Source of the DNA: Candidatus Saccharimonadota bacterium
Lineage (GTDB): Bacteria; Patescibacteriota; Saccharimonadia; Saccharimonadales; Saccharimonadaceae
Reading direction: 5' to 3'
Length of the DNA stretch: 32,000 bases
Assembly: GCA_020160975.1 (NCBI GenBank)
Contig: JAIUPJ010000001.1
Span: 90,001-122,000, forward strand
Part shown: positions 1 through 32,000 of the stretch, piece by piece
How positions within the stretch are numbered: position 1 is the first letter of the stretch
Layout of the letters: the number at the start of each line of letters is the position of its first letter
Program-made: the position numbers and the translations under genes
Notes under the pieces: generated by a model
Databases searched by the model: none
Told to the model about the DNA's origin: nothing
The model's input: the letters and a program-made list of their open reading frames with translations, nothing else

Positions 1-110
1 AGTCAAAGCGCCAATCCTTGGGCAAGGCAAGTAAAAAAATGGTCGAGCCATATTTAATGCCAAAAATCATGGACCAGATGATTGAAATATATAAGAAGGT
101 CTTAGCATGA
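1..110 (+). CDS. 3' end of an ORF entering from the left edge (tail resembles group-1 glycosyltransferase C-termini)
   Basis: Frame starting at nt 3 is open from the edge and reads SKRQSLGKASKKMVEPYLMPKIMDQMIEIYKKVLA, then TGA at 108-110. This overlaps the ATG at 107 (ATGA coupling). Family call is by resemblance only. Confidence 0.35.
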   Translation, partial: SKRQSLGKASKKMVEPYLMPKIMDQMIEIYKKVLA

Positions 111-1207
111 GTAACGAGCTGAGTCTGCTATTCTATGTTTCGACTTTCTTACTTTCGGTAGCTGCATTTTGGTATATAAATCAGTCTAAGAGCAGGCGAA
201 TATTTGTATTTTCTTCTATACTTCCTCTTGCACTAATGTCTGCTCTTAGATTTGAAGTAGGCACTGATTTTACTGCATACGCAGATGGATATAGAATCTT
301 GTCTAATCTTAGCCTGACAGAGTATATATCGACTTATAGTGATATATATGAAGTAGGTACTTATATCGTCGCACAAATTTCCAGCTTGTTGCCATTTTCT
401 ACTAACGTTTTTTTTGGTATATTTAGTTTTTTTACTCTTTTTGTAGCGGCTCTTGCATTAAAAAAATATAATGTTTTTTACCCGTGGTTGACTATGCTCC
501 TTTATGTTTTTATTATGTTCCCGACTTCTTTTAATGGGGTACGCCAGATGTTAGCTGTGTCGTTATTTGTCTATGCAACTACGTTTATTTTTAGCAAGCA
601 GTTATGGAGATTTGTCTTTTTAATTCTGATTGCTGGAGCTTTTCACAAGACTGCATTGTTGCTTATTCCAGTCTATGCAATAGGTAGGATTTTCTATAAA
701 CATAAAAAAATCAGTATTCGTAGTGTAGTCTCTATAGTTTTTATAGCATGTTCGGTAATCGTATTATCTATTTTTATAGTACCTAAACTTACTAGTGTAT
801 CGTTATTTGAGAAATATGATACTTATCAGGTTGCAAGAGAAGCTTCGAGTGGATTGATCTTACTCCTTAAGTCAGCCGTGTTGGCTGTGGTGTTGTTATT
901 CTATAGGTACATCTTCAAGTATCCCTATGCGGCCTTCTGTGTCGTTATGTCTATCATAGAAATAACTATATTGTATATCTATCGCAACTCTGTAGATTTA
1001 GCCAGGTTTGCTTTGTATTTCGCTCCTTTCTCGTTACTTCTCATATCTCTCGTACCTAGATCTTTTGGGCCTGGGGGCAGAGTTTTATCGTCCTTGCTAA
1101 TAGCGATATATGCTATGGTTCTGTTTTTCATATCGTTTTATGTACTTGGTGGTTCAGGGATATTTCCGTATCAATATGAACTAAGTGTTGCTGGAGTAAT
1201 AAAATGA
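107..1207 (+). CDS. EpsG-family polysaccharide polymerase-like integral membrane protein
   Basis: 366-aa ORF with many hydrophobic segments. N-terminal ALRFEVGTDFTAYADGY motif is typical of the EpsG family. ATGA overlaps with both neighbours. Confidence 0.75.
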   Translation: MSNELSLLFYVSTFLLSVAAFWYINQSKSRRIFVFSSILPLALMSALRFEVGTDFTAYADGYRILSNLSLTEYISTYSDIYEVGTYIVAQISSLLPFSTNVFFGIFSFFTLFVAALALKKYNVFYPWLTMLLYVFIMFPTSFNGVRQMLAVSLFVYATTFIFSKQLWRFVFLILIAGAFHKTALLLIPVYAIGRIFYKHKKISIRSVVSIVFIACSVIVLSIFIVPKLTSVSLFEKYDTYQVAREASSGLILLLKSAVLAVVLLFYRYIFKYPYAAFCVVMSIIEITILYIYRNSVDLARFALYFAPFSLLLISLVPRSFGPGGRVLSSLLIAIYAMVLFFISFYVLGGSGIFPYQYELSVAGVIK

Positions 1208-2031
1208 AAAAAAAATCACCCGAGGTCTCTGTCGTTATGTCTGAGTTTAATACACCAAAGGAGTACCTTTTTGAATCAATAAATAGTGTTTTGGTTCAAA
1301 CTTATAAAAACTTTGAGTTCATCATAATAGATGATAGCCATGACCAAAAATTAAAAGAATTGATTGAACAAAAATATGACGACTCACGAATAAAGATAAT
1401 AGAAAACGGTTACAATAAGGGTTTTGTGTACTCACTAAACAGCGGCATAAAACAGGCCATGGGTAAGTATATTATGCGAATGGATACTGATGACTTAATT
1501 CCGTCAGACAGATTTGAAAAACTTGTGAACTTCATAGAAGTAAACCCTCAATATTCAGTCGTTTCAAGTATGGCAGTTGAGTTTTCTGGAAAAATGAAGT
1601 TCGGTATCAACGGTACTCCTGGTGAGAAAAGCAGAAAAGATGTTATGAGGGGCGACACTCCAATTCACGCAGCCTCTATCATGCTTAAGAACGACCTGGA
1701 GGATATAGGTTTGTATAGAAATGATTTTCTTAGAGCCGAGGATCTGGCATTATGGTGCGAGTTACTGCTGGCAAATAAGAAACTTTTTGTAATTGATGAC
1801 ACTCTATATGAATACAGAGTTAATCCGGGTGACTATAAAAAACGAACCTTTAAAAACAGGAAAGGAGAAATCAGTGCCAGGCTCTATTTTTACCCCAAAC
1901 TAGGTGCTGGACCTATTGAATATTTGAGGATAATTAAAAGCATACTAGCTGGGTTGGCTCCAATGTTTCTTATTAGAATTTACAGAAGTAAAATTGCTTT
2001 AGCAAGAGTCAAAGGGCAAGATAATGGATAA
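1204..2031 (+). CDS. Family 2 glycosyltransferase
   Basis: VSVVMSEFNTPKEYLFESINSVLVQTYKNFEFIIIDD followed by MDTDD (DXD) is a GT2 N-terminal Rossmann-like signature. Start overlaps the upstream stop. Confidence 0.85.
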   Translation: MKKKSPEVSVVMSEFNTPKEYLFESINSVLVQTYKNFEFIIIDDSHDQKLKELIEQKYDDSRIKIIENGYNKGFVYSLNSGIKQAMGKYIMRMDTDDLIPSDRFEKLVNFIEVNPQYSVVSSMAVEFSGKMKFGINGTPGEKSRKDVMRGDTPIHAASIMLKNDLEDIGLYRNDFLRAEDLALWCELLLANKKLFVIDDTLYEYRVNPGDYKKRTFKNRKGEISARLYFYPKLGAGPIEYLRIIKSILAGLAPMFLIRIYRSKIALARVKGQDNG

Positions 2032-2995
2032 GTCTCAACTCGCATCTGTCGATATCGTAATCCCTGTATACAACGCTTCGCAAAGCATAAGGTATTGCAT
2101 CGATGCCGTGCTAACACAATCGCACAAGAATTTTCGAATGATCTTGATAGATGACGGTTCGACAGACGGATCCTTTGATATTTGTGAAGAATATGCAAAA
2201 AGATACCCAAATATCAAATTAGTACACCAAAATAACTCAGGGGTATCAGCCGCGAGGAACCAGGGACTAAACTTGGTTAAAGCTGATTTTTTTACTTTTA
2301 TAGATAGTGATGATCTGATATACAGTAGCTGTGTGTCAGATCTTGTAGATGCGGCACTTGAACATGATAGCGACTTAGTAACGGCTAATATCTTTAGGAC
2401 AAAGAATATCCATGATAGAGTGCCCGGCAATGATGTGAATCTGGCTTATGATATAGCTGCTAGCACGGCAATAGAAGAGCTGCTATACGGTCGGCGCATC
2501 AAGAATCATCCAGTAGCAAGGCTGTACAGATCTGATAAACTTTCGAGCGTAAGATTTGATGAGACTATATCTATAGGAGAAGACATGGACTACACTTTTC
2601 GATGTCTTCGCAAGGTTAATAAAGTAACGTTAGTCGATAAAGTCTTGTATAACTACATAAATAAGGAGGGTAGTGCCATGAATAGCAATTTTACGGCTAC
2701 GAGAGCAGACTCTTTTCGAGCAGCTCGAAAGATTTATGAAGCCACAGGGGGGGGAGATGCATCGATATCTAAGCTGTTTGACGAAGCATTTGCAATAGCT
2801 ACTTTAGCAAGGCCTCATCGCAATAGCTTCGAAAAAATATATATAGAATGTAGCCGAGTCAGCAAGAAATTGGCGTTTCAAGTGTTTTGCAATTCTAAGG
2901 TTAGATTACGCCAAAGGGTTTATGCATTTTTAGTAATTCTTAATGTAGACTTAGCTTTATTAATTGCAGGTGTGAAGCGAAGGTTTAGAGGTTAG
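2024..2995 (+). CDS. Family 2 glycosyltransferase
   Basis: VDIVIPVYNASQSIRYCIDAVLTQSHKNFRMILIDDGSTDGS and DSDD motifs. Overlaps the previous gene by 8 nt. Confidence 0.85.
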   Translation: MDKSQLASVDIVIPVYNASQSIRYCIDAVLTQSHKNFRMILIDDGSTDGSFDICEEYAKRYPNIKLVHQNNSGVSAARNQGLNLVKADFFTFIDSDDLIYSSCVSDLVDAALEHDSDLVTANIFRTKNIHDRVPGNDVNLAYDIAASTAIEELLYGRRIKNHPVARLYRSDKLSSVRFDETISIGEDMDYTFRCLRKVNKVTLVDKVLYNYINKEGSAMNSNFTATRADSFRAARKIYEATGGGDASISKLFDEAFAIATLARPHRNSFEKIYIECSRVSKKLAFQVFCNSKVRLRQRVYAFLVILNVDLALLIAGVKRRFRG

Positions 2996-3004
2996 GGTCG
3001 AATC

Positions 3005-4087
3005 ATGAAAAGGGCAATCCTACACTTTTATTCTGCAAATAATTTAGGTGATGATCTTTTTGTGGGGATTATCACTTGTAGGTATGATGCAATTTTTACA
3101 TTAATTACATACCAGCATAACGACTATTTTTCTAAAATATCTAATACAAGGTTAACATCGGGTAACTTTAACAAGTTCTTATCTAGAACGTTAAAATTTA
3201 TAACCGGCCGGAATAATCCTCTACTCAGATACCATGCAAAAACCAACGATTTGATGATATACGCAGGAGGATCAATATTTATAGAGGGAAATAATGCGGG
3301 ACACTGGGTGAAAGAAGCAGATTTTTACAATAGTCTAAGGATCCCTTACTATTTGCTTGGATCAAATATTGGCCCCTATGAGTCAGATAGTTTTTTGAGT
3401 ACGATAAAAATTATATTAAATGGAGCTGAAGATGTTTGTCTTCGTGATACTGCATCGTACGATTTGGTAAAAGATTTGCCAAATGCTCGAGTCGCTTCAG
3501 ATATAGCGTTTACGCTAGATACGAGCCCATATGATACGACAAGTGATAAATTAGCTGTATTCTCAGTTATTAACTGCGATGATCGATTTAGCCCGAAAAT
3601 CACGCAGAAGTATGAGCAAGAAATCGCGAAACTTTCGCGTAATCTAGCCGCCGCTGGATACAGAGTTGTACTTATGTCTTTCTGCAAGTACGAAGGTGAC
3701 GAAGATGCTATACGTCGGATAATCACTAACGGTGGCGAGGGTTTTAAAGAGATTGTTTCGACGCATTATTATAATGGCGATCTCGAGAAATCATTAGCAC
3801 TGTTGGCAAAGAGTGAGATTATCGTAGCGTCACGTTTTCATGGAGCAATCCTTGGCTTGTTGTTCGGTAAAAAGGTGCTACCAATGGCATATAGTTCTAA
3901 AACTACAAATATTCTAAAAGACATGAGTTTTCGAGGTCCAATTATAGATATAAATAACATATACGAGTTCGACGGCTCAAGTTTTAACTTTAGCACTCTC
4001 GAAGTAAATAATGTCAGTGACCAGGTAAAACTCGCGGAAAAACAATTCCAAGAACTAGACAAGGTCCTAGAGAAGCGTAAAAAGTAA
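3005..4087 (+). CDS. Polysaccharide pyruvyl transferase family protein
   Basis: N-terminal NNLGDDLF and C-terminal SRFHGAILGLLFGKKVLPMAYSSKT match the pyruvyl transferase (CsaB/WcaK-like) pattern as I recall it. Confidence 0.75.
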   Translation: MKRAILHFYSANNLGDDLFVGIITCRYDAIFTLITYQHNDYFSKISNTRLTSGNFNKFLSRTLKFITGRNNPLLRYHAKTNDLMIYAGGSIFIEGNNAGHWVKEADFYNSLRIPYYLLGSNIGPYESDSFLSTIKIILNGAEDVCLRDTASYDLVKDLPNARVASDIAFTLDTSPYDTTSDKLAVFSVINCDDRFSPKITQKYEQEIAKLSRNLAAAGYRVVLMSFCKYEGDEDAIRRIITNGGEGFKEIVSTHYYNGDLEKSLALLAKSEIIVASRFHGAILGLLFGKKVLPMAYSSKTTNILKDMSFRGPIIDINNIYEFDGSSFNFSTLEVNNVSDQVKLAEKQFQELDKVLEKRKK

Positions 4088-5541
4088 TGTCCAAGCAAAA
4101 AGACCTCATCAAAAACACCATCATCATAGCCTTTGGCAAATTATCAACGCAGTTTTTGACGTTTCTTTTGTTGCCTCTCTATACGTCGTATCTTACTACT
4201 AGTGAGTTCGGTACGGTTGACTTAGCTATGACTTATATCGGGCTGTTGGCGCCACTTATTATGGTCGCCCTAGAAATGGCAGCCTTCCGCTTCCTCATAG
4301 ATGCCAGGGACATTGAAAAAGAGAAGATACGGGTGATAACCAACGTTTTGCAGATGGTCGGGCTGTTTGCGGTTATAGCCTTGCTTTTGTTCGCGGTCGT
4401 TAGTAGATTTGTAGCAGTGCCTTTTGGCTGGTTGATGCCGGGTGTTGTGCTGGCAATTATCGCATCAAACATGCTCCTTCAATTTGCACGTGGTTTTGGT
4501 GACAACGTGAAGTACTCCATAGGAGGGGTAGTGGCAGGTGTCACAACTATTGCTGCAAATATTTTATTCATCGTCTACATGGGCATGGGGGCGGAGGGTA
4601 TGTTGTTTGGCGTGCTGATAGGCAACTTGGCGGTTGCTGCGTATTTATTTGTCGTGTTGAAGGTTCACCGGTTCATAATACTATCAGCAAGCGATAAGTC
4701 TTTGAAGTTAAAGTTACTGCGCTACTCAGCACCACTAGTGCCAAACGGTATGTCGTGGTGGGCTATCAACGCCGCCGATCGTACTGTAGTGGCTATAGTG
4801 CTAGGCGTAGCGTCGAACGGTATTTATGCGGTTGCCTATAAATTTCCAATGATTTTTAACGGTTTGTTTTCGTTCTTTGGTATGTCTTGGACAGAGTCAG
4901 CATCTATGAATATCGAGAAACGCGATCGTGATGAGTTCTTTTCACAAACAATGAATGCAAGTATCCGACTTTTCGGCTCACTCGGGCTATGTATTATCGC
5001 TGGCGTATCATTGGTATTCACACTACTTGTGAGCCAAACCTATCACGAAGCATATATGTACATTCCCCTCCTCATAGTCGGTTCATTTTTTAATTCCATC
5101 GTGAGCCTATACGGCGCAATTTATATTGCTAAAAAAATGACAAAGCAGGTTATGAACAGTTCTATCATTGCCGCTTTCATTAGCATTTTGCTTACCGTTT
5201 GTCTTATCTCGCAAATTGGGCTATTCGCACCTGCGCTTGCAATGGTAGCCGCATATGGTTCGATGGCCGTCTACCGTCACCATGATGTTAAAAAATTTGT
5301 GAACATTACTTACGATTACAAATCATTCACGATACTAGCACTAGCGTTCGTAGCTGTGGCAACTTTGTACTACATAAATAGCCCACTATTAAATATATTG
5401 AATGTACTTGTAGCGCTAGGGATCTCTGTTATCCTCAACCGCTCGATCATCAGCATAATCAAAACAAAACTTTTCGCCCGGCTACGACCACTCACGCCCG
5501 AGCAACAGATACTCGAAGATATCGAGGAAAAGAAGCTGTAG
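4087..5541 (+). CDS. wzx: Wzx-type oligosaccharide flippase (MOP superfamily)
   Basis: 484-aa polytopic membrane protein. N-terminal KNTIIIAFGKLSTQFLTFLLLPLYTSYLTTSEFG is typical of polysaccharide biosynthesis flippases. ATG shares 1 nt with the upstream TAA. Confidence 0.8.
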   Translation: MSKQKDLIKNTIIIAFGKLSTQFLTFLLLPLYTSYLTTSEFGTVDLAMTYIGLLAPLIMVALEMAAFRFLIDARDIEKEKIRVITNVLQMVGLFAVIALLLFAVVSRFVAVPFGWLMPGVVLAIIASNMLLQFARGFGDNVKYSIGGVVAGVTTIAANILFIVYMGMGAEGMLFGVLIGNLAVAAYLFVVLKVHRFIILSASDKSLKLKLLRYSAPLVPNGMSWWAINAADRTVVAIVLGVASNGIYAVAYKFPMIFNGLFSFFGMSWTESASMNIEKRDRDEFFSQTMNASIRLFGSLGLCIIAGVSLVFTLLVSQTYHEAYMYIPLLIVGSFFNSIVSLYGAIYIAKKMTKQVMNSSIIAAFISILLTVCLISQIGLFAPALAMVAAYGSMAVYRHHDVKKFVNITYDYKSFTILALAFVAVATLYYINSPLLNILNVLVALGISVILNRSIISIIKTKLFARLRPLTPEQQILEDIEEKKL

Positions 5542-5542
5542 T

Positions 5543-5989
5543 ATGATGAATCGAAGACTCGTTATAAAATATATTTCAGTAGCTATATGGATGCTTGTTA
5601 TATTCCTTATGTCCAACGAAATAGCCGTAACGTCTTCAGCACGCAGCGACGAAATCGTTCGCACTATACAATCTATTGGGGTTAGCGCCCCAGCCGACCT
5701 GCTAACCTTTATAGTACGGAAGGCTGCTCATATTAGCGCTTACTTTGTACTCGGAATTCTGCTTTTTAACTTAATCAAAGAATATGATCTAGGTGTAAAG
5801 AAAATGATATTCATAAGCACTGCCATAGCTATGCTGTATGCCTGTACAGACGAGGTACACCAAATGTTCGTACCTGGCCGTAGCGGTGAAGTACGCGACG
5901 TCCTAATAGACACCGCCGGAGCGGCCGTAGGTGTTGTAGCGTACGCTGCGCTGCACTCCAGATTTTACAAAAAGTCCGAAATAGTATAG
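5543..5989 (+). CDS. VanZ family membrane protein
   Basis: 148 aa, 4 hydrophobic segments. RKAAHISAYFVLGILL and DEVHQMFVPGRSGEVRDVLIDTAGAAVG are the VanZ-like signature. Confidence 0.75.
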   Translation: MMNRRLVIKYISVAIWMLVIFLMSNEIAVTSSARSDEIVRTIQSIGVSAPADLLTFIVRKAAHISAYFVLGILLFNLIKEYDLGVKKMIFISTAIAMLYACTDEVHQMFVPGRSGEVRDVLIDTAGAAVGVVAYAALHSRFYKKSEIV

Positions 5990-6009
5990 AATAGATAAAC
6001 AATATTGTT

Positions 6010-7401
6010 ATGAAACATCCCCAGACTCTATCAACCTTGCGTATTTTCATCAGCGCTCTTACGCTGATTTCTTTGCTACCCGCTGGTTATGCACTGGTAT
6101 CGGCAGGGTATATACCACCCCGTTACTTATGGATTGCGCTGCCACTCTATACGGCCATCATACTAGCGGCGAGCATTGTTATGATGCGCGCTAAACACCG
6201 TAGCATAGCTTTTGTGAGCGCTGCTGTGTTGCTACTGGCTACCCTCCTAAATGTAGGTGTATATATGGCCATGCGCCAAACGACGTCGTTCCTGAGTGGC
6301 ATCCAGCAAGCGAGCGTCAGCTACGTCGAATACTCTGTCATCGCTAAAAAAGATAGTGGCACTTCGCTCGACTCGGCTGCAACCTGCGGCGTTGTCGAGA
6401 CCGACCAGCGCTATAGCGACGTTATACAAGCTCTTGCTAGCAAAACCGACGCTACACCCTCGAACTACAAAAACCTTACGAGCCTGTTTGAATCTCTGGT
6501 TACCAATCAAGACATACAGATTGCCGCTCTAAGGAGTGCTAGCCTGAGTATCGTCAAAGAGAATAATCCCGACTTTTACCAGAGCATTGAAGTCATAGGG
6601 ACATTTATGGTCAAAGAACAGCACTCCGCTACGCCAACCGCTGATGTTGCCAAACCATTTGCTATTTACATCAGTGGCATCGATACGTACGGCGACATCG
6701 GCAGCGCCTCGCGCAGCGACGTGAACATCCTGGCAGCCGTTAACCCAGACCGACGCAGTATCTTGCTCGTCAATACACCACGAGACTACTACGTGCAGCT
6801 ACATGGTACAACTGGCATTCGCGACAAGCTAACTCATGCCGGTGTATATGGTATCGACATGTCACGTCAAACCATTCAGGACTTGTATGGTGTTGAGGTG
6901 CCGTATTACATCCGACTCAACTTTTCGTCACTGATCAAAATCGTCGATACTATCGGGCCGATTAGCGTCTATTCGGATTATGATTTCAAATCTTACAAAA
7001 AAGGGTACAACACTCTTAACAGCACTCAAGCCCTTGAATTTTCACGCGAGCGCTATAGCTTTGAAGCGGGTGACCGCGAACGGGGTCGCAACCAACAGCG
7101 CGTCATAGAAGCTATCATCGCCAAGCTCAGTGAACCACGCAATATCGTTCATTACAATTCACTCCTTGGCACTCTCCAAGGCTCTGTCCAAACCAATATT
7201 AGCGAAGCCTCGCTCACCACGCTTGCCAACAGGCAACTAGACGACATGAAGCGCTGGCAAGTCACCTCGATAGATGTCGATGGTACCGGCGCCACCTCGC
7301 CAACCTACAGCATGGGCGCAATGCCGCTCTACGTGATGATCCCCGACCAAAAAACCGTTGACGCCGCAAAGCAGCAAATCGCTGATACGCTTAAGCCGTA
7401 G
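6010..7401 (+). CDS. LytR-CpsA-Psr (LCP) family cell-wall glycopolymer ligase
   Basis: N-terminal membrane anchor plus an LCP core: SDVNILAAVNPDRRSILLVNTPRDYYV ... LTHAGVYG ... LNSTQALEFSRERYSFEAGDRERGRNQQRVIEAI. Confidence 0.85.
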   Translation: MKHPQTLSTLRIFISALTLISLLPAGYALVSAGYIPPRYLWIALPLYTAIILAASIVMMRAKHRSIAFVSAAVLLLATLLNVGVYMAMRQTTSFLSGIQQASVSYVEYSVIAKKDSGTSLDSAATCGVVETDQRYSDVIQALASKTDATPSNYKNLTSLFESLVTNQDIQIAALRSASLSIVKENNPDFYQSIEVIGTFMVKEQHSATPTADVAKPFAIYISGIDTYGDIGSASRSDVNILAAVNPDRRSILLVNTPRDYYVQLHGTTGIRDKLTHAGVYGIDMSRQTIQDLYGVEVPYYIRLNFSSLIKIVDTIGPISVYSDYDFKSYKKGYNTLNSTQALEFSRERYSFEAGDRERGRNQQRVIEAIIAKLSEPRNIVHYNSLLGTLQGSVQTNISEASLTTLANRQLDDMKRWQVTSIDVDGTGATSPTYSMGAMPLYVMIPDQKTVDAAKQQIADTLKP

Positions 7402-7434
7402 CCTTAAAAAAGCGATTACAGGCAAGAAGTAGCT

Positions 7435-8058
7435 CTATCGATGAATATGGGGTGCGGCGCCGATAAACCGCGTGTCTTCCAGAGAGTCGACTAATGCAGC
7501 GACGACGGCTGCTCGAGGAATTGTTGCGAGCGGGCTGGGCGAATTCATGTCAAGCCGATAGTTGGCATCGTTCTTATTTGTCATGACCGGTGAGCGAATA
7601 ACTGTCCACTCTAACGTACTTTCCGCCAAGAGTCGAATATGCGCTTCGCCGTCTTTTAGTATTTTTGGCGCGATCAAGCTAAGCATGCTTCGATTGAATC
7701 TGTCGATCATACTCAGGTGGTCGCCTGGTGCGCAGGCAGCTGAGCCAGTGAGGGAGATAATTCGCTTGATACCTTGTTTTTCGGCGATCGGCACGATCGA
7801 TGTCATCGCGGCGGTGAGAATATCTTTTGTTGGCGTATGCCAACTTCCGAGGCAGCTAATGATGGCCTCTGTATCATGCAGCGCTTTTTCGATATCTTCC
7901 GACTTGTGAATATCACCGGGGATAATCCTCAGCCGGGTATTATCTGCAAAATGGTGCGTACCGTGGGTAAATGCGCTGACATTGTGGCCACCAGCGAGTA
8001 ATTTTTCTACAACGAGGCTCCCGACATGTCCTGTTGCGCCAAAGACTGCAATATTCAT
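7435..8058 (-). CDS. NAD(P)-binding (atypical SDR / NmrA-like) oxidoreductase
   Basis: MNIAVFGATGHVGSLVVEKLLAGGHNVSAFTH Rossmann GxxGxxG start. Start moved from the ORF-track 8328 to the ATG at 8058. That ATG lies 6 nt downstream of a TTGGGC-N17-TATAAT promoter (8065-8093, minus strand). Confidence 0.75.
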   Translation of the reverse strand: MNIAVFGATGHVGSLVVEKLLAGGHNVSAFTHGTHHFADNTRLRIIPGDIHKSEDIEKALHDTEAIISCLGSWHTPTKDILTAAMTSIVPIAEKQGIKRIISLTGSAACAPGDHLSMIDRFNRSMLSLIAPKILKDGEAHIRLLAESTLEWTVIRSPVMTNKNDANYRLDMNSPSPLATIPRAAVVAALVDSLEDTRFIGAAPHIHR

Positions 8059-8311
8059 ACTGGTATTATAGACTTCTGCTGTCATATGCCCAATTGTAAT
8101 AGTGCCTGGCGCTGACTTGGCCGACCCGGCGCAAACGATGTCGTCATCGGAGTTGTTATCTTGGCAACGATAGTGATGGAACCGAGCCGCGATTGCGAAA
8201 ACTTCAGCTGGCGCCAAGATCGTGGTGCGATGGCAAGGAGTAGGCCAGAAAAGTTTACTTTTCTGAACACGACGCAGATATATCTTGATACTCCTAGTAC
8301 CCTTGCCAAGC

Positions 8312-8345
8312 AAAACACCCGAGCGCATGCTCGGGTGTTTTTCTG
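8312..8345 (-). terminator. Rho-independent terminator after the surface protein gene
   Basis: 13-bp perfect stem 8312-8324 / 8329-8341 (AAAACACCCGAGC..GCTCGGGTGTTTT) with a GCAT loop. T-runs on both strands. Confidence 0.75.
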
Positions 8346-8360
8346 TACGTGATGGGGGCG

Positions 8361-9899
8361 TTATCGCAGCGAGCGTCGGCTTGCGATGAAGGCATAGCTC
8401 GCACCAACGATGCTCCCGAGGCCGAGGACATTGCCCAGGCTATCCTCTAGACCCGTCTTTGGTAGTTCGATTGTAGGCGGCGTAACACATTTGTCCATAT
8501 CGGTCGTCATGGTCGTGCTATCAAAGTCTTTCTTGGCGATATCTTTGGTGGTTTTGTCTGCAATGACACAGACGCGCATCTGACCACACTTTGTTTGGTC
8601 GAGCGTCATGTGAGACTCGTCGAATTGATCGCGCGTGATTGTCTTGATCGTATTGTCAGTCAGGTCGCAAACCGTGATGTATTCATACGTCTCGGTCTCG
8701 GCCGTGTCACAATCATCAGGGTTCGTACCAGGTATCGTTGGCGTCTCGACACAAACAGTATTAACATGAGTACCAGCCGTGAACTTGGTGTACTTGGCGG
8801 TCAATGTAAAGCTCTTTGATGCACCGACCGCTAGTTCAGGCAAGGTGTATGTCCAGGTGTTGCCCTGGATAGTCCCGAGATTATTGCTACCAATGAGCGA
8901 AACCTCGGACGGTGCTTTGTCAGTGATAACGAGATTCTTCAGGACAACATTGCCGGTGTTTTTTACTGAAATTTGGTAGGTGAAGGTGTCGCCGACTTTC
9001 ACTTTGACATGCTCTTGGTCGTTAACCGTTTTGACGATCTGCACTGCAGGTTTGTCCTCGACACAACGCGGGTCATCCTTCGGATACTGCTCTTTGCCAG
9101 GGACTGGACACATCTCGGGAGCAATCGTTACGGTTGTTTTGCAGCTCCCAGGGGCATTCACAACCTGCCCATTGACAGTCACTCGAACTGTCACCGAAGC
9201 AGTATAGGTACCAGGCTTTGCGTAGGTATGAGAGACGCTTGCGCCAGCTGTCTGGGTGGCGCCATCGCCAAAGGTGTAGGCATAGTCTTTGATAACAGCG
9301 CCATCTTTTGCAGTGGCGGCTGTCGTGAAACTATAGGTAGTACGGTTTGTCGGAGTCGCCTTCAGGCTGTCGCATTTGTATACCGGCTGAACAGGGATAA
9401 CCTTGTTTGTTGCTTTTACCGGGTTGCCACAATCGTAGAGAACAGCTGCAATGAACCGACCCTGTGCGTCGAAGAAAACGATGGCACCAATCTGTGAAGA
9501 GACAAATGACGTCTGTGTCGAGCGAGTATAGAAGGTCGTGCCGCCAATACTCTGCGTTGCACTCCCCGCCATATACTGGCGACCGGCTGATACCGCGTTA
9601 GTCGCAACAACCTTGCCGTCGACCACTACATCTCCGCTCTTTGTGACATAGCCTGTTTTGTTGCTGGCATGATTGACAACGTCAGAAGTCAAACCAAACC
9701 AACTAAAGATGTTTTGTGTGCCTGCCGGAGTATTAGCGTTGAATTTGTCGCGCAACTGACCAATCGATGTGACTCCACAGGTAATTACCGCATTGGCCGA
9801 ACAATCAGCCGCATTTACGGGGTTATTGGCACTCGCAACGCCAACAAACGCACCGACCGCTATGACTGCACCGGCAATCATAAGTTTCACTTTGTTCAT
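8361..9899 (-). CDS. LPXTG-anchored surface protein with PKD-like and DUF11-like repeat domains
   Basis: Signal peptide MNKVKLMIAGAVIAVGAFVGVASA. PKD-like FGDGATQTAGASVSHTYAKPGTYTASVTV. DUF11-like VGDTFTYQISVKNTGNVVLKNLVITD. C-terminal LPKTG, hydrophobic stretch and RRSLR sorting signal. Strong SD (GGGAGGAG) before the ATG. Confidence 0.85.
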   Translation of the reverse strand: MNKVKLMIAGAVIAVGAFVGVASANNPVNAADCSANAVITCGVTSIGQLRDKFNANTPAGTQNIFSWFGLTSDVVNHASNKTGYVTKSGDVVVDGKVVATNAVSAGRQYMAGSATQSIGGTTFYTRSTQTSFVSSQIGAIVFFDAQGRFIAAVLYDCGNPVKATNKVIPVQPVYKCDSLKATPTNRTTYSFTTAATAKDGAVIKDYAYTFGDGATQTAGASVSHTYAKPGTYTASVTVRVTVNGQVVNAPGSCKTTVTIAPEMCPVPGKEQYPKDDPRCVEDKPAVQIVKTVNDQEHVKVKVGDTFTYQISVKNTGNVVLKNLVITDKAPSEVSLIGSNNLGTIQGNTWTYTLPELAVGASKSFTLTAKYTKFTAGTHVNTVCVETPTIPGTNPDDCDTAETETYEYITVCDLTDNTIKTITRDQFDESHMTLDQTKCGQMRVCVIADKTTKDIAKKDFDSTTMTTDMDKCVTPPTIELPKTGLEDSLGNVLGLGSIVGASYAFIASRRSLR

Positions 9900-9943
9900 A
9901 CAACAACTCCTCCCGAAAGCCTCACGCTTTACGTTATACTCTC

Positions 9944-9972
9944 ATTATAGCAAATTATTTCGTTTATGTCAA
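9944..9972 (-). promoter_or_regulatory. Sigma-70-type promoter of the surface protein gene
   Basis: Minus strand reads TTGACA (9967-9972) N17 TATAAT (9944-9949) with a TGc extended -10. Confidence 0.6.
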
Positions 9973-10034
9973 TATTATTTAATGCTACATGATGTTTATG
10001 GCTACTCCTGTCAATTTCTGGTATAATCATCACT

Positions 10035-10604
10035 ATGCAATCGTTACAACTCTCACGTCCGCACGCGATCATGATGGTCGGCATCCCTGGTAGCGGCAAA
10101 AGTTTTTTTGCCCAACGGTTCGCCGAGACATTTCGTGCTCCTTTCATCGACAGCCTTGTGATCGAGCAACAAAGCCGCGACGATGCGGCAGCCGGCACTT
10201 TAATTGGGTATGTGCTCGGTGAACTAGTCAAGACAGGTACGACTTTTATCTTTGAAGGCAACAGCGATAGTCGCGTTCGTCGTACCGAATTTGCAGTGTG
10301 GGCGCGCGCCCATGGCTATACGCCGCTATTTATCTGGGTTCAGACCGATGCCACGACCTCTCTCGATCGCACACTTAAAGCTCGTAGCCTTACGAAAGAG
10401 GCCTTCGCCGAAGCACTCAAGGGATTTAGTGCCCCACACACGAGTGAAAAACCGATTGTTATAAGTGGTAAGCACACCTATGCTAGCCAAGCAAAGGTCG
10501 TTCTCAGGCGCCTGAGCGAGCACAACCGACCAGCCGCAGCCCCTCTCGCATCTGCTCGTCCTGCCACCGCCGATAGTCGGCGCTCAATTACCGTTCGATC
10601 ATGA
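10035..10604 (+). CDS. P-loop NTPase / AAA_33-type kinase-like protein
   Basis: Walker A MMVGIPGSGKSFFAQRF. 189 aa. ATG lies 7 nt after a TGgTATAAT extended -10 (10019-10027). Stop overlaps the next start (ATGA). Confidence 0.7.
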   Translation: MQSLQLSRPHAIMMVGIPGSGKSFFAQRFAETFRAPFIDSLVIEQQSRDDAAAGTLIGYVLGELVKTGTTFIFEGNSDSRVRRTEFAVWARAHGYTPLFIWVQTDATTSLDRTLKARSLTKEAFAEALKGFSAPHTSEKPIVISGKHTYASQAKVVLRRLSEHNRPAAAPLASARPATADSRRSITVRS

Positions 10605-11299
10605 CCGCCATCATCGACGCAGAGTTTGGTGAGATGGTCGTCAAACGCAGCGCAAAATCCCGAAGCATTCGCATACATATTGGCACAGACGGGCGGTTTG
10701 TTATTGCTGCATCCAAATTAACACCGCTTGCTTTTATCAAGCTTACCATCGCTCAATCACGAGACTCCCTGCGACAGTTGCTCGCCAGTACCCCTCGTCG
10801 CGACAATTACACCGATGGTCAGCCGATCGGTCAACACCACAAGCTCGCCGTTGTTCATACCGGTATGGTTGCGCTACCTACAACAAAAGTCGAACGCAAC
10901 CGCCTGCTTGTCATGCTGCCGCCGCAGACCAGTCTCGACGAAAATACTGTCCAGCAACAAATACGCGACACTGTCACAAGAATTTTACGCCGCGAAGCCA
11001 AAGCCTATCTGCCCGACAAGCTTGCCGCCATGGCACGCCAGCACGGATTTCATTATGAGCGCGTTCGCTTCAGTCATAGTGGCGGTCGCTGGGGGAGCTG
11101 CAGTAGTACTGGTACCATCAGCCTCAATATCGCTCTCATGAAACTAGATCCAGTCCTGACTGATTATGTTCTTGCTCACGAGCTCTCCCACACGCGCCAA
11201 ATGAACCACTCGTCAGCATTTTGGAGCGAAGTAGCGGCTATTGACCCACACTATAAGCTTCATCGGCAGCAGTTAAAACGCGAATCTCCCGTCGTCTAG
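10601..11299 (+). CDS. DUF45 / YgjP-like (M48-related) zinc metallopeptidase
   Basis: RWGSCSSTGTISLN followed by VLAHELSHTRQMNHSSAFW (HExxH) is the characteristic DUF45 arrangement. Confidence 0.8.
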   Translation: MTAIIDAEFGEMVVKRSAKSRSIRIHIGTDGRFVIAASKLTPLAFIKLTIAQSRDSLRQLLASTPRRDNYTDGQPIGQHHKLAVVHTGMVALPTTKVERNRLLVMLPPQTSLDENTVQQQIRDTVTRILRREAKAYLPDKLAAMARQHGFHYERVRFSHSGGRWGSCSSTGTISLNIALMKLDPVLTDYVLAHELSHTRQMNHSSAFWSEVAAIDPHYKLHRQQLKRESPVV

Positions 11300-11365
11300 C
11301 TATCAACCTATTTCCATTTACGCAGCTCATGGTTATAATGAGCCGTAGTGAAAAGGGGAGGGCAA

Positions 11366-12967
11366 ATGATCGTCAACGTCAATCAACGCACTGCGAGCAT
11401 TATTCATGTTGCCGGTTTTTTAATACCCGTGATTTTGACGTTGTACGGATTCCTTATATTACTCAAAATCGTCCAGCCGTCCCAGCAGGTTGACCCGTGG
11501 ATATTCGGCATTATCACGGGGGGATGGATTGTGCTCGGTACGTATCAGTTACTCGTTGCCTCACGCAGTAAAACCGAATCTGCACTCCGGCTAGCTGGAT
11601 ATCATCTGTTTACAATAGCTTATATCTTGCTTATTGCTGGCTTCTCGATGCCGTTTATTTGCATTTGGGCAGTGCTTTTCTTGGCATCTTACGAATTCTT
11701 TTCTAATGATGGACTCCGCCTAAGTATCGTAGCACTGGTCGTAACAGCGGTTGCCGATACCATCATCAACCTCGGCGATGACCGTTATGTGATCACAAAT
11801 ATTATCTCGCTGGTTGCAACACTCTTGGTGGGTATGATCGCCACACAAGTAAGCCAAGCTCAACAAGTTGATCGCCAAGAACTTAGCCAGGCGCGAACCG
11901 ACGGCCTACGTGAGCGTGATCGCGCCGTTACGCTCATGAATAATCTGACCGATGCTGTACTCGCCACCGACAAAAATGGCATCATCCTCGTCTACAATGC
12001 CGCCTGCCTCAATCTCCTCGACACCAACGCCGAGCTCACCAATCAGCCGATCGATGCCGTGGTGTCTGTCCAAGATAGCGATGGCAAGCCACTCAAGCTA
12101 AGCAAATCCCTCCGTGATGCAAAGAGTGTGGTTAGTCGAGATGATCTCAGCGCCGTGATTTCCGATGAAACCATTCGACTCAGTACGGTCTTTTCGCCAA
12201 TTCGTAGCACCAACAGTAATAGCAAGTCTGCCGAGGGCTATATCGTGATTCTGCGCGACATCACCAAACAAAAATCGCTCGAAGAAGAGCGCGATGAGTT
12301 CATCAGTGTAGTTAGCCACGAACTTCGTACTCCGATCACCATCGCTGAGGGCACGCTTAGCAACGTGCAGCTCATGATGAGCCGGCGTGACATTCCTCAC
12401 ACCACACTGGCCAACAACGTCACTGTAGCACACGAGCAGGTTGTATTCTTGGCAAAGATGGTCAACGACCTCAGCACTCTTAGCCGTGCCGAGCGCGGCG
12501 TAGCCGATACGCCCGAAGAAATTGATGTCAGCCAGATGGTACACGACCTCTATAGCGAATACGCCCCTCAAGCCGAAGCCAAAGGCCTTCAGTTCAACCT
12601 AGCGCTTGACCCCCAGCCTGGCACTGTCTTCGCTAGCCCGCTCTACCTCAAAGAGTTACTGCAAAACTTTGTGACAAACGCTATCAAGTACACCAAGAAA
12701 GGCGACATTCTGCTACGGGTGACAAAGCAAGATGATACACTCGAATTTTCGGTCAAAGACAGTGGTATTGGCATCAGTAAGTCCGACCAAGAGCGTATTT
12801 TCGATAAATTCTGGCGAAGCGAGGACTACCGGACGCGCGAGACGGGGGGTACAGGCTTGGGACTTTATGTGGCACGCAAGCTTTCTCGCAAGCTCAACAC
12901 CGAGATTCACCTTAGCTCGCGGCTCAATCATGGCTCAACATTCCGCTTTAGCTTGCCACTAAAATGA
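11366..12967 (+). CDS. Membrane-bound PAS sensor histidine kinase
   Basis: About 5 N-terminal TM segments, a PAS-like region, H-box SHELRTPIT, N-box and GGTGLGLYVARKL ATP lid. Start set at ATG 11366, 5 nt after AAGGGGAGG, rather than the GTG at 11348. Confidence 0.85.
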   Translation: MIVNVNQRTASIIHVAGFLIPVILTLYGFLILLKIVQPSQQVDPWIFGIITGGWIVLGTYQLLVASRSKTESALRLAGYHLFTIAYILLIAGFSMPFICIWAVLFLASYEFFSNDGLRLSIVALVVTAVADTIINLGDDRYVITNIISLVATLLVGMIATQVSQAQQVDRQELSQARTDGLRERDRAVTLMNNLTDAVLATDKNGIILVYNAACLNLLDTNAELTNQPIDAVVSVQDSDGKPLKLSKSLRDAKSVVSRDDLSAVISDETIRLSTVFSPIRSTNSNSKSAEGYIVILRDITKQKSLEEERDEFISVVSHELRTPITIAEGTLSNVQLMMSRRDIPHTTLANNVTVAHEQVVFLAKMVNDLSTLSRAERGVADTPEEIDVSQMVHDLYSEYAPQAEAKGLQFNLALDPQPGTVFASPLYLKELLQNFVTNAIKYTKKGDILLRVTKQDDTLEFSVKDSGIGISKSDQERIFDKFWRSEDYRTRETGGTGLGLYVARKLSRKLNTEIHLSSRLNHGSTFRFSLPLK

Positions 12968-12976
12968 CCTACGTTT

Positions 12977-13070
12977 CGGAACCTTTCCGACGTACCGTAC
13001 AGCGACTGCAGCACTGATGCCCCTAAGAGACATCAAGCGCGTAGAATGATACGGAGTGGGAGATTTTGAG
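12977..13070 (+). repeat. Copy 1 of a ~100-nt structured repeat (core CCGTACAGCGACTGCAGC at 12995-13012)
   Basis: About three quarters identical by my hand alignment to the reverse complement of 29316-29413. Shares the core and outer arms with 29192-29300. Confidence 0.8.
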
Positions 13071-13087
13071 ATGTAGGCCAACTTTCA

Positions 13088-13116
13088 TTGCTCTTAATCA
13101 TATTGTATGGTATAGT
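13088..13116 (+). promoter_or_regulatory. Sigma-70-type promoter
   Basis: TTGCTC (13088-13093) N17 TATAGT (13111-13116) with a TGg extended -10. Confidence 0.5.
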
Positions 13117-13188
13117 CGTATTTTGTCAGCACATCACGTCAACACATGGACACCATTACTCATACTCAACCTAGAGGGGGTGAAAAAC

Positions 13189-13302
13189 ATGTCGAAGTTC
13201 GTCAAGCTCGCGGTGGGCGCGCTGGCCCTGCTGAGCCTCGCTGCCGTCGGTGGCATCATCCACGAGCTCATGCGCGATGACGGATCGGGCCTGCCATACT
13301 GA
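13189..13302 (+). CDS. 37-aa hydrophobic peptide (single TM), unknown function
   Basis: ATG 8 nt after GAGGGGG. Sequence MSKFVKLAVGALALLSLAAVGGIIHELMRDDGSGLPY. 32 of 37 codons end in G/C (my count), a strong frame-specific bias. Confidence 0.45.
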   Translation: MSKFVKLAVGALALLSLAAVGGIIHELMRDDGSGLPY

Positions 13303-13316
13303 TTGCGGGCCCTCAA

Positions 13317-13351
13317 GTCACCCCGGGCGGCACATTGCCGCCTGGGGTGAC
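13317..13351 (+). terminator. GC-rich hairpin without T-tract (I-shaped terminator candidate)
   Basis: 15-bp stem GTCACCCCGGGCGGC / GCCGCCTGGGGTGAC (one G-U), loop ACATT, 15 nt after the stop at 13302. Confidence 0.45.
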
Positions 13352-13359
13352 CCATCAAC

Positions 13360-13388
13360 TTGACTTTACTGCTCAGCTGATCTACACT
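13360..13388 (+). promoter_or_regulatory. Sigma-70-type promoter upstream of secE
   Basis: TTGACT (13360-13365) N17 TACACT (13383-13388). Confidence 0.5.
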
Positions 13389-13439
13389 GAGACTTGACAA
13401 TCTGCGACAAGCAGATTTTTAAATTGGAGAAAAAGGGAA

Positions 13440-13799
13440 GTGGCAAAAGCAACCAAGAAATCTGAGACAAAGGTGACCCGCATCACGGCAAGCGAAAGCG
13501 CGTCGAAAAAATCCGTCACCCTCAAGAAAAAACCAACAATCAGGCCAGCAAAAACCACTGAGGGACAACAGGCAGTATCAGGCCGCCCAGCACGTGTTCT
13601 TTCCAAGAACCCCCTGGTATCACTCTGGCGCTACATCAAAGGATCATGGCATGAGCTACGCCAAGTACGTTGGCCCGATCGACGCGCCACCTGGAAAATG
13701 ACTGGAGCGCTTATCGCATTCACTGTGTTTTTTGTGGTAGTAATTCTGCTGATTGATGCAGGATTTGGTGAATTATTTAAATTATTGATAGGAAAGTAG
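13440..13799 (+). CDS. secE: Preprotein translocase subunit SecE (with Lys-rich N-terminal extension)
   Basis: C-terminal ELRQVRWPDRRATWKMTGALIAFTVFFVVVILLIDAGF is the SecE signature. Sits directly upstream of nusG. GTG start after GGAGAAAAAGGGAA. Confidence 0.85.
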   Translation: MAKATKKSETKVTRITASESASKKSVTLKKKPTIRPAKTTEGQQAVSGRPARVLSKNPLVSLWRYIKGSWHELRQVRWPDRRATWKMTGALIAFTVFFVVVILLIDAGFGELFKLLIGK

Positions 13800-13810
13800 A
13801 TACCCCTCTT

Positions 13811-14359
13811 ATGGCTCACAAAAATCGTTATGACAGTACCCGTCAGTGGTACGCAATCCACACGTATAGCGGCTACGAAGAGAAAGTAGCTGATAGCATT
13901 CGTCAGCGCGCCGAGACCGTCGACATGGCCGACAAGATCTTTGACGCGATGGTGCCAAAGGAAAAGCAAATTCAGATCAAAAACGGCAAACGCAAAGTCA
14001 TCGAAGCCAAGATCTTCCAAGGCTACGTACTGGTCGAGATGAAACTGACCGACGAAACCTGGTATATCGTTCGCAACACTCCTGGTGTCACCGGCTTTGT
14101 CGGTAGCGGCACCGAGCCGACTCCCGTCAGCGACAGCGAAATCGCCAAGATCAAGAAACGCATGGGTGTCGAAGACCCCAAGCATCAAATCGACTTCCAA
14201 CCTGGAGAAGTCGTCAATATCACTGACGGCCCATTCAAGGGCTTCGACGGTGCCGTGTCAGAAATCGACACCGCCAAGGGCAAGCTCAAAGTCATGGTCA
14301 GCATGTTTGGCCGAGACACCCCTGTCGAGCTCGACGCGTTGCAGGTCAAAAAAGTCTAA
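13811..14359 (+). CDS. nusG: Transcription termination/antitermination factor NusG
   Basis: WYAIHTYSGYEEKV ... FQGYVLVEM ... VRNTPGVTGFVG ... KOW motif GEVVNITDGPFKGFDGAVSEID. Confidence 0.95.
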   Translation: MAHKNRYDSTRQWYAIHTYSGYEEKVADSIRQRAETVDMADKIFDAMVPKEKQIQIKNGKRKVIEAKIFQGYVLVEMKLTDETWYIVRNTPGVTGFVGSGTEPTPVSDSEIAKIKKRMGVEDPKHQIDFQPGEVVNITDGPFKGFDGAVSEIDTAKGKLKVMVSMFGRDTPVELDALQVKKV

Positions 14360-14374
14360 AGATTGTATCGAAAC

Positions 14375-14412
14375 AATACAAGTGGTTCGTTCGCGGCCAC
14401 TTGTATTTTTTT
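14375..14412 (+). terminator. Rho-independent terminator after nusG
   Basis: Stem ACAAGTGG (14378-14385) / CCACTTGT (14397-14404), extended by A-T pairs, followed by a T-run to 14412. Confidence 0.75.
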
Positions 14413-14429
14413 GTAATCTATGCTATAAT
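14401..14429 (+). promoter_or_regulatory. Promoter of leaderless orphan gene
   Basis: TTGTAT (14401-14406) N17 TATAAT (14424-14429) with TGc. ATG at 14437 is 7 nt downstream. Confidence 0.55.
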
Positions 14430-14436
14430 TATAATA

Positions 14437-14982
14437 ATGAACTTGCCTCCAGCGCATGAGCGTGAATCAATCAAACCTGAGCTCGATACGGCACCTGTCG
14501 TGGTTTATGATTTTTATGGAGACAGGCCTGTACTTGCTTCGGCTGGATATCATGACTCCTCTGAGCCTGGGTCACGAACTGAAATAATTCGGGGTGAAGC
14601 CGCGATTGTGAGTCATGTCGAAGAACTGCTCCTCAACCTCATAACAAAAGGTGACATTGGTGCCGGTATCGATGCCCTTTGTATAGGAGAGCACTTACCA
14701 GAATATTTTGGTGACGCACCTGAAGATTTAGTCGATATTCTCGCGATCCTCATCTCTAATTCGCAGCTCGATAGTGATTCGATGGCAGACCTCATTTGCC
14801 GATCCGAGTATGGACCACTATCGCTGAGTGAAGGTATACGTTCTGCTGTTCAATCTCGGCTCAAAGGCTATTCACGTATGGATGAGGCGCTACGAGACCC
14901 TCTCGTACGCGGCTATGTAGAGGTACAGTTCGAAGCAAATGGCATGTCGGAGCCACAAGCAATTGCTAAGATTCTGCTATAG
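14437..14982 (+). CDS. Acidic hypothetical protein (181 aa)
   Basis: ORF-track frame 14401-14982. Start moved to the ATG at 14437 because the first 12 codons are the promoter itself. No recognisable domain. Confidence 0.55.
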   Translation: MNLPPAHERESIKPELDTAPVVVYDFYGDRPVLASAGYHDSSEPGSRTEIIRGEAAIVSHVEELLLNLITKGDIGAGIDALCIGEHLPEYFGDAPEDLVDILAILISNSQLDSDSMADLICRSEYGPLSLSEGIRSAVQSRLKGYSRMDEALRDPLVRGYVEVQFEANGMSEPQAIAKILL

Positions 14983-14993
14983 CATACTAACTA

Positions 14994-15022
14994 TTGACAA
15001 TTGCAAAATAACGTCCTATAGT
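14994..15022 (+). promoter_or_regulatory. Promoter of leaderless orphan gene
   Basis: TTGACA (14994-14999) N17 TATAGT (15017-15022). ATG at 15031 is 8 nt downstream. Confidence 0.6.
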
Positions 15023-15030
15023 CTTTCAGA

Positions 15031-15552
15031 ATGAGAGTGATCCGACCCCAGTTTGCTGTATTGATCCCGCACCCTGATAGAAATGCGCTCCAATATGTTG
15101 TGGATACAGAAAACTACGGTATCCCAGCCTACTACGAACCCGAGCATGAGCAGCCTAAGATGACCCGTGAGGCTACGGCACGCACGATCATGAGTCACGC
15201 TGCACTGAAAGCTGCCGCTTCTGTCGATCGCGTCTACGTGTCACCTGCAGGGCAGACTTTGTACGCAATGAAGCCACCGAAATCAGCCGAGCTTCGTGAT
15301 GGGTATGAATGGATCAACTGTGATCCATCAGTATGGAGTGCTTACTACGAAGAGATCGCTGAACTACGCCGACCAGAGAGCCATCAGTACGACCGACTGA
15401 AAGCTCATGCTATAGAAAAACTTGCTATGCAGGCATGCGCACTCCACACCCTGACTGAAGCACTCGGAACCGTAGACGAGGGACGTGTTTTGCAAAGTTT
15501 CTTTTTCGAAAACTCTACCATGTACGGCCTAGACTCCACGATCAGTTTGTAG
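15031..15552 (+). CDS. Hypothetical protein (173 aa)
   Basis: Long ORF with its own consensus promoter. No recognisable domain. Confidence 0.6.
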   Translation: MRVIRPQFAVLIPHPDRNALQYVVDTENYGIPAYYEPEHEQPKMTREATARTIMSHAALKAAASVDRVYVSPAGQTLYAMKPPKSAELRDGYEWINCDPSVWSAYYEEIAELRRPESHQYDRLKAHAIEKLAMQACALHTLTEALGTVDEGRVLQSFFFENSTMYGLDSTISL

Positions 15553-15714
15553 TATAATTACTCTGTTACGCACTAAATATGCTTCAATAATATTTAGTAA
15601 TTGCTTTTTCGTGGGATTAAATGGAAAGAGCAGCCCATCCCGAGCGATTTACTCGCTCGCATGGCGCAATGAGAACACTGTTTACAGTTGTCTCATATCC
15701 CGAAGGGAAAATTT

Positions 15715-16140
15715 ATGGCTAAAAAAATCATCGGTAATCTAAAACTACGCATCCCAGCTGGTCGCGCGACCGCAGGCCCTCCTGTCGGTAGCACCCTCGG
15801 TCAGTGGGGACTCAACATGATGGATTTTATCAATCCATTTAACGACGCAACGAAGGGCGACATGGGCAAAGACGTCATCGTCCACATCCAGGTCTACGAA
15901 GACCGCACCTTCACCTGGAAGAGCCTTGGCCAGCCAGTTGACGATGCGATTCGCGCTGCGATCGGCATCAAAAAAGGCAGTGGCAAGCCACACTCAGAAA
16001 AGGTCGGCAAAATCACTCGTGCTCAGCTCGAGGAAATCGCCAACGCCAAGATGGAGCAGTTGAACGCCAACGATATCGACGCAGCTGTCAAAATCATCGC
16101 CGGCAGCGCCCGCTCAATGGGTGTAGAGGTAGAAGGCTAG
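15715..16140 (+). CDS. rplK: 50S ribosomal protein L11
   Basis: MAKKIIGNLKLRIPAGRATAGPPVGSTLGQWGLNMMDFINPFNDATKG is a canonical L11 N-terminus. ATG 15715 follows GAAGGGA. Confidence 0.95.
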   Translation: MAKKIIGNLKLRIPAGRATAGPPVGSTLGQWGLNMMDFINPFNDATKGDMGKDVIVHIQVYEDRTFTWKSLGQPVDDAIRAAIGIKKGSGKPHSEKVGKITRAQLEEIANAKMEQLNANDIDAAVKIIAGSARSMGVEVEG

Positions 16141-16376
16141 TGAGCGAGCAGCCTGGCCGCCACGAGCCAATGAGGGGCACTCTTGCGGCGGATAGGCTAG
16201 ATGATCTCCGTGTCGCCGTTGAATTGATGCGCCTCAAGGATGGTAGTCTCCCGCTTGTCGCGCCAGCAAACGAGCTGACGCTCAATCCTCGAGACATCGA
16301 AAACCAAGAATACGCGCGGCTTGTCTCCTGGATTCAGCTCATACGAGCCAGCGGTCTCGGTAAGCGGCCCCGGTAG
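16140..16376 (+). CDS. Possible small ORF (78 aa) translationally coupled to rplK
   Basis: GTG overlaps the rplK TAG by 1 nt. Lies between the rplK stop and the only terminator (16392-22). First codon positions are 36 percent G (my count). No similarity recognised, and a competing antisense ORF exists. Confidence 0.3.
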   Translation: MSEQPGRHEPMRGTLAADRLDDLRVAVELMRLKDGSLPLVAPANELTLNPRDIENQEYARLVSWIQLIRASGLGKRPR

Positions 16377-16391
16377 CAACGATATCTCCTC

Positions 16392-16422
16392 AAACAGCCA
16401 CACTAAACTGTGGCTGTTTTTT
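16392..16422 (+). terminator. Rho-independent terminator
   Basis: Stem ACAGCCACA (16394-16402) / TGTGGCTGT (16409-16417), extended by two A-T pairs from 16392; the T-run continues to 16422. Confidence 0.85.
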
Positions 16423-16436
16423 GTATAATACACAAT

Positions 16437-17345
16437 ATGGTTCGCACCAAACACCACAATCGCACACCAAAGCGCTACACCAGCCGTCGCCACCCGCCAC
16501 GATTACTGGTGACCGGGCTACTTCTCCTCACGGCTGCCACGCTCTGTGGGCTCTTCTTGTCGTATGCAAATTGGCGACAACTGTCAGATGAGCGCCAACT
16601 AAAACAGGAGCAAGCGGCACAATTTGCCGCACTCGACAAACGTGTCGCTGCGGCAGCACAAAAGAAAATTGATGATGCCAAAAAGGCCGAAGCAGCGGCA
16701 AAAGCAGCGGCAGCCGCTGACGAAGCAGCCCGCAAGCAATCAGCCGGGCAGCATCCCGACGGCACGGTTAGCTCATCAATCTGCGCCGTCACAATTCCTT
16801 CAACACTCACTGTTGTCATCAACAAAAAGCATTGTTTCTCACCGCTTAACTGGGCACCGAGCGACCTGGCATCTGTTCAGGGTTATCTCCTGCGAAGCGA
16901 GGCAGCTACTCAGCTTGGCGCTATGATCAACGCGGCAAGCGCTGCCGGCATGGGTTTTAGTCCCTCCAGCGCCTATCGCTCCTACGATAATCAAGTTACT
17001 ACCTACAATACCTGGGTTGCTATCAACGGCAGCCAGGCTGCCGCCGATACGGTCAGCGCCCGACCGGGCTACAGCGAGCACCAGACTGGCCTCGCCGTCG
17101 ACCTGCAGACGAGCGGCTGTGCGCTCGAATGCTTCGCGGGTACAGCCGCATACCAGTGGCTCAAACAGTATGCCTCAGATTACGGATTTATCGAGCGCTA
17201 TCCGGTTGGCCTCACCAGCATCACCGGTTACAGCCCTGAGGCGTGGCACTGGCGCTACATCGGCGTTGCTACTGCTAGAGACATGAAGACAAAGGGTATC
17301 CAGACCCTCGAAGAGTACCTGGGTATTCCCGGCGGCGACTACTGA
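16437..17345 (+). CDS. M15 family D-alanyl-D-alanine carboxypeptidase (VanY-like), membrane anchored
   Basis: N-terminal TM, Ala/Lys-rich linker, then SARPGYSEHQTGLAVDL and PEAWHWRY zinc-peptidase motifs. ATG lies 7 nt after TATAAT (16424-16429). Confidence 0.85.
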   Translation: MVRTKHHNRTPKRYTSRRHPPRLLVTGLLLLTAATLCGLFLSYANWRQLSDERQLKQEQAAQFAALDKRVAAAAQKKIDDAKKAEAAAKAAAAADEAARKQSAGQHPDGTVSSSICAVTIPSTLTVVINKKHCFSPLNWAPSDLASVQGYLLRSEAATQLGAMINAASAAGMGFSPSSAYRSYDNQVTTYNTWVAINGSQAAADTVSARPGYSEHQTGLAVDLQTSGCALECFAGTAAYQWLKQYASDYGFIERYPVGLTSITGYSPEAWHWRYIGVATARDMKTKGIQTLEEYLGIPGGDY

Positions 17346-17901
17346 CCTCCCGGCATCCCACCTAGATAAAGCAGTGTCGAGCTGTGCCAAAACTATATCA
17401 AAATTTGTGACGGCCGTCGTAGTTTTTGATACTTGTACACAAAAGATACTAACGGTCTGGGTAGCATCATTTCACGACAATTCTCTGAAATATCTAGGCT
17501 TGACGCCGCAACGAGTGGCTGCGCTATACTGGTACATAGGTTATGGTTGTACTCCCGCGCAAGCTGGTTTCCACAACCAGGCCATTATATGCACGAGGCT
17601 CGCCCGGAGCGGGTGAACCTTCCAATCACGACCAATGGCAACATTTCCCCGTCGAGTAAGTGGGGCAGCGAAATGGCCAACGTCGTTCATACTCCACCAC
17701 TTTCAATTAACAATTAATCCAAACATATGCATTTCGAGGCAATTGGCATTTTCTCGACAAGACACAGAGCAAGACATATCACCATATGTCGATCCGAGTA
17801 TCAAGGCGAAAAGTGACAAATGACCGAACAATCATCGGTGCGACCAGCTCTGCTGGACGGCAAGATGATGGTGTAGAAGTTTGGGCATAGGAGAGTATGC
17901 T

Positions 17902-18150
17902 ATGGGTTCAAATAACATTTCAATTAATAGTCCTGTTTCTATCACTGCGATCGGTTTCGGCCGAAATATGGAAGCAATTCCAAAACGCATGGAGTGGGGC
18001 GGCCGCACGTATCAATTTATTGATCGTGGTATCAAGGTTGTCGCACGAAGAGGGGAAAGCGTGATGAGCACTGTCACCATGAGCGACGGCGAAAAAAGTT
18101 TTTGCTTGCGCCAAACTGGCGGACTGTGGACACTCCTGTCAGTTAGCTAG
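17902..18150 (+). CDS. Small hypothetical protein (82 aa)
   Basis: ATG 6 nt after AGGAGAG (17889-17895). Followed by a terminator at 18213-18241. No domain recognised. Confidence 0.5.
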   Translation: MGSNNISINSPVSITAIGFGRNMEAIPKRMEWGGRTYQFIDRGIKVVARRGESVMSTVTMSDGEKSFCLRQTGGLWTLLSVS

Positions 18151-18212
18151 AAGGATCTTGGTCTTTCTGAGCTACGCGGACAAACGGTGGCCCGTGAATC
18201 GCAGGACGAAAA

Positions 18213-18241
18213 GCCCTCTGACATCTGTCGAGGGTGTTTTT
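18213..18241 (+). terminator. Rho-independent terminator
   Basis: CCCTC-t-GAC / GTC-GAGGG stem (18214-18234) followed by TGTTTTT. Confidence 0.6.
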
Positions 18242-18245
18242 CGTG

Positions 18246-18274
18246 TTGACTAATATTTGTGTCTGTGCTATAAT
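18246..18274 (+). promoter_or_regulatory. Orphan consensus promoter
   Basis: TTGACT (18246-18251) N17 TATAAT (18269-18274) with a TGc extended -10. Confidence 0.6.
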
Positions 18275-18282
18275 TAAATGTA

Positions 18283-18558
18283 GTGTCGCAAACCGATTGC
18301 GATATTTTTGTTTCCTGCCACAAGATGGCGGGATACCGGACAGAGAGGGTAATGGTGAATTTCACAAGCAATGCAAGTAGGCAGCTACCGGCCACAATAG
18401 GGTGGAACGATGACCCCACCTACTACGCACCGAAACCCGCGCGCCAACACTCGGTGACGGATGAGATCAGAGCATTCAGCGTCGCCGGTGCCGCTGGCAC
18501 GACTCTCGATAGCGCCACCAGGCGCACCACAGTGCCTAGTGACAAGCGCAAGGAGTAG
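18283..18558 (+). other. Either a leaderless GTG-start 91-aa ORF or the 5' part of a structured non-coding RNA (unresolved)
   Basis: GTG lies 8 nt after the -10 box, matching the leaderless spacing seen elsewhere. The frame has moderately raised GC3 (about two thirds, my count). The region is also rich in hairpins, and the protein has no recognisable features. Confidence 0.3.
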
Positions 18559-18644
18559 CCTACATCCCCCGCGAGGCTCCAGATTCTCTCTGTCCTCGCA
18601 CCCAGAGTTACTAACAGATATATTGGTAGTTGTGGGTGCGATAA

Positions 18645-18672
18645 CAAAATAGCCGCTTCTCAGCGGCTATTT
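18645..18672 (-). terminator. Terminator of the LysM-CHAP gene (bidirectional hairpin)
   Basis: ATAGCCGC (18649-18656) / GCGGCTAT (18663-18670). On the minus strand it is followed by TTTTG. Confidence 0.7.
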
Positions 18673-18729
18673 AGATTGGCGATTATAGTAGCTTCTAAAA
18701 TCTGGATCCTAGAACCTGCCCATTACGTC

Positions 18730-19458
18730 TTAGTAAATAAACGATCCAAACGTCCCTGGACTGACCGTACGCTTGTTGTAGTTTCCGGCTTGATAGTTCC
18801 AGCCCATCTCCGAAACAACATAGCTGCCATCAGCGTTAACACTTTCTACATAGGCCACATGCCCGTTCGTGACCGCGACTGCACCTGCCTGTGGGGTAGA
18901 GCCAGTGGCCTTACCAGCTGCCTGTGCAGAGCCGATCCAGTTGTAACCTGCGTTGCCATAAATCGCTACGTCAGGACGGCGTGAGTGAACATAGTCAGTA
19001 CACCACATACCATTACCGACATAGTAACTACTTGAGTTGACTGGTGCAGCGGTATAACCACGCGTGGTGTACGTGGTAGCTGTCTGGGCAACCACAGGTG
19101 CAGCGGCCACGGGCTGGCTAGCCACAAATGTGCTGTATCGATCAGCTAGTTCTTCTTCCGCCGTCGGAATCGTCAATTCCATGCCTGCATCGATCATGTC
19201 CGGGTTTGCCAAATTTTCGTTCTTGTTAAAAATCCGTACCCACGACGTGCCGTTAGCGTCGGCAATGCTTGAAAGCGAATCGCCAGCTTTAACGGTTACT
19301 TTCTTTGGTTCAGCCTTCTTTTCGGCCTCAACCTTTTTCGTGTCAGTTTGTGTAGCAGCCTCAGCCGTCTTTGTGTCGACAGCATAGCTACTGTGTCCAC
19401 CAAGAAGGGTGGCAGCGAGAATAATCGTGATCGCCGTCACGGTTCTGGTTAAACGCAT
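18730..19458 (-). CDS. Secreted LysM + CHAP domain peptidoglycan hydrolase
   Basis: Signal peptide. LysM VTVKAGDSLSSIADANGTSWVRIFNKNENLANPDMIDAGMELTIP. CHAP-like WCTDYV ... GHVAYVESV ... SEMGWN. Confidence 0.85.
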   Translation of the reverse strand: MRLTRTVTAITIILAATLLGGHSSYAVDTKTAEAATQTDTKKVEAEKKAEPKKVTVKAGDSLSSIADANGTSWVRIFNKNENLANPDMIDAGMELTIPTAEEELADRYSTFVASQPVAAAPVVAQTATTYTTRGYTAAPVNSSSYYVGNGMWCTDYVHSRRPDVAIYGNAGYNWIGSAQAAGKATGSTPQAGAVAVTNGHVAYVESVNADGSYVVSEMGWNYQAGNYNKRTVSPGTFGSFIY

Positions 19459-19676
19459 TGGTTTTCCTCCCGCAACTTCTATAATGAGAAGTTACTTATT
19501 TTCCTAAACCCCCACGGATAGGTCATTATTAATGGTCAAATACTCGTGGATTTTGTGCTTCGGTTCTCCCGGTTATCATAGCGGGTTTTCAAAAAACACA
19601 TGTTTGATAATATCAAAGTCTAGTGTGCGTGTCAAGAATCTAGGCACTAGCATAATCGCACAACAGGGGTGGTAAA

Positions 19677-19705
19677 TTGACAAAATGCGCATCACTTGCT
19701 ACAAT
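19677..19705 (+). promoter_or_regulatory. Consensus promoter of rplA
   Basis: TTGACA (19677-19682) N17 TACAAT (19700-19705). A ~65-nt 5' UTR precedes AAGGAGAG and the ATG at 19774. Confidence 0.65.
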
Positions 19706-19773
19706 TATCAAGTAATAAATCTAATGTCGGGACCCGCATAAAACACGGGGTTTGTACCGCAAGGAGAGTATCT

Positions 19774-20745
19774 ATGGCAAAGAAAGCCGAATTGCTTGAA
19801 AAAGCAGCCGAACTGAAACTAGAAGTTTCAGAAAAAAATACTATCGCTGAAATTGAAGCAGCCATCGCAGGCGCCGAGAAGCACGAAGTGCGCGAGGCTA
19901 CCCCTGCAAAAGCTGGCAAGCGAAGCGAAAAAGCCCTCAAAGAAGCCGAGGAAAAGGCCGAGAAAGAAGCCCGTAAAGAAGCTGGCGATACAACTCCACA
20001 AGGCGACACAGAATCGCATGTGAAAAAAGGCCCTGCACCAAAAGTCCGCTCAAAGCTAGAGCGCCGTGGCAAAAACTACCGCAATGTAGCAGGCAAGGTT
20101 GAAGCTGATAAAGTCTACAGCCTCGCAGATGCACTCGCACTTGCGGTCGAGACGAACCCGGTAAAGTTTGATGCATCAGTCGAAGTCCATGTGCGCATGG
20201 GCGTCGATCCGCGACAGGCCGACCAGAATATCCGTGCAACCGTGAGTCTGCCTCACGGTACAGGAAAGAAGATTCGCGTTGCAGTCTTTGCTCCCGAAGC
20301 CGAAGCTGCTGCTGCCAAAAAAGCCGGCGCAGATGTTGCTGGTGACGAAGAGTTCACTAAGCAGCTCGACAAGGGCGAACTAAACTTCGACGTGCTTATC
20401 GCAACTCCTGCCTACATGCCGAAGCTCGGGAAGTACGCCCGCGTACTCGGACCAAAGGGCCTAATGCCGAATCCAAAGAGTGGTACTGTCGCGACTGATG
20501 TCGCAAAGGCAGTGACCGAAGCCAAGGCCGGCAAGGTCGAATATCGCGTCGACAAGCAGGCGACGATTCACCTCAGTATCGGCAAGGTAAGTTTTGGCAC
20601 CAAGAAGCTCGAGGACAACGCCAAGGCATTCTTTGCCAGCCTCCAGAGCCAAAAGCCATCTAGCCTCAAGGGTAGTTATGTTAAATCAACTGCCATCGCT
20701 ACAACAATGGGCCCTGGTATCAAGGTAGAAAACCAAGCAAACTAG
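19774..20745 (+). CDS. rplA: 50S ribosomal protein L1 with ~95-aa N-terminal extension
   Basis: Canonical L1 from about residue 96: [66 protein letters not shown]. Start ATG 19774 follows AAGGAGAG. Confidence 0.9.
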
Positions 20746-20765
20746 TTTTTTTCGGCGATCACACA

Positions 20766-20797
20766 AAAATACCCGCTGCATTACAGTGGGTATTTTT
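20766..20797 (+). terminator. Rho-independent terminator after rplA
   Basis: ATACCCGCTG (20769-20778) / CAGTGGGTAT (20784-20793), one G-U, followed by TTTT. Confidence 0.8.
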
Positions 20798-20871
20798 AGC
20801 TCTAGCGTTATATCCGCAGCGGAGTATAATGAACAGCAACGACGAATGTTGTCGCGGCAGAGGAAACAAAC

Positions 20872-21402
20872 ATGAGCATGAGCGCAGATAAAGAATTTAT
20901 CGTTCCAGCTATCGGTAGGTCAATCGAGACCCAAACCGCTTATGTCCGCACAATGCGTGCGACGGCAGGTCTCGGTACTGCGGCTTGTATTCTCTGCGAG
21001 CGCATCAAAGAGCATAAAAAGAATGATGTTCGAGTACATATCGGCGGGCGGGCAATCGTTCTTTCCAGCCCGCACTTTCTGCTCATACCAAATGATTTTC
21101 CTTACGAATCGTACGATGGCCACAGGGTTCTTGACCACCACATGCTTGTGCCACGGGAGCACCTCAGCAACCATCAGATCTTAGCTAATACGACGCTTCG
21201 CCACGCCCGAGCTGACGTTGAGGCAGAGCTACAAGAACTAGCCTATGGCTACTATGGCACTGTCATGAATCGGACAGACACTAGCCAAGCCTCCTCAGTG
21301 AAGAACCATGCTCACTGGCATTATTTTCATCTCGGCAAGCCGATTGCCTATCAGCATTTTTCTATCGCCGATCAGCGAAACGATGTTACTTACATCGAAT
21401 AA
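20872..21402 (+). CDS. HIT superfamily (GalT/Ap4A-phosphorylase-like branch) nucleotide hydrolase/transferase
   Basis: CILCERI, NDFPYESYDGH and histidine triad NHAHWHYFH. Confidence 0.65.
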   Translation: MSMSADKEFIVPAIGRSIETQTAYVRTMRATAGLGTAACILCERIKEHKKNDVRVHIGGRAIVLSSPHFLLIPNDFPYESYDGHRVLDHHMLVPREHLSNHQILANTTLRHARADVEAELQELAYGYYGTVMNRTDTSQASSVKNHAHWHYFHLGKPIAYQHFSIADQRNDVTYIE

Positions 21403-21533
21403 CTGCCGACCTATGTAATACTCCTTCCGGCCACCTAATACAGGCCCCAAAGGAGTGCTCCTCGACACGTCACTAGGCAAGCAGATAGTTTGACTGTATT
21501 GCCGATGCATCGATAAGCCTAGGTGCGATGGTG

Positions 21534-22241
21534 CTAGTAGTCAGACTCTTGATAGACGCAGATATCTTCCGCGAACTGGATGCCGGTTGTTATCATATCG
21601 AAAGTTTTTGCTGTGGTAGGAAAGAGTTTCTGCTTCGCAAGCAACTCCCGCTGCGTCATCCATCTGCTCTCGCCGCCATACCACTGGTGCGGAGTAGGGA
21701 GGTCTACTACGTCTGCCACAAGGAGTGAAAACAGTTTGTCCTCGAGTACATCGCCACGCGTCAATGTGTCGATTACGCGGTACATACCAACAACCGAAAA
21801 ATCCGCAGCAATACCTGTCTGCTTGAAGAGCTCTTTTGAGGCCGCGACCTGTATAGGCACACCTCTCAGCACTGGTGCACTTGCGATTCCCCAGTAGTCG
21901 CGAAACGGCTCTCTCGTTCGTCGGTGAGCAAGCACATACTCCGTGTCGTCTTGAATGCAGCGCACAACCAGCAGCATCGATGCCTTTGGCTGCAGTAGTT
22001 CGCGCCCGGTCCGCTCGTCGAGACGGTTGGCAAATTCCTTGCCTTCTGCTGTCAGCTCATAGGCGCCGTCGTCTGCCTTCATCACGTACCCGATCTCCAC
22101 GAGCTTACGCAAATGGTACTTAAATATATCGCTCTCAAGACCGGTCGGTCGGCGAAGCTCACTATACCTGGCTCTGGTAGCGCGCTTTAGCGATGCAAGC
22201 ACGCTGGTTTGTGCACGATGGAACTTAATACTGCTTTTCAT
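21534..22241 (-). CDS. Winged-helix DNA-binding domain fused to a Nudix-like (catalytically degenerate) domain, putative regulator
   Basis: N-terminal YSELRRPTGLESDIFKYHLRKLVEIGYVMK (wHTH). A Nudix-box-like stretch, GIASAPVLRGVPIQVAASKELFKQTGI, lacks the REUXEE glutamates. Start placed at ATG 22241 instead of the TTG at 22262. Confidence 0.55.
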   Translation of the reverse strand: MKSSIKFHRAQTSVLASLKRATRARYSELRRPTGLESDIFKYHLRKLVEIGYVMKADDGAYELTAEGKEFANRLDERTGRELLQPKASMLLVVRCIQDDTEYVLAHRRTREPFRDYWGIASAPVLRGVPIQVAASKELFKQTGIAADFSVVGMYRVIDTLTRGDVLEDKLFSLLVADVVDLPTPHQWYGGESRWMTQRELLAKQKLFPTTAKTFDMITTGIQFAEDICVYQESDY

Positions 22242-22276
22242 ACTAATTTTAGTATATATCAAGGGTAAATTTATCC

Positions 22277-22299
22277 CTAGATTCTTTCATAAAATCTAG
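22277..22299. promoter_or_regulatory. 7-bp inverted repeat, candidate operator in divergent promoter region
   Basis: CTAGATT (22277-22283) N9 AATCTAG (22293-22299), between the regulator gene and thyA. Confidence 0.3.
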
Positions 22300-22448
22300 A
22301 TACACTACTGTTATCGTTAGTGAATATTTAGGGTAACTCCTGCCACTGACGCTCACGAAGCATGGTGGAGAAATCCATAGTGCTACATCACATCCAAGGA
22401 TGGGGCTCTCCCAGCTCCAGATACGATAGAAGAAAGAAGGTGATCGAG

Positions 22449-23261
22449 GTGAAGCAATACCTCGACCTGCTCGACCACGTTCGCACACAAGGTGTCGAGA
22501 AGGCCGACCGCACCGGTACCGGCACGCGCAGCGTGTTTGGCTACCAGATGCGATTCGACCTGCAAAAAGGCTTCCCGGTCCTGACGACCAAGAAGCTGCA
22601 CCTACGCAGCATCGTCGGCGAGCTCCTCTGGTTCCTGCGAGGCGACACTAACGTCAAGTGGCTGCAGGAGCACGGCATCACCATTTGGGACGAGTGGGCC
22701 GACGAAGACGGCAACCTCGGGCCCGTCTACGGTCATCAGTGGCGGTCATGGCCGACACCCGATGGTCGACACATCGACCAGATCACTCAGGTGATCGAGT
22801 CGATTCGAACCAACCCGGACGGTCGACGGCACATCGTCAGCGCATGGAATGTCGCAGACGTCGACAGCATGGCCCTCCCGCCGTGCCACTTCCTGTTCCA
22901 GTTCTACGTGCGACCAGCGAGCGATGGTGGCAAGCCCTATCTGGACTGTCAGCACTACCAGCGTAGTGCCGACGTCTTCCTGGGCGTTCCGTTCAACATC
23001 GCTAGCTACGCACTGCTGGTGATGATTGTTGCGCAGTTTGTCGACATGCGACCAGGCGAGTTCATCTGGGTCGGCGGAGACACACACCTGTACTTGAATC
23101 ACCTGGAGCAAGCCGAGCTACAGCTCACTCGTGAGCCCAAGCCGCTGCCGCAGATGGTCATCAAGCGCAAGCCTGGCTCCATCGACGACTACGAGATCGA
23201 CGACTTTGAGCTCATTGGCTACGAAGCCGACCAGAGCATCAAGGCACCGATCGCCGTCTGA
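22449..23261 (+). CDS. thyA: Thymidylate synthase ThyA
   Basis: Near-canonical over the full length: [10 protein letters not shown] ... DRTGTGT ... [17 protein letters not shown] ... ALPPCH ... [21 protein letters not shown] ... GDTHLY. GTG start 22449, 6 nt after AAGGTGA. The upstream 29 codons of the ORF track are not ThyA-like. Confidence 0.95.
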
Positions 23262-23278
23262 ACCCCATCCAACCAAGC

Positions 23279-23313
23279 CCTCAGGGCTGGCGTGCTATGC
23301 GCCAGCCCTGAGG
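23279..23313 (+). terminator. GC-rich perfect hairpin without T-tract after thyA
   Basis: 14-bp stem CCTCAGGGCTGGCG (23279-23292) / CGCCAGCCCTGAGG (23300-23313), 7-nt loop. Confidence 0.45.
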
Positions 23314-23384
23314 CACGACTCATTCTGATACAATAGCCAATAAGTAGGCGACCTGGAATGGTCGCTTTTATAGGAGGAGAGATA

Positions 23385-24104
23385 GTGGCGGTATATAGCA
23401 ACACCGAGATACGAAAGGCAATAAAGGACGGCACAATTGTATGCGTGCCATATAACGACACGCATGTCAGCGAAGCCAGCCTCGATTTCACATTAGGACA
23501 TTATTTTTACAAACAAGAGCACGACGCCAAAAGCTCCGTTTACAATCCATTTGACGAAGAAGACGTCGAGCGATACTTCAAAGGACCACTCGAAGCCATG
23601 CCGCACCGGGAATGGTGCGACAAATACGGTTACCAACTATTTAAAAACATTCCTGAAGACCATCCCATCATCGTCTTGCAGCCAGGAGAGCGCATCCTCG
23701 CTCACACCCATGAATTTATCGGCATTCGCGCACATGGTGGCGCGTGTGAAGTGCGCTCACGAAGCACATGGGGGCGCAATGGCGTGGCAGTATGTTTCGA
23801 CGCTGGGTGGGTCGACCCAGGCTATATCAACCGCATCACCCTCGAGATATATAACCTCAATATGCACGAAGCCGTCGTACTTCCTGTCGGCGAACGCATG
23901 GGTCAGCTCGTGTTTATGACCACCGGTCCTGTCGACGGCTCATATGCCGAAGGCCGCAAAGGTATCAGCGGCAAGTACCAGGCAACCGACGACCTCGACG
24001 AGCTCATTGCCACCTGGCAGCCAAACGATATGTTGCCGCGCGCCTACAAGGACGCGCGAACTCTCCCACGGAAAATCAACGGGTTGCGGAAAGGAGTGCA
24101 GTGA
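23385..24104 (+). CDS. dcd: dCTP deaminase family protein (dUTPase superfamily) with C-terminal extension
   Basis: SNTEIRKAIKDGTI ... SLDFTLG ... LQPGERILAHTHEFIG ... SRSTWGRNG ... DPGYINRITLEIYN ... GERMGQLVF parallels E. coli Dcd. GTG 23385 lies 5 nt after AGGAGGAG. Confidence 0.8.
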   Translation: MAVYSNTEIRKAIKDGTIVCVPYNDTHVSEASLDFTLGHYFYKQEHDAKSSVYNPFDEEDVERYFKGPLEAMPHREWCDKYGYQLFKNIPEDHPIIVLQPGERILAHTHEFIGIRAHGGACEVRSRSTWGRNGVAVCFDAGWVDPGYINRITLEIYNLNMHEAVVLPVGERMGQLVFMTTGPVDGSYAEGRKGISGKYQATDDLDELIATWQPNDMLPRAYKDARTLPRKINGLRKGVQ

Positions 24105-24817
24105 TGGCAGGCGAGGTACTTGCAGGTAGAGAAGGTGATGAAAAAAGAGGCCCTAGATCGACCATCGAGCGTCCATACTCTGGCTATTACGCACGAGTGA
24201 ATGGTGGCGATGGCGTGGGCAAAACCACACTCATCAAACGAGCAGAAGCATATGCACAGGCCCACGATCTACCCCTGATAACCGTACGCGAGCCAGGTGG
24301 CACACCGACCGGCAACTCCATCCGAGACATACTACTCCATGACAGGTCTGTTCACCTATCACCGGAAGCTGAAGTTGCGCTTTTTTCGGCAGACCGACGC
24401 ATAACCTGCGACACTGTGAGCTTGCCGTGGCTTCAACAAAACGGCATCGTCCTTGGCGATCGAGGGTTTGAAGCCAATGTCGCCTACCAGGGAGCTGGCG
24501 GGGAGATCGATATCGAAAAAGTGATCGCAGTCAGTGAAGCTATTATGCCCCGTTGGTACATTTACCCGGATGCAATGATAAATCTGTATATCAGCGAAGA
24601 AGAACGTATACGGCGACTCTACTCATCACTTGCTGCCACCGGCGAAAAGGCCGACAAGATCGAACAAAGGGCTGCTGAATATCATGCTCGAGTCGCAAAG
24701 ATCCAGCACTATATTGCAGAACGTTTTGGCGGCATCATGATTAATGCCGAGTGCTCGCCAGATGAAGTGTTTGAGCAAGCAAAGCCCTACCTTTTCGGGC
24801 CGTTTCTTGCCGCCTAG
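24104..24817 (+). CDS. tmk: Thymidylate kinase (with ~35-aa N-terminal extension)
   Basis: GGDGVGKTT P-loop and VREPGGTPTGNSIRDILL. ATG lies 7 nt after AAGGAG and overlaps the dcd TGA (GTGATG). Confidence 0.85.
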   Translation: MAGEVLAGREGDEKRGPRSTIERPYSGYYARVNGGDGVGKTTLIKRAEAYAQAHDLPLITVREPGGTPTGNSIRDILLHDRSVHLSPEAEVALFSADRRITCDTVSLPWLQQNGIVLGDRGFEANVAYQGAGGEIDIEKVIAVSEAIMPRWYIYPDAMINLYISEEERIRRLYSSLAATGEKADKIEQRAAEYHARVAKIQHYIAERFGGIMINAECSPDEVFEQAKPYLFGPFLAA

Positions 24818-24836
24818 CTCCTGAGTCGTCTACGCC

Positions 24837-25667
24837 TTATCTTTCTGACGAGCGCTCATCTTCGCCCGGAGCTTGCCTCGACAAATACAATGATTCGACA
24901 ATCGGATGTACCTGAACGCCGTTATATCGAATCGCTTGGTCTACTTCAGCCCGCAGATCATGAATTGTGCCTCTCGAGTCTTGATCGGCAGGCAACGTCC
25001 CAAGCACAGCCAGCAAATTTGCCGTGTGGCGGTCGTCAACCTCATCGAGTGCTATCACGCCGGCCTGCCGTGATTTCAGTGTCACGACATCGCTCCTCGC
25101 TTCGTCTGCTAATGTACCGATCGATGCCTTGGCCGATACAACCGCGAACCTCCCCATGGGGTGGGCAATCACTCTCGTCACCTTTGGCACGTGAAATTCA
25201 ATGTCTTGCTCGACGCTGAGATAATTGCGCGCACTAAACAGCCGCAAGGCAGACATTGCAAATCCTAGATCGCGAAATCCATATCCGTCCAGGGTAAATC
25301 TTGCAAATACTTCATATGCACGCATATATTTGTTTTGCGTAAACAATGCCGAGCGCTCCACTGCAGACATCTCACCCAGTTCTTTTTGGGAAACTTGAGC
25401 ATATTGTACTGTCTCGGCTTGCGAAAGCCGCCCTAAGTCTGTCTCGGTAAATGTCTGACTGGACTCATAAATACGACGATGCAAATTAGTACTAATAACA
25501 CCCTGCACAATATCCGGGGGGATATCAACACTCGTACGTCTCATCGCCTCAGCAATATCATCAGCATGCTCTCTGCTCATTTCTCGAGGACTCCTATTGC
25601 GTGCGAATGGCACAGTGGGCAGAGAGACGTCAGGCGCTTCAAGCGCTCGTCTATACGGTGAATTCAT
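24837..25667 (-). CDS. Hypothetical protein (276 aa)
   Basis: Long ORF. ATG lies 7 nt after a TTGCAA-N17-TATAAT promoter. No domain recognised. Confidence 0.6.
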   Translation of the reverse strand: MNSPYRRALEAPDVSLPTVPFARNRSPREMSREHADDIAEAMRRTSVDIPPDIVQGVISTNLHRRIYESSQTFTETDLGRLSQAETVQYAQVSQKELGEMSAVERSALFTQNKYMRAYEVFARFTLDGYGFRDLGFAMSALRLFSARNYLSVEQDIEFHVPKVTRVIAHPMGRFAVVSAKASIGTLADEARSDVVTLKSRQAGVIALDEVDDRHTANLLAVLGTLPADQDSRGTIHDLRAEVDQAIRYNGVQVHPIVESLYLSRQAPGEDERSSER

Positions 25668-25674
25668 CTATATT

Positions 25675-25703
25675 ATTATAGCACAAGTTGCATGAATTTG
25701 CAA
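25675..25703 (-). promoter_or_regulatory. Promoter of leaderless orphan gene
   Basis: Minus strand TTGCAA (25698-25703) N17 TATAAT (25675-25680) with TGc. Confidence 0.6.
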
Positions 25704-25983
25704 TACTCCCATCTGTTGACGAGACACTCCTGTTGTGATACATTTGTATGTAGACATTGCCAAAGACAGTAGCGGGTGAATAATCGCCGATAAGAAGCTA
25801 CCGAGGGAATTACATTCTTTCAGAAGTCTTTGCGCGTAGGTGCAGAGATTTTTTATTTCGCAGTGGTCTACCTTAACAATGTGGTCGAACAGAATTACAC
25901 CTTTTAACAAAGCTAACCTAGAAAGTTGTCATGATGACGAAAGTCATCGTGGCGGGTTTCGGCAAAAAGGAGAAGATTATCCC

Positions 25984-26508
25984 ATGGCTATCACCAAGGA
26001 TAAAAAACAAGCTTTGGTAAATGAACTAACTGAACTGTTGGCAGACGCCAAGGGAACAGCATTTGCTGCCTACAACGGCACGAGTGTTGCAGACCTCCAG
26101 GCGCTCCGTCGCAAGGCTCGCGAATCTGGCGTGACGATCAAAGTCGTCAAGAACCGCCTGGTACGCGTTGCATTGAGTGACAACAAGACCTACAAAGATA
26201 CTGATACTTCAGGTCTCGTAGGCCAGTTGCTCTACGCATTTAGTGCCGATGACGAAGTGATGCCAGCGAAAGTACTAAACGACTTTGCCAAAACCAACCC
26301 AAGCCTCGTGCTTGCCGGTGGATTTAGCGGCGAAGGTATTGCTCAGAACGCAAGCGATGTCACTGCACTCGCTGGCCTGCCAAGCAAGAACCAACTCATC
26401 GCCGAAGTTGTCGCTCAACTGCTTTCACCAGTTCACGATGTCACCAACGCGCTTTCTGGCAACCTTCATGCGTTGCTCGATGGCGTCGAGGCCAAAGCGA
26501 CTGCGTAA
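25984..26508 (+). CDS. rplJ: 50S ribosomal protein L10
   Basis: MAITKDKKQALVNELTELLADAKGTAFAAYNGTSVADLQALRRKARESGVTIKVVKNRLVRVAL. ATG follows AAAGGAGAAG. Confidence 0.95.
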   Translation: MAITKDKKQALVNELTELLADAKGTAFAAYNGTSVADLQALRRKARESGVTIKVVKNRLVRVALSDNKTYKDTDTSGLVGQLLYAFSADDEVMPAKVLNDFAKTNPSLVLAGGFSGEGIAQNASDVTALAGLPSKNQLIAEVVAQLLSPVHDVTNALSGNLHALLDGVEAKATA

Positions 26509-26615
26509 GCAGTCAACATTAGCTAGAACGTAGGAAAGTAGCTAGCGAGAAAGTATTTTGCTTTCTAGCTTCCAAACTTTCAAACTTTACCAATCTAACG
26601 ACAAAGGAGTCTATT

Positions 26616-26996
26616 ATGGCTGATATTGCAAAACTTGCAAAAGAACTTACAAGCCTTACCGTGCTTGAAGTAAACGAACTAAAGAACGTCCTCAAGGACG
26701 AATACGGCATCGAGCCAGCTGCTGCAGCTGTGGCTGTTGCTGGTCCTGCTGCTGGTGGCGACGCTGCCGCTGCTGCAGACGAAAAGACTGAATTTACTGT
26801 GACTCTCAAGGACGCAGGTGCGCAGAAAGTTGCTGTCATCAAGGCAGTCAAGGAAATCACCGGCCTCGGTCTTGGTGAAGCCAAAGCTCTTGTAGACAAC
26901 GCACCAAGCGCTATCCTCGAAAAAGCAGGCAAAGACGACGCTGAAAACGCCAAGAAGTCTCTCGAAGAAGCTGGCGCGAGCGTAGAATTGGCGTAG
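26616..26996 (+). CDS. rplL: 50S ribosomal protein L7/L12
   Basis: Ala-rich hinge plus C-terminal [27 protein letters not shown] ... [10 protein letters not shown]. Confidence 0.95.
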
Positions 26997-27116
26997 GGGC
27001 TCCGCTCCTCCAGCCGTTCTTCGAAGTAACTTCGCAGAACGGCTTCCACCCCGCTAAAGCCGATGCAGGGCATCGTTGCCTACAGCGGGCAATCAATCGA
27101 CCACATGTTAGCAATC

Positions 27117-27143
27117 TCACCCCTAGTAATAGGGGTGTTTTTG
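27117..27143 (+). terminator. Rho-independent terminator after rplL
   Basis: CACCCCCT / AGGGGTG stem with a 1-nt bulge, followed by TTTTT. An additional hairpin at 27013-27043 (GCCGTTCT..AGAACGGC) precedes it. Confidence 0.7.
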
Positions 27144-27163
27144 TTGCAGTATGTTGTAATCTA

Positions 27164-27192
27164 TTGACAAATACTAATACTTGTGCTATTAT
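27164..27192 (+). promoter_or_regulatory. Consensus promoter
   Basis: TTGACA (27164-27169) N17 TATTAT (27187-27192) with TGc. Confidence 0.6.
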
Positions 27193-27242
27193 GTATACTC
27201 AGAAAGTCACCCATCCATCCCACAACGAAGTAGGAGAATTCA

Positions 27243-27755
27243 GTGGCTCGCACCACCAACACCCGTCGCCCCCAGAGGCCCAAGGCTGACAAGTTCGGTC
27301 TGGTGTTCGACAGCAATGTCGGCAAGCAGTACCGCAAGATAAAGCGTGACGACAACAACTCGGCACGTCCGCAGCGCAGCCCTCACTACATGGAGTACTT
27401 CGTACTTCGCGGTCGGCGCATTCGCGATGATGCGGCCACCTGGGGATGTCACGAGCTCCTCGACGAAGTCGAGAGCTGCAGTGTCCAGCCGAGCACCCTA
27501 CGCGTGCCTCGGCGGTACTCGACCAAGACCCCCGCCAAGGTGGTCAACGCGCCGGTGCCGCTCAATCGGAGCTTCGAACTGCCAGTCAAGACTCGGTTCT
27601 CCGAGTTGCGACGCAGTCGGCTCAGCGATGCCGAGCTAGCCAAGCTGCTGCCGTCACACATCCGTGTGCGCCCGCAGCCGGCCAGGGTCACCTTGGAGCT
27701 CCCGAAGCACCTGCGGTGCCCGGAGGACGAGGAGCAGCGTTCGCCCTGCGCCTAG
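27243..27755 (+). CDS. Arg/Pro-rich basic hypothetical protein (170 aa), high-GC codon usage
   Basis: GTG 6 nt after AGGAGAA. 33 of the first 40 codons end in G/C (my count), so this frame rather than the overlapping ORFs is coding. No domain recognised. Confidence 0.55.
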   Translation: MARTTNTRRPQRPKADKFGLVFDSNVGKQYRKIKRDDNNSARPQRSPHYMEYFVLRGRRIRDDAATWGCHELLDEVESCSVQPSTLRVPRRYSTKTPAKVVNAPVPLNRSFELPVKTRFSELRRSRLSDAELAKLLPSHIRVRPQPARVTLELPKHLRCPEDEEQRSPCA

Positions 27756-27765
27756 GGCGAAACTT

Positions 27766-27813
27766 GCGGCCCGTTTCTTGCACTCAGTGCAGGAAGCGGG
27801 CCGCTTTCTATTT
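27766..27813 (+). terminator. Long GC-rich hairpin terminator
   Basis: 18-bp stem 27766-27783 / 27787-27804 (two G-U), loop TCA, followed by TTTCTATTT. Confidence 0.7.
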
Positions 27814-27873
27814 GTGTATATTTTTACAACGATTTTCTCTTCACCTCATATCTCACTGTGGAGAAAAAAGCCC

Positions 27874-27904
27874 TTGACTTTCACGCCCCCGAGCGGTATA
27901 TAAT
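27874..27904 (+). promoter_or_regulatory. Promoter candidate
   Basis: TTGACT (27874-27879), then TATATAAT at 27897-27904 (17- or 19-nt spacing). Confidence 0.4.
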
Positions 27905-27945
27905 GAGGGTATTACCAAACACAGACAAAGATTGCGAGAACTAAT

Positions 27946-28461
27946 ATGTCTGAATTACCAGAAAAACAAGTCAAGCGACTCAAATCGCTGATTCAAGAGG
28001 CGGAGACCAACCTAGCCGCTGCCAAAGAACTACTGATGAGCATCATGGGCGACGATGGCCATGCTATCACCCCAACCAATAGCCGCGAAGAAGTCAGCGG
28101 CAAGGTGATCGAAGGTGTCTTCGATGGCCAAGTCATGATTGGCCCCGACGGCAAGAGCTATCCAGTGCCTGCCAACTATGCGAGCAAGAGCAAGCTAGTC
28201 GAAGGCGACATTTTGAAACTCACCATCGCCGATGACGGCGGCTTTATCTACAAGCAGATTGGCCCAGTCCCACGCAAACAGATTATCGGTACTCTGGTGC
28301 AACACGACGGTGCCTACTATGTAGAGGCCAGCGGGCGCGAATACAGGATTCTCCTCGCCAGTGTGACCTATTTCCGTATCAATATCGGTGACCAAGTCAC
28401 TATCATCGTGCCAGAGGACAATCCTGAGGCAGTGTGGGCAGCAGTAGAGGCGGCGCTGTAG
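27946..28461 (+). CDS. Hypothetical protein (171 aa): N-terminal helix plus two small beta-rich modules
   Basis: Clean ORF with average composition. GPDGKSYPVPANYASKSKLVEGDILKL and NIGDQVTIIVPED look like repeated small barrel modules. No family name that I can support. Confidence 0.6.
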   Translation: MSELPEKQVKRLKSLIQEAETNLAAAKELLMSIMGDDGHAITPTNSREEVSGKVIEGVFDGQVMIGPDGKSYPVPANYASKSKLVEGDILKLTIADDGGFIYKQIGPVPRKQIIGTLVQHDGAYYVEASGREYRILLASVTYFRINIGDQVTIIVPEDNPEAVWAAVEAAL

Positions 28462-28552
28462 TAGCAAGCCAATGAGGGAGCCAAGATAGCTTCCCTCATC
28501 GCGCCGAGAATAACATTCCGTTATTCTCGAGCTACTCTTTCCTAACGGTTAT

Positions 28553-28589
28553 AAAAACGATGCAGAAGTAAATTCTGACATCGTTTTTT
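28553..28589 (+). terminator. Rho-independent terminator
   Basis: ACGATGCAGAA / TTCTG-a-CATCGT stem followed by TTTTTT. Preceded by two further hairpins, 28472-28499 and 28505-28529. Confidence 0.75.
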
Positions 28590-28641
28590 CTACCCTGAGA
28601 CGAAAATAACGGGATGCTTTCGAAACGGAGGGCATGAAGAT

Positions 28642-28670
28642 TTGACACTGGTTTTTCCGTAGTTCATAAT
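28642..28670 (+). promoter_or_regulatory. Promoter of leaderless orphan gene
   Basis: TTGACA (28642-28647) N17 CATAAT (28665-28670). ATG 28678 is 7 nt downstream. Confidence 0.6.
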
Positions 28671-28677
28671 TAATCAC

Positions 28678-29166
28678 ATGAAAGCTCATGACAACGTCGT
28701 TGATTTGTCGAGTGAGCCGCTGGGGAGTCGCTATATTTGGCCTGCGCCCGATATCCTGCGTACCAGCGAATCTTCAGACCCTACTGAGCTTGCCGTCTCG
28801 GGACAGCGCGAACTCAAGCTGGGGCAGGCACTGTGCCGGCTTGGGTCGCCGAGCATTATGATCTTTAACGCCCTGCAAACACTCACCGAGCAGCAGGGGC
28901 GCGAAGCATCGTTTGCATGGGAAGATATCGAACGCGAGTTACGGAATGAAAGGTATGGGTTCAACCAGTATCATCGATTTTATAATGTCGCGGCGATACG
29001 ACTCTCACAATATCTCGGCTATCTTGCTCAAGTATCTGGTAATCCCTTCGATGCCGTTGTCCGTTCAGAGCCTCGAAATGCTGAGCAAACGCACAGCACC
29101 GGTAACCCGTATCTGTACAGCTTTAATCCTTCTCTCCAAATCAAAGACGAACGCCCGCAATTGTAA
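28678..29166 (+). CDS. Hypothetical protein (162 aa)
   Basis: ORF with its own promoter. No domain recognised. Confidence 0.55.
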   Translation: MKAHDNVVDLSSEPLGSRYIWPAPDILRTSESSDPTELAVSGQRELKLGQALCRLGSPSIMIFNALQTLTEQQGREASFAWEDIERELRNERYGFNQYHRFYNVAAIRLSQYLGYLAQVSGNPFDAVVRSEPRNAEQTHSTGNPYLYSFNPSLQIKDERPQL

Positions 29167-29191
29167 CGTCTGTCCGCCGCTGGAGTGTGCG

Positions 29192-29300
29192 CCTATATCT
29201 TAAAACCTCCTCTCTTCACGCCGTACAGCGACTGCAACCCGAGACACAAAGTGGCTCGGCGTGAAAGGGAGTGTGAAGAGAGGAGGTTTTTAGATATAGG
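29192..29300 (+). repeat. Copy 2 of the structured repeat (long hairpin, core CCGTACAGCGACTGCAAC at 29221-29238)
   Basis: 28-nt arms 29192-29219 / 29273-29300 pair with one mismatch. Inner hairpin CCGAG-a-CAC / GTG-g-CTCGG. Confidence 0.8.
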
Positions 29301-29315
29301 ATGTAGAGCCTGAGT

Positions 29316-29413
29316 CTCAAAACCTCCCACTCCACACCCCCCTACGCGCCTGATATCTCTTACAGAGACACCAGGGCTGCAGTCGCTTTACGGTGTGTCG
29401 GAGAGGTTTTGAG
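29316..29413 (-). repeat. Copy 3 of the structured repeat, inverted orientation
   Basis: The plus strand carries GCTGCAGTCGCTTTACGG (29376-29393), the reverse complement of the core. Closest relative of copy 1. Confidence 0.8.
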
Positions 29414-29430
29414 GTCTAGAGCGTAAAACC

Positions 29431-29459
29431 TTGACATTACGATAATTTTTTGCTATAAT
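29431..29459 (+). promoter_or_regulatory. Consensus promoter
   Basis: TTGACA (29431-29436) N17 TATAAT (29454-29459) with TGc. Confidence 0.65.
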
Positions 29460-29528
29460 AAATATTGAATTATCCACCACTCAGCTGTGCGGATAGTCCG
29501 CACCTATCAAGTAGAGAAGAGACCCCCG

Positions 29529-29984
29529 ATGGGAAACACCAGTGTTATCGAGTCACTCGAGGGCATCATGGACTACGTCCTTCGTCTCGAGCGGCAGATC
29601 GGTAACCTCGAGGCCATGCTCCGCATAGCGGAGGCGCGCACGGCGCAGCCGCACGCTTGCTACCGCGAGGGTTACGTCGATGCGTCGCGTCAGTTCGAAC
29701 AGATCGCCGGCCGCATCGGCAAGGCCTGGGGAGCTCGTGTCGACCCCGGCAAGAGTGCCTCGAAAAAGCCGAGCTCCGAGCTGCTCGCAAAGAGCATCGA
29801 CACGCTCGGTCTGCCGACGCGCATCACCAACCCGATGCACGTGAACAACATCCACACGATCGGCGACCTCATCAAGTGCGATGAGATTGACCTGATCACG
29901 ATGCGCAACTTCGGTGAAGAGGCGCTCAAGAAGGTGGAGTCCGAACTTAGCAAGCTCGGGCTGTCCCTTCGCCGGAACGACTGA
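29529..29984 (+). CDS. Stand-alone protein with RNA polymerase alpha-subunit C-terminal-domain-like (HhH) module
   Basis: LLAKSIDTLGLPTRITNPMHVNNIHTIGDLIKCDEIDLITMRNFGEEALKKVESELSKLGLSL aligns by eye with E. coli RpoA CTD ([62 protein letters not shown]). 32 of the first 40 codons end in G/C. Start is uncertain: ATG 29529 preferred over GTG 29487, which lies inside a perfect hairpin. Confidence 0.65.
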   Translation: MGNTSVIESLEGIMDYVLRLERQIGNLEAMLRIAEARTAQPHACYREGYVDASRQFEQIAGRIGKAWGARVDPGKSASKKPSSELLAKSIDTLGLPTRITNPMHVNNIHTIGDLIKCDEIDLITMRNFGEEALKKVESELSKLGLSLRRND

Positions 29985-30008
29985 ACCACCCCGCCTCTAG
30001 CGGTTGAG

Positions 30009-30045
30009 ACCCCGTCTCCCGCTGCATGAGGCGGGGTTTCAATTT
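30009..30045 (+). terminator. GC-rich hairpin terminator candidate
   Basis: ACCCCGTCTC (30009-30018) / GAGGCGGGGT (30028-30037), then TTCAATTT. The 3' arm can alternatively pair perfectly with ACCCCGCCTC at 29988-29997. Confidence 0.5.
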
Positions 30046-30110
30046 GCGTGCGAACGTATCGACCAAATCTACAACAGACAGCCGTCACCAAAGCAGCTAT
30101 AATGAGAGCA

Positions 30111-31517
30111 ATGGGGCAGGCGTTATATAGGAAATATCGGAGCAAATCGCTCGACGAGATCGTCGGGCAGTCGCATATTACCGATATGCTGCGTCGTGCG
30201 ATCAAAGCCGACAAAATCGCCCACGCCTACCTACTAACCGGGCCGAGGGGAGTTGGCAAAACGTCAATCGCTCGAATATTGGCGCACGAAATCAATCAGT
30301 TACCATACAGCGACGAATCAGTTCACCTTGATATTATCGAAATCGATGCCGCGAGCAACAACTCGGTGGAGGACATCCGTGACCTGAGAGAGCGCGTGCA
30401 GATCGCCCCGACCAGTGCTCGCAAAAAAGTCTACATCATCGATGAAGTTCATATGCTGTCTAAGCCGGCGTTCAATGCGCTCCTCAAAACGCTCGAGGAG
30501 CCGCCAGAGCATGTGGTATTTATCCTGGCAACAACTGATGTCGACAAACTCCCAGCCACAATCATCAGCCGTTTGCAGCGCTATAACTTTCGTACCATTC
30601 ACCCCAATGATGCCACACGCCACTTGCGTACCATCGCTAATGCAGAGCGGATCGATATCGACGATGCAGCGCTGGCGCTAATCGCACGCCATGGCAACGG
30701 CAGCTTCCGCGATAGCATCAGCTTGCTCGACCAATTGCAGCATCTTAGCGACGGTGCGATCGACCAAACGCTGGTCGAACAAGTACTTGGCCTAGCCGAT
30801 CACGAGCGTCTTGCTGGGTTAATCGATGCCGCGATGGCCGGCGACCTGAAGACGCTGGTTCAGATCCTCGATGACAGCGAAAAGCGCGGCATGTCAGCGA
30901 TCATCCTAACCGGGCAGCTCATCCACTATGTGAGCAGTCAGGTATTGCAGCGGCCTGCATTGCTGCCGCTGCTCGACCAGCTTCTGGAAGTCAGCAAAAG
31001 TGCCTGGCCGCAAGTAAAATTGCTAACCGCGCTCGGTTCTGTTGCACCAGCTAAGAAACCTGCACTCGACAAACCCGCTGAACCTATTCAATCGACAGCC
31101 CCAACACCGACTAACAAGGCAGCCGCTCCTACGGACAACACGGCAAAAGCTGCTGCAACTGTAGCCGCAGCAGACCCGCAGCCATCCGACACTCAGCCTC
31201 CAGCCACACCGCTCACGTCGTCAACGGTATTCGTGTGGGATGACTTTTTGTCTACCGTGCGTGCCTCTGCACCAGGCGCGGCGGCATTGCTCGCAAAGTG
31301 TGGCTATGACTGCCAAAACGATCAACTGACGATATATGCCGGCAAAAAGTTCGCCAAGACGCAGCTCGACAAAGCGGCACCCGCCCTCTACGCTGCGCTG
31401 CAATCGACAGGTTTTACGGGATCACTGGAAGTTGTGCCAGAGCCGGCGCCCCCATCTAATAGCCAAGCAGCAGCTGTTCTTGATATCATGGGCGGAGGAG
31501 AAGAGGTGAGTTTGTAA
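30111..31517 (+). CDS. dnaX: DNA polymerase III subunit gamma/tau
   Basis: ALYRKYRSKSLDEIVGQSHITDMLRRAIKADKIAHAYLLTGPRGVGKTS ... YIIDEVHMLS ... SRLQRY. ATG 30111 lies 7 nt after TATAAT (30098-30103). ATG 30102 is an alternative start. Confidence 0.9.
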   Translation: MGQALYRKYRSKSLDEIVGQSHITDMLRRAIKADKIAHAYLLTGPRGVGKTSIARILAHEINQLPYSDESVHLDIIEIDAASNNSVEDIRDLRERVQIAPTSARKKVYIIDEVHMLSKPAFNALLKTLEEPPEHVVFILATTDVDKLPATIISRLQRYNFRTIHPNDATRHLRTIANAERIDIDDAALALIARHGNGSFRDSISLLDQLQHLSDGAIDQTLVEQVLGLADHERLAGLIDAAMAGDLKTLVQILDDSEKRGMSAIILTGQLIHYVSSQVLQRPALLPLLDQLLEVSKSAWPQVKLLTALGSVAPAKKPALDKPAEPIQSTAPTPTNKAAAPTDNTAKAAATVAAADPQPSDTQPPATPLTSSTVFVWDDFLSTVRASAPGAAALLAKCGYDCQNDQLTIYAGKKFAKTQLDKAAPALYAALQSTGFTGSLEVVPEPAPPSNSQAAAVLDIMGGGEEVSL

Positions 31518-31518
31518 T

Positions 31519-32000
31519 ATGGCTGAGAAAAAAACCGTCACTGCTGGCAGAGTACCGCCGCAAAGTCTCGACGCCGAGATGTCTCTTCTTGGTGCGGTGT
31601 TGATCGATGAAGAGGTGCTGGCCGATGTCAGCGAGATCGTTCGCTCACATGACTTTTATGACAAACGCCACCAGATAATTTTTGCCGCCATGACGCGTCT
31701 ATACGAGCGACACAAGCCAGTTGATCTACTGACACTCACCGAAGAACTAAAGAAAAAGTCCGAACTAGAAGCCATCGGCGGATCGGCGTTTTTGACCGAG
31801 CTCACCAACTATGTCCCTACTGCCGCCCACGCCGACGCCTACGCGGAGCTGGTTGAACAAAAAGCGATTCGCCGTCGTCTCATCAAAGCTAGCGCTGACA
31901 TCTCCGAGCTTGGGTACGACGAAGAGACGACTGCCCAGGAGCTGCTCGAAAAAGCCGAAGCAGAATTGTTTAGTGTCTCTGACCAATCACTCAAACAAGA
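31519..32000 (+). CDS. dnaB: Replicative DNA helicase DnaB (5' part, runs off the window)
   Basis: My translation: MAEKKTVTAGRVPPQSLDAEMSLLGAVLIDEEVLADVSEIVRSHDFYDKRHQIIFAAMTRLYERHKPVDLLTLTEEL. This is a canonical DnaB N-terminal domain. Absent from the ORF track because no stop lies within the window. Confidence 0.9.
   Translation, partial: MAEKKTVTAGRVPPQSLDAEMSLLGAVLIDEEVLADVSEIVRSHDFYDKRHQIIFAAMTRLYERHKPVDLLTLTEELKKKSELEAIGGSAFLTELTNYVPTAAHADAYAELVEQKAIRRRLIKASADISELGYDEETTAQELLEKAEAELFSVSDQSLKQ

What the first reader, a model, noticed from the sequence alone, without database searches (positions are those of the whole stretch)
12977..13070. Third copy of the element in the histidine kinase 3' region, with compensatory double substitutions
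Copy 1 starts 10 nt after the kinase stop. By my hand alignment it is about three quarters identical to the reverse complement of copy 3. In the helix flanking the conserved core, copy 1 has CGTA (12991-12994) pairing with TACG (13050-13053). Copy 3 (minus sense) has CACA pairing with TGTG at the aligned positions. Two adjacent base pairs are therefore changed on both sides (G-C to A-T and T-A to C-G). Copy 2 has yet another paired sequence there (TTCAC/GTGAA). In copies 1 and 3 a GA/GA juxtaposition lies next to this helix, which is possible for a kink-turn or loop-E-like motif but is speculative. Copies 1 and 2 both sit just downstream of a plus-strand gene that has no other terminator, and both end in a T-run. 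One plausible role is therefore an elaborate terminator or 3'-UTR element with a protein- or RNA-binding loop.
Basis: partly seen in the sequence, partly recalled or inferred. Interest (0 to 1): 0.65.

Follow-up and report, generated by a model that had tools for sequence, protein, structure and literature searches.

The report
Hairpin repeat family in Saccharibacteria
The flagged sequence is a real, roughly 110-base hairpin-forming repeat that sits between genes in one Saccharibacteria lineage, most likely a small selfish or mobile repeat that can also act as a transcription stop signal, so it is a new example of a familiar kind of element rather than a new kind of RNA.

Summary
Window 12968-13078 (+) is one of three copies of a ~110-nt element. 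The others are 29192-29300 (+) and 29308-29420 (-). Copy 1 is 80% identical to the reverse complement of copy 3. The CGTA/TACG versus CACA/TGTG double substitution is real.

In an alignment of 11 distinct sequences, 93% of cells pair and 23 of 37 pairs change on both sides. No Rfam family matches.

The context does not fit a dedicated regulatory RNA:
- Copies lie in either orientation relative to their genes and next to unrelated genes.
- Close relatives lack them at the same sites.
- A second Saccharibacteria genome (L122) carries two copies inside a clean ~465-nt insertion placed after an existing terminator.
- Some strains lack copies 2 and 3.
- The solo copy 1 has decayed to 76% identity in a strain whose flanks are 98% identical.

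Two subtypes occur as inverted doublets that fold into one super-hairpin.

Best reading: a new family of interspersed palindromic repeats, like REPIN, SPRITE, RUP or ERIC. It folds on one particular strand and carries an invariant U-tract, so it plausibly terminates transcription when transcribed. The kink-turn idea is not supported. Only five independent copies were available, and the mobilising mechanism is unknown.

The parts
12968..13078 (+). Copy 1 (type A, solo). It starts immediately after the histidine-kinase stop codon.
   Evidence: Covariance model R1 scores it at 109 bits. RNA fold -41.5 kcal/mol, z = -4.6. Segment map.
12968..12988 (+). Copy 1, 5' arm of outer helix P1. It includes GGAACC in place of the AAAACC seen in other copies.
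12991..12996 (+). Copy 1, helix P2 5' strand (CGTACC). This is the helix named in the finding.
   Evidence: All 6 pairs of P2 change on both sides somewhere in the family.
12995..13014 (+). Conserved asymmetric 5' core CCGTACAGCGACTGCAGCAC. It spans the end of P2, the GTAMA loop, the P3 5' strand and a 7-nt bulge.
13015..13035 (+). Copy 1, apical hairpin P4. Its sequence and length vary between copies.
   Evidence: 7 of 7 pairs change on both sides.
13036..13047 (+). Conserved 3' core (AGCGC GTAGAAT): P3 3' strand plus purine-rich loop.
13048..13053 (+). Copy 1, helix P2 3' strand (GATACG).
13056..13077 (+). Copy 1, 3' arm of P1, holding the invariant T-run at 13065-13068.
29192..29300 (+). 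Copy 2 (type B). It begins 25 nt after the stop of an ORFan 162-aa gene and is the left half of the inverted doublet.
   Evidence: R1 90 bits. Fold -61.4 kcal/mol, z = -9.2.
29308..29420 (-). Copy 3 (type A). It is the right half of the doublet and is antisense to all neighbouring genes.
   Evidence: R1 100 bits. Fold -57 kcal/mol on the sense strand against -41.4 on the antisense strand.
29185..29425 (.). Doublet of copies 2 and 3. As one strand it folds into a single ~230-nt super-hairpin.
   Evidence: -123.3 kcal/mol, z = -10.6. The two cores are 88% complementary over 24 nt (pair I2).
11348..12967 (+). Histidine kinase gene (PAS, HisKA, HATPase_c) directly upstream of copy 1.
29431..29459 (+). 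Consensus sigma-70-type promoter (TTGACA-17-TATAAT, with TG) 11 nt after copy 3. It is context, not part of the repeat.
29176..29954 (.). A 779-nt segment (copies 2 and 3, the promoter and most of the RpoA-CTD-like ORF) that is absent in strains L167 and L168.

Best explanation
The sequence is one member of a small, previously undescribed family of ~110-nt interspersed imperfect palindromes in a Candidatus Saccharimonas-like lineage (Saccharibacteria/TM7).

Anatomy. Each unit folds, on one particular strand, into a long hairpin:
- a variable outer stem P1 that contains an A-run paired to an invariant U-run;
- a variable 6-bp stem P2;
- an invariant asymmetric core (5' CCGUAMAGCGACUGCARC, 3' RGCGYG-purines, joined by a 5-bp invariant helix P3);
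- a variable apical hairpin P4.

Two subtypes, A and B, exist. They tend to lie side by side in inverted orientation, which gives a larger palindrome.

Inferred mechanism. The family spreads or is reshuffled as a selfish, non-autonomous element through a single-stranded intermediate. The invariant core would be the site recognised by whatever enzyme mobilises it, and the stems only need to pair. Once in an intergenic region and transcribed, the stem plus U-tract behaves as an intrinsic terminator or RNA-stabilising hairpin, potentially in both directions.

Shown: the repeat family, the fold, the covariation, the strand asymmetry, the presence/absence polymorphism and the decay of the solo copy.
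Inferred: mobility, the type of intermediate, the role of the core and terminator activity.
For: Family and structure:
- There are three copies in the window and two more, plus a partial arm, in an unrelated Saccharibacteria contig, L122.
- 93.4% of cells pair and 23 of 37 pairs change on both sides. 0 of 500 shuffles reach this, and slid controls give 26-55% pairing.
- An independent MAFFT/RNAalifold run gave 21 of 37 compensated pairs.
- As a negative control, 760 kb of unrelated DNA that all contains the 16-nt core gave only one 19-bit partial hit. True copies score 88-116 bits.

One-strand folding:
- The sense strand folds 4-16 kcal/mol better than the antisense strand in all five independent copies, whichever genomic strand they lie on.
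- G.U outnumbers A.C by 23 to 8.
- Copy 1's outer stem forms with RNA parameters but not with DNA parameters.

Repeat or mobile behaviour:
- Sister species lack the element between the kinase gene and secE; the gaps there are 79-95 nt.
- L154, the closest relative of L122 (86% aa identity in the flanking S41 peptidase), has terminator then promoter with a 64-nt gap. L122 has a clean 461-467-nt insertion at exactly that junction, and it holds the copies.
- The neighbouring genes are unrelated: kinase/secE, ORFan/RpoA-CTD-like, and CHAP/S41 peptidase.
- Orientation relative to genes is mixed.
- Short contigs L148 and L149 carry this locus and are only 985 and 952 nt long.

Dispensability and decay:
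- Strains L167 and L168 lack copies 2 and 3.
- The solo copy 1 is 76-95% identical between strains whose flanks are 98% identical, and the otherwise invariant core is mutated in L127.
- The doublet is 98-100% identical in the same strains. This matches the pattern reported for REPINs, where singlets decay and doublets are conserved (PMC3116915).

Terminator-like features:
- The UUUU directly after the stem base is invariant in all 11 sequences, even where its partner is GGAA rather than AAAA.
- Copies 1 and 2 follow genes that have no other predicted terminator, whereas other genes in the window have canonical ones.
Against: - Only five independent copies at three loci were found. About 48 kb of this genome holds three copies, so high copy number is not shown.
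- No transposase, no conserved terminal inverted repeat sequence and no convincing target-site duplication were seen. The only candidate is a weak ATTTTT/ATTCTT at the L122 insertion.
- The L167/L168 allele looks like a deletion by illegitimate recombination, not an excision.
- The invariant core with freely covarying stems, and the G.U-dependent outer stem of copy 1, are also what a functional RNA would show.
- The U-tract is short (4-5 U) and the hairpin is far longer than canonical terminators. No expression or 3'-end data exist.
Confidence: 0.55

Rival explanations
1. It is a dedicated structured RNA: a 3'-UTR element or small RNA whose conserved asymmetric core is a binding site for a protein or another RNA. 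The stems are kept only to present that core. On this view the repeat-like distribution reflects a regulon, not mobility.
For: - The 18-nt core is invariant while all the surrounding stems covary.
- The sense strand always folds better, and G.U pairs are tolerated but A.C pairs are rare.
- Copy 1's outer stem needs RNA-type wobble pairs.
- Copies 1 and 2 lie directly after stop codons.
Against: - Two of five copies are antisense to every nearby gene, and no promoter was detected on their own strand.
- In a doublet, the transcript folds into a super-hairpin in which the cores are base-paired to each other.
- The neighbouring genes share no function.
- Sister species lack it at the same sites, and strains tolerate its loss and the decay of the core.
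- In L122 the copies lie behind an intact terminator.
- No Rfam family matches.
Confidence: 0.2
2. The units are structured recombination sites or the ends of a larger mobile module, comparable to integron attC sites or to the subterminal hairpins of IS200/IS605-type elements. On this view the neighbouring lineage-specific DNA (small ORF, ORFan genes, RpoA-CTD-like ORF) is the cargo.
For: - All three loci are hypervariable insertions that also carry strain-specific ORFs.
- The structure is conserved while the arm sequence is not.
- Folding is specific to one strand.
- A and B units occur in inverted pairs, and in L122 they are interleaved with other inverted repeats.
Against: - The arms contain no attC R''/R' core sites (RYYYAAC / GTTRRRY), judged by inspecting the sequences.
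- No integrase or Y1/HUH transposase appears in the gene tables for the ~50 kb around the copies.
- The left flanks share no target motif.
- The boundaries of the 779-nt indel do not coincide with the ends of the units.
Confidence: 0.12
3. It is a neutral palindromic remnant with no function at any level. The apparent compensatory changes would come from DNA-level processes such as template switching or hairpin-templated repair between the arms, and from gene conversion between copies.
For: - Copy 1 in L127 is a mosaic that resembles copy 3 in its inner part. Many of the differences are G>A or C>T transitions.
- Arm homogenisation in quasi-palindromes is an established mutational process (my own knowledge).
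Against: - An 18-nt non-palindromic core is invariant between two genomes whose stems have diverged almost completely.
- The sense/antisense asymmetry is consistent across copies.
- The U-run is invariant.
Confidence: 0.08

Closest known systems
REPINs / REP-BIME elements (REP doublets mobilised by RAYT transposases; Bertels & Rainey 2011, PMC3116915)
   Same: - A ~100-nt extragenic hairpin.
- Units paired in inverted orientation.
- Compensatory changes in the stem.
- Solo units decay faster than doublets.
- Single-strand folding, and no obvious target-site duplication.
   Different: - In REPINs the conserved parts are the two short terminal REP palindromes and the spacer is free. Here the arms vary and a non-palindromic central core is conserved.
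- Each unit here is already a ~110-nt hairpin.
- No RAYT gene was seen, and copy number appears low.
Pneumococcal SPRITE and RUP repeats (Croucher et al. 2011, PMC3049150)
   Same: - Small interspersed repeats close to the 3' ends of coding sequences.
- A stem-loop followed by a U-rich tract, so they resemble terminators.
- SPRITE has only AAAA/TTTT as terminal inverted repeats and no demonstrable target duplication.
- The elements cluster and insert next to or into one another, and they are restricted to particular lineages.
   Different: - A different phylum and no sequence similarity.
- The element here has a much longer hairpin, a short U-tract buried inside the outer stem and a conserved asymmetric core.
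- Its GC content (~50-55%) is not lower than that of the genome.
ERIC (enterobacteria) and Correia (Neisseria) elements
   Same: Imperfect palindromes of about 100-150 nt in transcribed intergenic regions. They occur in either orientation, are present or absent at orthologous sites, and fold as RNA hairpins that can affect termination or mRNA stability (my own knowledge).
   Different: - Correia elements have conserved terminal inverted repeats and a TA target duplication. Neither is seen here.
- There is no sequence similarity.
Canonical intrinsic (Rho-independent) terminators
   Same: A GC-containing stem base immediately followed by UUUU(U), with an A-run on the other side (the bidirectional layout), placed after stop codons.
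   Different: - The hairpin is ~100 nt with internal loops, whereas the canonical terminators in this window have 7-18 bp stems.
- The stem continues about 10 bp beyond the U-run.
- Some copies are antisense, or lie behind another terminator.
Integron attC sites
   Same: Imperfect palindromes of 57-141 nt that are recognised as a folded single strand. Structure is conserved more than sequence, and they lie at the 3' ends of ORFs (my own knowledge).
   Different: - No R''/R' core sites.
- An invariant 18-nt internal core, which attC sites lack.
- No integrase and no cassette array nearby.

Membership tests
MITE (classical, DDE-transposase-derived) | Terminal inverted repeats whose sequence is conserved between copies | tested here: not met
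   The arms pair but differ in sequence between copies (CCTACGTTTCGG / CCTATATCTTAA / CCTGAGCCTTAA / CCTAAACACCAA / GGGTTTTGAATCC). Only the A-run/T-run and CCT...AGG recur.
MITE (classical, DDE-transposase-derived) | Target-site duplication flanking the element | tested here: not met
   The flanks of the five units share no direct repeat (sequences). The only candidate is a weak 6-nt ATTTTT/ATTCTT at the ends of the whole 461-nt L122 insertion.
MITE (classical, DDE-transposase-derived) | Small size, several copies and presence/absence at orthologous sites | tested here: met
   The units are ~110 nt. There are five independent copies in two genomes. Sister taxa have empty sites.
MITE (classical, DDE-transposase-derived) | A parent insertion sequence with matching ends in the genome | not testable with these tools
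   Only about 50 kb of the genome could be fetched. The IS30-family element in L132 has unrelated ends.
REPIN / REP | Two short REP sequences in inverted orientation that form one hairpin, with the spacer free to vary and showing compensatory changes | tested here: inconclusive
   The hairpin, the compensatory changes and the inverted doublets are present. However, the conserved part is a central asymmetric core, not terminal REP 16-mers.
REPIN / REP | A cognate RAYT (Y1/HUH transposase) gene in the same genome, flanked by REPs | not testable with these tools
   No Y1_Tnp-type gene appears in the gene tables of the fetched loci. The rest of the genome could not be reached.
REPIN / REP | High copy number (tens to hundreds per genome) | tested here: inconclusive
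   Three copies in about 48 kb of contiguous sequence. The genome-wide count is unknown.
Intrinsic terminator | A stable stem directly followed by a U-tract, downstream of and co-oriented with a gene | tested here: inconclusive
   The stem base plus an invariant UUUU(U) is present in every copy. Copies 1 and 2 are co-oriented with the upstream gene and lie 0 and 25 nt after its stop. Copy 3 and L122-B are antisense. The simple terminator scan did not call the elements, because their loops exceed its limits.
Intrinsic terminator | Transcript 3' ends mapped at the U-tract | not testable with these tools
   No transcript data are available.
Kink-turn | C-stem, 3-nt bulge, then tandem sheared G.A/A.G leading into the NC-stem, in that strand order | tested here: not met
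   In type A the 3' strand reads P2-GA-GUG-P1, so GA comes before the extra bases rather than after a 3-nt bulge. The loop next to P3 has CA/AA where GA is required. Type B has a continuous helix at this position (by inspection).
Any Rfam 15 family | A covariance-model match at or near the gathering score | tested here: not met
   There is no hit at E <= 10 for 12800-13300. For copies 2 and 3 and for L122 the only hits are sub-threshold matches to microRNA-precursor (generic hairpin) models, at most 27 bits against cut-offs of 60-330.
Integron attC | R'' (RYYYAAC) and R' (GTTRRRY) core sites at the base of the stem, and an integron integrase nearby | tested here: not met
   The window copies do not contain these motifs. 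L122-B has GTTAGGC by chance but no matching R''. No integrase appears in the gene tables.

The most novel reading that the evidence does not exclude
The invariant asymmetric core, presented on covarying stems and folded on one strand only, could be the recognition module of a mobility or RNA-binding system not yet described in ultra-small CPR (Candidate Phyla Radiation) bacteria. One possibility is a hairpin repeat copied through a single-stranded DNA or RNA intermediate by an unrecognised enzyme. Another is a mobile, self-spreading class of intrinsic terminator that the host co-opts.
Probability: 0.15. Interest if true: 0.6.

Novelty: new member of a known kind. Interest (0 to 1): 0.3.

Why it matters
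Saccharibacteria have genomes of about 1 Mb with very little repetitive DNA, and my limited literature searches found no interspersed repeat family described for them. Such a family would be useful in three ways:
- as a marker of genome plasticity and of strain differences;
- as a source of assembly breaks in metagenome-assembled genomes;
- possibly as a source of terminators and insulators in these compact genomes.

It is also a cautionary case for scans that look for structured RNAs. Strong compensatory covariation and a conserved core can come from a selfish hairpin repeat, so gene context, orientation and presence/absence data are needed before calling something a regulatory RNA.

Tried and rejected
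1. A genome-contig scan with the bare 16-nt core was too unspecific. It returned 120 loci that were essentially all chance matches. The three Saccharibacteria hits lie antisense inside an LCP-family gene, where the sequence encodes ...KLQSLYG....
2. A metagenome scan with a flanked pattern returned four loci, of which only L122 was real.
3. Viral contigs, the phage collection and the plasmid collection held no copies.
4. Rfam gave no match at permissive thresholds.
5. The covariance model was run over about 0.5 Mb of Saccharibacteria loci from other species and over the flanks of the window. It found no further copies.
6. I tested whether L167/L168 give an empty insertion site for the doublet. 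I rejected this: the last 30 nt of the RpoA-CTD-like ORF remain and the junction has 1 nt of microhomology, so it looks like a deletion.
7. Kink-turn, loop-E, hammerhead, twister and group II intron domain V resemblances were considered by eye and dropped. They are not conserved between copies and Rfam gives no hit.
8. A DNA-uptake-sequence role for the core was rejected, because the core occurs only inside the elements.
9. A phage origin for the neighbouring ORFans was not supported by PHROGs.
10. Long inverted repeats in other species turned out to be unrelated, for example a stem flanking a tRNA gene in L150.
11. Two look-ups were wasted on ORFs whose start codon was called wrongly.

Full report
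**What is at the coordinates**

The window comes from a Candidatus Saccharimonas-like bacterium (Saccharibacteria/TM7). Its NusG is 90-97% identical to proteins that their sources name as Saccharibacteria or Saccharimonas. Identical genes lie on a 325.7-kb metagenome contig.

The histidine kinase gene (PAS/HisKA/HATPase_c) ends with TGA at 12965-12967. Immediately after it, 12968-13078 folds into a long imperfect hairpin of -41.5 kcal/mol, z = -4.6 against dinucleotide shuffles.

Two further copies lie at 29192-29300 (+) and 29308-29420 (-). Copy 1 is 78-80% identical over 94 nt to the reverse complement of the third copy, with E = 1.4e-17. The 16-nt core CCGTAMAGCGACTGCA occurs three times, against 0.29 expected by chance.

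**The family and its structure**

One metagenome contig from a different Saccharibacteria organism, L122 (PDWI01019480.1), carries two more full copies and a partial arm. Its S41 peptidase is 86% identical to a protein annotated as Candidatus Saccharibacteria.

There are two subtypes:
- Type A: copies 1 and 3 and L122-B, with ...GCAGCCC[hairpin]GGCGCGTAGGGGGG.
- Type B: copy 2 and L122-A, with ...GCAACCC[hairpin]GGCGTGAAAGG.

RNAalifold on a plain MAFFT alignment of 7 sequences predicted 37 pairs, 21 of them with compensatory changes. A covariance model built from that alignment scores true copies at 88-116 bits. In 760 kb of unrelated DNA chosen because it contains the same 16-nt core, the model found only one 19-bit partial hit.

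I then counted pairs on 12 aligned matches, 11 of them distinct:
- 93.4% of cells form standard pairs, against 80.8% in shuffles (0 of 500 shuffles reach the observed value).
- Sliding the 3' partners by 1-3 columns drops pairing to 26-55%.
- 23 of 37 pairs change on both sides.
- Helix P2, the helix named in the finding, covaries at 6 of 6 pairs, and the apical helix P4 at 7 of 7.
- The 5-bp helix P3 inside the core never varies, so it is neither supported nor contradicted.

The covariation claim therefore survives a proper alignment. There are two caveats. The alignment is fitted to the model, and there are only about five independent lineages.

No Rfam 15 family matches. The GA/GA juxtaposition exists in type A, but the strand order is wrong for a kink-turn and type B has a plain helix at that position.

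**Which strand folds**

The strand carrying CCGTAMAGCGACTGCA folds better than its complement in all five independent copies, by 4-16 kcal/mol overall:

| Copy | Core (sense) strand, kcal/mol | Complement, kcal/mol |
|---|---|---|
| Copy 1 | -41.5 | -34.3 |
| Copy 2 | -61.4 | -57.0 |
| Copy 3 | -57.0 | -41.4 |
| L122-B | -58.0 | -50.8 |
| L122-A | -62.3 | -50.4 |

This holds although the copies lie on different genomic strands.

G.U pairs outnumber A.C mismatches by 23 to 8. With DNA parameters, copy 1's outer stem no longer forms.

The constraint is therefore on a single strand of defined polarity. That could be RNA or single-stranded DNA, but not a double-stranded terminal inverted repeat.

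**Context: the element behaves like an interspersed repeat**

1. Orientation is mixed. Copies 1 and 2 and L122-A are sense to the flanking genes. Copy 3 and L122-B are antisense. The scan found no promoter on copy 3's own strand.

2. The neighbouring genes are unrelated: kinase/secE-nusG, an ORFan 162-aa gene next to an RpoA-CTD-like ORF, and a CHAP-domain gene next to S41 peptidase.

3. Four other Saccharibacteria species with the same gene order have either only 79-95 nt between the kinase gene and secE, or a different insert. None has an element.

4. L154 is the closest relative of L122. It has the CHAP gene, a canonical terminator, the promoter -10 box and the S41 gene, with a 64-nt gap. 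L122 has a clean 461-467-nt insertion exactly between the terminator's T-run and the -10 box. The insertion holds both copies, a spare type-B arm and interleaved inverted repeats. The copies there lie behind an intact terminator, so they are not needed for termination.

5. Strains L167 and L168 lack window 29176-29954, which covers both copies, the promoter and most of the RpoA-CTD-like ORF. Because the ORF's last 30 nt remain, I read this as a deletion. It shows that the segment is dispensable; it is not an empty insertion site.

6. The solo copy and the doublet evolve at very different rates.
   - Between strains whose flanking genes are 98% identical, the solo copy 1 is 95.5%, 90.7% and 75.9% identical.
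   - The 137 nt upstream of secE are 100% identical.
   - In the most divergent strain (L127) the otherwise invariant core is mutated and 6 of 37 pairs are lost, although one apical pair changed compensatorily from UGAUG/CAUCA to UGGUG/CACCA.
   - In that same strain the doublet of copies 2 and 3 is 98% identical.
   - Faster decay of singlets than of doublets, and frequent compensatory changes, are exactly what was reported for REPINs (PMC3116915).

7. On a single strand, copies 2 and 3 fold into one 230-nt super-hairpin of -123 kcal/mol. The two separate folds sum to about -103 kcal/mol. In the super-hairpin the two cores pair with each other. This is hard to reconcile with a core that must be presented in a loop.

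**Terminator-like properties**

In every copy the base of the stem is followed directly by UUUU(U). This run is invariant in all 11 sequences, even where its partner is GGAA rather than AAAA.

In copy 1, which is co-oriented with the kinase gene, the U-run is intact on the sense strand only. The antisense strand would read GGUUCCG.

Copies 1 and 2 follow genes that have no other predicted terminator, whereas other genes in the window have canonical ones. The pneumococcal SPRITE repeat is a published precedent: a terminator-like interspersed repeat with AAAA/TTTT ends that is enriched near the 3' ends of genes (PMC3049150; review PMC10969869).

Termination is therefore a plausible effect of the element when it is transcribed, but nothing here measures it.

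**Conclusion**

Its emphasis on a dedicated 3'-UTR or protein-binding RNA is not what the context supports.

The best-supported reading is a new family of interspersed hairpin repeats, analogous to REPIN, SPRITE, RUP or ERIC, in a phylum where I found none described. The literature searches found nothing, but those searches were limited. The one unusual feature is an invariant non-palindromic core with freely covarying arms.

The mobilising mechanism, the genome-wide copy number and the actual effect on transcription remain unknown. All three could be settled by the steps listed under next steps.

Noticed in passing
window 13360-13439 (hairpin 13399-13417 plus T-run, just upstream of the secE start at 13440): A promoter-like site is followed by a short hairpin and a T-run in the leader of secE-nusG. 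The same hairpin, with compensatory changes (GTCTGC/GCAGAC versus GTCTGG/CCAGGC), is present in four other Saccharibacteria species. Window 13303-13439 is 100% identical among strains whose surrounding intergenic DNA varies. This is a candidate attenuator or leader for the secE-nusG operon.
   Followed up: partly
window 29487-29984: A small accessory ORF with an RNA polymerase alpha C-terminal domain (PF03118) lies next to the repeat doublet. It is full length in some strains, lacks about 210 nt at its 5' end in L158/L159, and is deleted in L167/L168 except for its last 30 nt.
   Followed up: partly
L132 1-1068 (equivalent to window 13131/13132): In one strain an IS30-family insertion sequence (HTH_38 plus rve transposase) is inserted 53 nt downstream of where copy 1 ends. 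The contig starts inside the IS, so the other side is not visible. The region between the kinase gene and secE is an insertion hot spot.
   Followed up: partly
window 13189-13302 and 13328-13360: A 37-aa hydrophobic ORF (MSKFVKLAVGALALLSLAAVGG...) is followed by a GC-rich perfect hairpin with no T-run. It lies inside the same lineage-specific insert as copy 1. Gene calls differ among strains (37, 38, 49 or 55 aa), and the DNA is only 87-95% identical there.
   Followed up: no
window 27243-29166: A block of three genes has no Pfam or PHROGs match. The 162-aa protein has a single homologue cluster in 5.8 billion proteins. This is a lineage-specific island between rplL and dnaX that ends at the repeat doublet.
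   Followed up: partly
window 1-6000: GC content is 36-43% here, against 50-54% in the rest of the window. The block encodes polysaccharide biosynthesis genes (EpsG, glycosyltransferases, pyruvyl transferase, flippase), which suggests a horizontally acquired surface-polysaccharide cluster.
   Followed up: no
window 25742-25864: The ribosomal protein L10 leader (RF00557) matches above its gathering score (50.3 bits), upstream of rplJ. This is an ordinary feature.
   Followed up: no
L150 13979-14085: A tRNA gene is flanked by a 22-nt, 95% complementary inverted repeat, which may be a precursor processing stem. It is unrelated to the repeat family.
   Followed up: no
L122 3158-3172 / 3514-3528 and 3204-3238 / 3540-3574: Within the L122 insertion there is a perfect 15-nt inverted repeat. 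There is also a spare type-B arm that complements the distal arm of L122-A better (94%) than that copy's own partner arm does (79%). The two pairs are interleaved, which suggests past inversion or nested insertion among copies.
   Followed up: partly

What the first reader, a model, noticed from the sequence alone, without database searches (positions are those of the whole stretch)
29192..29413. Two oppositely oriented copies of an unrecognised ~100-nt structured element
Two ~100-nt elements in opposite orientation lie between the stop of the 28678-29166 ORF and the promoter of the alpha-CTD-like gene. Copy 2 (29192-29300) is a long hairpin. Its 28-nt arms, CCTATATCTTAAAACCTCCTCTCTTCAC and GTGAAGAGAGGAGGTTTTTAGATATAGG, pair with one mismatch. 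They enclose the core CCGTACAGCGACTGCAAC and an inner hairpin (CCGAG-a-CAC/GTG-g-CTCGG). Copy 3 (29316-29413) has the same core in reverse complement, the same AAAACCTC/GAGGTTTT outer helix, and an inner 12-bp hairpin. That inner hairpin has two G-U pairs in the minus sense, which would be A-C mismatches in the plus sense. The core is almost invariant (17 of 18 in each pairwise comparison), while the helices differ in sequence yet keep pairing. This looks like selection on structure, meaning an RNA or a structured DNA site, rather than a decaying duplication. There is no transposase and no obvious target-site duplication, and I do not recognise the family.
Basis: seen in the sequence. Interest (0 to 1): 0.75.

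Follow-up and report, generated by a model that had tools for sequence, protein, structure and literature searches.

The report
Small palindromic intergenic repeat in Saccharibacteria
Three copies of a roughly 110-base hairpin-forming repeat sit between genes of an uncultured Saccharibacteria (CPR) bacterium; it looks like an undescribed family of the small palindromic, probably mobile, intergenic repeats common in bacteria, sitting where transcription terminators sit, and not like a new structured RNA.

Summary
Three ~110-nt elements (12968-13077 +, 29192-29300 +, 29309-29420 -) share a core, CCGTA[C/A]AGCGACTGCA[G/A]C. It occurs 3 times against 0.02 expected. Each folds into a long hairpin (z -5 to -9). 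Independent assemblies carry them, so they are not artefacts.

No Rfam family, plasmid, phage or viral contig matches. No transposase or integrase lies nearby and there is no consistent target-site duplication.

Strains of the same species (4-fold-site divergence 3-14%) differ at the paired locus. Nine haplotypes carry both copies. One carries a single, oppositely oriented, poorly folding relative of copy 2. Copy 1 is missing from the orthologous site in three sister species, and one of these has a truncated remnant at a different site.

Conservation is uneven: copy 2 differs by 1-2%, copy 3 by about 6% and copy 1 by about 12%. G-U strand asymmetry is strong only in copy 3.

Every copy lies between a gene stop and the next promoter. 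Each keeps an A-tract / GC-rich stem / U-tract layout like this genome's ordinary terminators.

Best reading: a low-copy, MITE/ERIC/Correia-like palindromic repeat that probably also terminates transcription. Selection on an RNA structure is not demonstrated. Both whole-collection scans filled with chance hits, so genome-wide copy number is unknown.

The parts
12968..13077 (+). Copy 1 (type-A inner hairpin). It begins one base after the TGA stop (12965-12967) of the histidine-kinase gene and ends 10 nt before a promoter-like TTGCTC-17-TATAGT at 13088-13116.
   Evidence: (I1, I2). Present with 14 differences in strain L272. Absent from the orthologous site in L258, L261 and L273.
12995..13012 (+). 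Core of copy 1: CCGTACAGCGACTGCAGC.
29192..29300 (+). Copy 2 (type-B inner hairpin). The arms are 28 nt with one T-T mismatch and are perfect in strain L248. It starts 25 nt after the stop of the 162-aa ORF.
   Evidence: (I3). Absent in this form from strain L246/L247.
29221..29238 (+). Core of copy 2: CCGTACAGCGACTGCAAC.
29301..29308 (.). 8-nt linker (ATGTAGAG) between the two oppositely oriented copies. It is the centre of a second-order quasi-palindrome formed by copy 2 and copy 3.
   Evidence: (I10).
29309..29420 (-). Copy 3 (type-A inner hairpin; the sense strand is the minus strand). It has 5 G-U pairs in sense. It ends 10 nt before the -35 hexamer of the promoter of the alpha-CTD-like gene.
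   Evidence: (I1, I2). Its extent was set from other strains.
29376..29393 (-). Core of copy 3: CCGTAAAGCGACTGCAGC on the minus strand.
29431..29459 (+). Consensus promoter TTGACA-17-TATAAT (with TG) of the downstream alpha-CTD-like gene. It is context, not part of the element.
   Evidence: Conserved in all strains.
28678..29166 (+). 162-aa ORF of unknown function, which copy 2 follows. It is context.

Best explanation
The elements are members of an undescribed, low-copy family of small non-coding palindromic repeats in one Saccharibacteria species. The family is of the same kind as bacterial MITEs and ERIC, Correia or RUP elements.

Each unit is about 110 nt. It has long inverted-repeat arms (CCTA.A.CT.AAAACCTC... 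/ ...GAGGTTTT.AG.T.TAGG) around an asymmetric interior. The interior holds a conserved 18-20-nt core and a small inner hairpin that comes in two types, A and B.

Shown: copies are dispersed, occur in either orientation, and change by gain, loss, replacement or flipping between closely related strains. They are absent from orthologous sites in sister species.

Inferred: the units spread, or once spread, by transposition or recombination catalysed in trans by an enzyme encoded elsewhere in the genome.

Also inferred: each copy lies exactly between a gene stop and the next promoter, and keeps an A-tract, a GC-rich stem and a U-tract. When transcribed in either orientation it probably forms a hairpin that acts as a bidirectional intrinsic terminator or a 3'-end stabiliser for the upstream gene. 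That would explain why insertions at these spots are tolerated or kept.
For: 1. Repeat family. There are three copies at two loci 16 kb apart, with nhmmer E = 1e-29 to 1e-36, and the core occurs 3 times against 0.02 expected.

2. Arms and hairpins. The arms are 28-33 nt and the folds have z of -5 to -11.

3. Strain-level structural polymorphism. All the relatives used are the same species, with 4-fold-site divergence of 3-14%. Nine haplotypes carry copy 2 plus copy 3. L246/L247 carry one element in the minus orientation that is 81% identical to copy 2 when aligned sense to sense. The adjacent ORF is 98% identical.

4. Empty orthologous sites. Copy 1 is absent after the kinase gene in L258, L261 and L273, where the kinase is 67-69% identical.

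5. Remnant at a new site. L258 has a truncated family member upstream of the kinase gene, where the window has only a 48-nt spacer.

6. Uneven conservation, as expected for copies of different age: 1-2% for copy 2, about 6% for copy 3 and about 12% for copy 1.

7. Terminator position and layout. Copy 1 starts 1 nt after a stop codon and copy 2 starts 25 nt after one. Copies 1 and 3 both end 10 nt before a promoter -35 hexamer. The AAAA-CCTC...GAGG-TTTT(T) layout is kept in all copies, including the decayed L246 element. This genome's ordinary terminators have the same A-tract / stem / U4-7 layout and were the only weak hits of the covariance model.

8. No match to Rfam, plasmids, phages or viral contigs.
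Against: - No target-site duplication is consistent across copies.
- No transposase was found in the window or in the flanks examined.
- Copy number looks low. The covariance model, run with filters off, found no further copy in about 62 kb of this genome.
- The most conserved part is an internal asymmetric core, not the termini. That is unusual for a transposase-mobilised MITE.
- No clean filled-versus-empty pair with exact junctions was obtained within the species.
- The L246 state cannot be derived from the two-copy state by one simple deletion.
- Copy 2 is more conserved (1-2 differences in 109 nt) than 4-fold sites. That could mean constraint, or a recent origin.
- Termination is untested. 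The U-tracts are short (4-5 U) and the 'loop' between the arms is 50-60 nt.
Confidence: 0.55

Rival explanations
1. A strand-specific structured RNA, either a small RNA gene or a 3'-UTR cis element. Its hairpin and asymmetric internal loop (the core) would be maintained by selection at the RNA level.
For: - Copy 3 folds much better in sense than in antisense (-57 against -41 kcal/mol in the window; -54 against -31.5 in L248). It has 5-6 G-U pairs and no A-C mismatch. Three further strain substitutions give or keep G-U or A-U pairs in sense.
- Pairing is kept in 96.6% of cells, with 8 double-sided changes.
- The core and the 3'-side loop residues are better conserved than the arms.
- Copy 2 is more conserved than 4-fold sites.
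Against: - Sense orientation is not linked to the direction of transcription. Copies 1 and 2 run with their neighbours; copy 3 and the L246 element run against them.
- No promoter-like site was found on the sense strand of copy 3.
- The L246 element does not fold better than shuffles.
- Copy 1 evolves at or above the neutral rate.
- Copy 1 and L246 show no G-U bias. The tally is about 12 pair columns with G-U against about 7 with A-C.
- Rfam has no match.
- The element is absent from orthologous sites of sister species.
Confidence: 0.12
2. A single-strand DNA hairpin element recognised by an HUH/Y1-type enzyme (REP/REPIN with a RAYT, or an IS200/IS605-derived palindromic element) or by a site-specific recombinase (attC-like). 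The asymmetric core would be the recognition or cleavage site. This is a mobile repeat with a strand-specific, TSD-free mechanism.
For: - There is no target-site duplication.
- The conserved feature is an internal asymmetric motif inside a hairpin, not the termini.
- G-T wobbles are tolerated in the arms.
- Two units lie head to head, as in REP doublets (I10).
- The same site holds different family members in different strains, which suggests targeting of an existing hairpin.
Against: - No Y1 transposase, RAYT or integrase hit among the neighbouring ORFs.
- The GTAG/CTAC tetranucleotide of REPs is not consistently present at the ends (CCTAC/GTAGG only in copy 1).
- The attC R''/R' consensus (RYYYAAC / GTTRRRY) is not matched by the ends (read).
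- Units are about 110 nt, not 20-40 nt.
- Copy number appears low.
Confidence: 0.13
3. Not mobile. These would be elaborate terminator hairpins that arose by local or segmental duplication and are reshaped by quasi-palindrome template switching and by gene conversion between copies.
For: - All copies occupy terminator positions and have the terminator-like A-tract / stem / U-tract layout.
- Copies 2 and 3 together form a larger quasi-palindrome, as an inverted duplication would produce (I10).
- No TSD, no transposase and low copy number.
- Mosaic sharing of end variants between strains suggests recombination. GAGGTCTAG occurs in the window and L246, and GAGGCTCAGG in the other strains.
Against: - Copies 16 kb apart share 71% identity over the full unit, including a non-palindromic core that is not needed for a terminator.
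- A remnant lies at a third, non-orthologous site in another species.
- Copy 1 is absent from orthologous sites.
- Copy 3 is type A, like the distant copy 1, and not like its neighbour copy 2.
Confidence: 0.12
4. Guide-RNA units of an RNA-guided system: a TIGR stem-loop array, or an IS110-type bridge RNA.
For: TIGR systems occur in CPR bacteria, and some arrays consist of variable palindromic stem-loop units (PMC12045711). The elements are hairpins with a conserved internal motif.
Against: - There is no tandem array.
- The units lie in opposite orientation and at unrelated loci.
- No Nop-domain, RuvC, HNH or IS110-type protein hit among the neighbours.
- There are no conserved box C/D motifs across copies (read).
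Confidence: 0.02

Closest known systems
ERIC/IRU elements of Enterobacteriaceae and Correia (NEMIS/CREE) elements of Neisseria (comparison from my own knowledge of these families)
   Same: About 100-150-nt non-coding imperfect palindromes. They sit in intergenic, co-transcribed positions next to gene ends, occur in either orientation, and form long RNA hairpins. Correia elements can terminate or process transcripts. Presence or absence varies between strains.
   Different: There is no sequence similarity to anything in the plasmid or phage collections or in Rfam. There is no TA or other target duplication. Here the internal asymmetric core is better conserved than the termini. Copy number looks low (3 in about 62 kb, two of them at one site). 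The host is a CPR bacterium, and I found no description of such repeats there.
MITEs in the strict sense (deletion derivatives of DDE insertion sequences)
   Same: Small size, terminal inverted repeats, no coding capacity, dispersed copies and insertion polymorphism.
   Different: No target-site duplication, and no parent IS with matching ends was seen. The arms make up more than half of the unit and vary at their tips.
REP/REPIN elements mobilised by RAYTs
   Same: No target duplication. Hairpin-forming. Adjacent units lie in inverted orientation. They are located after genes.
   Different: The unit is three times longer. No conserved GTAG/CTAC was found. No RAYT was seen. The core occurs once per unit, not as an inverted doublet.
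Bidirectional intrinsic terminators
   Same: An A-tract, a GC-rich stem and a U-tract, placed between a stop codon and the next promoter. This genome's ordinary terminators have the same plan.
   Different: The arms are separated by 50-60 structured nucleotides that hold a conserved core. The same sequence family recurs at unrelated genes.

Membership tests
MITE / small palindromic intergenic repeat | Short (under about 300 bp), with no coding capacity | tested here: met
   The units are 109-112 nt. Only spurious 42-45-aa ORFs cross them, and gene callers called none.
MITE / small palindromic intergenic repeat | Terminal inverted repeats | tested here: met
   The arms are 28 nt and 96% complementary in copy 2 and perfect over about 33 nt in L248. 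The consensus ends are CCTA.A.CT.AAAACCTC / GAGGTTTT.AG.T.TAGG.
MITE / small palindromic intergenic repeat | Direct target-site duplication flanking each copy | tested here: not met
   The flanks of copies 1 and 2 share no direct repeat. Copy 3 has TAGAGC on both sides in the window, but not in the other strains.
MITE / small palindromic intergenic repeat | Multiple dispersed copies in a genome | tested here: inconclusive
   Three copies at two loci in about 62 kb, and no more with model R1 run with filters off. The rest of the genome could not be read. Both collection scans were saturated by chance hits.
MITE / small palindromic intergenic repeat | Presence/absence polymorphism at orthologous sites | tested here: met
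   Two units against one unit at the same site within the species. Copy 1 is absent in L258, L261 and L273. L258 has a remnant at a site that is empty in the window.
MITE / small palindromic intergenic repeat | A cognate autonomous element or transposase with matching ends | not testable with these tools
   None in the window or in the 10-kb extensions.
REP/REPIN | A 20-40-nt palindrome with a conserved GTAG/CTAC tetranucleotide, inverted doublets, and a RAYT gene | tested here: not met
   The unit is about 110 nt. CCTAC/GTAGG occurs only in copy 1. No Y1_Tnp hit among the neighbours. Whether a RAYT lies elsewhere in the genome could not be tested.
Integron attC site | R'' RYYYAAC and R' GTTRRRY ends, uniform orientation after cassettes, and an IntI nearby | tested here: not met
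   The ends do not fit the consensus. Copies 2 and 3 are adjacent in opposite orientation with no ORF between them. No integrase was found.
Any Rfam RNA family | Score at or above the family's gathering threshold | tested here: not met
   Only the L10 leader, elsewhere in the window, passes. In E-value mode the elements hit only generic miRNA-precursor hairpins at 13-27 bits against thresholds of 60-135.
Intrinsic (Rho-independent) terminator | A GC-rich stem immediately followed by a U-tract, located after a gene | tested here: inconclusive
   The stem plus U4-5 and the position are present in both reading directions. The consensus scan does not call them because the loop exceeds 8 nt. Function is untested.
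TIGR array / bridge RNA | A tandem array of units next to a Nop-domain Tas protein, or next to an IS110 recombinase | tested here: not met
   No tandem repeat. No such protein was found. The defining features were taken from PMC12045711.

The most novel reading that the evidence does not exclude
The conserved asymmetric core inside the hairpin could be the recognition site of a so-far unseen enzyme or RNA-binding factor. The family would then be a strand-specific element of a new type in CPR bacteria. One form would be an ssDNA-hairpin mobile element that targets existing terminator hairpins, which would explain why the same site holds different family members in different strains. Another form would be a functional minus-sense RNA, which would explain the one-sided G-U pattern of copy 3.
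Probability: 0.12. Interest if true: 0.55.

Novelty: new member of a known kind. Interest (0 to 1): 0.3.

Why it matters
Small palindromic repeats are routine in well-studied bacteria. In the paper library available here I found none described for Saccharibacteria or other CPR bacteria, whose genomes are tiny and generally poor in mobile DNA.

A defined family with strain-level polymorphism gives three practical things:
- a strain-typing marker for this lineage;
- a warning for annotators, because these hairpins can be mistaken for RNA genes and can break assemblies;
- a possible example of terminators supplied by a repeat element in a reduced genome.

It does not open a long-standing question. 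The interest is modest unless the conserved core turns out to be the handle of a new mobilisation or RNA mechanism.

Tried and rejected
1. Whole-collection pattern scans.
- An nhmmer check showed only chance matches among the returned loci. The two Saccharibacteria hits, L020 and L083, show no similarity to the element beyond the core itself.

2. A viral-contig scan with a two-part pattern gave 0 hits.

3. blastn in distant mode against plasmids and phages gave no match.

4. Rfam at gathering and at E-value thresholds gave nothing relevant.

5. Extending the genome 10 kb to the left (L264) and 10 kb to the right (L121) gave no further copy.

6. The covariance model R1 was run over sister-species loci L261, L262 and L273. 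It gave no copy. The L273 hit at 2318-2373 is an ordinary hairpin.

7. Target-site duplication was checked by eye at all ends and in other strains. None is consistent.

8. I tried to derive the L246 single-element state from the two-copy state by one recombination between direct or inverted arms. Neither a deletion nor a flip alone gives the observed orientation, inner-hairpin type and ends.

9. G-U versus A-C strand bias as a test for RNA-level selection is significant-looking only for copy 3 and does not hold for the family.

10. These were considered and rejected on missing defining features: attC, REP/REPIN, TIGR or bridge RNA, DGR template/variable repeats (no RT, no adenine-specific differences), DNA-uptake sequences (the core never occurs outside the element), 6S RNA and retron ncRNA.

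11. A literature search found no description of such repeats in Saccharibacteria or CPR bacteria.

Full report
WHAT IS THERE

The window comes from an uncultured Saccharibacteria (CPR) bacterium. Its proteins occur on JGI contig Ga0209572_1000043 (325.7 kb). A 97-99% identical genome is deposited as 'Candidatus Saccharibacteria bacterium', GCA_020428275.1.

Three copies of one element are present:
- copy 1 at 12968-13077 (+);
- copy 2 at 29192-29300 (+);
- copy 3 at 29309-29420 (-).

The 18-nt core CCGTA[C/A]AGCGACTGCA[G/A]C occurs exactly three times, against 0.02 expected. A profile built from the three copies finds them at E = 1e-29 to 1e-36.

Copy 2 has 28-nt arms with one mismatch (I3). 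All three copies fold into long hairpins, at -43, -61.4 and -57 kcal/mol, with z-scores of -5.1, -9.2 and -5.9.

The same sequences occur in independent JGI, ENA, Logan and NCBI assemblies, so they are not assembly artefacts.

- Core identity between copies 2 and 3 is 16/18, not 17/18.
- Whole-unit identities are 62% (copies 1-2), 71% (1-3) and 69% (2-3).
- Copy 3 extends a few bases further than stated.

ANATOMY

In sense orientation each unit has five parts:
1. A 5' arm, CCTA.A.CT.AAAACCTC followed by about 12 more nucleotides.
2. The core.
3. A small inner hairpin.
4. A G-rich 3' loop segment, (C)GCGTAG... or CGTGAAAG..., followed by GGG.GTGTG.
5. A 3' arm ending in GAGGTTTT.AG.T.TAGG.

The inner hairpin comes in two unrelated versions. 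Type A is in copies 1 and 3. Type B is in copy 2 and in the element of strain L246.

Copies 2 and 3 lie tail to tail, 8 nt apart. The whole 229-nt block is therefore itself a quasi-palindrome (I10).

CONTEXT

Copy 1 starts one base after the stop codon of a histidine-kinase gene. It ends 10 nt before a promoter-like TTGCTC-17-TATAGT.

Copy 2 starts 25 nt after the stop of a 162-aa ORF of unknown function. Copy 3 ends 10 nt before the -35 hexamer of a perfect TTGACA-17-TATAAT promoter, which drives a free-standing alpha-CTD-like gene.

No transposase, integrase, reverse transcriptase or Nop-domain protein was detected among the neighbouring ORFs.

KNOWN FAMILIES

- Rfam at gathering thresholds finds only the L10 leader, at 25742-25864.
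- With E-value thresholds the elements hit only generic miRNA-precursor hairpins, far below threshold.
- blastn against plasmids and phages, and a pattern scan of viral contigs, found nothing.
- Literature searches found no description of such repeats in Saccharibacteria or CPR bacteria.

DISTRIBUTION

My two large pattern scans were saturated by chance matches and returned no true relative. That is a failure of the search, not evidence of absence.

I then reached related genomes through homologues of the flanking proteins and their contigs. All contigs obtained through the alpha-CTD-like protein belong to the same species: 4-fold degenerate sites differ by 3-14% and whole loci by 1-3%.

At the paired locus:
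- Nine distinct haplotypes carry copy 2 plus copy 3.
- L246/L247 carry a single element. It is in the minus orientation and is 81% identical to copy 2 when aligned sense to sense (91 of 112).
- Its left end resembles the copy 2 end and its right end resembles the window's copy 3 end.
- It folds no better than shuffled sequence (z -1.25 on both strands).
- The ORF immediately upstream is 98% identical between these strains. The element block is therefore a hot spot of structural change.
- I could not derive one state from the other by a single deletion or inversion.

At the kinase locus:
- Copy 1 is present in strain L272 with 14 differences in about 115 nt.
- It is absent from the orthologous spacer in three sister species, whose kinases are 67-69% identical: L258, L261 and L273.
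- L258 carries a truncated family member (5' arm plus a core-like segment) upstream of the kinase gene. The window has only a 48-nt spacer there.

A covariance model, R1, was built from ten sequences. Run with filters off, it found no other copy in about 62 kb of this genome or in the relatives' loci.

IS THE STRUCTURE UNDER SELECTION?

On the ten-sequence alignment, 96.6% of cells pair and 8 of 32 pairs show changes on both sides. This is well above the shuffled and slid controls.

Several points weaken the inference:
- Five of the eight double changes are the single type-A versus type-B replacement of the inner hairpin.
- The sequences are few and closely related.
- Conservation is uneven. 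Copy 2 differs by 1-2 of 109 positions between strains, which is less than neutral sites. Copy 3 differs by about 6%, which is about neutral. Copy 1 differs by about 12%, which is at or above neutral.
- The sense-strand G-U excess is striking in copy 3: 5-6 G-U pairs, no A-C mismatch, and sense folding 15-22 kcal/mol better than antisense. Copy 1 has both G-U pairs and A-C mismatches. L246 shows no bias. By pair column the tally is about 12 with G-U against about 7 with A-C.
- Orientation is not tied to the neighbours' transcription. No promoter-like site was found that would transcribe copy 3 in sense.

Concerted changes of both arms are also what terminal inverted repeats from different source copies produce. 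Quasi-palindrome template switching produces them too (my own knowledge). Kept pairing therefore does not by itself show selection on an RNA.

LIKELY ROLE

This genome's ordinary gene ends carry hairpins of the classic bidirectional terminator plan. Examples are AAACAATACAAGTGG...CCACTTGTATTTTTTT after nusG and GAAAAACACCCGAGC...GCTCGGGTGTTTTGC at 8285-8362. These were the only weak hits of the element model.

Every element copy has the same plan at its base. An A4-7 tract precedes a GC-rich stem, followed directly by U4-7. It reads the same way on either strand, and even the decayed L246 element keeps it.

No other terminator hairpin lies between the upstream stops and the downstream promoters at either locus.

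I therefore infer, without a test, that the elements act as the terminators or 3' hairpins of the kinase gene and of the 162-aa ORF. This would explain why insertions at these positions persist.

VERDICT

The best-supported reading is an undescribed, low-copy family of small palindromic, probably mobile intergenic repeats of the MITE, ERIC or Correia kind. It is likely co-opted, or at least tolerated, as terminators (confidence about 0.55).

It fails the strict MITE criterion of a target-site duplication. A parent element could not be looked for. Its best-conserved part is an internal asymmetric core. This leaves room for three alternatives:
- an ssDNA-hairpin (HUH-type or recombinase) mechanism (about 0.13);
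- a strand-specific RNA (about 0.12);
- non-mobile duplicated terminators (about 0.12).

TIGR or bridge-RNA, attC, REP, DGR, DNA-uptake-sequence, 6S and retron readings were considered. Each was rejected because its defining features are missing.

Novelty: a new member of a known kind. Interest is modest.

Noticed in passing
window 29529-29984: The free-standing alpha-CTD-like gene (151 aa; Pfam RNA_pol_A_CTD over residues 80-141) is a divergence hot spot within the species. Strains are 80-99% identical at the protein level and differ by 9-11% at the DNA level. 4-fold sites differ by about the same amount, so dN is roughly equal to dS. The flanking genes differ by only 1-3%.
   Followed up: partly
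window 27243-27755: A 170-aa basic ORF with no family hit is present in the window strain and in L248. It is missing or replaced in strain L246, which shows a series of gaps across L121 8320-9140.
   Followed up: partly
L121 16824-17152 (about 35.5 kb in window numbering, outside the window): A segment of about 308 nt downstream of recR carries a called 105-aa minus-strand ORF. It is present in the window strain and in L246 but absent from L248/L249. This is another strain-variable insertion.
   Followed up: no
window 23700-25650: In the dCTP-deaminase / thymidylate-kinase region the window is only 70-73% identical to strain L248. There the DCD gene is split or missing and no thymidylate-kinase gene is called. 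Strain L246 is 91-96% identical over the same region.
   Followed up: no
window 13190-13303: A small hydrophobic 37-aa ORF (MSKFVKLAVGALALLSLAAVGG...) with its own promoter-like site lies between copy 1 and secE. A 38-aa ORF is called at the same place in strain L272, and different small ORFs are called there in L258 and L273.
   Followed up: no
L258 3215-3290: A truncated relative of the element (5' arm, a core-like CGGTAACGCGCTGCAGAC, and a short CTGAGA partner) lies between the YgjP-like gene and the kinase gene of a sister species. The window has only a 48-nt spacer there.
   Followed up: yes
window 25742-25864: A ribosomal protein L10 leader (Rfam RF00557, 50.3 bits against a gathering score of 44) lies upstream of rplJ. 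It is the only Rfam family that passes threshold in the window.
   Followed up: no
window 29421-29528 and 13078-13189: The promoter and 5'-UTR regions downstream of the elements differ by 11-13% between strains, with small indels. The -35 and -10 hexamers and a hairpin, GTGCGGATAGT.CGCAC, in the 5' UTR of the alpha-CTD-like gene stay conserved.
   Followed up: no

Follow-up and report, generated by a model that had tools for sequence, protein, structure and literature searches.

Bacterial activators and UP elements dock mainly on the alpha C-terminal domain (alpha-CTD) of RNA polymerase, and the locus described here raises the question of what such a domain does when it is encoded by a small gene of its own. 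The window, i.e., the whole stretch of DNA that was analyzed, comprises 32,000 nucleotides from a Candidatus Saccharimonadota bacterium, and all positions given below refer to it. Positions 29431 to 30045 form a complete transcription unit, in which a promoter, a leader of ~60 nt, an open reading frame (ORF), and a terminator follow one another (Table 1). The encoded protein is 99% identical to a hypothetical protein at NCBI (KC967_01155 of Candidatus Saccharibacteria bacterium, GCA_020428275.1, where contig JAGQNG010000004.1 holds the locus). The source samples are sewage and other metagenomes, among them ERZ28655857, ERZ27290313, and SRR6747789. In all, 12 alleles are known, each of them intact and encoding 151 to 152 aa; as the alleles were found via protein searches, intact copies are favored in this count. 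At every locus, the gene order is L10, L7/L12, (orf170), orf171, orf162, the alpha-CTD gene, dnaX, dnaB, PMT_2, ybaB, and recR, where orf170 is itself variable (present in some genomes and absent from others). The neighbors of the alpha-CTD gene are two orphan genes and dnaX, the latter lying 3' of the gene at a spacing that does not differ between alleles (its first in-frame ATG is about 118 nt away).

Table 1. Features of the alpha-CTD gene and its flanks (window positions)
Feature	Position	Strand	Basis or remark
CDS, 151-aa stand-alone alpha-CTD protein	29529..29984	+	ATG start, TGA stop
N-terminal half, aa 1-78	29529..29762	+	Helix with heptads, second helix, Lys/Ser/Pro-rich linker (predicted)
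Alpha-CTD (helix-hairpin-helix) domain, aa 80-147	29766..29969	+	Profile matches; R98, N101, and G129 retained
Sigma-70-type promoter TTGACA-N17-TATAAT with TG extension	29431..29459	+	12/12 consensus positions
5' UTR hairpin GTGCGGA-tag-TCCGCAC	29487..29503	+	Perfect 7-bp stem
Two-part GC-rich terminator hairpin, then T-rich tract	29988..30037	+	-38.1 kcal/mol, z -5.5
Nested palindromic repeat element 5' of the promoter	29191..29430	.	Presence differs between alleles
Ultraconserved stretch: dnaX promoter-like site (30075-30103) and first ~25 dnaX codons	30038..30176	+

A reading made from the letters of the window alone (referred to here as the sequence-only reading) had assigned the C-terminal half of the protein to the alpha-CTD, and this assignment is borne out by Pfam, NCBIfam, and PDB profile matches. 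The Pfam model RNA_pol_A_CTD (PF03118) matches residues 80 to 141 with an E value of 7.3e-14 and 51.7 bits, the gathering cutoff of the model being 23.8 bits. A profile search of the PDB with the family matched 46 distinct sequences, all of which are RpoA CTDs; the best score was obtained for a mycobacterial alpha subunit (46 bits), with E. coli at 42 bits. The NCBIfam rpoA models align by their last ~75 positions alone (model positions ~220 to 298), and TIGR02027 gives 50.4 bits versus an equivalog cutoff of 227.8. AF2 models were weak, with a pLDDT of 53 from the 12-sequence alignment and of 48 for the CTD alone. When the low-confidence model was used as a Foldseek query, RpoA CTDs alone were retrieved (1lb2_E, TM 0.70, rmsd 3.7 Å). 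The homologous region of ~65 residues shares roughly 35 to 40% identity with the RpoA CTD (E. coli 1COO and 1LB2; M. smegmatis 5TW1), as estimated by eye from the alignment. The common features include the landmarks IHTIGDL (residues 108 to 114; IHxIGDL in the shared form) and GLSL (residues 144 to 147), and as in alpha, the CTD stands behind a flexible linker that follows a probable dimerizing module. A third landmark, NFGEEAL (residues 127 to 133), occupies the position of the RpoA motif N-L/F-G-x-K-S.

To compare individual residues, we take residue n of this protein to be equivalent to residue n + 167 of E. coli alpha. In this numbering, R98, N101, and G129 are the equivalents of R265, N268, and G296, respectively, and all three are retained. 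In place of K297, K298, and S299 stand E/D130, E/V131, and A132, and T92 and G/D94 take the places of D259 and E261, which contact sigma region 4. The lysine replacement that had been reported for the DNA-contact loop thus extends to a change of Lys-Lys-Ser to Glu/Asp-Glu/Val-Ala. In all alleles, the full UP-element determinant (R265, N268, G296, K298, and S299) is incomplete, with E or V at the position of K298 and A at that of S299. Because the Lys-Lys-Ser loop now reads Glu-Glu/Val-Ala, canonical UP-element binding is probably weakened, though the Arg265 and Asn268 equivalents remain. The segment L-P-T-R-I-T-N, which holds these two equivalents, and Gly129 stand out as nearly invariant in a protein that otherwise varies strongly.

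The protein had also been described as a stand-alone form distinct from the housekeeping alpha subunit, and the wider locus agrees with this description. Pfam gives PF03118 alone; the N-terminal domains of RpoA (RNA_pol_L and RNA_pol_A_bac) are absent, and no alpha-NTD was found among the locus neighbors. The length of 151 to 152 aa holds in 12 of 12 alleles. While the RpoA gene is part of the ribosomal-protein/alpha operon, this gene lies outside it, between the orphan orf162 and dnaX, and no rpoA was found in the window or in the flanks of ±10 kb. The alpha N-terminal domain binds the beta and beta' subunits. Since this domain is missing, the protein cannot assemble into RNA polymerase. A fragment of a disrupted rpoA was considered and rejected, as there is no alpha-NTD nearby and the gene has an N-terminal half, a promoter, and a terminator of its own.

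The N-terminal half has the features expected of a separate module. AF2 places helices at residues 2 to 38 and 52 to 70, with low confidence, and a linker of the KSASKKPSS type follows the second helix. Within the first helix, the heptad a/d positions L10, I13, V17, L20, I24, L27, L31, and A34 are invariant or almost so. The combination of a predicted helix with these heptads makes a dimerizing coiled coil probable. No match to the 78 N-terminal residues was found in Pfam, NCBIfam, PHROGs, or PADLOC, and none of the best 150 matches in an exhaustive protein search covered this half. A search with the N-terminal half alone likewise gave no match, though it missed the family's own members too.

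The perfect TTGACA-N17-TATAAT promoter claimed for the gene is present and carries, in addition, a TG extension. The 12 alleles agree exactly in its -35, TG, and -10 elements, and substitutions and indels occur in the spacer and in the downstream UTR. Perfect promoter matches number 2 in the window, where 0.01 would be expected, and sites with at most one mismatch number 8, versus 0.14 expected. Consensus promoters are therefore the native style of this genome, and the perfect promoter of the alpha-CTD gene is typical of it rather than a foreign feature. The perfect 7-bp leader hairpin reported for the 5' UTR is also present. It is kept in all alleles, the sole change in an arm being a C-to-T substitution that turns a G-C pair into a G-U pair; the 5' UTR as a whole folds no better than shuffled sequence (z -1.3). 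The sequence-only reading further proposed a downstream hairpin whose 3' arm could pair with either of two upstream segments. This part did not stand: the structure is one long nested terminator, although a shorter alternative hairpin is also found at 30017 to 30036. The terminator sequence is nearly invariant in 12 of 12 alleles. With permissive thresholds, Rfam returned chance miRNA-like matches alone, on the flanking hairpins.

The repeat element upstream of the promoter folds with a z score of -9.6 and contains inverted repeats with arms of 28 nt (96% complementary) and 24 nt (88% complementary), as well as three copies of a 20-nt motif. A related copy of the repeat is found at window positions 12980 to 13071. 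One repeat unit is absent from alleles L005 and L006, and both are absent from L014. One palindrome (29404 to 29431) abuts the gene's own -35 element. This position favors reading the protein as an ordinary DNA-binding regulator or nucleoid protein, in which the two helix-hairpin-helix (HhH) domains of a dimer would read AT-rich minor grooves, e.g., those of the upstream palindromes, with no competition with RNA polymerase. The near-invariance of L-P-T-R-I-T-N and Gly129 points the same way, as does the annotation "DNA binding protein" carried by phage proteins of the same layout (see below). In contrast, the equivalents of K297, K298, and S299 are now acidic or neutral, and some alleles keep the gene without the upstream repeats. 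A fixed DNA target would moreover predict conservation, yet the protein changes with a pN/pS of 0.85 (see below). Taken with the evidence on both sides, a DNA-binding regulator of this kind appears unlikely to us.

The distribution of the family is narrow. When 1.84 billion representative proteins were searched exhaustively by HMM, 5,661 matches were obtained; among the matches listed (those of at least 74 bits), full-length ones came from one 50%-identity cluster alone, and all others covered only positions ~80 to 150. Among DnaX relatives, identity drops from 97 to 99% directly to 67%. In the nearest outgroup (DnaX 67% identical), orf171 (95%) is followed by an unrelated 187-aa gene, 44 nt, and dnaX, and neither the alpha-CTD gene nor orf162 is found at the locus. 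The gene is thus a clade-specific occupant of a variable slot, and the protein, whose domain family is known, shows a new architecture that is restricted to one clade of Saccharibacteria. Scans of GTDB species genomes with peptide patterns and with the conserved terminator sequence gave no match. Scans of JGI metagenome contigs gave none either, though allele L011 comes from JGI; short contigs were probably omitted there. No phage family or viral contig matched (PHROGs; IMG/VR scan).

Atypical codon usage had been noted for the gene, and it holds up in comparison with the window: GC3 is 0.82, versus 0.4 to 0.65 for most window genes (dcd, 0.59), and lies between 0.78 and 0.84 across all alleles. 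Similar values in the window are seen only for orf170 (0.81) and thyA (0.77). High GC3 and a location in a variable slot fit a foreign origin, while GC-biased conversion at a recombination-rich site could be an alternative cause of the high GC3. An origin from Actinobacteria in particular is neither supported nor excluded, the advantage of actinobacterial over E. coli RpoA in the PDB scores (~4 bits) being too small to mean anything.

The rate of protein change sets the gene apart from its neighbors. When the DNA of the 12 alleles was compared by Nei-Gojobori distances, the window and L005 differed in this gene by a dN of 0.120 and a dS of 0.128; for ten neighboring genes, dN was 0.001 to 0.025 and dN/dS was 0.02 to 0.36. 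Across 45 pairs of close genomes, the gene had a mean dN of 0.090, a dS of 0.108, and a pN/pS of 0.85, whereas the adjacent 600 nt of dnaX in the same pairs had a dN of 0.0034, a dS of 0.089, and a pN/pS of 0.05. Amino acid change is thus ~25 times faster than in the neighboring genes at a similar dS. Nothing points to old alleles having been kept by long-term balancing selection, since dS shows no elevation over the flanks. The N-terminal half (pN/pS of 1.12) and the CTD (0.73) both contribute, and total divergence among the alleles is ~10%. The most variable positions of the CTD are 104 to 106, 120 to 127, 130 to 131, and 134 to 137. In E. coli numbering, these map to residues 271 to 273, 287 to 294, 297 to 298, and 301 to 304, some of which would be contact surfaces for Fis, CAP, and the DNA backbone.

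The alleles are recombinant mosaics. Allele L007 joins an L015-type N-terminal part to a window-type C-terminal part, and L008 shows the opposite arrangement. Of the informative site pairs, 46% fail the four-gamete test, and Rmin is 24. Part of the mosaicism could stem from chimeric metagenome assembly, which leaves the dN/dS contrast unaffected. Alleles L012 and L013 have identical dnaX starts, yet their alpha-CTD genes differ by 28 nonsynonymous and 15 synonymous changes. After codon ~25, dnaX of L012 and L013 is strongly diverged from that of the other alleles (dN of about 0.2, dS saturated), while the terminator, the dnaX promoter, and the first 25 dnaX codons are shared with them near exactly. 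This combination of a diverged dnaX with a shared terminator and dnaX start indicates that the cassette was exchanged between lineages, and the ultraconserved stretch in Table 1 is the 3' edge of the exchanged segment. Counted by base, the variable sites comprise 42 G, 33 A, 29 C, and 12 T. The gene was rejected as a DGR target, since the variation is not A biased and there is no second copy of the gene sequence in the window; no reverse transcriptase was found among the called neighbors.

With the distribution and the rate at hand, the relation to RpoA can be judged more closely. The protein might be a remnant of rpoA or one part of a split alpha subunit, supplying its CTD in trans to an RpoA that lacks one. 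The alpha-CTD domain is indeed genuine, as such an arrangement would require. Nevertheless, no alpha-NTD is encoded nearby, the N-terminal half is unrelated, and the gene has a promoter and a terminator of its own. The family is limited to a single narrow clade and missing from the nearest outgroup; D259 and E261, which contact sigma, are lost; and a pN/pS of 0.85 is unfit for an essential polymerase domain, RpoA itself being essential and under strong purifying selection. With so narrow a distribution and so fast an evolution, it is very unlikely that the protein is a housekeeping CTD acting in trans, and a split or fragmented rpoA as a whole has next to no credibility in our judgment.

The same rate raises a more substantial alternative, namely, that the gene is a near-neutral passenger: recently acquired, transcribed from a good promoter, with selection on the protein sequence weak or absent, and too young to be broken. 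This is the main rival to the functional reading developed below. Much of the substitution pattern is what it predicts. The pN/pS is 0.85 to 0.93 and is alike in all six reading frames; 28 of 114 events are synonymous, versus 26 expected from site counts; replacements per codon are Poisson-like (dispersion, 0.99); and replacements are as conservative as random ones (mean BLOSUM62 of -0.30 versus -0.36, P 0.37). Finding no stop codon among the alleles has a probability of 0.07 under neutrality. At a divergence of only ~10%, the alpha-CTD signature would survive drift, and the GC3 of 0.82 together with the absence from the outgroup fits a recent foreign origin. On the other hand, all 12 copies are intact, and the only frame that is free of stops in 12 of 12 alleles is the gene's own. 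(An overlapping gene in another frame was rejected, as no other frame is open in all alleles.) The CDS of 456 nt has accumulated at least 114 substitution events with no stops or frameshifts and with one in-frame indel, whereas the adjacent 98 nt of promoter and UTR show 5 indels per 17 substitutions, an expectation taken from an AT-rich UTR that is probably more indel prone than the CDS. The -35, TG, and -10 elements do not vary, the one arm change in the leader hairpin keeps the pairing, the L-P-T-R-I-T-N segment hardly varies, hydrophobic positions are mildly protected (17 events versus 24.4 expected, P 0.046), as are heptad positions, and the gene is also retained in a second lineage with a strongly diverged dnaX (L012 and L013).

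From these data, we conclude that the ORF is maintained and that most surface positions are free, or are driven, to change. The substitution pattern is indistinguishable from neutral drift, and with 12 recombining alleles, diversifying selection and very weak constraint are inseparable. We consider the passenger explanation rather improbable, albeit one to be taken seriously. If the gene is a drifting passenger, it would be a clean example of a foreign gene in a reduced episymbiont genome.

Our preferred reading, to which we assign about an even chance, is a dimeric "mini-alpha" that would compete for alpha-CTD ligands outside the polymerase. It is suggested by the architecture, which consists of a probable coiled-coil dimerization helix, a flexible basic linker, and one HhH domain of the alpha-CTD type. 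The gene would then be a functional accessory gene of one lineage, occupying the variable slot that separates a conserved orphan gene from dnaX. The alpha-CTD-like surface would bind a ligand whose normal docking site is the alpha-CTD of the polymerase itself, the candidates being an activator, a phage protein, or AT-rich DNA, and the protein may act outside RNA polymerase as a competitor or decoy. Such a mini-alpha would be either in evolutionary conflict or under very weak constraint. The fast turnover within an intact ORF behind a kept promoter suggests that the partner itself changes, i.e., that the protein takes part in an evolutionary conflict.

A more specific version of this conflict is a hypervariable alpha-CTD mimic in an arms race, serving either as a decoy for phage factors directed at the alpha-CTD or modifying it, or as an effector against the activator-dependent transcription of an actinobacterial host. 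We consider this version unlikely. In a PADLOC search, the sole match, to an HhH-like stretch inside PglW, was weak (E 0.0035, 13 bits), and the neighboring genes were unmatched. Should the arms-race mimic prove true, it would constitute a new class of conflict protein made from a core transcription domain. More generally, if the mini-alpha competes with the polymerase alpha-CTD, it would offer a simple, naturally occurring means of rewiring activator-dependent transcription globally and would be a candidate player in conflicts of Saccharibacteria with phages or with hosts.

Relative to the sequence-only reading, the clade-specific insertion, the orphan N-terminal half, the 12 intact alleles, the fast dN, and the mosaics are new. 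The interest of the gene for follow-up lies in the contrast between an intact ORF with a conserved promoter and protein change that far outpaces that of its neighbors. The case is small and tractable, with a single domain on a probable dimer scaffold, and the natural allelic series samples the putative activator-contact surfaces (271 to 273 and 287 to 294 in E. coli numbering) in addition to the DNA loop.

The closest counterparts in layout are small alpha-CTD proteins of phages, which share the size class (141 to 210 aa) and a single C-terminal PF03118 domain. In the 141 aa of Microbacterium phage Mazun gp26, a unique N-terminal part precedes a single alpha-CTD at the C terminus (Pfam E value of 1.7e-13). 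The protein is annotated as a "DNA binding protein," and three further Microbacterium (Akonivirus) phages encode relatives; c00050 of Bacillus phage Goe8 is a 210-aa alpha-CTD protein. These phage proteins are uncharacterized, and their Lys298 position is likewise nonbasic (MRNMGNVSL). Microbacterium is an actinobacterium and so belongs to the group that hosts cultured Saccharibacteria. By BLASTP, our protein and Mazun gp26 share 30% identity over residues 49 to 148 only, and the N-terminal parts have no detectable relation; this similarity is too low for a transfer to be claimed. Unlike its phage-encoded counterparts, the Saccharibacteria gene resides among chromosomal housekeeping genes.

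Thousands of database proteins carry an alpha-CTD domain outside RpoA, often under the automatic name "RNA polymerase subunit alpha"; our literature search on non-RpoA alpha-CTD proteins or alpha-CTD mimics found no study. The forms encountered include proteins of ~440 aa with TPR and two CTDs, chains of up to 12 CTDs, and small two-CTD proteins. These tandem proteins (2 to 12 copies) differ from the protein described here in having several domains per chain and other partner domains, such as a fused TPR in some and signal peptides in others, and its N-terminal half is not shared by them. Many of them nonetheless replace Lys297 and Lys298 as well (NFGETSL and NFGQTSL).

The ~670-nt segment that carries orf170, an orphan open reading frame lying ahead of orf171 in the gene order upstream of the alpha-CTD gene, is a second insertion, with a GC3 as high as that of the alpha-CTD gene itself. 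The segment occurs in the window and in three related loci (L001 to L003) and is missing from a fourth (L005). Within it, orf170 has a GC content of 0.65 and a GC3 of 0.81, as well as its own near-consensus promoter at 27164-27192. Beyond this segment, GC3 is also raised in thyA (thymidylate synthase; 22362-23261), the third gene to show this, where it reaches 0.77, well above the 0.59 of dcd and the 0.49 of tmk, which lie beside it. The window also opens with five or six genes that form a block of low GC (1-5500; GC3 of 0.32 to 0.36), and the GC content of its first ~5 kb is 0.34 to 0.45, compared to ~0.50 to 0.55 elsewhere in the window.

For a protein without a known function, the neighboring orphan, orf171, shows unusual conservation: it shares 95% identity with its counterpart from the outgroup (the nearest one by DnaX), while the DnaX proteins share only 67% identity, and its dN/dS is 0.04. 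The sole family signal in this protein was a subthreshold match to SpoVT/AbrB (MazE_antitoxin) at residues 75 to 100.

Features of the window, with positions in window coordinates
Feature	Position	Strand	Description
Sigma-70 consensus promoter	9944-9972	-	Plus six further sites
L10 leader (RF00557)	25742-25864		Ribosomal protein leader upstream of rplJ; Rfam score of 50.3 bits (gathering score, 44)
orf170	27243-27755		Arg-rich orphan open reading frame, 170 aa, within segment 27146-27818
orf171	27946-28461		Orphan protein, 171 aa
Nested palindromic repeat	29191-29430		Intergenic; related copy at 12970-13075

The palindromic repeat upstream of the alpha-CTD gene resembles small mobile elements or REP-like sequences. 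It comprises inverted arms of 28 and 24 nt and three occurrences of a 20-nt motif, shares the core CGTACAGCGACTGCA with its second copy, and folds far more stably than shuffled sequence (z score of -9.6). Among genomes that are otherwise ~95 to 98% identical, the repeat is variably present, and the intergenic region measures about 190, 245, or 360 nt. No Rfam family matched this repeat, and the L10 leader was the only family in the window to exceed its own gathering score. Beside the second copy lies a small GC-rich open reading frame (13190-13302) that encodes a 37-residue hydrophobic peptide, MSKFVKLAVGALALLSLAAVGGIIHELMRDDGSGLPY, and is followed by a strong GC hairpin.

The terminator of the alpha-CTD gene and, at 30038-30176, the promoter and the first ~25 codons of dnaX are near-identical between loci L012 and L013 and the other lineage, whereas the rest of dnaX is diverged between these lineages, with a dN of ~0.2 and saturated dS; this pattern places a recombination breakpoint within dnaX. 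Within 30098-30113, a TATAAT box ends 7 nt 5' of ATG 30111, the dnaX start assigned by gene callers, and the outgroup retains GCTATAAT-N7-ATG at this start (L016, 5985-6003). The dnaX mRNA may therefore be translated leaderless. In the window as a whole, eight sites fall within one mismatch of TTGACA-N17-TATAAT, compared to 0.14 expected, and these strongly overrepresented sigma-70 consensus promoters carry an extended -10 element of the TGCTATAAT type.

An exhaustive HMM search with the alpha-CTD protein family additionally retrieved from public data many uncharacterized tandem alpha-CTD proteins with 2 to 12 domains each (P0012 to P0160). Several of these have N-terminal signal peptides, and in one family of ~440 residues, TPR repeats are followed by two alpha-CTDs.
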